Numbered from the stretch's first letter, positions 1-64,000 are shown. The stretch is DNA of 64,000 nt from an uncultured cyanobacterium (GCA_963744145.1 CAVUSO010000001.1:480001-544000); one strand, 5' to 3'. Made by a program: numbers and translations. The notes: generated by a model not told the origin, from the letters alone.

Positions 1-602
1 CGACTATCTGTTTCTGGATAGGAATTTTCTAAGCTTTCTGAATGAGGTGGTCTACCAGGTAGTTCTCGAATAGCCCGTTCTAGGAGGGATAACTCTTGGA
101 TAACCTCTGAGTCACTGTTGTCGAGAGGTTTCTTTTTATCTAGGTTTTTCCAAGCGGTTTCGCTACCCGTAGTGAAAGCAACCACCATTTCTGGTAACAA
201 ACTGTGGCTAAATTGAACTGGTTGTTCCTGAAGTATTTCATTATCCGTCTGAATCTCCCAGGCATTTACATCTCCTAAGAGGGCAAATTGTTCAACATCA
301 GAATCCTCTGACTCTTCTGATTGTGGAATGTTCGATAACTTTACTCTGCGTTTTTGGTTGCCCTCTCCTAACTCATATTCTAGTTCAAAACCATAATCGA
401 CAGGATTGTAACTCTCTAAAGTTCGTATTATATCAAACAGTGCTATTAGTACCGTTGACTTTCCAGTACCGTTGACACCTACCAGAAAATCAAGACTGTA
501 GGAAGAAGCATGAGTAAGGATATGTTCTGTTTTAGGACTGAAGTTAATCTCTAAGTCGCGCAGAACTCGATACTTTTCTAGGTAGAGCCTCTGTAACTTC
601 AT
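1..602 (-). CDS. ABC/AAA-family ATPase (RM-associated, SMC/OLD-like N-terminus), partial, runs off left edge
   Basis: Manual translation from ATG at 602: MKLQRLYLEKYRVLRDLEINF...SLDFLVGVNGTGKSTVL (Walker A GxNGxGKS). GGAG RBS upstream; frame open to base 1; missing from ORF track. Confidence 0.85.
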   Translation of the reverse strand, partial: MKLQRLYLEKYRVLRDLEINFSPKTEHILTHASSYSLDFLVGVNGTGKSTVLIALFDIIRTLESYNPVDYGFELEYELGEGNQKRRVKLSNIPQSEESEDSDVEQFALLGDVNAWEIQTDNEILQEQPVQFSHSLLPEMVVAFTTGSETAWKNLDKKKPLDNSDSEVIQELSLLERAIRELPGRPPHSESLENSYPETDS

Positions 603-2627
603 CTGCTCTTCTCCCCTAAATTTGAACCACCTGAGTCGAACTGCCATAGAATCTCGCTCCGTGACGCGACGGTAGAAGAAGATAGGATCGTTTGTCTTTG
701 GATCTGCAATAGTCACAGGTACAATGACTCCCATACGTTCTAAGAGGTCAATGGTCTGGCGAGTAGCATCTGCTACATCCTCAGTATTAGCAGCATTCAA
801 GTCCTCCAAGGTGAAGTGTGCTGCTGTTTCATAATTATCTCTCTCATTGTCAGTAATTTGCTCAGTTTTTTCACGTACTTTATTCCAGATTTTGGTTTGT
901 TCTGGATTCAGCTTTTCTAGTAATTTGAATTCCGGTTCAAAAATTGGAGAAGGTAGTTTCTGAGTTGCAACAGGAGGTAATTCCAGACGACCAAAGAGGC
1001 TATCAATCCGTTGAGCTAGTAGCTGCTGGTTGCGGTGGATTCTGGCTAGGATCGTGGAAGGAGATTGAAGAGAGCTTGATTCGATCTGAGTTCCGACATA
1101 GCGTTCTGGACGTAAATCATAGGCTTGATTTTGGATGGTAGTGCTTGGAACAGCTACCCCTAGCAATCTGGGCTTGTCTATCCCTATGGTTTGGTGATGA
1201 TTGGGAAAAGCGATCGCCACTGCACTAACTGAACATGAAAGTAATGGTATTACTGGATTAATTTCTTGTTCTGATCCTTCTTTTGGTAATTGTTCTGAAT
1301 CAATATCTTGTTCTGTCTCCTCTTCTGCTGATTGGCCCTCATTAGTAGAGGTTTGCTCAGTCTCTAGGGGAATCTGGACAGTAATTCGTTTCTCTGAGGA
1401 AGTTGCTGCCAATTCCACCATTAAGAAACGAGACCTTTGACCAGTCTGAGGGTCTGGAAGCATAAATTTAATGTTTGTTAGGCTACTAGCTATGCCCTGA
1501 CAAATTATTCCCATTTGACTATTGCTGGGGCTTGTAATCCATTTGACCCCAATTTGCGGATTGGTGTCGTCATTAGGAAATCGCTCATCAAATTCAGAGT
1601 TATACTTCGCCCATACCTGTTCTACAAAAGGCAGGTCGCTATGTAGAGAAGGATCTTGTGTCAGATCGCGACCGCGACCAGTTGGATAGCCATCCTGTTC
1701 AACCTGGAAGAACCAACTTAGATGTCCTTCAACAGGGTTACTTTTGCTAAACAGCAGTAGATTGGTTTGAAGAGGGCTGTAGGGTTGAAAGGCATCTCTG
1801 GGCAGAGCGATTACTGCTTCCAGTTTATTTCCATCTACCAACTGAGTTCGCAAATCCTGATCAGCCTTACTGTTACTAAATAGCAACCCTGATGGCACTA
1901 GAAGCGCCGCTTTTCCATCTGGGGCTAGTTTTTGCAATGCCAAGGCGGTTAGTACCGTTTCGCTGCGACTACTGATTTTCTTTTTAAAGATTCTTGCTGC
2001 CAGTTCTATATCAATTTTTTCGCCAAAGGGAAGATTCATCAGAATCCGTTCAAAAGTTTTGAAAGCAAAAGCTTCTTCTCCCAAAACTTTGAGAGCGTTA
2101 CCATTCTCAATTTGAGCAGAGGGAATTTTATGAAGCCGGAGATTTGCTGTTGCTAACCACGCCCACTCAGGGGAAATGTCGATCCCAAAAGTCTGCCCAG
2201 GCTGATTGGGATCTGTAGCTTTACGATACACAAGCAAACCACCACTGCCACAAGTAAAGTCTGCCATGCTATGGATTGATTCAACTTGGGCAAGTTCTAG
2301 CATGAATTTGGCAATATACCGGGGAGTGGGATAGCGTCCACCGGGAAGCATAGTAGGGAGACGAAAAAGTATGTGGCGATCGAACAGCACAGCTAACCCA
2401 CCTACTTGATTAGCTGCTATCCTCAACTGCTCCTTGATAATTTTAATATTTTCTTTGTTTAGGTAGTCAGGAGGTAATCTAGGCATTGCTTCATCTTTTG
2501 GTAGTTCCAGTCTGCTTTCTGCCAAAAGAAGTCTAGCGATATGCTCAATAATAGTTAAGTCATCCGCAATCCCAGCACTGCGGAAAGTTGACCAAACTTG
2601 ATTAAGCCAATCGCGAACTGTTTCCAT
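599..2627 (-). CDS. Second HsdM-like N6-DNA-methylase-family protein with degenerate catalytic motif and C-terminal extension (as sequenced, fused in frame to the ATPase)
   Basis: Manual translation from ATG 2627: GRYPTPRYIAKFM, DFTCGSGGLL (motif I), RILMNLPFG (motif IV, NLPF), LVPSGLLF, VIALPRDAFQPYS, YDLRPERYV. No stop before the ATPase; removing one base near 650 gives ...ERDLWQFDSGGSNLGEKSR* with an ATGA overlap at 599-602. Confidence 0.8.
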
Positions 2628-2630
2628 GCC

Positions 2631-3929
2631 TTACAATTCTCCTCGAAAAGCCCGTTCTAAAATAGATTGCTCAAGCATATCAAGCGATTTAGCATCTTGT
2701 TCCAACATTTTTAGCACTGCTTCAGCAGCATACTGAATATTGTCAAGATATGCAACGGCTAGGCGTTGTTGCTGTATTGGTGGTTTCGGTACTGGAATTT
2801 CTACAACATTCTTAGGATATATGTGTGTTTGCCCCCGCTTATCTGCAAAGGCAATTCCTGTTCTCCTAGAAAGAATCTCTTGATGACCTTGTTCAGACCA
2901 AAGATAATAGTAGAGCCATTTGCCTAATAATTCTTCCTCATCTTTAGAGCGCAAAATCATTATTTGTGTATCAACTGTCCAGAAATCTTCACACTCTTTC
3001 ACATAACTAACACGCCCAAGAGTTCCTTCGGCAATGTTTGCCATCAGAACATCTCCAGGTTTTAAATATCTATCTTGAGGCAGTTTTTGCACTTGTTCTT
3101 CTTTCATATAGGAAGGATTATTGAATCGCAAATAGTGAGGATAAACGTGCTTGGTTTTGAAAACTCTAACGTCGGAATCACCTTCACCACTTGCCCGACC
3201 ATTAAAGGCTGTAGCAACTTCTGATAGAGGTACAATATCAATTACTGATTCAAGTTTTGTAAATACTTCATTTAGTGAGACAGTTAATAATCGCTCCGTA
3301 TCTCGTCGCACTTCGTCAAGCATACTGCGAGACTCTCTAATTTCAGTTAGTAGTGCTTCTATACGTGCAACAATTTGGTTTTGAACATTAAGAGAATAAG
3401 TAGTTTCCTTATAATGAGGAATAGGTACAGAAAGTTCGAGGAACTCTTTAACTTTCAGATTGCGTAATCCAGAAGTTGTAGCCTGTGCATATAAGTATAC
3501 GCTCCGTGCAGAGGATGAATGCAGATAATAAAGGAGATATTGGGGAATAACTGTTCCTTTAGAACGCAGCCTCAGCATAAAATTTGAAAACAAGTAGGTT
3601 CGACCATCATTAGGATCATCAAACAAGCAAGGCCACCCTACAAGCCTTGTGCTACCACTAGATTTATTAACTAAAATATCTCCATTTTTTAGTGAATATT
3701 TATCAATTATTTTTACATCTACAACTCTCATTTCTGCACTTTCAGACTTTAAAACGTAACCAGAGATTTCTGTAGATTTAATGGTAGGAAAAGCAATTGT
3801 ATAATTGTCCGCAGGTGTGCCCCAGATACCTGTCTGATGGCTAACTAAATCCGAGAGCTTAACCCATTTCCAATCTTTAGGCAAGTTCCATAGTTTTCTG
3901 ACCGATATTTCTGTGGCCATATTTACCAT
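2631..3929 (-). CDS. hsdS: Type I restriction-modification specificity subunit
   Basis: LPKDWKWVKL start, two TRDs with Q-x-x-IV linker helices, C-terminal LEQSILERAFRGEL. Confidence 0.93.
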   Translation of the reverse strand: MVNMATEISVRKLWNLPKDWKWVKLSDLVSHQTGIWGTPADNYTIAFPTIKSTEISGYVLKSESAEMRVVDVKIIDKYSLKNGDILVNKSSGSTRLVGWPCLFDDPNDGRTYLFSNFMLRLRSKGTVIPQYLLYYLHSSSARSVYLYAQATTSGLRNLKVKEFLELSVPIPHYKETTYSLNVQNQIVARIEALLTEIRESRSMLDEVRRDTERLLTVSLNEVFTKLESVIDIVPLSEVATAFNGRASGEGDSDVRVFKTKHVYPHYLRFNNPSYMKEEQVQKLPQDRYLKPGDVLMANIAEGTLGRVSYVKECEDFWTVDTQIMILRSKDEEELLGKWLYYYLWSEQGHQEILSRRTGIAFADKRGQTHIYPKNVVEIPVPKPPIQQQRLAVAYLDNIQYAAEAVLKMLEQDAKSLDMLEQSILERAFRGEL

Positions 3930-5452
3930 TAAGTCTCCTCCATATTACTAACAAGCTTATGAAGACGCTCTACAATAATTTGAAATTTTTGCTGATTTTC
4001 AAGAATTCTAGCAGTTAATTCCGAGGGATGTGGTAATTTTTCCTCTTCAGGACGATGAGGATTTCTAGCTGATAAATCATACCCCCGCTCGACCAGTATC
4101 TTTTCATCTACAAACCAACTTGTTTCAGTAAAATCTTTGTGAGATACTTTTCCTTGACAATATTTACGCCACTGCTGTACCACTTCCTTTGCTTGGTTAA
4201 AATGCTCATCAGAAATAGAATTTCCCTTACTAAATTTCTTCAAATTTTCAGGCAAAGGCATCTCGTAATAGAGAACTTCTTTGGTAGCACCTGATCGCTC
4301 AAAAAATAACAATGCAGTCTTCACATCCGAATAGGGAGCAAACGCACCAGGAGGCAGACTAACTACTAAAAATAGATTAAAATCATTGAGCAACATTTGC
4401 TTAACTGTAGCAAATGCACCACCTCGAAATAATGTTCCTTCCGGCACTACCATCCCACAACGAGCTTTATTTGATGGTTTCAGCTTTTTGATAATATGTT
4501 CAACCGCTAATAATTCTGTAGCGTTACTCTTAACAGGAAAATTCTGTTTAATTTGGGCGTTTTCTGTTCCACCAAAAGGAGGATTAGTTAGTACGATATC
4601 GAATCGCTCAGATACATTACGGACATTTTCTTCTAAGGTATTCTTCCGCCGAATATTTGGCACTAAAACCCCATGTAGTACCATATTCATTGTACCTAAG
4701 AGAGCAGGTAAAGCCTTTTTCTCCTGCCCAACAAAGGTTTTACGTTGAAGAATATGGCGGTCTTTAATAGTTTTCTCTTGCTTCTGCATCTGCTCATAAG
4801 CTTCCACCAAAAACCCACAGGAACCGCAGAAGGGGTCATAAACCGTTTCGCCAATTTGCGGGTCAATTACCTCCACTATAAATCGAATTATTGGACGAGG
4901 AGTATAAAACTCACCTGCCATTTTATTTTCATTTCCCAATCGCTTGAGCAAGTCTTCATAGACATGGGAAACTGTATGAATATCATCAGGATTTTTAAAA
5001 TCGATGCTATCAACAATCTCCAACACATCCTTGAGGTTATAAGGAGAATCACAAACAACTACATTCCGATCATTAAATATACCAGCAATCACTTCTCGTT
5101 CTGGGGAACCAGAGAGATTAGCAAGGTAGGGAATCAATTCCCCACGAATAAACCTCATCAGAGGCTCACCATCCCACTTTGGCGTAGCGCGACGACCATT
5201 TTCACCTACTTTTTTATCTAATGCTAAAAGTATCCAATTCGACCAAGAATAGTCACGATCAATTACTGGATTATGGCTTCCTCCTGCTAATTCAGCTTCC
5301 AATTCAAAGATTTTTTCTTGCTCGTCAAGAAACTTTAAAAACAACAACCAAGAGATATGTTCGACATACTCCATTATGCCGCCACAGTTATTGTCTCGAC
5401 GCAAAATTTCGCAAGCTCTCCAGATGTCGTTCGTTAATTGTTCTCGACTCAT
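3929..5452 (-). CDS. hsdM: Type I restriction-modification methyltransferase subunit
   Basis: GEFYTPR, YDPFCGSCGFL, LTNPPFGG motifs; HsdM N-terminus (YVEHISWLLFLKFLD). Confidence 0.95.
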   Translation of the reverse strand: MSREQLTNDIWRACEILRRDNNCGGIMEYVEHISWLLFLKFLDEQEKIFELEAELAGGSHNPVIDRDYSWSNWILLALDKKVGENGRRATPKWDGEPLMRFIRGELIPYLANLSGSPEREVIAGIFNDRNVVVCDSPYNLKDVLEIVDSIDFKNPDDIHTVSHVYEDLLKRLGNENKMAGEFYTPRPIIRFIVEVIDPQIGETVYDPFCGSCGFLVEAYEQMQKQEKTIKDRHILQRKTFVGQEKKALPALLGTMNMVLHGVLVPNIRRKNTLEENVRNVSERFDIVLTNPPFGGTENAQIKQNFPVKSNATELLAVEHIIKKLKPSNKARCGMVVPEGTLFRGGAFATVKQMLLNDFNLFLVVSLPPGAFAPYSDVKTALLFFERSGATKEVLYYEMPLPENLKKFSKGNSISDEHFNQAKEVVQQWRKYCQGKVSHKDFTETSWFVDEKILVERGYDLSARNPHRPEEEKLPHPSELTARILENQQKFQIIVERLHKLVSNMEET

Positions 5453-5606
5453 GCAGTTTTCTCTCGGTATAGGCGCTGCTGCACCTCATTCAATGTTTGA
5501 CGCAAATTTTTGCTATTACCAAATCTTTCGCAAATTTTTGCTATTACCAAATCTTTCGCAAATTTTTGCTATTACCAAATCTTTGTACTACCCCCTGTGC
5601 TTGTCC
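5449..5606 (-). pseudogene. hsdR: C-terminal remnant of hsdR (EcoEI-R-like tail)
   Basis: Collapsing the triplicated 28-mer gives GQAQGVVQRFGNSKNLRQTLNEVQQRLYREKTA*, whose TGA overlaps the hsdM ATG (ATGA). It resembles the FG..L...L..LQ..LY end of EcoEI-type HsdR; no upstream ORF remains. Confidence 0.7.
5501..5584. repeat. Perfect tandem repeat, 3 x 28 bp (CGCAAATTTTTGCTATTACCAAATCTTT)
   Basis: Directly visible; no spacers. Confidence 0.95.
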
Positions 5607-5773
5607 CTGATGTAGTTTTTATAATGATATGATGATCACGTCGAACTATCACCCAAATATTTGGTGATGTGGACGATTTTTGTACATATTTTGAGCGCTA
5701 TTGGCAAACACAAACCGAACTTCTGGCCATTTCTGGCGAGCAGCCCAGCAGTTCGCGGATGCTCTAAACTAGG

Positions 5774-5803
5774 GGTAGGGGCGCAAAAGCAATACGCCCG
5801 TAC
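5774..5803. repeat. REP-like GTAG hairpin repeat
   Basis: GTAGGGGCG...AATACGCCCGTAC; related copies near 30152-30179 and 40166-40190. Confidence 0.6.
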
Positions 5804-6096
5804 AATCCATCCTTACCAGCTCTACCTCCTACCATCTTTTAACTTCGTCAAACTGACGTTCCTAAAGCTATTGTAAGCGGAGTAGAGGTTTTAAGATAAA
5901 AAAAAGAAAATAAGTAACAATAATAACAGAAATTCAATTACATGAATTGGAAATTACGTCTAATGATGGTCAGAGGACAGTGACCATTGTTCAAAAAATC
6001 GAAAAATTTTTAGATATTTACTGCCAAAGTTGTAGACTGATGGCAGTTTTTCAAGATCCTGTCATCTGATGGCTTTAAGTCTAGTTCATCAAGCTT

Positions 6097-6594
6097 ATGT
6101 TCAAATATCTGCCTCCACTCAATGATCACAACTTACCCTATCCCGACACAATTCATCCGATCGTGGTGCATTTTGTGATTGCTATGGTCCTATTTGCCGT
6201 ATTCTGTGATTTACTAAGCTATTTCACCCGCAATCCGCGCTTGTATGAAGTGAGTTGGTGGAATTTATTCTTCGCTACAATTTCCATTTTTATTGCGATC
6301 ATTTTTGGTCAGATTGAAGCGGGACTAGCAGAACCCTACTCAAATGTAGAATCAACACTAAATATACACACATTTCTGGGTTGGTCGATGTCTGGTGTGA
6401 TTGCCGCGGTAACAGCATGGCGATATGTGCTACGTTTTCGTAATCCCCAAGAATTACCCATACCATTTTTAGGAGTAGGTGTAGTATTAGTCGGGCTAGT
6501 TTGTATTCAAGTCTATCTGGGAGATGTGTTGGTATGGGTCTACGGGCTACATACTATTCCAGTAGTTGAAGCAACGAGGGAAGGCATTTTATGA
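6097..6594 (+). CDS. DUF2231-type membrane protein, oxidase operon
   Basis: IHPIVVHFVIA motif, 4 TM helices, conserved His residues; upstream of oxidase subunit II. Confidence 0.85.
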   Translation: MFKYLPPLNDHNLPYPDTIHPIVVHFVIAMVLFAVFCDLLSYFTRNPRLYEVSWWNLFFATISIFIAIIFGQIEAGLAEPYSNVESTLNIHTFLGWSMSGVIAAVTAWRYVLRFRNPQELPIPFLGVGVVLVGLVCIQVYLGDVLVWVYGLHTIPVVEATREGIL

Positions 6595-7196
6595 ATTTAG
6601 ACTTAATCGATCAGCTCAAAGATCAAATAGGTGTCAATGGCTTACCCTATCCGATTCCGATTCATCCCAATCTAGTACATTTGACCTTGGGATTATTTAT
6701 TGTTGCGATTAGCTTTGATATTGTGGGGGTGCTATTTCCCTTAGAAAAACCTGTTTTCAAATTTCTCGCCATTCCAGCAACGCGCTCAAATTTCTTTGAT
6801 GTCGGCTGGTACAATATGGTTGGAGCCGCTGTGATTACCTTCTTTACCGTGGCCGCAGGTTTTTATGAAATTATGTTGGCAGAACCAGCAGCAGATGTCA
6901 AAAGTGCCTGGGGATTGCTCGCAATGGAAACTATGCTCTGGCACGGAGTTGGTGGTGTACTCCTGTTATTCTTGATTGTGGTAATGACAGTGTGGAGAGG
7001 GTTTCAAAGATTTTTCTGGCGCAAAGACCGCGCTCAACAAGTAGACTGGAGTTACTTAATCGCTGGCTTAGGCATTTTTGCACTGATGTTTGTTCATGGT
7101 ACATTAGGGGCACAATTAGCCGCCGAATTTGGTGTACATATCAGTGCCGATCGCTTATTACGCATGGGTGAAGATCTGAATTTGCGATTGAAGTGA
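6591..7196 (+). CDS. DUF2231-type membrane protein, oxidase operon
   Basis: IHPNLVHLTLG motif; paralog of preceding gene; ATGA overlap. Confidence 0.85.
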   Translation: MNLDLIDQLKDQIGVNGLPYPIPIHPNLVHLTLGLFIVAISFDIVGVLFPLEKPVFKFLAIPATRSNFFDVGWYNMVGAAVITFFTVAAGFYEIMLAEPAADVKSAWGLLAMETMLWHGVGGVLLLFLIVVMTVWRGFQRFFWRKDRAQQVDWSYLIAGLGIFALMFVHGTLGAQLAAEFGVHISADRLLRMGEDLNLRLK

Positions 7197-8140
7197 TGGT
7201 AAGCATGAAAATTTCCACAATTTTAACTTTAGGCATCATTGCGATCGCCCTAGGGCTGATTAGTTTATGGATGGGGCAACAATCCTATTCCTGGTTTCCA
7301 CCCCAAGCTTCAGCCGAATCGGTTTTGGTTGATCAGTTATTTAGTTTCCTGGTTACTTTAGGAACATTCATTTTTTGCGGAGTAGTCGGTACAATCACTT
7401 ACTCATTGCTGTTCCATCGAGCGGGTAAATATGATGCTAGTGATGGTCCCCATATCGAAGGAAATCTTACTTTAGAAGTAGTTTGGACAGCAATTCCCAT
7501 CGTTTTAGTCATTTGGATTGCTGGCTATAGTTACCAAGTTTACGACCAAATGGGGATTCTCGGTGCAATGGAACATATTCATGCCCAACCCATCAGCTTG
7601 GATATACCCAGAGCCGAAGCAGCGACCATTGAAGATCGGGCGATCGCGAAAACTCTACCAACCGAACAAATAGATGTTTATGCGCGTCAGTGGTCCTGGG
7701 AATTCCGTTATCCCCAACAACACATCAGCACTACTGAATTGCATATCCCCAACCAGCGACGGATCAAACTAGCACTACATTCAGAAGATGTCCTACATGG
7801 ATTCTTCGTCCCAGCTTTCCGGATTAAGCAAGATCTAATTCCTGGTCGGGTAATTAACTTTGAATTTACACCGATCCAAACAGGTCGTTATCGCTTACGA
7901 GATTCAGAATACAGTGGCACCTATTTTGCGGCTATGGAAACAGATGTGGTCGTAGAATCGCCAGATGCCTATCAACAATGGCTAACCACAACCGCTAATC
8001 AAACCCCTGTTCCCGCATATAACCAAGCATTTGATGAATATCATCGTGTTCATACTCCGATTAGCACGGGTTGGCCAATCGTTGAACCTGCTCCTCCACC
8101 TGTGGTTAATTATCCCAGTTCTCCAGCAAATAACCTATGA
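7193..8140 (+). CDS. ctaC: Heme-copper oxidase subunit II, ARTO type (no CuA ligands)
   Basis: LEVVWTAIP, QWSWEFRY, DVLHGF; CxExCxxxHxxM replaced by DSEYSGTYFAAM; start may be 7206. Confidence 0.9.
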   Translation: MMVSMKISTILTLGIIAIALGLISLWMGQQSYSWFPPQASAESVLVDQLFSFLVTLGTFIFCGVVGTITYSLLFHRAGKYDASDGPHIEGNLTLEVVWTAIPIVLVIWIAGYSYQVYDQMGILGAMEHIHAQPISLDIPRAEAATIEDRAIAKTLPTEQIDVYARQWSWEFRYPQQHISTTELHIPNQRRIKLALHSEDVLHGFFVPAFRIKQDLIPGRVINFEFTPIQTGRYRLRDSEYSGTYFAAMETDVVVESPDAYQQWLTTTANQTPVPAYNQAFDEYHRVHTPISTGWPIVEPAPPPVVNYPSSPANNL

Positions 8141-8251
8141 GTAGCCTAAAAACGTAGTAATACCAATTAGGGAGATTCTGACTACAGATCATCTATAAGT
8201 CAATCAATTTGATTCATCAATAGCCTAGGGCAAAGCAGTTCGGTTATAGCT

Positions 8252-8374
8252 CAATACGGTTCAGTTAAACGTAGGGGAAAAGGGGTGGGGCGACAATTGA
8301 GCGAATTTTCGTTCGTAATTCGTAATTTGTAATTCGTAATTCACCACGATTTTCTCCTTAACTGAACCGTATTG
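8252..8374. mobile_element. MITE with IS4-type terminal inverted repeats and internal heptamer repeats
   Basis: CAATACGGTTCAGTTAA ... TTAACTGAACCGTATTG (17-bp perfect IR); internal TCGTAAT repeats. Confidence 0.8.
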
Positions 8375-8536
8375 TATTATATATTATCAATCCTAGTCTG
8401 AGAATAACCCCCAGTAAATTTCAGACCGGACAGAGTGTGCGGTGAGTCAGCCCTAGTTAGGTTCGGTTTCCTCCCACTTATGACCCAAAACAACAAGGCT
8501 GATTACCCTGGGAAATAAAAAATCACGATTGACTAC

Positions 8537-8564
8537 TTGCACAGTTATCTGATTGTGATAAAAT
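8537..8564 (+). promoter_or_regulatory. Putative NRPS promoter (extended -10)
   Basis: TTGCAC at 8537; TG-A-TAAAAT at 8556-8564; ~90 bp upstream of the NRPS ATG. Confidence 0.4.
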
Positions 8565-8580
8565 AAATAACTAAAGAGCT

Positions 8581-8627
8581 CAAGCCTTATCCAATGCTAA
8601 GCATTGGATAAGGCTTGGCTTTTTTTT
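8581..8627 (+). terminator. Palindrome with 18-bp arms followed by T8, in the NRPS leader
   Basis: CAAGCCTTATCCAATGCT-A-AGCATTGGATAAGGCTTG then GCTTTTTTTT. Confidence 0.55.
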
Positions 8628-8654
8628 AAGAATTTTTGGTGATGAGAGTTTTTT

Positions 8655-11600
8655 ATGCTAATACTACCAAATAACCAAGCAATTACATTTATATTAGAAA
8701 TCCTGGAGCTAAGAGCGCAAACTCAGTCTGAGCAGCGATGCTATACTTTTCTGAGCAATGGGGAAACTGAGTCAGGGAGTCTGACCTATAGAGAATTAGT
8801 GAGACAAGCTAGAGCGATCGCCTCCCAGCTCCAATCTGACCGAGGAGAACGAGCATTACTATTATACCATTCTGAATTAGAGTTTATCACAGCGTTTTTT
8901 GGCTGTTTATATGCGGGAGTGGTGGCAGTACCAGTATATCCTCCCAGACGTAATCAGAAATTGTCTCGTTTACTGTCAATCATCAATAATGCCCAAGCCA
9001 AGTTAGCATTGACGACAACAGCAATATTGCCCGACTTGGAGCAGAAGTCAGAAGCACAAACAGAATTAGCTCAGTTAAGGTTAATCGCTACAGATGCGAT
9101 CGCTGCTAATAGTGAAGAATTTGTATTGCCATCAGTCACACCAGAAACTTTGGCGTTTTTGCAATACACTTCGGGTTCTACGGGAACACCCAAAGGAGTG
9201 ATGGTAACACATGGCAATATCATTCATAATCAGCAGTTAATTCAGCAAGCTTTTGGTCATAGTGAGAAGACCATATTTGCGGGTTGGTTGCCATTGTTTC
9301 ATGATATGGGACTAATTGGTAATGTATTGCAACCAATGTATCTGGGAATTCCCTGTATTTTGATGCCCCCAGTAGCATTTCTGCAAAAGCCGATTCGTTG
9401 GTTGCAGATGATTTCTAAATATCAAGCGACTACCAGTGGTGGACCGAATTTCGCTTATGATTTATGTGTAAAAAAAATTCCAGACGAACAATTAGGGGAA
9501 CTAGACTTGAGGAGTTGGGATGTAGCTTTTAATGGAGCTGAACCAGTCCGAGCAGAAACCCTGGAGCAATTTAGTCAAAAATTTGCCGAATGTGGTTTTA
9601 ATTATAATGCTTTTTATCCTTGTTATGGCATGGCGGAGACAACGCTATTAACAACAGGTGGGGAGAAGACTCAAAGTCCAGTAGTTCAAAGAGTTAAGGC
9701 TGAGGAACTAGAGCAAAATTTGGTAGTAGATAGTGAGAGCGAAACAGCAGAAAGTCGTACATTTATAGGATGTGGTCATCCCTACCAAGACACCACAGTA
9801 GTAATAGTTAACCCGGAGTTATTAACTCCCTGTGCAGAAAGACAAGTCGGAGAAATTTGGGTATCAGGTGGGAGTGTAGCGGCGGGATATTGGCAGAGTC
9901 CTGAAGCAACAGCAGAAACATTTCAAGCAGCTCTAAGGGATAGCGGTGCAGGTCCTTTTCTTCGCACAGGAGACTTAGGGTTTTTCCTGAATGGAGAGTT
10001 GTTTGTGACAGGGAGAAGAAAAGATTTAATTATTATTAAAGGCAGAAATCATTATCCCCAAGACCTAGAAGTAACAGTAGAAAAAAGTCATCCTGCCCTC
10101 CGAGAGAATTGTAGTGCAGCATTTTCAGTAGAAAGGCAAGGAGAGGAAAAGCTGATAGTTGCTTGTGAGGTAGAAAGAACTGAACTCAGGAAACTGAAGC
10201 TAGATGAGATTGTCAGAGAAATCCAAATTGCAGTAGCCACAGAACATGAGTTAGAAGTTGATGGAGTTGTCTTGTTGAAGACCGGAAGTATTCCGAAAAC
10301 TTCGAGTGGAAAAATTCAACGTCGAGCTGGTCAATTAGGATTTTTAGAGAATAGTTTAGAGAGCGTAGGCAGGTGGGAAAAACCTCTCTCAAATGAACGG
10401 GAAATATATGTAGAACCTCTCTCAAATGAACGGGAAATATATGTAGCACCAAGGACTGGCAATGAAGAACTCATTGCTAACATTTTCGCCCAAGTCCTAG
10501 GGATAGAAGCAGTAGGAATTCATGACAACTTCTTTGGCTTGGGAGGACATTCTCTCTTAGCCACCCAATTAATTTCCCGACTCCAACTTACCTTTGGTGT
10601 AGAAATCCCCCTAAGAACAATCTTTGCATCTCCAACAGTAACTCAATTAGAGCAAACATTAACCCAGTTATGTAAGACGGGAAGTGGATTAAGTCTACCT
10701 CCAATTCAACCCAGAAAAGAGGGAGAAGAATTACCCCTATCATGGGCACAAGAACGACTGTGGTTCCTGAATCAACTAGAAGGGGCAAGTGCGACTTATA
10801 ACCTAGCAGGAGCGTTTCGGATCACTGGGGACTTAGATATTAATGCACTGCAACAAGCATTAGCCGAGATAGTCCGCTTCGTCACGAGGTACTACGCACA
10901 AGCTTCGCTACAGTAAATGGTCAACCAGTTCAGGTAATTGACTCAGCAGCCACCATCAACATGAATGTGGTGGATTTACCACAAATACCAGATCCAGAAC
11001 GCGAACAGCATTTACAGCAGTTAATACAACAAGAAGCAATTACCCCCTTTGACTTAGAAATAGCACCTTTAATCCGAGCCAGTTTGTTCCAGTTATCAGC
11101 CCGAGAATATGTGTTATTAATCACCATGCACCACATTGTTTCGGATGGTTGGTCAATCGGAGTATTCAGCTCGGAACTATCGGTTTTATATCAAGCTTTT
11201 AGTAGAGGAGAAGTATCACCCTTACCAGCATTAGCGATTCAGTATGCCGACTTTACCTGGTGGCAAAGAGAATGGTTGAGTGGTCGAAAGTTGGAAAATC
11301 AACTTAATTATTGGAACCAGCAACTTATGGGTGCTAATCCTATACTGGAATTACCTACAGATTATCTACGCCCTCCAGTTCAGACATTTTCTGGTGCTAA
11401 CCAATCTTTGCTGCTCAATCAGGAGCTAATAACAGCGATCAAAACCTTGTCTTATCAGCAAGGAGTGACCTTATTTATGATCTTATTAGCGGCATTCCAG
11501 GTATTACTGTATCGTTATAGTGGGCAAGAAGATATTATTGTTGGTTTTCCCGTTGCTGGTCGTAATCGGGCTGAGGTGGAGAACATGATTGGATTTTTCA

Positions 11601-14600
11601 TTAATACGCTTGTCCTGAGAACTAAATTAGTCGGTAATCCCAGTTTTTTAGAATTATTAAAACAAGTTTACCAAGCGGCATTAGATGCTTATCTTTATCA
11701 AGATATGCCTTTTGAGAAAATAGTGCAATCACTCAAACTCAAACCAGACTTGAGTCGTAACCCCCTATTTCAAGTGTGTTTCAATATGCTCAATTTAGAA
11801 GATATAAAACTGGAATTACCAAGTATGGCTGTGGCAACAATAAATATGCCAAAGACTAATACCAAATTTGACATCGATCTATATCTTCAAGAGCAAAATG
11901 ATGGAGTTAAACTAGATTTAACGTATAATTCTGATCTATTTAAACCAGAGCGAATGAAAGAAATGCTCCATCAATTTCAGCATTTGCTTGAGCAAATAGT
12001 TGTTAATCCTGAAGTTAAAATTGCTGAAATTTCTTTAGTCACTCAGAGAGCAGAATTATTGTTGCCAAATCCACGACAGCTATTGTCTAAAAACTTGACG
12101 CTACCTGGTCATATCGGTTTTTGGCAACAAGCTCAAAAGCTGCCAGATCAAATAGCGATAGTTGATGCACAAGTCAGATGGACTTACGCTGAACTAGAAG
12201 AACGTAGTAACTTACTGGCTGATTATTTGCTCGTAAATCAAATAAAATCCCAAGATATTGTAGCTATCTATGGTCATCGCAGTGCTGGCTTAGTTTGGGC
12301 AATACTAGGTATTCTCAAAGCTGGTGCAGCTTTTGTGATCCTCGATCCAGCTTATCCCTCATTCCGTTTAATCGATTGTCTAGAAGTTGCTCAACCTCGC
12401 GCTTGGTTGCAAATCAGTATAGCCGGAGCAATTACAGATTCTTTGCAAGATTATCTAGAAACTTTAGCTTTAAAGTGTAATTTACAACTTCCTCAAGGCT
12501 CAATCGCTGAAATTCGCCACTTATTTTCGGATTATGTACCTAGCAATCCAGAAATAGTAGTGGAGCCAGACCAATTAGCCTACATCGCTTTTACTTCTGG
12601 TTCGAGCGGAAAACCTAAAGGAATTCTCGGTACTCACAGACCTCTATCCCATTTTATCCAATGGCATTGTCAGACCTTTGGACTGAAGGAGTCAGACCGA
12701 TTTAGTATGCTCTCTGGACTATCTCACGATCCCTTACTACGGGATATATTCACACCATTATCGCTAGGTGCAACTTTATGTATTCCTCAGTCATTAGATA
12801 TTGAGACACCTGAGCAACTAGCTAATTGGCTCAAAGAACAGCAAATAACTATTACTCATCTAACGCCAGCGCTCGCCCAATTATTATTAATAGGAAATCC
12901 GATAGAGCCAACCCTATACTTACGTTATATATTTTTTGGTGGGGATGTTTTAAAAATGCCGGATGTCCTAAACATCAAGGATTTTGCGCCTCATGCCACC
13001 TGTATTAATTTCTATGGAGCTACAGAAACGCCACAAGTAATGAGTTATTTTATCATCCCCGACTCAAGTAATCAGGTAGATTTGAATAGGAAAAATATAC
13101 CTCTGGGTCGAGGGATTGAAAATGTGCAACTTTTAATACTAAATAATCAACAAAATTTAGCTGGAATTGGAGAATTAGGAGAAATTTATGTACGTACCCC
13201 TTATTTAAGTAAGGGGTATATTGGCAGTAATGAACTTAACGAAGAGAGATTCATCATCAATCCAATCACTGAAATACCAGATGACAAACTGTACAAAACG
13301 GGTGACCTTGCCCGTTACTTAGCAGATGGAAACATCGAATACTTTGGTCGCATAGATAACCAAGTGAAGATTCGTGGTTTCCGCATCGAATTAGGCGAAA
13401 TCGAAGCAGTCCTCAACACCCATGCTCAAATCCAACAAGCTGTGGTAATGCCGCGAGAAGATGTTCCTGGAGACAAACGCTTGGTTGCATATATAGTCAC
13501 CTCAGATGAATCACTGACCAGCCATCAATTGCGGGAATTTCTCAAGCAAAAGCTCCCAGAATACATGGTGCCCAGTGCTTGGGTGATGTTAGACAAGTTA
13601 CCGTTAACACCCAACGGGAAAATCGATCGCCAAGCATTACCAGCACCTGATGGGGAAATAACTAGAACAGATCAGTATGTAGCCCCAAGAACACCAAGGG
13701 AAGAAATCATTGCTAATATTTTCGCTCAAGTTCTCAATGTGCAGAATGTAGGAATTGATCACAATTTCTTTGAATTAGGCGGACATTCTCTCTTAGCGAC
13801 CCAATTAGTTTCTCGACTCCGACGGGCTTTTGGGGTCGAAATTCCCTTGCGAGCCATCTTTGCAGCGCCGACAGTAGTTGAATTAAACCAAACCTTAACC
13901 CAGTTAAGTAATCAGGGAAGTGGATTAGGTCTGCCACCCATTCAACCAAGAGAAGAGCGAGAAGAATTACCCCTATCATGGGCGCAAGAAGGACTGTGGT
14001 TCCTGAATCAACTCGAAGGTGCAAGTGCTACATATAATATGCCAGGAGCAGTTCGCATCACTGGTGATTTAGATATTAATGTACTGCAACAAGCATTAGC
14101 CGAGATCGTCCGCCGTCACGAGGTACTACGCACAAGCTTCGCCACAGTAAATGGTCAACCAGTTCAGGTAATTGACTCAGCAGCGACCATCAACATCAAG
14201 GTGGTGGATTTACCACAACTACCAGATGCAGAAGGTGAACAGCATTTACAGCAGTTAATACAACAAGAAGCACATACCCCCTTTGACTTAGAAATAGCAC
14301 CTTTAATCCGCTCTAGTTTGTTAAGGTTATCAGCAACAGAATATGTGTTATTGCTGACCATGTATCATATTGTTTCAGATGGTTGGTCAATTGGTATATT
14401 CAGTTCAGAACTATCGTCTTTATATCAAGCTTTTAGTCGAGGAGAAGCATCACCCTTACCAGCATTAGCGATTCAGTATGCCGACTTTACAGTTTGGCAA
14501 AGAGAATGGTTAAGTGGGGAAATATTAGCAACTCAACTTAATTACTGGCGATCGCAATTAAAAGATGCTCCATCACTATTACAATTACCAACAGATCGCC

Positions 14601-17600
14601 CTCGTCCCAGTGTCCAAACTTACCGAGGCAGTACCCAAACTTTTAGCTTAAATCCTGATTTAACCAAGCAGTTACAAACTCGATCGCGAGCATCGGGGAC
14701 GACCTTATTTATGACCCTGGTGGCAACATTTGCGACATTATTACATCGCTACAGTGGTGAATCAGATATTTTAATCGGTACTCCCATTGCGAATCGTAAT
14801 CGGGAAGAAATTGAAGGGCTGATTGGCTTTTTTGTGAATACATTAGTGTTGAGAACCCAGGTAGAAAATAATCCGAGTTTTGAGGAGCTACTGACACAAG
14901 TAAGGGAAACCACACTCCAAGCTTATCAGCATCAGGATGTACCTTTTGAACAAGTAGTAGAAGCCTTACAACCAGAACGTTCTTTAAGTCATTCACCGCT
15001 GTTCCAGGTGACGTTTGTCTTCCAAAATACACCCATGAGGGACTTAGAATTACCGGGTGTAGTCGTGGCTCAGTTATCGACAGAAAGCACAATTGCCAAG
15101 TTTGATTTAACCTTGTCAATGACGGAAAGTGAGTCGGGATTAGTCGGAGAATGGGAGTACAATACAGATTTATTTGATGACACAACTATTGAGCGGATGG
15201 CGACTCATTTTCAGAATTTATTGTTAGCGATCGCCGAAAATCCGCACCAAAGGGTGGGTGAAATCCCTCTGTTGAGTGCCGCCGAACGACATCAGTTGTT
15301 AGTCGAGTGGAATGATACCGCCACCGAATATCCCAGGGATAAATGTATTCATCAGTTGTTTGAGGAACAAGTAGAAAAAACGCCTTTAGCCGTAGCAGTA
15401 GTATTTGAGAACCAGCAGTTAACCTATCAAGAATTAAATCAAAAATCTAACCAATTGGCACATTACCTCCAAGGTTTAGGAGTAGGACTAGAAGTGTTGG
15501 TGGGGATTTGTGTAGAGCGATCGCCCTCAATGGTGGTAGGACTATTGGGGATTCTCAAAGCGGGTGGAGCTTATGTGCCTCTTGACCCCAATTATCCTCA
15601 AGAAAGGCTGAGTTATATGTTAGCAGATTCCGGTGTAGGAGTGTTGTTAACTCAACAGTCTTTATTGGCATCTTTACCATCACATAGCGCACAGATAGTT
15701 GGTTTAGATACGGATTGGGAAGCGATCGCTCAAGCGAGTCAGGAGAATCTTGATGCTGGGGTAGGTGCAGAGAATTTAGCTTATGTAATCTACACATCAG
15801 GTTCGACGGGACTACCCAAGGGAGTAGCGATTGAACATCAAAGTCCGGTAGCTTTAGGTTATTGGGCTAGACAAACATTTACGACGGCACAGCTGAGTGG
15901 GGTTTTGGCGTCAACTTCTATTTGTTTTGATTTATCGGTGTTTGAGTTATTTGTCACCCTATTTATGGGCGGGAAAATAATTCTGGTCCGATCATGCTCT
16001 GGATCTAATCAATCTGAAAGCAGCAGCAGAAATAACTTTAATTAATACTGTGCCTTCGGCGATCGCTGAATTGTTAAGAATCGAGGGCATACCAGCACAA
16101 GTCCAAACTGTAAATTTGGCGGGGGAATCGCTGCCAAATCAAATAGTAGAGCAGTTGTACAAACAGGAAAATATTGAGAGAGTATATAATTTGTATGGGC
16201 CATCAGAAGATACCACCTACTCGACCTTTGCTTTGATCGAAAAGGGCACAAACACCGCACCTACCATTGGTCGCCCCATCAGCAATAGCCAAATTTATAT
16301 CCTCGACCAATATCTGCAACCAGTACCGATCGATGTAGCTGGAGAAATCTACTTAGGTGGTGATGGTCTGGCTCGAGGCTACTTGAATCGCCCAGAACTA
16401 ACCACGGAAAAATTTATTCCTCATCCCTTTAGTAATCAACCAAATGCTCGTCTCTATAAAACCGGAGACTTAGCCCGTTATCTCCCAGATGGCAATATTG
16501 AGTATATAGGACGCATCGATCATCAGGTGAAGATTCGTGGTTTCCGGATCGAGTTAGGGGAAATTGAAGCAGTCCTCAATGCTCATCCTCAAATCCAGCA
16601 AGCTCTAGTAATGCCGCGAGAAGAGGTTCCTGGTAATAAACGCTTAGTTGCATATATAGTCAGCGCGGATGAATCACTGACTAGCCATCAATTGCGGGAA
16701 TTTCTCCAGCAAAAGCTCCCAGAATACATGGTGCCTAGTGCTTGGGTGATGTTAGACCAATTCCCGTTAACAGCCAACGGGAAAATCGATCGCCAAGCAC
16801 TACCAGCACCCGATGGGGAAATCACTAGAGCAGATGAGTATGTAGCACCAAGAACGCCAAGTGAAGAAATCATCGCCAACATCTTCGCTCAAGTTCTAGG
16901 GGTGCAAAAGGTCGGAATTCATGATAACTTCTTTGAATTAGGCGGACATTCTCTCTTAGCGACCCAATTAGTTTCTCGGCTCCGACGAGCTTTTGGCGTC
17001 GAAATTCCCCTGCGAGCCATCTTTGCAGCACCAACAGTAGTTGAATTAAACCAAACCTTAACCCAGTTAAGTCATCAGGGCAGTCAAGTCAGTCTGCCAC
17101 CCATTCAACCCAGAAAAGAGGGAGAAGAATTACTCCTATCATGGGCGCAAGAACGACTGTGGTTTCTGAATCAATTAGAAGGGGCAAGTGCTACTTACAA
17201 TATCCCAGGAGCATTTCGCTTGACTGGGGATTTAGATATTAAAGCACTACAACAAGCATTAGCAGAGATCGTCCGCCGCCATGAAGTCCTACGCACGAGC
17301 TTCACTACAGTAAATGGTCAACCAGTTCAGGTAATTGACTCAATTGCCACCATCAACATCAAGGTGGTGGATTTACCACAATTACCTGATGCAGAAGGTG
17401 AACAGCATTTACAGCAGTTAGTACAACAAGAAGCACATACCCCCTTTGACTTAGAAATAGCACCCTTAATCCGCTCTAGTTTGTTAAGGTTATCAGCGAC
17501 AGAATATGTGTTATTAATCACTATGCACCACATTGTTTCAGATGGGTGGTCAATTGGTGTATTCAGTTCAGAACTATCGGCTTTATATCAAGCTTTTAGT

Positions 17601-20600
17601 CGAGGAGAAGCATCACCCTTACCAGCATTAGCGATTCAGTATGCCGACTTTACAGTTTGGCAAAGAGAATGGTTAAGTGGGGAAATATTAGCAACTCAAC
17701 TGAATTATTGGCAAGCGCAATTAGCCGGGATTCCATCCTTATTACAATTACCAACGGATCGCCCTCGTCCCAGTATCCAAACTTATCGAGGAAATACCCA
17801 AACTTTTAGCTTAAATTCTGATTTAACCAAGCAGTTGCAAACTCTGTCGCGGACATCGGGGACGACCTTATTTATGACCCTGGTGGCAGCGTTTGCCACA
17901 TTACTACATCGCTACAGTGGTGAATCAGATATTTTAATCGGTACTCCCATTGCCAATCGTACTAGGGGAGAAATTGAAGGGCTGATCGGATTTTTTGTGA
18001 ATACATTGGTGTTGAGAACCCAGGTAGAAAATAATCCGAGTTTTGAGGAGCTACTGACACAAGTAAGGGAAACCACCCTGCAAGCCTATCAACATCAGGA
18101 TCTGCCGTTTGAACAAGTAGTAGAAGCCTTACAACCAGAACGTTCCTTAAGTCATTCGCCGCTGTTCCAGGTGATGTTTGCCTTCCAAAATACACCCATG
18201 AGGGACTTAGAATTACCGGGTGTAGTCGTGGCTCAGTTATCGACAGAAAGCACAATTGCCAAGTTTGATTTAACCTTGTCAATGACGGAAAGTGAGTCGG
18301 GATTAGTCGGAGCATGGGAGTACAATACGGACTTATTTGATGGCACAACCATTGAGCGGATGGCGACTCATTTTCAGAATTTGTTGTCCGCAATTGAGGA
18401 AAATCCTCAACAAAAGGTGAGTGAAATTCCTCTGTTGAGTGCAGCAGAACGACATCAGTTGTTAGTAGAGTGGAATGATACCGCTACCGAATATCCGAGG
18501 GATAAATGTATTCATCAGTTGTTTGAAGAACAAGTAGAAAAAACACCTTTAGCCGTAGCAGTAGTATTTGAAAACCAGCAGTTAACCTATCAAGAATTAA
18601 ATCAAAAATCTAACCAACTGGCACATTACCTCCAAGGTTTAGGAGTAGGACCAGAGGTGTTGGTGGGGATTTGTGTAGAGCGATCGCTCTCGATGGTGAT
18701 CGGACTATTAGGGATTCTCAAAGCGGGTGGAGCTTATGTACCAATTGATCCTAATTATCCCCAGGAACGGGTTAATTTCATCTTAGCGGATACTCAAGTA
18801 TCAGTATTGTTGACGCAAGAGCAGTGGGCATCAGATTTACGGCAACAGGATGTTACTATCCTATGTCTAGACAAGAATTGGCATGAGATCGCCCAGCATG
18901 ATCAACAAAACCTAATCACTGAGGTGAGTTCTAGCAACCTAGCCTACACCATTTTCACTTCTGGGTCTACAGGTAAGCCGAAAGCTGTGCAAATTGGACA
19001 TAGGGCTGTAGTCAATTTCTTAGGTACTATGCGCCAGCACATCGGGATGACAGCAGATGATGTGCTGCTTGGGGTGACAACTTTTACCTTTGACATTGCG
19101 GGATTAGAAATTTTCTTGCCGCTGATTGTGGGTGCTTACGTGGTAGTAGCCAAGCGTGAAGTCACCGTTGATGGCCAACAGTTATTAGACTTACTGGTAA
19201 ACTCTTGCATCACTGTGATGCAAGCTACTCCAGCCACCTGGCAGTTACTGCTCGAAGCTGGATGGCCGAATTCGGCTCAATTAAAAATCCTTTGTGGTGG
19301 TGAAGCCTTACCCAGAAAACTAGCCCAGGAATTACAAGCCAGGAGTAGTTGTTTGTGGAACCTCTATGGACCAACAGAGACTACCATCTGGTCACTGATT
19401 GCTCAGGTAGATGCTCAATCCGGATTAATTTCTATTGGTAAACCAATTGCTAATACGGAAGTTTATATCCTAGACCATTATCTCCAACCAGTGCCGATCG
19501 GTGTGTCTGGGGAATTACATATTGGTGGTGCAGGATTAGCCCGATGCTACCTCAACCGTCCAGAACTAACAGCAGAAAAATTTATTCAAAATCCATTCTC
19601 AGATAATAAATCAAAACGCCTTTACCAAACAGGTGATCTAGCCCGATACTTAAACGATGGTAAGATCGAATACTTAGGGCGGATGGATAACCAAGTGAAG
19701 ATTCGTGGTTTCCGCATCGAATTAGGCGAAATCGAAGCAGTCCTTAATCATCATCATCAAATCCAACAGGCTGTAGTAATGTCGCGAGAAGATGTTTCTG
19801 GGAACAAACGCTTAGTTGCATATATAGTCAGCACGGATGAATCATTGACCAGCCATCAATTGCGGGAATTTCTCAAGCAAAAGCTCCCAGAATATATGGT
19901 GCCTAGTGCTTGGGTGATGTTAGACAAGTTACCGTTAACAGCCAACAGGAAAATCGATCGCCAAGCCTTACCAGCACCCGATGGGGAAATTAGTAGAAGT
20001 AAGGAATACATCGCACCAAGGACAGCGATCGAGCAAATCATCGCTAACATTTTCGCTCAAGTTCTCAATGTGCAAAAGGTCGGAATTCATGACAATTTCT
20101 TTGAACTGGGCGGACATTCTCTCTTAGCCACCCAATTAGTTTCCCGACTCAGACTTGCCTTTGATGTAGAAATACCCATAAGAACTATTTTCACATCACC
20201 CACAGTAGCTCAACTAGACCAAACATTAACCCAGTTACGTACTAGTGAAAGTGGCTTAAGTCTTCCTCCCATTCAACGTGTAACAGACAGCGCACAAGAA
20301 CTAGCGATTCAGCCGGAACAATCTTTCAGCAGTGCATTATCTGAGAGTAAAATTTCTCTTTCCCATGCCATAAGAAAAAACTCACGCATACCACTATCTG
20401 AAGCACAACAGTATATCTGGTATGTTCAGCAATTAAGTCCTGAGAGTTGCGTTTGCAACTCTGGTGTTTTTTTACGGTTAGCTTTCGAGCCTTCAGAAGA
20501 ATTATTGGAAAGGAGCATTAACGAAATTATCCGTCGTTATCAAATTTTGCGAACTACCTTTCCTCTCGTAAATGGTCAACCTGTACAGTCTATCTCTCCA

Positions 20601-21722
20601 GAGCTAACCATATTTCTAAATCTAGTAAATCTGAAAGACTTACATCTAGAAAAGCGACGCGATGTTGCTCTAAAAGTTTTCCATCAAGAGTATAGGCAAC
20701 ACTTTGACTTAGCTTCTGGTCCTTTAATTAAAATAACTTTATTACAGTTGGCTTCAGAAGAGAATTGGCTGTTAATACCCATGCACCACATCATTACAGA
20801 TGGCTGGTCAATTAATATATTTGTTGAAGAATTGCAAATACTTTATCAGGCTTTCTCGAATGGCTTACCTTCCCCCTTACCTGAAGTAGTATTGCAGTAT
20901 GCCGACTTTGCTTTTTGGCAGCAGCAACAGTTTAAAAAGGTATTGCAACAGCAGCTTGATTATTGGCTGCAAAAACTAGTTACTCCTCTGCAAAAATTTA
21001 AGGGAATACCAGCAAAAAAACGCTCAACAAATCTCAAAAAATGCAGCCGCCACGCATCTTTTTACTCTCTAGTTTTGAAAGAAGATATGGTCGCATCACT
21101 TGAATATTTAAGCTCTTCTCAAGAGGTTACTAAATCTACTATATTGATTGCAGCCCTGGTGCTTCTTTTGTTCAAGTGGAATGAGCAACGCGAAATTCTT
21201 ATGGCATTAACCATTGGCAATCGCACAACTCGAGAAATTGAAAAAACTCTCGGTTGCTTTATAAATGATGTAATTTTGCATTTGCAGCTTAATGAAGAAC
21301 AAACAGGAGTTGATCTTTTAAAACAGATTAGAGAAACACTTAATGATATGATCGACAATAAGGATATTGCTTTACAAAAAGTCATGGAATCTGTCAAAAG
21401 GAAAAGAGAAATAAACCTCTTGGCAAGTGTAACTATAAATTTTCCTATAAGAGGTTTAGACCTACTAATGCCTGGGTGGGACTTCCTAGAAGTTCCACCT
21501 ATTGGCAAACAACTGTGGCTCGCAGAAATTCCTCTAGAACTTTATATTGGTTCGAGATCTAAAAATTCTAATATCATTGAAATTGAAGTTTTTTATAGCA
21601 CGGATTTATTCGACCAAGAAACTATTGAGAATTTGTTTAGTTACTATCAGGAAATTTTGCACAAGCTCGCTGAGTTACCTGAAGGGAGTATTGTCAACTT
21701 AAAAAAGCTGGAGAAAAAATAA
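8655..21722 (+). CDS. Lipopeptide NRPS FAAL-T-C-A-T-C-A-T-C-A-T-C, about 4354 aa, split in this sequence by two small insertions (near 10878 and 15988)
   Basis: FAAL (FLQYTSGSTG, GWLPLFHDMGL); four GGHSLL carrier motifs; C motifs HHIVSDG, YHIVSDG, HHIVSDG, HHIITDG; no TE. The three ORFs join after removing TT at 10878-79 (paralogous modules read GTCCGCCGTCAC) and one C at 15988. Confidence 0.9.
10381..10446 (+). repeat. In-frame 33-bp tandem duplication in the FAAL-T linker
   Basis: AACCTCTCTCAAATGAACGGGAAATATATGTAG x2 = PLSNEREIYV twice. Confidence 0.95.
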
Positions 21723-21845
21723 GCACTTATTATCTCTCTAAAACTACTACTAGGTAAGCACTTCGGCAAAATAAATTGCCGATTTTGCTGTAATGGTGTA
21801 AAACAGAGGAAAACCGTAACCGTTCAGGGGGGTAGAAGAGAAAGC

Positions 21846-22250
21846 AATACGGTTCGTTTAAGCTAAAAACCAGATAAAATGAAAGTGTGACCTAAATGGA
21901 CTGAATCGGAATGCAGCTCAAAGAATTTACATTAATATCACCTGTGGTCGAATCAGGGATGATCCTCAAAGCTTTAGAAACAGCGATTCCGTCAGCAGCT
22001 ATTGAAAAAGCCATTGAGTATCCCTATCGAATCATAGGAACGACAGAGGGCTTTACCAACACATTTGGTCATCTGTCTGATCATTAGTATGAGTCTATGG
22101 TCATCCGTGGCAATGAGAACTGTGTTGAAAAATCTGGTGGGGCTTAAGCGAAGTATGGGTGAAAGTAGGTTATTATGGGCAGATCCCATGTAAATCATCG
22201 ATTACAGAAGCGAGACAACGAGTTGGTGCAGGGGTAATGAGTCGTCTGTG
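21846..22250 (+). mobile_element. IS4-family transposase remnant with left IR
   Basis: CAATACGGTTCGTTTAAG IR, then frameshifted MQLKEFTLISP...ERQRALPTHLVICLIISMSLWS...LKNLV (IS4 N-terminal domain-like). Confidence 0.75.
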
Positions 22251-22269
22251 ACCTTTAGTAGTTCGACCA

Positions 22270-22500
22270 CAGGCTACTAGCAGGAAGACCCGTGCGATCT
22301 TACCAGAATGCGTGAACCCAAGTGGTTACGGGGTTAGAGTCGTAGGTATGGTAGCACTGCTGAGTGGAGTAGATCGTAATAGTCAAAGAATGGTACAAAG
22401 TGCCATGCAAGAAGTGTTTGGGCTTGACCTATCCTGGCCCATCTACGACGGGAATTTATCAAAATATCGGAACGTTCGGGAGTCTGTCTGGGAGTCCCTG
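22270..22500 (+). mobile_element. IS66-family transposase fragments
   Basis: PSGYGVRVVGMVALLSG...SQRMVQSAMQEVFGL and AHLRREFIKISER fragments in different frames. Confidence 0.65.
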
Positions 22501-22737
22501 CTAAATTGTGTAGGTATGGTTTTTCAGCTATGATTAGGTATCTTCTTTACCTCTGACACAAATTATTTGACAATCCCGTCAAAATAGGAGAGCATAGGTC
22601 TGCACATCTTCTTTTTACCCAAATATTGCTCGGAAATGAATCCGATTGAATTGGAATGACAACATCTAAAAAAAGATGAACTATTCAGATAATTGTTTGA
22701 TGATGAATTAGACATATCCATTAATTAGCAAAATTAA

Positions 22738-24054
22738 ATGCTCAAACTATTCAAAATTGAAGGTATATCTATCTTTATTTTCGTCTGGTTAGGTCAACTA
22801 GTTTCCGTCTTAGGCTCGCACCTCAGCAGGTTTGCTCTTGCTATTGGGGTTTATCAGCAGACTGGTTCAGTTACTTACCTCTCCCTGCTGTTGCTATTTA
22901 GCACCCTCCCCTTCGTCCTCATTTCTCCATTGGCTGGTGTCTTAGTCAATCGCTGGAATCGTCGTTGGAGCATGATTCTCTGCGATGTTGGTGCCACTTT
23001 AAGTACCCTAGCGATGGCTTTACTATTTGTCAATGGACAAATACCTTCCCATATATATTTATTATATTTAGCAACGGCACTGAGTTCTAGTTTCAGCGTC
23101 GTTCAAGCCTCTGCTTATAGCGCTGCTACCACCTTGCTTGTGCCCACAGAACAATTAGGTCGAGCTAGTGGCATGATTCAATTCAATCAAGCTCTAGGAC
23201 AAATTCTTGCTCCCTTACTAGGTGCTGTACTCCTGGAAGTTATACAGATATCAGGAATCATTATTCTCGATTGTAGTAGTTTTCTATTTTCCTTAATTAC
23301 CTTACTCCTAGTTCGGTTTCCCCATCATCAAGTAAACGAAAGCCAGGAAAACCATCAGACCTCATTCTACCAAGAAGCACTTGACAGTTTCGATTATCTG
23401 AGAAATCGTTCTGGATTACTAGCTTTAGTATTTTTTTTTGCTAGTAGTAATTTCTTCATTGGCATAGTCGAAGCCCTGTCTTATCCTCTCATCCTCTCCT
23501 TCGCTTCTCCCACACAACTGGGCATGATCTTTTTCATTGGCGGTGTCGGAATGTTATTAGGTAGCCTCTTGATGATTACTTGGGGAACTGGAAGGCAAAA
23601 CTATATTAATTTATTATTCGGCTTTATGCTGGTCAGTGGATTTGCCATTATAGTGGCGGGGCTTTATCCTTCGATTTGGTTCTTTTCCATCGCTATTTTT
23701 TTATTTTTTCTGGGAATTGCCTTTATTAATGGTTCAGCTGAAGTAATTTTGCAAAAACAAGTTGCTCCCGAATTCCAGGGCAGAGTTTTCTCCTTTAATA
23801 ATGCGATCTGTGCCTCTTGTTTACCTCTAGCCTATCTGGTTGCTGGACCCCTAGCCAACCAAATATTTGAACCCTTAATGACAGTGGATGGTCTATTAGA
23901 AGAAACGATCGGACAGCTGATCGGTACTGGGCCTGGTCGAGGGATTGCTCTCATATTTATAATCTCGGGCATATTAAATATGCTAGTCACGGCGATCGCT
24001 TATCAATATGCTCCCTTAAGGTTAATAGAACGCGAGGTAAAATCAATAGGTTGA
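22738..24054 (+). CDS. MFS transporter (DHA3/EntS-like), probable NRPS product exporter
   Basis: WLGQLVSVLGS, GVLVNRWNRR (motif A), QGRVFS; about 12 TM helices. Confidence 0.9.
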   Translation: MLKLFKIEGISIFIFVWLGQLVSVLGSHLSRFALAIGVYQQTGSVTYLSLLLLFSTLPFVLISPLAGVLVNRWNRRWSMILCDVGATLSTLAMALLFVNGQIPSHIYLLYLATALSSSFSVVQASAYSAATTLLVPTEQLGRASGMIQFNQALGQILAPLLGAVLLEVIQISGIIILDCSSFLFSLITLLLVRFPHHQVNESQENHQTSFYQEALDSFDYLRNRSGLLALVFFFASSNFFIGIVEALSYPLILSFASPTQLGMIFFIGGVGMLLGSLLMITWGTGRQNYINLLFGFMLVSGFAIIVAGLYPSIWFFSIAIFLFFLGIAFINGSAEVILQKQVAPEFQGRVFSFNNAICASCLPLAYLVAGPLANQIFEPLMTVDGLLEETIGQLIGTGPGRGIALIFIISGILNMLVTAIAYQYAPLRLIEREVKSIG

Positions 24055-24152
24055 GATTGAGCTTGGGGGTTTAGCGGCGATCGCCATCACCGAATAGAGT
24101 AAAATTAGACACTTTCAACCTAGAGCAGTTTCCAGTAAACATCAATTTCCCT

Positions 24153-24768
24153 ATGACGCGATTTATTCACGACCAATTTGCTTGCGGATTATCTCGAAGA
24201 ATTATTAAGAACCTTGGGCCGAGTCCAAGCACCCCGTAGCGTTAGCACCGAAGTGAGGGAAATCGATGTTTGGTTTGAGCCAACATCAAGCAGCACCGGA
24301 AATCCCGAACTGTTAGGATTATTAGGCAGATTAGCAGCAACACCCTGTATTTTAGAACCATTTCGTAATCCAGTCACACCCCAAGAAATTTGTGATTGTC
24401 TCTGCAAAGAATTAGAAATTAGACGCAGATTCTACCGAGAAACGATTCGTAATGCTCAAGAACTAGCTGACTTACCCAGATTGTGGATACTCACACCCAC
24501 CGCATCGCCAGCAATATTGTCAGGATTTCGTGCTATAGTAGAATCAGAATGGTTACCGGGAGTTCATTTGATGGCACCGGAACTCGCCAACAGCAATTAT
24601 CGTGATTCACCAATTACCCCAAACCCCAGAAACATGTTAGGTTGAGGATTATGGGGAAAGGTAAAGTGCAACAACAGGCAAGTTCGGAAATAGCAGCACT
24701 GCCGCCAGTCCCATCCCTTCCGTACTAATGCTTTAACCATGCTCAATCGGTTAAGATCAGATTGCTAA
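24153..24768 (+). pseudogene. Degraded cyanobacterial MTRFIHDQFAKDYLEELL-family protein (putative PD-(D/E)XK/Rpn-like)
   Basis: ATG 24153 MTRFIHDQFA, frameshift into DYLEELL...EIDVWF...EPFRN; further shift near 24585; truncated. Confidence 0.7.
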
Positions 24769-24855
24769 TCTTTTGGAGTGATATCCATATTTTTCGCATA
24801 CTTCATTTCACTACGCTTTACTCCTTTATCCTACGATTTTTCGCGATCTGATGCT

Positions 24856-26526
24856 ATGACAAATCTTTCCTTGGAAGCCATTTCACCAATAGAACCACCT
24901 TCAAATAACTGGAAGCGGTACTTTAGCTTCAGCACTGACCATAAGGTAATTGGGATTCAATATTTAGTTACCTCCTTCTTCTTTTTTCTCGTCGGTGGGA
25001 TTTTAGCCATGATCATGCGGGGCGAACTAATCACCCCGGAAGCCGATCTAGTCGATCGCGCTCTTTACAATGCCATGTTCACCATGCACGGTACGATCAT
25101 GCTGTTCCTGTGGACTTTCCCCTCCCTAGTGGGACTATCCAATTATCTAGTACCCTTGATGATTGGGGCTAAGGATATGGCATTTCCCCGCTTAAATGCA
25201 GCCGCATTCTGGATGGTGCCTGTACTTGGGGTAATTATGATGGCTAGCTTTTTTGTACCGGGCGGACCATCTCAATCCGGTTGGTGGGCTTATCCTCCAG
25301 TTAGTCTCCAGAATCCCACAGGGAATTTGATCAACGGACAGGTACTATGGATTTTAGCTGTAGCCATTTCCGGTGTGTCCTCAATTATGGGTGCTGTCAA
25401 TTTTGTGACGACCATCTTCAAAATGCGGGCACCAGGAATGACATGGTTTCGGATGCCCGTATTTGTCTGGACTGTATTAGCAGCACAAATTATTCAGTTA
25501 TTTGGCTTACCTGCACTCACCGCAGGTGCTGTCATGTTATTACTTGATCTTACCTGTGGCACTAGCTTTTTCGATCCGGCTAAAGGTGGAGATCCAGTTT
25601 TATTTCAGCACTTCTTTTGGTTTTACTCCCATCCGGCAGTTTATGTGATTATTTTGCCAATTTTTGGAGTATTTTCCGAAGTCTTCCCAGTTTATGCTCG
25701 TAAACCTTTATTTGGCTATAAAGTAGTCGCGATTTCTTCACTGGTGATTACTAGCTTAAGTGGGATTGTCTGGGTGCATCACATGTTTGCTAGTGGAACA
25801 CCAGGCTGGATGCGGGTACTATTTATGGCAACAACCATGTTGATCTCAGTTCCCACAGGAATCAAAGTTTTTGCCTGGGTAGCAACCATTTGGGGTGGTA
25901 AATTACATCTGAATACACCCATGCTTTTTGCCCTCGGGGGGCTAGTGATGTTTGTATTTGCTGGGATTACAGGCATTATGTTGGCATCTGTACCCATCGA
26001 TATTCACGTCAATAACACCTATTTTGTTGTTGGTCACTTCCATTATGTGATTTATGGGGCAGTGGTAATGGGAATGTATGCAGCCCTATATCATTGGTTC
26101 CCGAAAATGACTGGCAGAATGTACTCGGAAGGATTAGGTAAACTACATTTCTTGCTCACCTTCATTGGTACAAATATCAGTTTTTTCCCCATGCACCCGT
26201 TAGGATTAGAAGGAATGCCTCGTCGGGTAGCTTCCTATGATCCTGAATTTGCCTTTTGGAATGTAGTTGCTAGTCTAGGATCATTCTTCTTAGGGATGTC
26301 TACTCTGCCATTTATTTTAAATATGATTGGTTCCTGGGTACAGGGCGAAAAAGCTCCCAAGAATCCTTGGCGGGCGATCGGACTAGAATGGTTACTATCT
26401 TCACCTCCTACTGTGGAAAATTTTGAAGAATTGCCAATTGTGATTGCTAAACCTTATGGTTATGGCAAATCAGAACCATTGGTTGCGAATCTGGATCAAC
26501 TGGAGGTAGTCCATGAATCCCACTAA
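24856..26526 (+). CDS. ctaD: Heme-copper oxidase subunit I (ARTO type)
   Basis: STDHKVIG, MHGTIM, WFYSHPAVY, WVHHMF, HFHY; likely start is ATG 24856. Confidence 0.95.
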   Translation: MTNLSLEAISPIEPPSNNWKRYFSFSTDHKVIGIQYLVTSFFFFLVGGILAMIMRGELITPEADLVDRALYNAMFTMHGTIMLFLWTFPSLVGLSNYLVPLMIGAKDMAFPRLNAAAFWMVPVLGVIMMASFFVPGGPSQSGWWAYPPVSLQNPTGNLINGQVLWILAVAISGVSSIMGAVNFVTTIFKMRAPGMTWFRMPVFVWTVLAAQIIQLFGLPALTAGAVMLLLDLTCGTSFFDPAKGGDPVLFQHFFWFYSHPAVYVIILPIFGVFSEVFPVYARKPLFGYKVVAISSLVITSLSGIVWVHHMFASGTPGWMRVLFMATTMLISVPTGIKVFAWVATIWGGKLHLNTPMLFALGGLVMFVFAGITGIMLASVPIDIHVNNTYFVVGHFHYVIYGAVVMGMYAALYHWFPKMTGRMYSEGLGKLHFLLTFIGTNISFFPMHPLGLEGMPRRVASYDPEFAFWNVVASLGSFFLGMSTLPFILNMIGSWVQGEKAPKNPWRAIGLEWLLSSPPTVENFEELPIVIAKPYGYGKSEPLVANLDQLEVVHESH

Positions 26527-27133
26527 TGTCAATGTTTCCCTTGATGCTGCACCTAGTCAGACCCATGAAACCACCACACATACTCATGATGCAGCGGGCA
26601 ATAGTATGTTCGGTTTCATTGTGTTTCTATTGTCTGAAAGCGTCATTTTCCTCAGCTTTTTTACTGGATACATTGTTTATAAAACAACTGTTCCAGACTG
26701 GTTACCTCCTGGTGTCACAGGATTAGAAGTCTCTGGACCGGCTGTAAATACAGTGGTGCTTGTTTCTAGTAGTTTTGTAATCTATGTGGCTGAACGCTAC
26801 CTCCATCGCCAAAATCTCTGGGGATTTCGAGCATTTTGGCTACTGACTATGGTAATGGGTAGCTATTTCCTCTATGGACAAGCAGTAGAATGGCGCAGTC
26901 TGGCTTTTGGGTTTACAGATGGGGTGTTTGGTGGTACATTCTATCTCCTGACTGGGTTTCATGGATTGCACGTTTTGACCGGGATTCTGTTGCAATTAAT
27001 TATGCTAGTGCGATCGCTAATTCCTGGTAACTACGATCGCGGTGAATTTGGTGTATTTGCCACCTCTTTATTCTGGCATTTTGTTGATGTCATTTGGATT
27101 ATTTTGTTTGTCCTGATCTATGTCTGGCAATAA
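26513..27133 (+). CDS. ctaE: Heme-copper oxidase subunit III
   Basis: FLLSESVIF, TGFHGLHV, WHFVDVIW. Confidence 0.93.
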   Translation: MNPTNVNVSLDAAPSQTHETTTHTHDAAGNSMFGFIVFLLSESVIFLSFFTGYIVYKTTVPDWLPPGVTGLEVSGPAVNTVVLVSSSFVIYVAERYLHRQNLWGFRAFWLLTMVMGSYFLYGQAVEWRSLAFGFTDGVFGGTFYLLTGFHGLHVLTGILLQLIMLVRSLIPGNYDRGEFGVFATSLFWHFVDVIWIILFVLIYVWQ

Positions 27134-27145
27134 TGAGGCAGTGAC

Positions 27146-28657
27146 ATGATTATTGATGATCAATCCTACGATCTGATTATTGTGGGGACAGGTGCAGGTG
27201 GTGGGACACTAGCTCGGAAAGTCGCTCCCACTGGTAAAAAAATCCTGATTTTGGAACGTGGAGATTTTATGTCTCCAGAAGAGCAACACCGCAGTAATGT
27301 CGATATCTTTAAGCGGGAACGCTATCATGCTCCGGAACAATGGTACGACAGCAACGGTGAACCATTTTCACCCCAAATGAATTATGCGATCGGTGGTAAT
27401 ACGAAAATTTATAACTCCGTTCTACTAAGATTCCGTGAACGTGATTTTGAAGCAGTTAAGCATCAATCAGGTACATCACCAAAATGGTGTCTGCAATATG
27501 CTGATTTTGAACCTTACTACACCGAAGCTGAACAACTTTATCAGGTTCATGGTCTAGTAAATGGTGAACCGACTGAACCTTTCCATAGTAGTGAATATCC
27601 CTTTGCTCCTCTAGCTCACGATCCCCAGATTGACGAAATTATCGGTGCGATCGCTGATCAAGGGTTACATCCCGCTCCTTTACCTGTAGGATTAGCTGAC
27701 TCACCAGATCATCCCCCTAATGATGCGGAGGTGATTGGTATAGCTCCAATTTTAAACCATCCCCAGATCACGATCAAAACAGGAGCAAAAGTAATTTGTT
27801 TACACACTAATCCATCTGGTCAAGTGGTTAAAGGTGTGGAAGCAGAAATTGCTGGACAATCCTACTTGTTTCTCGGTGATATTGTAGTGTTAGCTTGTGG
27901 AGCAGTTAATTCAGCCGCATTATTATTACGTTCTGTTAGTGATCGACATCCTCATGGTTTAGCCAATAGTTCTAATTTAGTCGGTCACAATTTGATGAAA
28001 AGTCTGATGACAGCAGTAGTGCAACTTAGCACGAAACCTAATTCTGGTACTTTTCCCAAAAGCATTTATGTAAACGATTTTTATTGGGGTGATGCTGATT
28101 TTGCTTACCCCATGGGACATATTCACAACGCTGGTGGGTTGTTAACGGATATAATCTTTGCTGAAGCTCCCCCGATGTTTTCCCTGTTTGCTAAATTTAT
28201 GCCCGGTTTTGGATTGAAACAGTTAGCAACCCATTCAATTGGGTGGTGGGCACAAACTGAAGATTTACCAGATCCTAATAATCGAGTCCGAGTGGAAGGT
28301 AATAAATTGTATGTTGATTACACTCCCAACAATATAGAAGCTCACGATCGCCTAGTTTATCGTTGGACAGAAATCCTCAAAGCGATCGAAAAAGAATTAG
28401 ATGGTTTTCAAAGTGGATTATTGCACCCTCGGGGTCAAATTCCCATTCAAGTTATGGCTAATCAATGTGGGACTTGTCGTTTTGGGGAAGATCCTGCGAC
28501 TTCAGTTTTAAATCCCGATTGTAGTACCCATGATGTGGATAATCTCTATGTCGTCGATAGTAGTTTCTTTCCCTCTAATCCCAGCATAAGTCCAGCCTTA
28601 ACAATTATAGCTAATGCGCTCCGAGTAGGTGATCATTTGATTAAACGATTGCAGTAA
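27146..28657 (+). CDS. GMC-family flavoprotein oxidoreductase
   Basis: GTGAGGG FAD motif, GTCRFG, NLYVVDSSFFPS, PALTIIANALRV. Confidence 0.9.
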   Translation: MIIDDQSYDLIIVGTGAGGGTLARKVAPTGKKILILERGDFMSPEEQHRSNVDIFKRERYHAPEQWYDSNGEPFSPQMNYAIGGNTKIYNSVLLRFRERDFEAVKHQSGTSPKWCLQYADFEPYYTEAEQLYQVHGLVNGEPTEPFHSSEYPFAPLAHDPQIDEIIGAIADQGLHPAPLPVGLADSPDHPPNDAEVIGIAPILNHPQITIKTGAKVICLHTNPSGQVVKGVEAEIAGQSYLFLGDIVVLACGAVNSAALLLRSVSDRHPHGLANSSNLVGHNLMKSLMTAVVQLSTKPNSGTFPKSIYVNDFYWGDADFAYPMGHIHNAGGLLTDIIFAEAPPMFSLFAKFMPGFGLKQLATHSIGWWAQTEDLPDPNNRVRVEGNKLYVDYTPNNIEAHDRLVYRWTEILKAIEKELDGFQSGLLHPRGQIPIQVMANQCGTCRFGEDPATSVLNPDCSTHDVDNLYVVDSSFFPSNPSISPALTIIANALRVGDHLIKRLQ

Positions 28658-28698
28658 TTCATTAGAAATTGATGATCTTTGGATTGAATGTATAGCTA

Positions 28699-28866
28699 AT
28701 ACCAATTCTTGATCAAACTGCCTAGAATTGATCCCCCCAGCCCCCTTAAAAAGGGGGAGCCGGAATTAAAGTCCCCCTTAAAAAGGGGGAGCCGGAATTA
28801 AAGTCCCCCTTTTTAAGGGGGATTTAGGGGGATTTAAATTTGTGCAACTTCACATTAAATTGGTAT
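28699..28866. repeat. Cyanobacterial CCCCCTTAAAAAGGGGG hairpin repeat / MITE-like element
   Basis: ATACCAATT...AATTGGTAT ends; internal duplicated CCCCCTTAAAAAGGGGGAGCCGGAATTAAAGT; related copy at ~32600-32720. Confidence 0.7.
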
Positions 28867-28912
28867 GAGAAATCTCAGCTTTTTTTCAGAAGATGTTAAA
28901 AGGATACCAATT

Positions 28913-29656
28913 ATGACTATTCCAGAAATTTCCACACCACCAGAAACAAGTGGGCAATCACGGAGCGGGATTAGATATCACATCTTGGGTAATATTCAGC
29001 AAATCCTATCTGTAGAACTAAATCCCGGTCAGGTTATCTATTCTGATACTGGAGCCATGTCATGGATGACCAGTTCAATTAAGATGAATACCAAAGCCGG
29101 GGGTGGACTAGGTGGGATGATTAAAAGAATGGCATCAGGTGCTACAGCATTCATTCTTGATTTTGAAGCTGATAGACACTCTGGACAGGTATCATTTACC
29201 ACAGATTTTCCTGGTAAGATTCTGCCGATCGAACTGAATTCGGGTGAGTCAATTGTGATGCACAAACACGCATTTTTATGTGCAGAAAAAACAGTACAGT
29301 TAGATGTATTTTTCAGTCGGAAACTAGGAGCAGGTTTTTTTGCTGGAGAAGGATTCATTCTCCAAAAATTGACTGGACCAGGGATCTGCTTTGCCGAACT
29401 AGACGGTGACGCTGTAGAATATCATCTTCAAGCTAATCAAATGATGCGAGTAGAACCCGGTCATGTAGCGATGTTTGACAGCAATGTGACCTTTGATATT
29501 GAGATGATTAAGGGAATAACCAACATTTTTCTCGGTGGTGAAGGGCTATTCCTAGCTACATTGAAAGGACCAGGACGGATCTGGCTCCATTCGATCACTG
29601 AAAGTAAAATCGCCCAAAGACTGGCACCTTATCTGCCCGCTCAATCAAAGGGTTGA
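28913..29656 (+). CDS. AIM24/TIGR00266 family protein
   Basis: YHILGNIQQILSVEL, GAMSWM, FFAGEGFILQKL, GEGLFLATLKGPGRIWL. Confidence 0.88.
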   Translation: MTIPEISTPPETSGQSRSGIRYHILGNIQQILSVELNPGQVIYSDTGAMSWMTSSIKMNTKAGGGLGGMIKRMASGATAFILDFEADRHSGQVSFTTDFPGKILPIELNSGESIVMHKHAFLCAEKTVQLDVFFSRKLGAGFFAGEGFILQKLTGPGICFAELDGDAVEYHLQANQMMRVEPGHVAMFDSNVTFDIEMIKGITNIFLGGEGLFLATLKGPGRIWLHSITESKIAQRLAPYLPAQSKG

Positions 29657-29824
29657 TTGATTTGAACAGCTAAAGTGCTAATAATACTCCAATCTTCTTG
29701 ATCGGAGCCAAAAACTGATGTTGGAATAGCAAGGATATTGAAGAAGCCTAGTGGAACGCGATCGCTTCAATCTCTGTCTATATTGACGGACATGAGTTTT
29801 AGCAAATCCCCACTCAACTAAACT

Positions 29825-30127
29825 ATGAAATTTTCTCCTGTATTAATCCTGGTAACTATTTTTGGATTGATTGCTGCTCTCCCTGGATCAGCTTTGGCTC
29901 AACAATCCCAACCATCTGGAAATCAAGGGACACCACTTTGTGGTAAGAATGCTCCTGGTGTGGAAAAACATCCTGAAATGTGCAAAGCGCTGGGAAGTTT
30001 GCGTCGTGCCAAAAAACAATTGGAAAATTCCGCTCATGATTACAATGGATTGAGAGTTAAAGCACTTCAGGAAACTCAACAAGCTATTGATGATGTGATT
30101 CAGGCCATTAAATCAGATCAACAATAA
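29825..30127 (+). CDS. Small secreted helical protein
   Basis: Signal peptide (ALA|QQ); HPEM..AL..L..AK..L...AHDYNG.RVKAL pattern; two Cys. Confidence 0.75.
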   Translation: MKFSPVLILVTIFGLIAALPGSALAQQSQPSGNQGTPLCGKNAPGVEKHPEMCKALGSLRRAKKQLENSAHDYNGLRVKALQETQQAIDDVIQAIKSDQQ

Positions 30128-30178
30128 TTGTAACTACATCATAGCACATGGGTAGGGGCGTATTGCTATACGCCCCTA

Positions 30179-32476
30179 CTAATTATTGGTAGGCTGAATT
30201 TTCGCTCCCTTGGCTGAACTAGATCGATCACGATTTCCTTGGTAATATCCGTAGGGACTGCTAATTTGCTCTTTCACCCCATTAGCTACTACTCCTAAAA
30301 TATGGGAACCAGAAACTTGCAATTCATCTAATGCTTGTTTCAGTTCATCTCGGTTAGTTTTCTCAATCCCTACTACTAACAAAATTCCATCTGTATTCGC
30401 TGCAAGAATCGTACTATCGGCCAAATCTAATAAAGGCGGTGTATCATAAATAACTAAATCAAAAGCTGCTTGCCACTGTTTCATTAAATTTTGCATTTTC
30501 ATCGATGCTAACAATCGCGGTGGATCGGGCGGAATTGGTCCCCCAGTCAATACGAATAAGTTCTCTTCGATCGCCGATCGCTGGATAATTTCTTCAAAAT
30601 GGATATCGGTAGCGATCGCATTACTTAATCCTTGCTGATTTTTTAACCCCAAAGGAATATGAACTTGGGGCCATCTTAAATCTGCGTCCACCAGTAAGAC
30701 TCTTTGACCCATGGCTGCGGCGGCGATCGCTAAATTAATTGCTACAGTAGATTTACCATCTGTAGAAGTTGCTGATCCAATCACAATGGAACGGATGGGA
30801 TTTTCTGAGTAGAGTAAACGTAACTTAGTATTTAAGTAGCGAAATGATTCTTGAAACGGGGAAGCGATCGCTGCTCGGATCTGGGGATCTTTACATTTAG
30901 GGATTAATCCTAATAAAGGTAATCCAGTGGCATTTTTGATTTCTTTAGCTGTATAAAAGACATGATGCAACCGTTCAGCGATTAACCCCGCACCTACCCC
31001 GAGCAATATTCCCGTAATTCCTCCCCAGAGAAGATGTAAAAGTATATTGGGAGAAATCGGGATTAATCGACCTGATTGAGTGCGGGGAATATCTGGACCG
31101 GACATGATTTGCCAAGGTATTTCTTTAGTCTTAGCTGTGACAAATTGTAGCTCTTTGCGTTTTGCTAATAATTCATTATAGCTATTAGTAACTTCCTGTA
31201 ATTTAGTCATCATTTCATTATATTGACGCTGAATTACGGGAAATTGTTGTCCTTGTTGACTTAAATTACTTTCAACTTGAGCGATCGCTTGACTTCGCAC
31301 TTCGAGAACTTTAATTTTACTAGCAGTATCGACTAACTGTTGAGCAATTCCCACCCGAATTGAATCTTGTAACGTTAAAGTTTGCACCTGAGCAGCAGTA
31401 TTTGCTAGATCCTGACCGACAATTTTTTGAGCTTCTTTACTTAAAAGTGCCAGCACATTTTGTTGTTGTTCTCGGAGGGATTGAATTTGGGGGGTAGCTT
31501 CCGTAAATCTAGTTTTTTCGATCGCAATATTTATTTCGATTTGCTGAAGTCTATTTAACAATTGCTGATAGAGCGGATTTTGGCTCAATGCTGAAGCTGC
31601 GATCGCTTCATCTAAATTCAATCCTAACTGTTTCTCCAACATAGTATAGAGCGATCGCATTTGAGCTAGACTTGTTGTTGTATCAATCTCTTGCTGTTTT
31701 ACAGCGATTATTTGTTCTGCTAATTTTTGCCCTTGCAAAGTAGGATCAATAATGTTATACTGCTGCCTTAAGCGTTGAATTTTCTGTTGAATTTCTTTTC
31801 CTTGAGACTGCAACTTGGTCAATTGATTTTGAATGAAATTAAGCAAACTAAGATTTTGATTTTTAGTATTTTCCTGACTATATTTAATATAGTTTCCGGC
31901 AATTTTTTCAAGAATAAACTGAATTTTTTCTGGATTAGTATCTCGATAACGAACTTGAATAATTTTAGTTTTATTAATACGTTCTATGACTAAACCCTGA
32001 TCAGCAGCAAATAAACTTTGATCTGGTTTTTGGGTAAAAAGTGATTCATAAGTAACTTCTGGATATTTAGCTTGGATATTTGCTAGAGCAGACTCCATTA
32101 CCTTCGGACTTTTCAAAACCTGTAACTGAGTTTCATCATCTAATCCAGCAGTTTCTCGATTAAAATTTTCAGTTAATTTTTGTTCTAATCCAACTAACCC
32201 TATCCCTGGTTCTTTCGATGATGCAATTAACAACTCAAATTTACCTTCATATTCTTTAACTTGCATTAAACTCCAAGCTAAAACTGTCACAGTAACTGCT
32301 GTTGTTACCCCCATCATTAACCAAATTCTTCGTCCCACAGCACTCCAGAACTGACCCCGACTCGGTTCTGGTTCTGGTCGTGAAGGAGGTACAAACTTAT
32401 AAACAGCAGGAAATCCCCTGGTTGGTTTGCTTTTATTTTTGAGCGATAATGGTTGAGCGTTTTTCGTAGTCTCCAT
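30179..32476 (-). CDS. wzc: Wzc/GumC polysaccharide co-polymerase tyrosine kinase
   Basis: Two TM helices flanking a coiled coil; DGKST, LLVDADLR, IYDTPP; C-terminal YGYY. Confidence 0.9.
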   Translation of the reverse strand: METTKNAQPLSLKNKSKPTRGFPAVYKFVPPSRPEPEPSRGQFWSAVGRRIWLMMGVTTAVTVTVLAWSLMQVKEYEGKFELLIASSKEPGIGLVGLEQKLTENFNRETAGLDDETQLQVLKSPKVMESALANIQAKYPEVTYESLFTQKPDQSLFAADQGLVIERINKTKIIQVRYRDTNPEKIQFILEKIAGNYIKYSQENTKNQNLSLLNFIQNQLTKLQSQGKEIQQKIQRLRQQYNIIDPTLQGQKLAEQIIAVKQQEIDTTTSLAQMRSLYTMLEKQLGLNLDEAIAASALSQNPLYQQLLNRLQQIEINIAIEKTRFTEATPQIQSLREQQQNVLALLSKEAQKIVGQDLANTAAQVQTLTLQDSIRVGIAQQLVDTASKIKVLEVRSQAIAQVESNLSQQGQQFPVIQRQYNEMMTKLQEVTNSYNELLAKRKELQFVTAKTKEIPWQIMSGPDIPRTQSGRLIPISPNILLHLLWGGITGILLGVGAGLIAERLHHVFYTAKEIKNATGLPLLGLIPKCKDPQIRAAIASPFQESFRYLNTKLRLLYSENPIRSIVIGSATSTDGKSTVAINLAIAAAAMGQRVLLVDADLRWPQVHIPLGLKNQQGLSNAIATDIHFEEIIQRSAIEENLFVLTGGPIPPDPPRLLASMKMQNLMKQWQAAFDLVIYDTPPLLDLADSTILAANTDGILLVVGIEKTNRDELKQALDELQVSGSHILGVVANGVKEQISSPYGYYQGNRDRSSSAKGAKIQPTNN

Positions 32477-32598
32477 TGTTACCCCTATTTATTTTGAGTC
32501 TACTTAGGTAGTAGTAAAAAATCAGCACCCCTGCACCATCCATACTGCTCTAATCTTACTCTTATAGATCAGCGATCGCCCATGTTAGAAATCAGAAT

Positions 32599-32720
32599 TA
32601 TACCAGATTCACCAAGCACTGCTACAGATCCAGATCCCCCTCGCATCCCCCTTAAAAAGGGGGACTTTAAGAAGTATTAATCCGGTTCCCCCCTTTTTAA
32701 GGGGGGTTAGGGGGGATCGA
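32599..32720. repeat. Second CCCCCTTAAAAAGGGGG hairpin repeat
   Basis: GATCCCCC...CCCCCTTAAAAAGGGGG...CCCCCTTTTTAAGGGGG...GGGGGATC. Confidence 0.65.
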
Positions 32721-32793
32721 GCAACTGTAGCTAGAATAAATGAAATCAAAATTAAATATCATTCTGCCAAAAAGCGATCGCTAGGGAAAACAT

Positions 32794-33312
32794 TTAAACT
32801 CGTGATTCAAGCGACTTGAGCAACTCTGTATTCACCCCAGATTCACGGGAAAGAGCAATTTTTCCAGTCCGAGCAATTTCGCGAATGCCAAATTTGAGTA
32901 AAACTTGTACAATTGCGACCATTTTTCCGGGATCTCCGACCACTTCTAGAGTCAGAGATTCCTCAGCAATATCGACAATTCTGGCACGGAAAATTTGGGC
33001 AATTTCAATAATCTCCGATCTAGTCGAACTAGTCGCGTTTACCTTCGCTAACATTAACTCTCGTTCGACACAAGGAACCTCAGTAATATCTTGCACTTTG
33101 AGGACATTAATCAATTTATAAAGTTGCTTGGTCAATTGCTCGATAATGCGATCGTCTCCTGGTACTACCATAGTAATCCGGGAAATTCCCAACTGTTCGG
33201 CAGGTCCAACAGCCAAACTTTCGATATTAAATCCTCTTCGTGCAAATAAACCAGCAATCCGGGTTAATACCCCAGCTTCATCTTCTACTAAAACGGACAG
33301 AGTGTGTTTCAT
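32794..33312 (-). CDS. ilvN: Acetolactate synthase small subunit
   Basis: [36 protein letters not shown]. Confidence 0.97.
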
Positions 33313-33400
33313 AACCTTGCAAAATTCTGCGGTCAAAATATCTAGCGTTTATCCAGCATAATTTTTTTTTGTCCAACTTGTCCATGATTTCCAGATGATT

Positions 33401-34810
33401 TTAATCTGGGGGATGGAGAGACTGGTCTAAAATTGGTGCTGATGGGATCTGAAAAACTATTTTTAATAAAGGAGGTGCGAGAAAAGTTGTCAGAATTACC
33501 ATCATAATAATCGCTGCATTCAAGGAATCGGACAATACACCACTAGCAGTCCCAATTCCAGAAAACACTAAACCCACTTCACCCCGAGGAATCATCCCCA
33601 CACCGATCGCTAAACGATTGATCTCCGGTTGACCAAACACCGCTAACCCAGTTACTACTTTTCCCAAAATTGCTACTGTAATCAAAAAAGTTGCCATAAT
33701 TAGACCTTCACGATTACTAGGAATAAAAGGATTGAGAACCCCCAAATTAGTTTTCGCACCAACAGTCACAAAGAAAATTGGCACCATAATATCTGCGATC
33801 GGCATAATCTGCTTTTCTAGTTCTTTCCGCTTATCTGTTTCATCAAAAACTAACCCCGCAGCAAAAGCTCCTAAAATTGCTTCTAAGTGAATTGCTATCC
33901 CAATATAGGAAAGAACCAAAGCAAAAGTTAAAGCAGGAATGATCAATTGTCCTCTGGTTTGCAGTTGCTCAACTAGATTGATACTCCAACCAGTATTGAC
34001 AAATCGACCCACAAAAATTGCTCCCACTAAGAACACAGTGGAGCTAATAATCAGATACATGACATTTAAGACATCAACTTCACCAGTTTTTGCTAAACTA
34101 GCCACTACCGCTAAAACAATAATCCCTAAAACATCATCAATTACTGCTGCACCAACAATAATTTGACCTTCTTTAGTATTTAAACGTTGGAGTTCTGACA
34201 AGACTTTGGAGGTAATTCCAATACTAGTTGCAGTTAAAGCAGCTCCTGCAAAAATTGCTGGAATAGCGGGAACATGAAAGAATATCATTAATCCAGCAGT
34301 TCCAGCAGCAAAGGGAGTTACTACTCCGACTACTGCAACTACAGTAGACTGAATTCCCACTGCTAGTAATTCTTTTAAATTTGATTGTAGACCAATTTCA
34401 AATAACAACACAATCACACCCAATTCGGCTAAAATCCCAATTACTTCACTTTGGGTTGCAAATGTTGCTGTTAGTGATTCTGGATCTAATCCTGCGGTAA
34501 TTTGCAAGAAATTCATCATCACCGATCCACTACCATCTTCTGAAGCGATCGGAAAGACGAGTAGTTTTAAACCTGAGACTCCGACAATTACCCCTCCCAC
34601 TAATTCCCCTAAAACTGGTGGAAACCCCAGTCGATTGGACAATTCACCCCCAACCTTGCTCACGATATATATAATAACTAAGCTGAGGATTACCCCAGCT
34701 AAAACTAGGGGCCCGGTTGCTGGTACTATTGCTATTAGAGGTAGGGTTTGGGGAAACAATGCTGTTGGGATATTCGAGGTGATGGATGTCATCGGGTAAA
34801 TTAGATCCAT
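33401..34810 (-). CDS. nhaS3: Na+/H+ antiporter (CPA2, NhaS3-like)
   Basis: LGELVGG, LTATSIGIT, GAAVIDD, GMIPRGEVG. Confidence 0.88.
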   Translation of the reverse strand: MDLIYPMTSITSNIPTALFPQTLPLIAIVPATGPLVLAGVILSLVIIYIVSKVGGELSNRLGFPPVLGELVGGVIVGVSGLKLLVFPIASEDGSGSVMMNFLQITAGLDPESLTATFATQSEVIGILAELGVIVLLFEIGLQSNLKELLAVGIQSTVVAVVGVVTPFAAGTAGLMIFFHVPAIPAIFAGAALTATSIGITSKVLSELQRLNTKEGQIIVGAAVIDDVLGIIVLAVVASLAKTGEVDVLNVMYLIISSTVFLVGAIFVGRFVNTGWSINLVEQLQTRGQLIIPALTFALVLSYIGIAIHLEAILGAFAAGLVFDETDKRKELEKQIMPIADIMVPIFFVTVGAKTNLGVLNPFIPSNREGLIMATFLITVAILGKVVTGLAVFGQPEINRLAIGVGMIPRGEVGLVFSGIGTASGVLSDSLNAAIIMMVILTTFLAPPLLKIVFQIPSAPILDQSLHPPD

Positions 34811-34891
34811 TATAGGGTATGGAGAGGATATTTCATCCTATAGGGAAAGTGTAAAAATTATAACAGTAATTAGGTCAAACAATCTAAAAAT

Positions 34892-37800
34892 ATGATTAAA
34901 CTATATGGTTATCAAGTTTTAGGTCAAATCTATGAAAGTACCAACTCAGAAGTATATCGTGCTATTCGTCAGAGCGATCGCCAAAAGGTAATTCTGAAAT
35001 TTCTCAAGCAAGATTATCCTACACCAGCTGAACTTACGCGCTATAAGCAAGAATATGAACTAACTCGCACCCTGAACTTCGACAGTGTGGTGAAAGTATA
35101 TGGGTTAGAAAAATATGAAAATACCTTAGTAATGTTTGCTGAAGATTTTGGAGGTGAGTCTTTAAAAAAATTGAGGGAACATCATCAGTTTAGTTTAGGA
35201 GAATTTCTCGCGATCGCCATAAAAATTGCGACTAGCTTGGGTCAAATTCACGCGGCTAATATTATTCATAAAGATATTAATCCATCGAATCTAGTTTATC
35301 ATCCAGAAACCCAACAATTAAAAATTATAGATTTTGGGATTTCGACTCGTTTAACGAGAGAGAACCCGACCCTAAAAAACCCTAACGTCTTAGAAGGAAC
35401 TTTAGCCTATATTTCCCCGGAACAAACCGGACGAATGAACCGGAGTTTAGATTATCGCACAGATTTTTATTCCTTGGGGGTAACTTTTTATGAAATGTTA
35501 ACCGGACAACTACCGTTTACCACTGAGGATGATTTAGAATTAGTCCATTGTCATATTGCCAAACAACCTTTATTACCATCAGAAATTAGTCCATCACTCC
35601 CTATTGCAGTTACCAATATTGTGATGAAATTAATGGCAAAAAATGCCGAAGATCGCTATCAAAGTGCTTGGGGATTAATCGCGGATTTAGAAAATTGTTT
35701 GAGTCAATTACACTCAACCGGAAATATCACCAATTTTCCCCTGGGTAGTCAGGATATTTCTGATCAATTTCAGATTCCCCAAAAACTATATGGACGGGAG
35801 ACAGAAATTGAAACATTAACTAGTGCTTTTATGCGTGTAGCATCTTCAGATCGCAAGGGAGCGAGTAGAGAAGATCGGAGTGCTGAACTAACGCTAATCG
35901 CGGGATATTCGGGGATTGGTAAATCTGCACTTGTCCAAGAAATTTATAAACCGATTACAGAAAAACGGGGCTATTTTATTGCAGGTAAATTTGACCAATT
36001 TCAACGCAATATTCCTTACAGTGCGATCGTCAATGCTTTTCAACAATTAGTCAAACAAATATTAACTGAAAATTCTGCCCAATTACAAGCATGGTGCCAA
36101 AAATTTTTAGATGGATTAGGAGTTAATGGGCAAATCATTATTGAGATCATTCCAGAAATAGAATTAATTATTGGTAAACAACCACCTGTACCCGAATTAG
36201 GTCCAACAGAATCCCAACATCGGTTTAATTTGGTTTTCCAAAATTTTCTCCGGACTTGTTGTGCGAAAAACCATCCATTAGTAATATTTCTGGATGATTT
36301 ACAATGGGCAGATGGGGCAACACTGAAATTAATTGAACTAATGATGACCGATCCAAACTTGCACTATCTATTTCTAATTGGTGCTTACCGAGATAATGAA
36401 GTTAGTAGCGGTCATCCTCTAATTATGATGTTGGATGAATTAAGAAAAAATCAGGTAAAAATTAATAAAATTACTTTAGATAACTTGGGACTAGAAGATA
36501 TTAATAGACTGGTGGCTGATACTTTAAAAAGCGATGAAAGCAGCGTTAAGCCATTAGCTGAATTAGTCTTAAATAAAACTGGAGGAAATCCTTTTTTTAT
36601 CAACCAATTTTTGAAATTACTATATACAGAGGACTTAATCAAATTTAGTTACGATGAGCAAAAATGGCAATGGGAACAAACACAGATAGAAGCGCGAAAT
36701 ATCACAGATAATGTGGTTGAGTTAATGATTGGAAAATTAAAAAAATTACCGACCAGCACTCAGTCACTTTTACAATTAGCGGCTTGTGTAGGAGCTAATT
36801 TTGACTTACATACTTTATCAATTATTGGTCGAAAAACGCCAGCAGAATTTTTTCCTGATTTAATGATCGCTATTGAATCAGGATTACTTTTACCTTTATC
36901 AGAATTAGATCAAGAACTTTTAATTCAAAATTATCAATTTCTTCACGATCGCGTCCAACAAGCAGCCTATTCCCTCATTCCTCCAGAGCAAAAACAAGCT
37001 ATCCATCTCCAAATTGGACAATTACTTCAACAAAATTCTACTGAGATGGAAAGAGAGGAAAAACTCTTCGATATCGTAGGACATTTGAATCTAGGACAAG
37101 AGTTAATTGTTCAACCCCAAGAACGAGAAACCTTAGCTCAACTTAATTTAAAAGCCGGAATTAAAGCGAGAAATGCTACCGCTTATGCTGGAGCAAAGCT
37201 CTATTTGCAAACAGGAATTGATTTACTAACAAACAACTGCTGGGAAGAGCAATATGAATTGACACTAAATCTCTATATTGTTGCAGCTGAATCTGCCTAT
37301 TTGAATGGCGATCCTGAAGGAATGGAACAAATGGCAACACAGGTATTGGAGAGAGCTAAGACTATTTTAGACAAAGTAAAAATTTACAAAATTAAAATAG
37401 CCGATCAAACAGCTAAAGGGAATCCTTTAGTAGCAATTGCTGTAGCTAGAGAAGCACTCGGACAATTAGGGATTAATCTACCGATGGAGCCTGATGAAGC
37501 CATGATTAACACAGGATTAGAAACTGTTAATATTCAACTTCAAGGTAGAGGGATAGAACTGGTGGATTTGCCAGTTATGACCGATATTAAGACAGAATCA
37601 ACTATGCAATTGTTAGGGATGTTAATTCCAGCTAGCGTCCAGGGAATGCCAAGTTTATTGCCCATACTTGGTGCTACGATGGTGAGTTTATCCCTGGAGT
37701 TTGGGAATACCTCTGCATCATCTGTCGGGTATGTACTTTATGGGATGGTAAACTGCGCTGTTTTACGAGATATAGACAGGGGTTATGAGTTTGGTAAATT

Positions 37801-40156
37801 AGCAATTAATGTACTGGATCGGTTTAATGCAATGGAATTCAAATCGATCATTATGGTATTATTTGGATGCTTTATTCAACATCGCCGAGAACCACTGAGA
37901 GCTGCAATTAAAACCCTCAAAGATGGCTATAATGCTGGTGGAGAAACTGGTGAGGCTTTATATGCAGGCTATAGTATCGAACACTACAGTTACGCCTGTT
38001 TTTTTAGTGGAGTAGAATTGGGTAGTTTGGGGACTGAACTATCCGCTTACAGTGATGCTTTGTTGAAATTGAAACAAGATTCAGCTCGAAATTATTTGGA
38101 TTTAATTCGACAGACAGTAGAGAATTTCCAGACATTTATAGACCAACCAGATTGTTTGAAAGGAAGTGCCTATGATGAAACGGTAATGCTCCCCAAACTC
38201 CTCCAGGGTAATGATTTGGTTGTGATTGTTTATGTCTATATATACAAAATGTTGCTGGCTTACTCATGGGGGAATTATACCTCTGCTTTAGAGCATATTT
38301 TTGAAATCAAACGATATATATATTCGATGACATTAGGAAGTGTTTTTATTCCGATTTTCCATTTTTATACTGCCCTGACAGAATTAGCAATTTTGTCTGA
38401 TTCATCAGAGCAATCTAATATTATTGCCCGGGTAGAAACCCATCAAGATGCCATAAATTCGTGGATGCAAAATTATCCCATCAATCATCAGCATAAATGG
38501 CATTTAGTTGAAGCTGAAAAGTATCGCGTTTTGGGCAATAAAGCCGAAGCGATTGAACATTACGATCGCGCCATATATCTAGCTAAAGAAAATCAATTCA
38601 TCCAAGAAGAAGCTCTCGCTAATGAATTAGCTGCTAAATTTTACTTAACCTGGGGAAAGGGAAAAATTGCCCAAAATTATCTCCAGGAATCCCACTATGC
38701 TTATACTTGCTGGGGTGCGATCGCTAAGGTGAAAGATTTAGAGCAAAAATATCCCCAATTAATCTTAACAACTCCTCGGATTAAAGGAACGAAAACTACC
38801 CGTACCTCTACCGGACGTGATGCTAGCACAACTTTAGATTTAGCTACAGTAATGAAAGCTAATCAAGCGATTTCTGGAGAAATTGTCTTAGATAAATTAC
38901 TGGTTTCTTTGATGAAGATTATGCTGGAAAATGCGGGAGCCCAAATCGGTTATCTGATTTTAAACAATCAAGGTAAATTAGTAATTGAAGCGTCCGGTGC
39001 GATCGGTGCTGATCAAGTAAAGGTATTACAGTCTATTCCCGTTGATAACTTTCAGTTACTGTCCCATCCGATTGTTAATTATGTACTCAGAACTAAAGAA
39101 AGTGTGGTATTAAATCATGCTACAAAAGAAGGTAACTTTACTAATGATTCTTATATTAAACAGCATCAACCTAAGTCAATTCTCTGTGTACCGTTAGTTA
39201 ATCAAAGTCAACTAATTAGTATTATTTATCTAGAAAATAATTTAACTACAGGTGCTTTTACGACAGAACGAGTGGAAATTTTAAACCTGTTATCATCCCA
39301 AGCTGCTATTTCGATCGAAAATGCCAAACTCTACCATAACATGATCGCTTTAAATCACGCTTACGAGCGGTTTGTACCTCGTCAATTTCTGCAATTTTTA
39401 GAAAAATCGAGCATTACTGATGTGCAATTAGGTGATCAAGTCCAATTAGAAATGTCGGTACTATTTTCTGATATCCGTGGTTTTACTACACTGTCAGAAA
39501 AAATGACCCCAGCGGAAAATTTCAAGTTTATCAACTCCTATCTATCTGAAATGGAATCAGCAATTATTGAAAATAATGGCTTTATTGACAAATATATTGG
39601 TGATGCAATAATGGCGTTATTTAGTGGGGAAGCGGATCAGGCGATCAAAGCGGGCATCGCTATGTTACAACGCTTGAGAGTATATAATCAACATCGAGCT
39701 AATTCTGGTGATGTACCGATCGGGATTGGAATCGGTATCAATACAGGTTCATTAATGTTAGGTACTGTCGGTGGACAAAATCGGATGGATACCACAGTTA
39801 TTAGTGATGCGGTAAATTTAGCTTCACGGGTAGAAACTTTGACGAAAAATTATGGGGTATCTCTGTTAATCACCCACCAGACTTATGTCAGATTAAGCGA
39901 TCCATCTAATTATGCTATTCGTGCGATTGATACAGTTCAAGTTAAGGGTAAATCAGAATTAGTGACGGTTTATGAAGTATTTGATGGAGATTTACCAGAA
40001 ATTAAAGCTGGAAAATTAGCAACTCTACCAATATTTATGGAAGCTTTATCACTTTATCAAGCAGGTAAATTAGCTGAAGCAGGTGCATTATTTGCGGATT
40101 GTTTACATCAAAATCCAGGCGATCGCGTCGCCCAGTTTTATAGCCAGCAACTTTAG
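34892..40156 (+). CDS. Ser/Thr kinase - AAA ATPase - GAF - class III adenylate cyclase
   Basis: IIHKDINPSN, IIDFG, GYSGIGKS, LDDLQWAD, GAF, FSDIRGFT, IDKYIGD, DTTVISDAVNLASRVE. Confidence 0.92.
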   Translation: MIKLYGYQVLGQIYESTNSEVYRAIRQSDRQKVILKFLKQDYPTPAELTRYKQEYELTRTLNFDSVVKVYGLEKYENTLVMFAEDFGGESLKKLREHHQFSLGEFLAIAIKIATSLGQIHAANIIHKDINPSNLVYHPETQQLKIIDFGISTRLTRENPTLKNPNVLEGTLAYISPEQTGRMNRSLDYRTDFYSLGVTFYEMLTGQLPFTTEDDLELVHCHIAKQPLLPSEISPSLPIAVTNIVMKLMAKNAEDRYQSAWGLIADLENCLSQLHSTGNITNFPLGSQDISDQFQIPQKLYGRETEIETLTSAFMRVASSDRKGASREDRSAELTLIAGYSGIGKSALVQEIYKPITEKRGYFIAGKFDQFQRNIPYSAIVNAFQQLVKQILTENSAQLQAWCQKFLDGLGVNGQIIIEIIPEIELIIGKQPPVPELGPTESQHRFNLVFQNFLRTCCAKNHPLVIFLDDLQWADGATLKLIELMMTDPNLHYLFLIGAYRDNEVSSGHPLIMMLDELRKNQVKINKITLDNLGLEDINRLVADTLKSDESSVKPLAELVLNKTGGNPFFINQFLKLLYTEDLIKFSYDEQKWQWEQTQIEARNITDNVVELMIGKLKKLPTSTQSLLQLAACVGANFDLHTLSIIGRKTPAEFFPDLMIAIESGLLLPLSELDQELLIQNYQFLHDRVQQAAYSLIPPEQKQAIHLQIGQLLQQNSTEMEREEKLFDIVGHLNLGQELIVQPQERETLAQLNLKAGIKARNATAYAGAKLYLQTGIDLLTNNCWEEQYELTLNLYIVAAESAYLNGDPEGMEQMATQVLERAKTILDKVKIYKIKIADQTAKGNPLVAIAVAREALGQLGINLPMEPDEAMINTGLETVNIQLQGRGIELVDLPVMTDIKTESTMQLLGMLIPASVQGMPSLLPILGATMVSLSLEFGNTSASSVGYVLYGMVNCAVLRDIDRGYEFGKLAINVLDRFNAMEFKSIIMVLFGCFIQHRREPLRAAIKTLKDGYNAGGETGEALYAGYSIEHYSYACFFSGVELGSLGTELSAYSDALLKLKQDSARNYLDLIRQTVENFQTFIDQPDCLKGSAYDETVMLPKLLQGNDLVVIVYVYIYKMLLAYSWGNYTSALEHIFEIKRYIYSMTLGSVFIPIFHFYTALTELAILSDSSEQSNIIARVETHQDAINSWMQNYPINHQHKWHLVEAEKYRVLGNKAEAIEHYDRAIYLAKENQFIQEEALANELAAKFYLTWGKGKIAQNYLQESHYAYTCWGAIAKVKDLEQKYPQLILTTPRIKGTKTTRTSTGRDASTTLDLATVMKANQAISGEIVLDKLLVSLMKIMLENAGAQIGYLILNNQGKLVIEASGAIGADQVKVLQSIPVDNFQLLSHPIVNYVLRTKESVVLNHATKEGNFTNDSYIKQHQPKSILCVPLVNQSQLISIIYLENNLTTGAFTTERVEILNLLSSQAAISIENAKLYHNMIALNHAYERFVPRQFLQFLEKSSITDVQLGDQVQLEMSVLFSDIRGFTTLSEKMTPAENFKFINSYLSEMESAIIENNGFIDKYIGDAIMALFSGEADQAIKAGIAMLQRLRVYNQHRANSGDVPIGIGIGINTGSLMLGTVGGQNRMDTTVISDAVNLASRVETLTKNYGVSLLITHQTYVRLSDPSNYAIRAIDTVQVKGKSELVTVYEVFDGDLPEIKAGKLATLPIFMEALSLYQAGKLAEAGALFADCLHQNPGDRVAQFYSQQL

Positions 40157-40259
40157 CTGGCTGAAAGGGCGTATTGCTATACGCCCCTACTTGGTGGAAC
40201 CTTTGCTCATAGAGGGATGTAGAACTTAGCGGGAAAAGTCACACTCTATATGTACCGTT

Positions 40260-40688
40260 TTAATTGGATGATTCAGAGGAAGTATTAGGATGTTGTTGAT
40301 ACCAATTAGACCGTTCTGTATCAAGTTGTTCCTTTTGTGCGGGTGTTAAAATTGCATCGATTTGGCTTCTCTCGTTTTCACGAATTGATCTGAGTTGACC
40401 TTTTTGGAAATCACTTAGATTTAGGTTAGGCTTTGATGGTCTAGCAATCTCAAACTGTTTTTTCTGATCATCGTTCAGAATCGTAAATGCTTGTTGATGG
40501 CTATATTGACGAATTTTTTCAATTTGACCTGTTTGAGAATCAGTCAAATCTAATTCTTGAAATTCATTTTTCCGCTCTGCTGTAGGAATTGGGTCTGCGC
40601 TAGCAGAATTAAAATAAAATACTATTGGAGAGATCACAACAGTTGCAGCAATTAGACCCGATAATAGAAAAGAAGCTTTAAGTTTCAT
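40260..40688 (-). CDS. Spy/CpxP (LTxxQ) family periplasmic protein
   Basis: Signal peptide; LTDSQ, LNDDQ, LSDFQ, LTPAQ repeats. Confidence 0.8.
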   Translation of the reverse strand: MKLKASFLLSGLIAATVVISPIVFYFNSASADPIPTAERKNEFQELDLTDSQTGQIEKIRQYSHQQAFTILNDDQKKQFEIARPSKPNLNLSDFQKGQLRSIRENERSQIDAILTPAQKEQLDTERSNWYQQHPNTSSESSN

Positions 40689-40811
40689 GGTTGAGAATCT
40701 CGCTTATTGTTTATGGGTACAGGTAACAACAATTATTTGTTGCATTAATTTAGACGGGGGAAATAGAAAGAGTCATTGAGAATTATGAAGCTGATATTAA
40801 TGCTTCTTACT

Positions 40812-41249
40812 TTATAAGCAAAATCCAAGCACTATAAGATTTTGACATTGTGGTTTTGGCTGCCATTGCGGCTGTTGCCATTGCTGCTGTTCCCATCGTT
40901 GTTGTTCCCATTGATGTTGTGCTTGATCTTGACGTTGTTGAGCTTGACGTTGTTGCTCTTGATCTTGACGTTGTTGAGCTTGACGTTGTTGCTCTTGATC
41001 TTGACGTTGTTGAGCTTGACGTTGTTGAGCTTGTGCTTGACGTTGTTGAGCTTGACGTTGTTGAGCTTGACGTTGTTGCTCTTGTGCTTGACGTTGTTGC
41101 TCTTGCTGGTAATCGTAACTATTATTTGGATAATTGTTATTCCGATAATCGTTATTTTGAGCATAGCTATCGGCAAAAACAGGAGTCCCCATGCTATTTA
41201 ACAGCAAACTAGCGACACCTAATAAAACTAGAGATTTATTGAACCGCAT
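40812..41249 (-). CDS. Secreted Gln-rich repeat protein
   Basis: Signal peptide (VFA|D), GGA RBS, QQRQAQ/QQRQDQE repeats, Cys-x7-Cys at the C-terminus. Confidence 0.75.
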   Translation of the reverse strand: MRFNKSLVLLGVASLLLNSMGTPVFADSYAQNNDYRNNNYPNNSYDYQQEQQRQAQEQQRQAQQRQAQQRQAQAQQRQAQQRQDQEQQRQAQQRQDQEQQRQAQQRQDQAQHQWEQQRWEQQQWQQPQWQPKPQCQNLIVLGFCL

Positions 41250-41588
41250 ATCTTTTATTTCCTTTTGTTATTAAAGATTGATTATGGTTTTTAATCAATA
41301 CTTATATTATAACTATTAAAATCTTGGGAAAACCCATTATAAAGTAATTAATTAATCATAAAAAGTCATATTTTTATTATTATTGATGCAATACATTGTC
41401 CATAAAGCAAGCAATCGTACATCATCACCATTGATGGATCATAAGTAAATATTTAATGAAGTTGTGGTGAATATGCTCGCGATCGCTCCCAAGTAAAGGG
41501 AAAATATTCTTGAAATTAATTAGCATAAATCGGCATCATAGTTTATAATAACCCAGAACTTGATTGCAAATAAAAAACATTTTCATTT

Positions 41589-42866
41589 ATGCTCGACCTT
41601 AAGCTGATCCGGGAAAATCCTCAAGTAGTTCAAGCAAGTCTAAAAACTCGTGGTGAATATGACATCCAACCCATCTTACAACTTGACCAACAACAACGGG
41701 AAATTGAAACAACCCGATCGCAACTTCAAGCTAGATCCAACGAAATCGGTAAATTAGTTGGGCAAAAAATGAAATCTGGGTCTAAAGCTGATGATCCAGA
41801 AATTCAAGCATTAAAAGATGAAGGAAATCAACTCAAACTCCAACTCAGTCAATTAGAACCCCAGGAAAAAGAGCTAAAAACTCAAATTGAAACCAATCTC
41901 TTAACTATCCCCAATTTACCGAGTGAATCAACTCCGATCGGCAAAAATGAAGAGGAAAATATCGAAATTCGTCGTTGGGGAGACGAATATTTACCCCAAA
42001 ATCCGCAAATTATTCCTCATTGGGAAATTGGTGAAAAACTGGGGATACTTAATTTTGAGCGATCGGTTAAAGTTGCTCAAAGTCGTTTTGTTACCCTGAT
42101 CGGAGCAGGTGCAGCATTAGAAAGAGCCTTAATTAGCTTTATGCTCGATCGGCATATTAAAATTGGCTATACAGAAATCATCCCACCAATTTTAATTAAC
42201 ACCGAATCCATGACCGCAACTGGTCAATTACCCAAATTTGCGGAGGAAAGTTTTAAATGTGCTGATGACGATCTCTGGTTAGCACCCACAGCAGAAGTTC
42301 CCGTTACCAATTTATATCGAAATGAAATTCTCACCGCTGAACAATTACCCATTTATCATTGTGCTTATACTCCCTGTTTTCGTCGAGAAGCGGGTAGTTA
42401 TGGACGCGATACTAGAGGACTGATTCGCTTACATCAATTTAATAAAGTTGAATTGGTCAAATTTGTTCATCCTAGCACCTCTGGGGAAGAACATCAAACC
42501 CTGACCGCAAACGCTGAAGCAATTTTACAGGAATTAAAATTGCCTTACCGAGTGATCGAGTTATGTACTGGAGATTTAGGTTTTTCCGCCAGTAAAACTT
42601 ATGATTTAGAAGTATGGCTTCCTAGTAGTGGTAAATATCGGGAAATTTCTAGTTGTTCTAATTTTGGCGATTTTCAAGCCAGACGTGGTAATATTCGGTT
42701 TAAAGAAACAGGTAAGAAAGGGACTCTGTTTGTTCATACCCTCAATGGTTCTGGGTTAGCAGTGGGTCGTACTATGTCAGCAATTTTGGAAAATTATCAA
42801 CAATTGGATGGGACAATAAAGATTCCCGAAGTATTGCAACCCTATTTGGGTCGGACTTATTTGTAG
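41589..42866 (+). CDS. serS: Seryl-tRNA synthetase
   Basis: [40 protein letters not shown]. Confidence 0.98.
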
Positions 42867-42961
42867 GAAGCCACAGGAAAGATTAAAATTAGGTAAAAAT
42901 AGTGAAAAGCTCCTTTGCTTTCCCTGTTAATTTTTGACTACGGACTTCAGGAATTTTTTCT

Positions 42962-44045
42962 ATGTCTCTTTTGGCAATTTTAGGATCAATTAGTGTATTA
43001 GCGCTGTTGGTTGTGGTCCATGAATTGGGTCATTTTCTCGCAGCTCGTCTTCAAGGTATTCACGTCAATCGCTTTTCCATCGGTTTTGGTCCAATTCTCT
43101 GGAAATATCAAGGACCAGAAACCGAATATGCGATTCGTGGTTTTCCCTTGGGGGGTTTTGTCGGTTTTCCTGATGATGATCCAGATAGTAATATTCCTCC
43201 TGAAGATCCCAATCTGTTACGCAATCGACCAATTTTAGATCGAGCGATCGTAATTAGTGCTGGAGTAATTGCGAATTTAATTTTTGCTTATTTGGTTTTA
43301 GTAGTTCAGGTAGGAACGGTAGGTATTCAGGAAGTTAATTATCAAGCAGGTGTTCGGATACCCGCAATATCTACAGAAATAAATTCTGCCGCAGCTAAAG
43401 CTGGAATTCAAGCAGGTGATCTAGTTGTAGCAGTAGATGGTCAAAAATTACCTGCGGCTGAAGATACTATTTTTAACCTAAAACGCTTAATTGAAAGTCA
43501 CCCTAATCAATCACTTCAGTTAGGGATTCAGCGTCAGAATCAAATAATTTCTCTGACTGTTACTCCGATCGCTGGATCTGATGGTAAAGGTCGGATTGGT
43601 GTTCAGTTAGATCCTAATCGTCAATTATTATGGGCGTCGAGCGCATAATGTGGGAGAAGCTTTTACGGAAGCGACATCGCAATTTGAAAAGATTGTCCTG
43701 TTGACGGTTAAAGGTTTTGGTCAATTAATTAGCAATTTTAAGGAAACCGCTAATCAAGTGTCTGGTCCGGTTGCGATCGTTGCTCTTGGTGCTGGAATTG
43801 CTCAATCTGATCCCTCTTATCTGTTTCAGTTTGCTGCATTGATCAGCATTAACCTGGCAATTATTAATATCTTACCTCTACCAGCTCTCGATGGGGGTCA
43901 GCTTGCTTTCTTGTTAATTGAAGGTTTACGTGGTAAACCCTTACCTACTCATGTGCAAGAAAGTGTAATGCAAACCGGGTTAATGTTACTGTTGGGTTTA
44001 GGAATTTTCTTGATTATTCGGGATACAGTGAAATTAGTGCAATAG
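42962..44045 (+). CDS. rseP: RIP metalloprotease RseP (+1 frameshift near 43633)
   Basis: HELGH, PDZ domain, NILPLPALDGG; removing one G from TGGGCG joins both ORFs (LLWRRAHNVGEAF). Confidence 0.92.
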
Positions 44046-44067
44046 AGGGTGTTGATTAAGATTGACT

Positions 44068-45303
44068 ATGGCAACGATTAATGATAATTACCTAAAACTG
44101 AAAGCTGGTTATCTATTTCCAGAAATTGCTCGTCGGGTAAATAATTTTGCCCAAGCTCATCCCGATGCGAAAATTATTCGCTTAGGAATTGGTGATGTGA
44201 CCGAACCTTTACCAGAAGCTTGTCGTACAGCGATGATCGCAGCAGTAACCGAAATGGGCGATCGCGCTACTTTTAAAGGGTATGGTCCGGAACAAGGTTA
44301 TGATTGGTTACGTGCGAAAATCGCTACCCAAGATTTTCAAGCCAGGGGATGTGATATTGATGCTTCAGAAATTTTTATCTCTGATGGCTCAAAATGTGAT
44401 ACAGGTAATATTCTCGATATCTTTGGTAATAACAATATCATTGCTGTCACCGATCCAGTTTATCCTGTCTATGTCGATACTAATGTCATGGCAGGACATA
44501 CGGGATTTAGTAACGAGCAAGATAAGTTTGATGGATTAGTCTATCTACCAATTACCGCAGAAAACAACTTTACCGCGACTATTCCTACTGAGAAAGTTGA
44601 TTTAATTTATCTGTGTTTTCCCAATAATCCGACCGGAGCGATCGCGACTAAAGAACATCTCCAAGCTTGGGTAGACTATGCTCGAACTCATGGAGCGATC
44701 ATTTTCTTTGATGCTGCTTACGAAGCTTTTATTACTGAACCCAGCATTCCCCACTCCATCTACGAAATAGAAGGAGCGCGTTCTTGTGCGATCGAATTTC
44801 GTTCTTTTTCTAAAACTGCGGGATTTACTGGTGTTCGCTGTGCTTTTACTGTAGTCCCCAAAACCTTGACTGCAAAAACTACTGATGGTAAAGAAGTGGA
44901 ACTATGGCAATTATGGCACCGTCGTCAATCTACTAAGTTTAACGGTGTATCTTATGTAGTGCAACGGGGAGCGGAAGCTGTTTATTCCCAGGAAGGACAA
45001 GCTCAAGTCAAAGGTCTGATTAATTTCTATCTCGAAAATGCGAAAATTATTAGCAAGGAGCTCTCTTTAGCAGGATTTGGCGTTTATGGTGGGATCAATG
45101 CACCTTATGTATGGGTAAAAACCCCATCTGGGTTATCAAGCTGGGAGTTCTTTGATAAATTATTGCATACCTGTCATGTAGTTGGTACTCCCGGTTCTGG
45201 TTTTGGTGCTGCGGGAGAAGGTTATTTCCGGATTTCTGCTTTTAATAGTCGAGAAAATGTCGAAACAGCGATGAAAAGAATTACAGAGCAGTTTAAGATG
45301 TAG
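44068..45303 (+). CDS. dapL: LL-diaminopimelate aminotransferase
   Basis: [34 protein letters not shown]. Confidence 0.97.
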
Positions 45304-45683
45304 TGTGGGAGGGGCAGGTTGTGAACTGCCCTCAACTCTCCCACCTCGCTAATCTGGGGTGGGATTTTTATCTATTTGAATGTGGAACAGATATCTGTTG
45401 TCTACTCAATTGAGTCTGTGATATCAGATCAGGTGAGTTCATCCAGGTGATCTGTGGGGCTGGGCGGGTTCATTAAGGTTATTGGTGTGAATCATAATTA
45501 ATCGGTGAACCCGCCCCTACAGAGATAAATGTATTCGATTTATTTTCTCAAAAAGATGATGATCAGGATCATAGAGGATTACGAGATTAACAGTGATTTA
45601 ATAACAGATCACTATCATAAACCTGCCCAACCAACACAGATCAATCACCAGCGACTTTAACCGATCGCCATTCATGCCAAATC

Positions 45684-47072
45684 TTACTGTACTTGATCAA
45701 CCTCGAATTTGCTGTAACTATTAATTATGTTAATTTTACCCGTTACAATATCATTAATTAAGGTTTTACGCAGTTCTTTCAGATGGTCAATTTGATGTTT
45801 GATGGTGTCGATAATTTTATCTATTTGAGTAGTTCTTTTGTCTAGATAGTCCGCGATCGCTTTTTGTTCAGCCAGAGTGGGAATCGGTGTTAAAGCATCG
45901 GTAAAAGCTGATATATTTAATCCAGCTCTGGTAACACCTTTAGCATTGATAATAAAACGTAACCTGTAACTTTTAGATTGCAACAGTCTGAATAAGTAGG
46001 GACTATAAATAGATTGATGTTTACTTCTAATTTGGGCTAAATGATATCCACAAACAACTCCTGATAATGACTCATTAACTAAAGCAGAAATAGCAATATC
46101 TGCACTGGTCTCAGAATCTTTTGTCACTAAAATATCATCTTTATTAACCGCGAATTTTTTAATCTCTAATAGACTTGCTGTAGCTTTCATAAATCCTAAA
46201 GAAGAATCAATTATATCGTTTTTATATACATCTGTATAACTACATAGATACACTGGTATTTCGTGAGCATAAGTTTTTTTATCAACATGACTAAATTGGA
46301 TTAAAGCAATATCTTTTAAACGCTTAATTTGCCAATGTTCAGGAATTGCACCGATCGCCTCAATCCCACTATCTTTCATCGGTACAGTTTGATCTAGTCC
46401 TTGGGTTACGGTTTCATTAATTACAGACTGTTTTAAGCTATTATATAGTGTTACTTTTTGGGTGAGGAGAGCAATTTTTTGATCGATTTGGTAGGTTTTG
46501 GTGTCTAGATAGTGCGCGATCGCTTTTTGTTCAACCAGAGGGGGAATAGGTATAAACAGAAAAGAGCCATATTTTTCAGCACTAATATTCTCAATGGTAG
46601 ATTTGATCACCATAGAGTTTTTCCAATTATTATAAACACTAGATTTGGTATAATAACTGAGAAAATCCGAGATGATCACAGATTGCTTAGGACGAACTTT
46701 AATTAAATAACCTGCGTAACAAGCTTGTCCAGTATAATTTTTGAGGTGGAATGTTTTACCGACTGTAGCACCACTCCGAGCAAAAAGTAGATCTCCTTCC
46801 TTTAAAATAAATTTCTTAGCCCGATCTGGATTTAATGATTTGAAAGTATCTTTTTTCAATTCTTCTTGATCAGAAAAATCAGTAATCCGGATAAAACGAG
46901 GATGATCAGGATTAGCATCACTAGCACTTTCATTTGCTCCATAGCTTAAAGGACCTAAGATCAGTTCTTTTAATCTTTTCACACACCAATGTTCAGGAAT
47001 TTCACCCAGCCACTCAATCCCACTATCTTGATAAGCTGGATAACGACTGATTGATAATTGCTGATTGCTCAT
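45684..47072 (-). CDS. hsdS: Orphan type I RM specificity subunit
   Basis: YPAYQDSGIEWLGEIPEHW, EQKAIA x2, MKDSGIEAIGAIPEHW, VTGKI; no hsdM or hsdR adjacent. Confidence 0.92.
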   Translation of the reverse strand: MSNQQLSISRYPAYQDSGIEWLGEIPEHWCVKRLKELILGPLSYGANESASDANPDHPRFIRITDFSDQEELKKDTFKSLNPDRAKKFILKEGDLLFARSGATVGKTFHLKNYTGQACYAGYLIKVRPKQSVIISDFLSYYTKSSVYNNWKNSMVIKSTIENISAEKYGSFLFIPIPPLVEQKAIAHYLDTKTYQIDQKIALLTQKVTLYNSLKQSVINETVTQGLDQTVPMKDSGIEAIGAIPEHWQIKRLKDIALIQFSHVDKKTYAHEIPVYLCSYTDVYKNDIIDSSLGFMKATASLLEIKKFAVNKDDILVTKDSETSADIAISALVNESLSGVVCGYHLAQIRSKHQSIYSPYLFRLLQSKSYRLRFIINAKGVTRAGLNISAFTDALTPIPTLAEQKAIADYLDKRTTQIDKIIDTIKHQIDHLKELRKTLINDIVTGKINIINSYSKFEVDQVQ

Positions 47073-47145
47073 TGTTTCAATCCTCTGGAGAGTCAATCGA
47101 TTTGATTCATAAATGGCCCAGGGCTCTCGCATTTCGGTTATAGTT

Positions 47146-47267
47146 CAATACGGTTCAGTTACCATCTTTTTTTTTGGGATATCTCGGCGAAGAAGAAGGG
47201 CGAAGCATTCGGATATAATATCACTGGTTTGATTGTTCAATTGTCGCTAAACATGCTTCGCCCCTAC
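47146..47267. mobile_element. Partial MITE copy (IS4-type IR plus REP-like hairpin), inverted relative to 47385-47521
   Basis: CAATACGGTTCAGTTA ... AAGGGCGAAGCATTCGG...CATGCTTCGCCCCTAC. Confidence 0.7.
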
Positions 47268-47384
47268 AAATCCTGCAAATCTGGACACAATTCTGTTTAT
47301 AGTCTAATCCGGTTCGATTCAGGGTTGGGGCGATCGCCCAGCTTTTCTAGGAGCATCGCTATCTGATAAATAAAGTATAAAGCC

Positions 47385-47521
47385 CAATCCGGTTCAGTTA
47401 ACTGTAGGGGTGAAGCATGTTTAGCGACAATTAAGCGATCAAACGAGTAATACTATATCCGAATGCTTCACCCTTCTTTTGCGCCGAGCTCCCCAAAAAT
47501 ATCCTTAACTGAACCATATTG
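47385..47521. mobile_element. Complete 137-bp MITE with 10-bp target site duplication
   Basis: IRs CAATCCGGTTCAGTTAA / TTAACTGAACCATATTG; GTATAAAGCC on both sides (47375-84, 47522-31). Confidence 0.88.
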
Positions 47522-47596
47522 GTATAAAGCCTAGTTATTCCCTAAAAAAAATACCCTATCATTACTAAGCAATTTTTACTTTAGTAAAATTACTTT

Positions 47597-48043
47597 TTAG
47601 TCAATTGGATTGTTGAGAAAATGACGTAATAGAATAGGACTAATAGTTATATAAACTGTCAAAAATGCAACCAGAGGAAAAGCTAAAAATAAGTTAGCTC
47701 CTTCCTTGATTAATGAAATACTACCTAATAAAGAACATATAAAGTCAAGCGCCATTCCTGGAACCCAAAAGAAAAACATTGTTTTCATTCCACGTTTTTT
47801 TCCCTCATAAACATCTATAGTCATAATGTTGATTCCCATGACTGCGGAAGCTCCAACTAGAGCAAATAGTAGAGGGGCATAATCACCACTATTTAATAAA
47901 TTATTTAAATTTGATAATAAATTATTTAAAGTTGCGGCTTTGACTCCCATACCCCCTAATATTCCGATAAAAGTAGTTAGATAATCACCGATCATTCCAA
48001 TCCAAAACAATAGAATCAAAATTACTTGCATCTTTATCTCCAA
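47597..48043 (-). CDS. Hypothetical 4-TM membrane protein
   Basis: Four hydrophobic segments, with a buried Asp in TM1 and TM3 (GDYLT, LDFICS); start could be ATG 48031. Confidence 0.75.
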   Translation of the reverse strand: MEIKMQVILILLFWIGMIGDYLTTFIGILGGMGVKAATLNNLLSNLNNLLNSGDYAPLLFALVGASAVMGINIMTIDVYEGKKRGMKTMFFFWVPGMALDFICSLLGSISLIKEGANLFLAFPLVAFLTVYITISPILLRHFLNNPID

Positions 48044-48054
48044 GTTACCTTTAA

Positions 48055-48627
48055 TTAACGCCGACTTGAAATTACTAATATTGCCAGTCCTATCCCAATG
48101 ACCATAGCAATAGCGGTCAAAATGGCAAATAGTAAATCAGGATTTAATTCTAATTTTTTCTGCTTTTTTCGCGCTTGTTGCCCATAAAATTGTTGCTCAA
48201 CATAACTAATATAACTAAGCTCTCCTATGAACTTTTTCCATGCTTTTAAACCTTCATCTCTAAAATATTGCCTATCTGAAGAATGGATTAATTTGTTCTT
48301 TTCAAACCAAAAATTAATACTTTCCTGATAGCCTGGCTGTAATTTTTGTGAAAAATATTTGTGATTTAATAATTTACAAGACTTTGAATGCTGTTGATAC
48401 CAAAGTAAAAGTCCTATATCATAAAGCTTTTTCCATTCTTTTATAGTAAAAATTTGACGATTCTTGTAAGCAAAATCAACAGATTTCAAATACCTTAAGT
48501 ATTTTAAATCAACTAAAATAAACTTGGAAGCCAGCTGTAGAACTTCCTCAAAAGAATTGGTCTGTTCTTGGAATTGTTTCCAGATAGGTTTATCCATTTT
48601 TTCCCCAAGAAAATTAACCATTATCAC
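48055..48627 (-). CDS. Hypothetical protein with C-terminal TM anchor
   Basis: Basic/aromatic soluble domain then LLFAILTAIAMVIGIGLAILVI; abuts upstream gene; start may be ATG 48597. Confidence 0.72.
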   Translation of the reverse strand: MIMVNFLGEKMDKPIWKQFQEQTNSFEEVLQLASKFILVDLKYLRYLKSVDFAYKNRQIFTIKEWKKLYDIGLLLWYQQHSKSCKLLNHKYFSQKLQPGYQESINFWFEKNKLIHSSDRQYFRDEGLKAWKKFIGELSYISYVEQQFYGQQARKKQKKLELNPDLLFAILTAIAMVIGIGLAILVISSRR

Positions 48628-49754
48628 TAGCTATCACCGCTGCTAGAACTACTATCAGAGCTGCTACTGTCTCCGGAATCGCTGCTACTGTAATCAGAAC
48701 TATAACTATCACTTCCTCCTGAATCAGAGCTGCTATCACCGAACCAAGAACCACTATCACTGTCACCAGAGCTACTGCTGTAATCGTAACTATCGCTTAC
48801 TCCAGAGTCATAACTATCAGAATCACTGCTACTGGAATCATAACCATCACTTTCTCCAGAATCAGAACTATTACCAAACCAGCTATCGAACCAAGAGCCA
48901 CCATTACCTTCATCAGAATTATCGCTACTGGAATTAGAAATATCACTTACTTCAGAGTCAGATTCACTACCAAAAAAACCATCGAACAAAGATACACCAA
49001 TATTGTTAGAATTATTCCTTTCAGAATCGTAACTGTCTCTTGATTCAGATTCATAACAGTTATCATATTCGTTAACATCAGCGCTATTTTCATCAGAAGT
49101 GTCACTTGATTCGGGTTGAGATCCCGTACCGAACCAATTCCAATGATCTCTAAGTTCAGGAGGTATTCCTAGTGTAATTCCTGTCTCTTTGATATTAGCT
49201 GGATCAGCAAAAAAAAGATTATCCGGAGAAATTATGAAGCACTGAGTTTCATTTAACACTTCTTTAACCTTGGAACTAAAGCAGTCGTCTGTTCCATCAG
49301 CAGTTGAAAAAATAAGAATAATTTCTCTCTCTTTAGCTACATGAACTAGACGTTTTGCTTGATCAATATCATTCCATTTTGAGTTTCCTAGAGCTTTACA
49401 TTCTATGATAGCGATCTCATAGTCATTGAGATCTTCAATAGTTATATCTATCTGTGTCCCTCTACCGTATTCTTCAAATGTTTCATTATAAACAAGCTTA
49501 CTTTCTGGGGGATGCCAATTAGCCCTTAATCCAAAATAATCAATTTTTCCCTCTGTGTATCTCTCCCAATTTTCTCCCTGCTCATAATTAGCTCTACCCA
49601 TTTCTTGTCTATCGATATGTTTTTTCTTCTCTATATGTCCTGATTTGCTACTATCGGACTCATCAGATTTGAACACACCAGACACTTGAGAAGTTATCTC
49701 AGCTATACCTTCAGATAGGCGTTTACTAAACCAGTCTAATAATCCTTCACTCAT
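48627..49754 (-). CDS. Putative PD-(D/E)XK nuclease-domain protein with Ser/Asp-rich tail
   Basis: GENWE...QIDI...IAIIECK...DQAKR motif order; about 165-aa S/D/G-rich C-terminus. Confidence 0.65.
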   Translation of the reverse strand: MSEGLLDWFSKRLSEGIAEITSQVSGVFKSDESDSSKSGHIEKKKHIDRQEMGRANYEQGENWERYTEGKIDYFGLRANWHPPESKLVYNETFEEYGRGTQIDITIEDLNDYEIAIIECKALGNSKWNDIDQAKRLVHVAKEREIILIFSTADGTDDCFSSKVKEVLNETQCFIISPDNLFFADPANIKETGITLGIPPELRDHWNWFGTGSQPESSDTSDENSADVNEYDNCYESESRDSYDSERNNSNNIGVSLFDGFFGSESDSEVSDISNSSSDNSDEGNGGSWFDSWFGNSSDSGESDGYDSSSSDSDSYDSGVSDSYDYSSSSGDSDSGSWFGDSSSDSGGSDSYSSDYSSSDSGDSSSSDSSSSSGDS

Positions 49755-49820
49755 AATTTTTTTTACGGTGAGTTAGGTTAATGGAATATTTTTATATAGT
49801 AAACCAATGATCTAAATTAT

Positions 49821-50012
49821 GAAAAGCGGAAAAAGACGGATGTTTATAATAATTTATATTTCAGAAGAAATTGGTCGGGAAAAAGACAGAATAATAGTCT
49901 ATCCCGATCCTAGGTTCCTTGCTCAAAAAACTGTAAAGACGGAAAAAGACGGAATAATTTGAGGATTGATAAAATTTTTACTGCAAGACGGAAAAAGACG
50001 GAAAAAGACGGT
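49821..50012. promoter_or_regulatory. Array of about 8 AAAAGACGGA decamers in the divergent promoter region
   Basis: Copies at 49821, 49831, 49881, 49934, 49944, 49983, 49993, 50003; TTATAATAATTT follows two clusters. Confidence 0.65.
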
Positions 50013-50045
50013 TATAATAATTTCAGTTATTTCTCTCCCCTGCTG

Positions 50046-50567
50046 ATGAATACTCATGAGGTACTGGACTTTGTCGATGAGGTGATCTATACCAAAACTG
50101 GTAAGCATCTCAATGACTTACAACGTGGCATAATTGAAGGAACACTAAAGCGACAAAAATATGCTGATATTGCATCAACTTATAGTTGTAGTGCTGGTCA
50201 TGCTAAGGATGTCGGTTATGAGCTTTTACAGATGTTATCTAATATTTTCGATGAACCTGTTGATAAAAAGCATCTTAAATCTATCCTAGAGCGGCAAGGA
50301 AATCTGAATATTTCTTTAGGTGATAGAAGTATTGCTTGTATTAATAATAATCATATAATTGGAAACATAAATGTTGGCTCTGAACAACCCAACCCTACCG
50401 TACATAAAAGCGATCGTGAAGATCCTGACTTTCAGCAAAAAAAGAATAATCAAATTCAGCAGGAAAAGATTGATAAATTACGACAGTATGGCTTAAACGA
50501 TCAGCAAATCGCAGAGATACTAGAGCTACCTTTAGAGGTAGTTAAGAAGGTAGACTTGGAAGAGTGA
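50046..50567 (+). CDS. Small HTH protein (N-terminal HTH of cyanobacterial vWA-MoxR/NTPase-associated type, plus C-terminal HTH-like tail)
   Basis: EVLDFVD...TGKHLNDLQRGIIEGTLKRQKYADIA...KDVGYELLQMLS; GLNDQQIAEILELPLEVV. Confidence 0.75.
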   Translation: MNTHEVLDFVDEVIYTKTGKHLNDLQRGIIEGTLKRQKYADIASTYSCSAGHAKDVGYELLQMLSNIFDEPVDKKHLKSILERQGNLNISLGDRSIACINNNHIIGNINVGSEQPNPTVHKSDREDPDFQQKKNNQIQQEKIDKLRQYGLNDQQIAEILELPLEVVKKVDLEE

Positions 50568-50595
50568 GCATAGTTAGTACCCCGGATTTAAATCT

Positions 50596-50706
50596 GAGGA
50601 TATTTTTGGGGATCTCGGCGCAGAAGAAGGGTGAAGCATTCGGGTATAATATTACTGGCTCAATCGCTCAATTGTCGCCCGAATGCTTCACCCCTACACT
50701 TAACTC
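50596..50706. repeat. Third copy of the MITE internal REP-like hairpin
   Basis: GGATATTTTTGGGG...AAGGGTGAAGCATTCGG...GAATGCTTCACCCCTACACTTAACT matches 47400-47505 inverted. Confidence 0.7.
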
Positions 50707-50787
50707 CCAAAAGTGTTAACAATTTGTTAATAGCGACATTAATTCGTCGAAACAATAACTATGACCAATAATCTAGCAATCTAAAAA

Positions 50788-50861
<74 letters not shown>

Positions 50862-50971
50862 AATTGTCCTTACCTAATATAACATAACTTTAGCATAAAA
50901 TTAATGATTTTGGGAAAATTTTTGCAAAAGATTGCCTGAACTATGGGCAACCTCACTTATATCCCTAGAAA

Positions 50972-51925
50972 TCAACCGATCCGCAGACGTTGTTCCTGAA
51001 CTATACTTTGTAATGACATCGGCAACCAATGGTCATATTGGGAATAAACGGGTAATCGAGGTAAGAGTTGCCATCCTGCTGGTTCTAAGATATTTTTGAG
51101 AGTCTGATAGTCCAAATGAGGGTAATTAGGATTGACTTCATCTTTCGGTCCAATCCCACCTAAATCCCGAGCCCCTGCTTCTAAACAAGCGAGTAACCAC
51201 TCAGGATCGCTCACTAAATTGGGGGGAATTTGGATGGTAATATCTGGGGGCAAAATTTGACTTGCTAAATTAATTACTTTGGGTAATTGATGGGGATGAA
51301 AAGCTGGTGCTGTAAAAATTTGCTGGTCTCCAGGACTGTAAGGTTGGAGAATTACCTCTTGAATATTACCCCAACGTTGATGAATTTGGGCGATCGCTAC
51401 TAAGGTTTCAGACCAATCTGTGGGAGTTTCACCAATCCCCAACAGTAATCCTGTCGTCAAAGGAATTCTGAGTTTTCCTGCCCATTCTAACTGTTGCAGA
51501 CGGATTTGAGGTAATTTATTCGGAGCATTGCGATGAACTGTTTCCAGTAATTTAGGTGTTAATTGTTCTAGCATCAGCCCCATTGACACATTGACATTTT
51601 TTAAACGATTAATTTCTGTCCAACTTAACGGTCCGACATTACTATGGGGTAAAAATCCCATAGTCAGGGCTAATTTACATAAATCATAAATACGTTCAAA
51701 CCAATCGACACGACGAAAACTGAGGGGATGGACTTCCCCACTAATAATGAGAATTTCAATTACACCACTATCTTTAAGAGAGCTTAATAACCCTTGTGCT
51801 GTGGTTAATTCCATCCAAGCATCTTGACCCGGATCGACACGAAAGTTGCAATAAGTACAGCGATTAAAACACTCATAAGTAGGCACCAAGGTGTAAGCGG
51901 GACTGTAAGTAACAACTCTGGACAT
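50972..51925 (-). CDS. cofG: FO synthase subunit CofG (radical SAM)
   Basis: VTYSPAYTLVPTYECFNRCTYCNF (CxxxCxxC), VSMGLMLE, DEVNP. Confidence 0.92.
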   Translation of the reverse strand: MSRVVTYSPAYTLVPTYECFNRCTYCNFRVDPGQDAWMELTTAQGLLSSLKDSGVIEILIISGEVHPLSFRRVDWFERIYDLCKLALTMGFLPHSNVGPLSWTEINRLKNVNVSMGLMLEQLTPKLLETVHRNAPNKLPQIRLQQLEWAGKLRIPLTTGLLLGIGETPTDWSETLVAIAQIHQRWGNIQEVILQPYSPGDQQIFTAPAFHPHQLPKVINLASQILPPDITIQIPPNLVSDPEWLLACLEAGARDLGGIGPKDEVNPNYPHLDYQTLKNILEPAGWQLLPRLPVYSQYDHWLPMSLQSIVQEQRLRIG

Positions 51926-52175
51926 AAACAAATATCATCCCGATGCTGAATCTGTTTTAGGTTCAATTTACCGAATTTTTTCACAGAAAAAAACTTGTTC
52001 AATCCTGATCTTCCCATAGTATATAACTTTTATTTATACATTATATAAATAACAGCAATTAAAAATACTTAAAAAAAACCTTTACAAAACTAAACAAAAC
52101 GATTAATGTAGTAATCAAGGTAGAGAAACACAGCTACCGAGTACCTTGAAAAATAAATAAAGCCATCATAAACTC

Positions 52176-53259
<1,084 letters not shown>

Positions 53260-53273
53260 TTTTCTTAGCTAAT

Positions 53274-53307
53274 AAAAAGCACTCTCCTTTTCGGGGGGTG
53301 CTTTTTT
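53274..53307 (+). terminator. Intrinsic terminator after psbA
   Basis: AAAAAGCACTCTCC-TTTC-GGGGGTGCTTTTT. Confidence 0.8.
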
Positions 53308-53395
53308 ATTGGTGCGGATTTAATAGTTCTGTTCCATCCTGGCAAAGATCTGTAAAAATTTAGTCAATTATCAATAGACATCAGGAGACAAACCA

Positions 53396-53992
53396 ACGGT
53401 TTACACACGCCCATTAGCCCGTCTAATCGAGCAATTACAACGCCTACCTGGCGTCGGCCCAAAAACAGCCCAGCGATTAGCATTACATATCATCAAGCGT
53501 CCAGAAGAAGAAATTCAGGCGCTAGCTCAAGCTTTAATCGAAGCAAAAAAGCAAATAGGTTTTTGCTCCATCTGTTTTCATCTTTCCGCTGAACCTACTT
53601 GTGAAATCTGTCGCAGCCCAAACCGAGATCATCAGACTATCTGTGTAGTTGCTGAATCTCGGGACGTGATTGCCTTAGAAAAAACTCGAGAATATCGGGG
53701 TAAATATCACGTTTTAGGAGGAGTAATTTCACCAATGGATGGAATTGGTCCAGAACAACTGAATATTCAACCACTGCTAAGACGAATTAGTCAACCAGGT
53801 ATTCAAGAAGTAATTATTGCCATTAGTCCAAGTGTTGAAGGTGAAACTACTACCCTTTATGTGGGTCATTTGCTCAAACCATTCACCAGAGTCACCAGAA
53901 TCGCTTTTGGTTTACCAATGGGAGGCGATCTAGAATACGCTGATGAAGTAACCCTAGCGCGAGCTTTAGAGGGACGTCGAGAATTAGATTAG
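53396..53992 (+). CDS. recR: Recombination mediator RecR, non-canonical start
   Basis: [28 protein letters not shown]4 zinc finger, Toprim; in-frame TAG at 53375 and no ATG/GTG/TTG before the conserved N-terminus. Confidence 0.92.
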
Positions 53993-54151
53993 CGGATTCC
54001 TAAACAGTTCAATTACTCAGTAGTCGGGCTATTGCCAAAATAGACCACATGCCAGATGCCAGATGTCCCATAAAAGTTTGTGACTTTCTTGTGTAGAATC
54101 TGAAAATGGGCTAAAAATATCTATACGCTTTAAGTGCGATCGAAGCTATGC

Positions 54152-54754
54152 TTATGTAAAAAAAGAACGTTGGGGATGTCGTAATAGCCAAGAAGTCCAA
54201 CTAGAATCAATCCGATGTAAATTATAGCCCATATTAAAATACAGATTACAAGCTTGATAATTATCTTCTAAGACATGAAGATAAATCTCTTGAAACCCCC
54301 AATTCCGGACAGTCTGCTCACAAGCAGTGAGCAATTGTTTAGCTACTCCCTGACGACGCCACTCAGAGCGAACAGCTAAATTAGATAAATAAGGATACTG
54401 AACACCACCCAAGACCCAGGGTTGATGGGAACGGAGTGCAACTTCTACCGTTCCGACTAGATTAGACCAATTTTCCGTTGCTGGATTTTTACTAGGCAGA
54501 GTCGCTACTAAGCAAAGATAATGAGGAGATGAAGAACGTAGTCGATGACGTAGGTCTTCATAAATTCCCATCCGTAAGACTGGATAAAACCAACTCTGAT
54601 ATCCAGCACGGGAGTGAAAGCTATCAGCCAACACCTCCGCTAGACTAAGTAGATCTGTTGGTCTAGCACCACGAATCAGAAATTGGGGTGAATTGGACGA
54701 GAGGGAAATGGGTTCGGGCACATGGGGTGTTGAGGAATAGAAAAAAGGGTTCAC
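54152..54754 (-). CDS. GNAT N-acetyltransferase
   Basis: YLSNLAVRSEWRRQGVAKQLL, IYLHVLEDN; last codons probably shifted in a T run. Confidence 0.88.
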   Translation of the reverse strand: MNPFFYSSTPHVPEPISLSSNSPQFLIRGARPTDLLSLAEVLADSFHSRAGYQSWFYPVLRMGIYEDLRHRLRSSSPHYLCLVATLPSKNPATENWSNLVGTVEVALRSHQPWVLGGVQYPYLSNLAVRSEWRRQGVAKQLLTACEQTVRNWGFQEIYLHVLEDNYQACNLYFNMGYNLHRIDSSWTSWLLRHPQRSFFT

Positions 54755-55552
54755 AGCTATGAGGATACCTGACCAGCATAATTTTTAATCATAGAATTAG
54801 ATCCCATGACTGGTGATATTAGGATTGAGAACACATTAATAGTTCTTAAAGATACAATATTGGCAATTGGGGCGCAAACTTTGGTTAGCTTAAAGTCGGA
54901 TTTAAGATACTTCCATAGGTATGTATATTTGTACCACTTATGCACTAATCTTGCTTGCCCAAGTTTAGACGGTTGAGAACCTAAATTGGTAAAATTCTAC
55001 ACCCTAAGCGAGAATCTAAGCTAAATGATGGGATAAAGCTGATGGCAAAAAATCAAAAAAATTGCTACTTTGTTCAGCATTAACCTGATTCATTAGCTAA
55101 AATGTGTTTTCAACATCCCCCATGAGGGAAAATTGGACTAAAACAGATAGGAGTAGATGCTACGCTCAAAAAAAAATTATCTGCCATGAAAATATTAATT
55201 TTCAATTCATTACTACTAAATCAACCGATTAGTAAAAAAGTCCACTGAATTTTGGTTGGGAGAATCGCCAAGCTCCTATTAGTATAGATTTAGGACAAAA
55301 AAAAGGAGAAATATATACTTGGGGATCATAACAAAAGTCAATTTGCTCTCCTCGCTGCAAAAGGACAAACAACTCAAACAGGAACACAGATTCAAAAAAC
55401 AGCCCAGTGGATCAGGGGGTTGGGCAGTCTAAGTCACCATAATTTAGTGGGCTAGACATCTGGACAGAATATAGCCATTTGTAAATATCAATAATTTTTG
55501 GCTAGATGAGATTATTTTTAATATAACTGCCCTTACAGCAGGAGAGCAGTGC

Positions 55553-64000: not shown

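Follow-up and report, generated by a model that had tools for sequence, protein, structure and literature searches.

Why would a type I restriction-modification operon carry a second methylase-like gene with an ATPase gene directly behind it? This arrangement lies at the left edge of a 64,000-nucleotide stretch of DNA from an uncultured cyanobacterium (GCA_963744145.1 CAVUSO010000001.1:480001-544000; the window, by which positions are counted below), where an earlier note made from the sequence alone had proposed that the second methylase, here called M2, is a non-catalytic adaptor docking the ATPase as a back-up anti-phage module. We find that the locus is best explained as a decayed copy of a conserved six-gene cassette, hsdR-hsdM-hsdS-M2-ATPase-HNH.

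The type I genes and the loss of hsdR

The genes at the locus lie on the minus strand and are tightly packed, as in a real operon. Both hsdM and hsdS are canonical, as had been claimed. hsdM (M1; 3929..5452, minus strand) encodes a 507-aa protein with an NPPF motif and HsdM_N and N6_Mtase domains (product P0003; 2e-12 and 7.5e-60), which matches PADLOC MTase_I PDLC03021 at 3.7e-136, while hsdS (2631..3929, minus strand) encodes a 432-aa protein with two target-recognition domains (product P0002; two Methylase_S stretches, PADLOC Specificity_I 4.3e-36). The paralog starts where the earlier note placed it, with an ATG at 2627 that lies 3 nt past the hsdS stop.

A complete hsdR beside hsdM and hsdS is absent at this locus, where we found a 3' remnant of its last 31 codons (5452..5544, minus strand) that overlaps the hsdM start by ATGA and aligns by tblastn to residues 876-906 of the HsdR from a related locus, L009 (61% identity, E 2.9e-6). 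A 28-nt tandem repeat (5501..5584, 3.0 copies, 100% matches) overlaps the remnant upstream of hsdM, and the next HsdR-like gene in the genome lies ~335 kb from the locus. hsdR has been deleted in this genome, leaving the 31-codon remnant. We considered a design that lacks HsdR altogether and rejected it, since the remnant is present here and hsdR stands directly upstream in 34/42 related loci with enough flank; the HsdR domains of these relatives are ResIII, HSDR_N, and EcoEI_R_C.

M2 and the ATPase are most likely separate genes

As deposited, the window reads M2 and the ATPase as a single frame of 1198 codons that ends 966 nt past the left edge; the interval 599..2627 spans 2029 nt, which is not divisible by 3, and has no in-frame stop at 599-601. 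The fused frame arises because of one surplus base at 650, where the coding strand has TT instead of T (648..650), joining M2 to the ATPase frame. Once this base is omitted, M2 (599..2627, minus strand) is an HsdM-derived protein of 675 aa, so that the ~675 codons given in the earlier note are true of the natural form but not of the window as written. The 675-aa database protein P0006 has the skipped-base reading and is 100% identical to the window frame over the shared part. The base is also missing in contigs from 4/4 public runs (compared over 200-1100), with one contig per run covering position 650 and a depth <5 in three of the four, and M2 and the ATPase are fused in 0/17 related loci. 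The natural form is a separate M2 and a 523-aa ATPase with an ATGA overlap, and the fused reading in the deposited record most likely reflects either a mistake of one base in the assembly or a mutation that arose very recently.

M2 is an HsdM derivative with two extra domains

M2 contains an N6_Mtase domain (residues 96-322, 1.3e-29) and shares 27% identity with M1 across 262 residues; among solved structures, its profile (A1) matches a type I M subunit best (3ufb, 1.3e-27). Its structural model (m549435d7ca31, pLDDT 76.8) resembles HsdM chains in VIA comparisons, with matches to 2okc_A (Z 27.1, rmsd 3.3, 352 aligned) and 5ybb_A (Z 27.0, rmsd 3.7, 365 aligned, model 1..516). The N-terminus, described earlier as shortened, gives no Pfam HsdM_N hit, but residues 1-95 align to the HsdM N-terminal helices of 5ybb_A. 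SAM motif I (DFTCGSGG; 2238..2261, minus strand, residues 123-130), kept in 68/69 related M2 ORFs, and motif IV (NLPF; 2025..2036, minus strand, residues 198-201; family consensus NPPF) were both seen in the frame as reported, and so was the acidic insertion. The latter, ETEQTSTNEGQSAEEETEQDIDSE, belongs to a beta-rich insertion (1143..1593, minus strand, residues ~345-495) that has a disordered acidic loop at 424-455 and is the least conserved and most variable part of M2. In databases, M2 goes by the ordinary names 'HsdM family methyltransferase' and 'N-6 DNA methylase', with nothing to connect it with its two partner genes.

Beyond the insertion lies a long helix (987..1061, minus strand, residues 523-547) that resembles the HsdM C-terminal helix and is a candidate HsdS-binding element. 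Its likeness to residues 469-505 of the neighboring HsdM is weak (BLASTP in a single comparison, 35% identity, E 0.016), and in structure the aligned VIA ranges for 7vs4_A and 2ar0_B extend to 551-555, with an rmsd of 8.7-9.7. The C-terminal extension that the earlier note had picked out (LNPEQTKIW...TIDLLERMGVI...YRRV) is present in the frame, and in the model the tail folds as a winged helix, as suspected (651..944, minus strand, residues 562-659). All 50 listed VIA matches cover this part, nearly all of them named winged-helix proteins, the best being 2xig_A (Z 7.6, rmsd 3.2, 80 aligned). The tail profile finds just 178 clusters in a set of 1.84 billion representatives, and its position is always C-terminal in the 150 listed. 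M2 is best explained as an HsdM-derived subunit that kept the SAM pocket and an HsdM-like helix, gained the beta insertion, and ends in a winged helix, which bears out the idea of an HsdM paralog with extra domains.

Motif IV is mostly intact across the family

The label 'degenerate' did not hold up, since motif IV reads NPPF in 24/30 database relatives of M2 and in 59/69 M2 ORFs from related loci (85%), and NLPF is peculiar to this strain rather than a family trait. The same motif is NPPF in 44/44 cognate HsdM proteins, a difference with a Fisher p = 0.006 that is overstated because the sequences are kin. Three M2 proteins carry dead variants (DIPM in L090, AAPF in L103, and APPF in L104); the ATPase motifs are intact in all three loci, and the HNH motifs are intact in L090 and L103, the two that reach the HNH gene. 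Because motif IV is looser than in HsdM and dead motifs stand beside intact effectors, M2 catalysis seems dispensable in places and probably is not always needed. The earlier note had taken retention of NPPF/Y in homologs as the mark of an ordinary partner methylase. Homologs do mostly retain NPPF, and given this share M2 may simply be an active methylase, but the motif is less strictly kept than in cognate HsdM and is dead at three loci.

The partners are a PtuA-like ATPase and an HNH nuclease

The ATPase gene starts at an ATG (602-600) within the ATGA overlap with the natural M2 stop; its 5' part occupies 1..602 (minus strand) and its end lies outside the window at G000:C1:479034 (L002:14034), giving 523 aa for the whole gene. 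The Walker A motif reported earlier was found (GVNGTGKST; 453..479, minus strand) and, like Walker B, the signature motif, and the H-loop, is invariant in an 18-sequence alignment (A3). The comparison with SMC or PrrC/RloC proteins was not sustained, as the best PADLOC and PDB matches are both PtuA (6.6e-36, from a library without curated cut-offs, and Septu PtuA 8ee4, 2.5e-10), with AriA matching more weakly (PADLOC 4.4e-14, PDB 4.9e-5), and no anticodon-nuclease domain in the ATPase was reported by Pfam, NCBIfam, or PADLOC. Its score against NCBIfam PtuA NF041760 is 64.5 bits, far under the 500-bit cut-off. Among NCBIfam models, TIGR04435 ('restriction system-associated AAA family ATPase') matches best across the full ATPase (2.7e-30, fused-frame residues 676-1159), at 105.6 bits and below the curated cut-off of 300. 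A true TIGR04435 member (477.8 bits) elsewhere in the genome adjoins a short HNH-like gene, without M2.

The effector that the earlier note expected past the left edge proved to be a Cys4-HNH nuclease, encoded by an intact gene that overlaps the ATPase stop by ATGA. The ~430-aa protein matches PADLOC PDC-M01B at 4.8e-15 and PtuB at 4.6e-7, and its motifs CxxCD...DH...HPYNL...CxxCN, conserved in 63 sequences, are intact here; it had no Pfam hit, and a search of solved chains at E up to 1 yielded none. We rejected PARIS as the identity of the pair, given the weaker AriA matches and an HNH rather than a Toprim partner. A match to the methylation-associated defense system (MADS) was also rejected, with NCBIfam scores vs cut-offs of 33 and 78 vs 720 bits for MAD2, 48 vs 400 for MAD5, and 13 vs 420 for MAD3.

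The cassette recurs in other genomes

The ATPase is consistently linked to M2, as the earlier note's reading called for: in a scan of 80 metagenome loci seeded with the ATPase, M2 was directly upstream in 61/62 with at least 600 nt of upstream sequence, HNH was downstream in 66/67, and HsdS, HsdM, and HsdR were found in 39/41, 26/29, and 20/25, respectively. On genome contigs seeded with M2 (25 loci, of which 20 have an ATPase hit), the corresponding counts were M2 20/20, HNH 18/18, HsdS 17/19, HsdM 17/19, and HsdR 14/17, and these loci came from Cyanobacteria, Chloroflexota (including the Herpetosiphon plasmid pHAU02), Binatia, and Bacillota. Locus counts overstate independence because many of the organisms are related and some contigs are double-filed (L011/L028, L079/L084). 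The M2 stop and ATPase start overlap by ATGA in 13/17 loci, and given these overlaps and the 3-nt hsdS-M2 gap, M2, ATPase, and HNH are probably translationally coupled. Two loci depart from the pattern: L094 has the ATPase and HNH without a detected M2, S, or M upstream, and L103 has a helicase-MZB gene in the expected place of hsdM/hsdR.

Here and in L003 and L011, hsdR persists only as a 3' remnant next to complete M, S, M2, ATPase, and HNH genes, and the nuclease arm thus appears to survive hsdR loss. Among 20 complete, non-redundant loci, mean pairwise identity was 0.60 for R and 0.59 for M, vs 0.35 for M2, 0.40 for the ATPase, and 0.28 for HNH. The cassette contains two co-evolving modules, R-M and M2-ATPase-HNH, with Spearman coefficients within modules of 0.55 (M2-ATPase), 0.55 (M2-HNH), 0.65 (ATPase-HNH), and 0.75 (R-M), and across modules of 0.27-0.47. 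Between M2 identity and HsdS the coefficient was 0.08, which would fit a subunit indifferent to the recognition domains and also fits zero contact. We found no description of the hsdR-hsdM-hsdS-M2-ATPase-HNH set in the published literature searched.

The M2 tail is predicted to dock on the ATPase

Complex prediction supports the proposal that the winged-helix tail docks on the ATPase, with a median score, which is the model's own confidence, of 0.75 for the ATPase with M2 residues 500-659 and 0.20 for the best control. The score mark was reached by 116/157 solved complexes and 2/215 mismatched pairs, counts that apply only roughly here, since the prediction used our own alignments. Contacts agree between runs to at least 76%, and the partner pLDDT is at least 63. 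Predicted contacts on M2 (566-577 and 624-636) fall on the family-invariant residues Q577, L628, E630, and G633, and those on the ATPase (244-290 and 329-357) on the family-invariant L248, L283, N331, F333, and W357. The pass may stem from likeness to a solved winged-helix/ABC-head complex.

Comparison with known systems

Septu consists of the PtuA ABC ATPase and the PtuB HNH nuclease, and type I-A retrons couple PtuAB to a reverse transcriptase and msDNA sensor. The cassette shares with Septu an ABC ATPase with full motifs followed by an overlapping HNH gene, and with the retron form a pair joined to a separate upstream sensor gene. Here, however, the upstream partner is HsdM-derived with a winged-helix tail, the trio sits inside a type I operon rather than standing alone as two genes (M2 is upstream in 61/62 ATPase-seeded loci), and the ~430-aa HNH protein, whose N- and C-terminal regions are unassigned, matches PDC-M01B better than PtuB. 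Compared with type I systems, hsdM and hsdS are canonical and M2 has the HsdM fold, N-terminal helices, and a likely C-terminal helix, but three extra conserved genes lie 3' of hsdS, and hsdR is down to 31 codons here.

Type I enzymes with two methylases are known, namely, PacII-type M1M2S enzymes that combine m6A and m4C (PMC5100572). They resemble the cassette in pairing two methylase genes with one S, and PacII chains rank among the best structural matches of M2 (7vru_B, Z 26.3, rmsd 3.4, 356 aligned). According to the available part of that account, the PacII M2 has NPPY, is ~500 aa and highly similar to M1, and lies in the order M1-M2-S-R, and no ATPase or HNH is mentioned there (PMC5100572). 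By comparison with that description, our M2 has NLPF (NPPF or variants in relatives), is encoded 3' of S, shares 27% identity with M1, and has 675 aa with two extra domains. PrrC, embedded in EcoprrI, and PARIS, which senses Ocr (PMC12707154, 10.1101/2024.01.29.577857), both guardians of restriction systems, are similar in that an ABC-ATPase effector is genetically tied to type I restriction with a possible back-up logic. In contrast to the cassette, both are without a methylase-like adaptor; PrrC has its own anticodon nuclease domain and sits between hsd genes, while the nuclease here is a separate HNH protein, and PARIS uses a Toprim nuclease (AriB) and is not tied to hsd genes.

What M2 may do

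We think it probable, if not strongly so, that M2 is an adaptor or sensor tying a Septu-type effector to the type I system. The HsdM-like body and helix would place M2 in or beside the HsdM/HsdS recognition complex, the winged-helix tail would hold the PtuA-like ABC ATPase as the complex prediction suggests, and the ATPase, by homology to Septu, would control the PtuB-like Cys4-HNH nuclease. The type I system would gain a second nuclease arm, independent of HsdR and sharing its recognition machinery, which may fire on unmodified target DNA or upon a blocked type I complex.

The earlier note's own reading is a sub-case of this model with a specific trigger, and we regard it as rather unlikely. 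M2 would be an HsdM look-alike bait sitting with HsdS, and upon a block of the type I complex by a phage anti-restriction protein (a DNA mimic like Ocr or ArdA, or an Stp-like peptide), M2 would change state and free the effector, leading to abortive infection. PrrC in EcoprrI and the sensing of Ocr by PARIS provide precedent (PMC12707154, 10.1101/2024.01.29.577857), and such a role is consistent with the dead motif IV variants beside intact effectors, the weaker AriA matches of the ATPase, and the lower identity of M2-ATPase-HNH (0.28-0.40) than of R and M (0.59-0.60), since an arms race against inhibitors from phages should bring faster change. However, the module is intact where hsdR, the guarded item, is deleted, and the NPPF found in 85% of M2 proteins would be needless for a bait.

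Quite improbably, the genes are mere neighbors, with M2 an active m6A methylase, either a PacII-like partner or a stand-alone enzyme with the beta insertion as its recognition domain, and a Septu pair that travels along. The retention of SAM motif I and NPPF (68/69 and 59/69 M2 ORFs), the variability of the insertion, the known two-methylase type I enzymes (PMC5100572), and the frequent nesting of defense systems in one another (10.1101/2024.01.29.577857) are compatible with this, but the fixed order in 61/62 ATPase-seeded loci and the ATGA overlaps argue against it, and true facultative passengers are confined to subsets of the loci (8 for AbiEi/AbiEii, 9 for Mrr, and 7 for McrBC). Also against it are the rarity of the tail and its C-terminal position throughout the 150 listed proteins, the predicted tail-ATPase contact, and the differences from the PacII M2 (NPPY, M1-M2-S-R, M1-like; PMC5100572). 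If the protecting methylase were M2, moreover, copies with a dead motif next to an intact nuclease would be toxic to their own host. Least probable is a single-chain adaptor-ATPase, with the 1198-aa fusion real in this strain through the one-base insertion: the deposited sequence has it, and the frame is open through the 19 codons from the shift to the start of the ATPase, but the base is absent from the contigs of all four runs, one of which contains 97% of the stretch's words, is otherwise identical, and may be the source sample, and neither the 17 related loci nor any of 33 database hits spans both halves, with the longest tail-bearing protein at 887 aa or less among the 150 listed.

A broader picture can be drawn tentatively, and we consider it possible but doubtful. 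PtuA/PtuB-type effectors would be plug-in modules, and an HsdM-derived subunit, which lacks a catalytic motif in some lineages, would be a third kind of sensor after stand-alone Septu and the retron RT-msDNA; it would sit on HsdS and hold the ATPase via a kleisin-like winged-helix/ABC-head contact, so that one S aims both the HsdR and the PtuAB-like arms and the second arm takes over on hsdR loss.

For the question of how Septu-type effectors detect an infection, M2 offers a defined, testable sensor candidate, with a predicted interface of invariant residues, and natural variants for comparison are at hand in the loci that lack hsdR and in those where motif IV of M2 is dead. If the adaptor model is true, a duplicated methylase subunit would physically wire an ABC-ATPase nuclease system to a classical restriction enzyme.

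Gene content of the operon and a one-base frame break

The operon lies on the minus strand and includes hsdM (5452..3929; 507 aa), which matches N6_Mtase (7.5e-60) and HsdM_N (2e-12) and carries an NPPF motif, and hsdS (3929..2631; 432 aa), which matches Methylase_S in two stretches. M2, the HsdM paralog, starts with an ATG at 2627, 3 nt past the hsdS stop, and matches N6_Mtase (1.3e-29) at residues 96-322. The features that the earlier note had read from the sequence, namely DFTCGSGG, NLPF, the acidic stretch and the C-terminal extension in the M2 frame and a Walker A motif downstream, were all found in the window, but its gene model did not stand: the frame is broken by one base, and the proposed span of 599..2627 measures 2029 nt, which is not divisible by three.

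As the window reads, no stop separates M2 from the ATPase, and the frame stays open for 1198 codons, ending 966 nt past the left edge. P0006, a 675-aa database protein, is 100% identical to the window frame over the common part and ends in ...TERDLWQFDSGGSNLGEKSR, which is the window's +1 frame from 650 on and the same C-terminus as in M2 relatives. We compared contigs from four public runs over window 200-1100 (one per run over site 650, with depth under 5 in three of the four) and found one base missing at 650 in all of them. One of these contigs, from a run containing 97% of the stretch's sampled words, differs in no other way and is not independent, since it possibly represents the source sample; the other three runs come from other studies. 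The two genes are fused in none of 17 related loci, and none of 33 database matches covers both halves of the fused protein. A profile of the M2 tail matched 178 clusters among 1.84 billion representatives, and among the 150 matches listed the tail is always C-terminal and the longest protein has at most 887 aa. In view of P0006, the run contigs, the unfused relatives and the tail-profile matches, a natural M2-ATPase fusion of 1198 aa was rejected as improbable. We take the two genes to be naturally separate, with an M2 of 675 aa and an ATPase of 523 aa whose ATG shares an ATGA with the M2 stop, and the extra base at 650 to have arisen either in assembly or by very recent mutation. RNA contigs of one run (X2) overlap parts of the stretch, which is no proof of transcription. 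Elsewhere in the window (8655-16045, plus strand), large ORFs of 753 and 1694 aa resemble, judged from their translations alone, non-ribosomal peptide synthetase adenylation and condensation modules; they are apparently unconnected with the operon.

Septu-like ATPase and HNH genes beyond the left edge

The ATPase gene (L002:14034-15602, minus strand, in a stretch of the source genome reaching past the left edge) encodes an ABC ATPase with Pfam AAA_15 and AAA_21 matches and a PADLOC PtuA match (6.6e-36). Its nearest solved structures are Septu PtuA (8ee4; 2.5e-10) and the retron Ec78/Ec83 PtuA proteins, with AriA as a weaker match (4.9e-5). An alignment of 18 sequences shows no variation in Walker A, the SDGE signature, Walker B (DEPExH) or the H-loop.

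The earlier note had hinted at an HNH effector past the left edge, and an intact Cys4-HNH gene was found there. With its start set at the conserved Met16, this gene overlaps the ATPase stop as ATGA and encodes a protein of ~430 aa, whose motif set (CxxCD...DH..P...HPYNL.P.CxxCN) is kept across 63 sequences and is intact in the source genome. In PADLOC the protein matches PDC-M01B (4.8e-15) and PtuB (4.6e-7); it has no Pfam match, and no solved chain matched at E <= 1. Further out, some 4 kb from the left edge, lies a perfect 30-nt tandem repeat of 3.0 copies (L002:10754-10844), beside a 209-aa ORF (L002:10840-11469) with a faint likeness to methylases in PADLOC (mad2, 9.5e-4) and no Pfam match.

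A conserved six-gene cassette

We scanned for related loci from two seeds and read them as stop-to-stop frames, searched with the window's proteins plus one HsdR. The M2-seeded scan, restricted to a single genome for each species, yielded 25 loci, 20 of them with an ATPase match, and the ATPase-seeded scan of metagenome contigs, whose selection is not biased towards M2, yielded 80. Both scans returned the order hsdR-hsdM-hsdS-M2-ATPase-HNH, on a single strand throughout. Among ATPase-seeded loci with enough flank, M2 is present in 61/62 (missing from L094) and HNH in 66/67 (missing from L095), with HsdS in 39/41, HsdM in 26/29 and HsdR in 20/25; the M2-seeded figures are 20/20, 18/18, 17/19, 17/19 and 14/17, respectively, and all these counts overstate independence because they include duplicate contigs (L011/L028, L079/L084) and many kin. 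The ATPase is therefore consistently linked to M2, a point on which the earlier note had staked its proposal. In 13 of 17 loci the M2 stop and the start of the ATPase gene share an ATGA, whereas a gap of 29 nt separates them in three and one of 195 nt in the last. By their record titles, the genome contigs come from Cyanobacteria, Chloroflexota (including Herpetosiphon aurantiacus plasmid pHAU02), one Binatia MAG and one Bacillota MAG.

Other genes come and go around the cassette. An AbiEi/AbiEii pair sits between hsdR and hsdM in eight loci of one sub-clade (L022, L023, L082, L085, L087, L088, L089, L092), L087:839-2539 being an example of this toxin-antitoxin pair; in nine loci a gene with HARE-HTH, Mrr_cat and RAMA domains starts 7-23 nt after HNH (e.g., L042:2712-3734 and L055:10841-11878); and a McrC-like gene (Pfam McrBC family) with an AAA_5 ATPase gene follows HNH in seven (e.g., L087:10682-14187). 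Unlike M2, the ATPase and HNH, these are true passengers, and the Mrr_cat-type and McrBC genes downstream of HNH therefore place the cassette in defence islands.

Some loci depart from the standard arrangement. At L103:3-11116, the expected hsdM/hsdR position is occupied by a helicase of 1511 aa that bears an MZB (MrfA Zn-binding) domain; next come an HsdS-like gene, an M2 whose motif IV reads AAPF, and intact ATPase and HNH genes. At L012:9864-11813, M2 (305 bits) and HNH (322 bits) both match a single frame without an intervening ATPase, which seems to have arisen from the cassette by deletion. L094:7995-11040 holds an ATPase-HNH pair with no M2, HsdS or HsdM detected upstream, the sole such case among ATPase-seeded loci with long upstream DNA.

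Loss of hsdR in the source genome

In the source genome, hsdR is reduced to its last 31 codons (window 5452-5544, minus strand; 61% identity to the HsdR of locus L009), which end in an ATGA overlap with hsdM, as is usual for the cassette. A perfect 28-nt tandem repeat of 3.0 copies (5501-5584) lies just 5' of hsdM, overlapping the remnant, and may be the mark of an hsdR deletion scar or a regulatory element. Two further loci, L003 and L011, likewise retain only 3' remnants of hsdR, with differing end points. The source-genome hsdM, hsdS, ATPase and HNH genes are all whole, and four further HsdR-like genes occur in this genome, each beside another hsdM, the closest ~335 kb off. Since hsdR stands immediately upstream in relatives and a remnant persists here, a design that dispenses with HsdR was rejected; absence of HsdR is true of the decayed source copy only and not of the family.

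Module evolution and M2 motif IV

Across 20 complete non-redundant loci, mean pairwise identity is 0.60 for HsdR and 0.59 for HsdM, compared to 0.35 for M2, 0.40 for the ATPase and 0.28 for HNH; the HsdS value of 0.27 is expected from recognition-domain shuffling. Identities correlate within modules (R-M, 0.75; M2-ATPase, 0.55; M2-HNH, 0.55; ATPase-HNH, 0.65) and less so across them (0.27-0.47), and M2 does not track HsdS (0.08). M2, ATPase and HNH identities are low and correlated with one another, and the three thus make up a single fast-evolving unit on a slow R-M core.

Of 30 database relatives, 24 carry NPPF as motif IV of M2 (otherwise NSPF in three, SPPF in one, NPSF in one and NLPF in the source strain), and so do 59 of 69 distinct M2 frames from the loci (otherwise NPAF and NPSF in two each, and NPPW, SPPF, APSF, AAPF, APPF and DIPM in one each), the two sets being partly of the same origin. 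As NPPF prevails in both, NLPF is peculiar to the source strain. The earlier description of M2 as a degenerate methylase thus fits the decayed source copy and not the family, whose homologs largely retain NPPF/Y, an outcome that the earlier note had named as counting against its reading; yet the M2 motif is looser than that of the cognate HsdM, which is NPPF in 44/44 from the same loci (Fisher p = 0.006, overstated by kinship). The M2 proteins of L090, L103 and L104 lack the catalytic Asn but retain motif I, and these loci still have their ATPase motifs, with the HNH motifs likewise retained in L090 and L103 (the L104 contig stops short of HNH). If methylation by M2 protected against the HNH nuclease, these loci would be expected to be self-toxic, so M2 catalysis seems to be dispensable in at least one lineage.

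M2 architecture and a predicted tail-ATPase contact

The AlphaFold model of M2 (30 sequences; pLDDT 76.8, pTM 0.69) matches HsdM chains at Z 27, with 352 residues aligned to 2okc_A (rmsd 3.3) and 365 to 5ybb_A (Z 27.0, rmsd 3.7; model 1..516, short N-terminal helices included); Foldseek gives E ~1e-16 against these chains, and M2 is 27% identical to the neighbouring HsdM over 262 residues. The HsdM fold is split by a beta-rich insertion (about 345-495), the least conserved region of M2, which holds further large inserts in Chloroflexota. For this insertion, Foldseek on a 340-659 sub-model found no match at E <= 0.001, which is no proof of a new fold; a wide VIA search gave matches to the tail alone, and an Atlas feature search reached 0.87 at most, under the tool's own bar of 0.9. 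The acidic loop that the insertion carries was ruled out as a conserved feature, with pLDDT < 50 at 424-455 and presence in some lineages only; being disordered and lineage-specific, it is probably a linker. A long helix (523-547) weakly resembles the HsdM C-terminal helix (35% over 37 residues, E 0.016), and aligned ranges in the structure comparison reach 551-555 (rmsd 8.7-9.7), making it a candidate HsdS-binding element.

In the model, the last 100 residues of M2 form a winged helix. The 50 VIA matches listed all fall there, nearly all winged-helix by name, with Fur 2xig_A as the best (Z 7.6, rmsd 3.2, 80 aligned) and with kleisin C-terminal winged helices, which sit on SMC ATPase heads, among them (4i99_C, Z 6.9, rmsd 3.5, 70 aligned; 1w1w_E, Z 6.3, rmsd 3.6, 66 aligned). 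Since these Z values are middling by the tool's own note, they make the fold class likely but point to no specific kinship.

When we modelled the ATPase with M2 residues 500-659 (18-row alignments for both), binding was favored, with a median score of 0.75 compared to 0.20 for the best of three controls, a measure of model confidence that may be raised by likeness to solved winged-helix/ABC-head complexes. Solved complexes attain this mark in 116 of 157 cases and mismatched pairs in 2 of 215, an approximate calibration given that our own alignments were used. Contacts agreed by at least 76% between runs, with partner pLDDT of at least 63. Confident predicted contacts involve M2 566-577 and 624-636, including family-invariant Q577, L628, E630 and G633, and ATPase 244-290 and 329-357, including family-invariant L248, L283, N331, F333 and W357. 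Together, the winged-helix fold and the complex score lend model-based support to the earlier suggestion that the tail docks the ATPase. The predicted ATPase patch precedes the signature motif and lies outside the C-terminal domain, on which PtuB sits in Septu (PMC12065111). Because the patch lies outside the domain used by PtuB, M2 and HNH could occupy the ATPase simultaneously.

M2 as a putative adaptor for a Septu-type effector

The best-supported reading, towards which we lean, is that M2 arose from HsdM and serves as an adaptor or sensor, linking an ATPase/HNH effector of the Septu type to type I recognition; the adaptor idea, already in the earlier note, gains from these results. Its computational basis is the HsdM fold of M2 with its winged-helix tail, the contact predicted between that tail and the ATPase, the likeness of the ATPase to PtuA, and HNH motifs that are intact; locus comparison contributes the linkage, the operon packing, persistence after hsdR loss and the relaxed motif IV. 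M2 would contact HsdS or HsdM, and the ATPase would, by analogy with Septu, control the HNH nuclease.

Two triggers can be envisaged for such an adaptor. Unmodified HsdS sites could fire the effector, which would then act as a second restriction arm. On the other hand, the module may be a guardian of the PrrC/PARIS kind, fired when a phage inhibitor blocks the type I complex; the fast evolution of M2, ATPase and HNH and the existence of motif-dead M2 variants lean towards such a role, and the persistence of the module without hsdR and the retention of NPPF lean towards the unmodified-site trigger. Compared to the adaptor, two other readings are less likely: that the genes are mere neighbours, which we regard as improbable given the fixed gene order, the ATGA overlaps, the predicted tail-ATPase contact and the motif-dead M2 variants beside an intact nuclease, and that the M2-ATPase fusion is real in the source strain, which is slightly more improbable still in view of the run contigs and the unfused relatives.

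Relation to known systems

The effector pair is like that of Septu, but the ATPase scores below what NCBIfam requires in its curated models, both for PtuA and for TIGR04435 (105.6 bits, cut-off 300), and membership in the latter was rejected. A true TIGR04435 ATPase (477.8 bits, above the cut-off) occurs elsewhere in the source genome (G000:C1:5136893-5140977). An HNH-like gene of 220 aa lies 1.8 kb downstream of it, with a plus-strand ORF between them and no M2; the two resemble an independent Septu-like pair of the plain kind. We also rejected MADS, PacII-type and PARIS membership for the cassette; PrrC membership seems unlikely, as Pfam, NCBIfam and PADLOC reported no anticodon-nuclease domain for the ATPase and the nuclease is a separate HNH protein. 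PacII-type two-methylase enzymes have an NPPY motif, another gene order and methylases more alike than HsdM and M2 are here, and the portions of their descriptions consulted make no mention of an ATPase or HNH (PMC5100572; PMC9613975).

The literature searched gave no match for TIGR04435 or "restriction system-associated AAA" and named PDC-M01 in three papers only. The full-text literature, subscription journals and preprint supplements aside, gave no description of the M2-like/PtuA-like/HNH trio in type I operons; one may exist elsewhere, such as in REBASE notes. As concepts, defence genes embedded within other systems and ABC-ATPase guardians have been published (10.1101/2024.01.29.577857; PMC12707154; PMC8565338). 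What would be new in this family is the joining of type I restriction-modification and a Septu-like effector, both of known kinds, through a putative methylase-derived adaptor.
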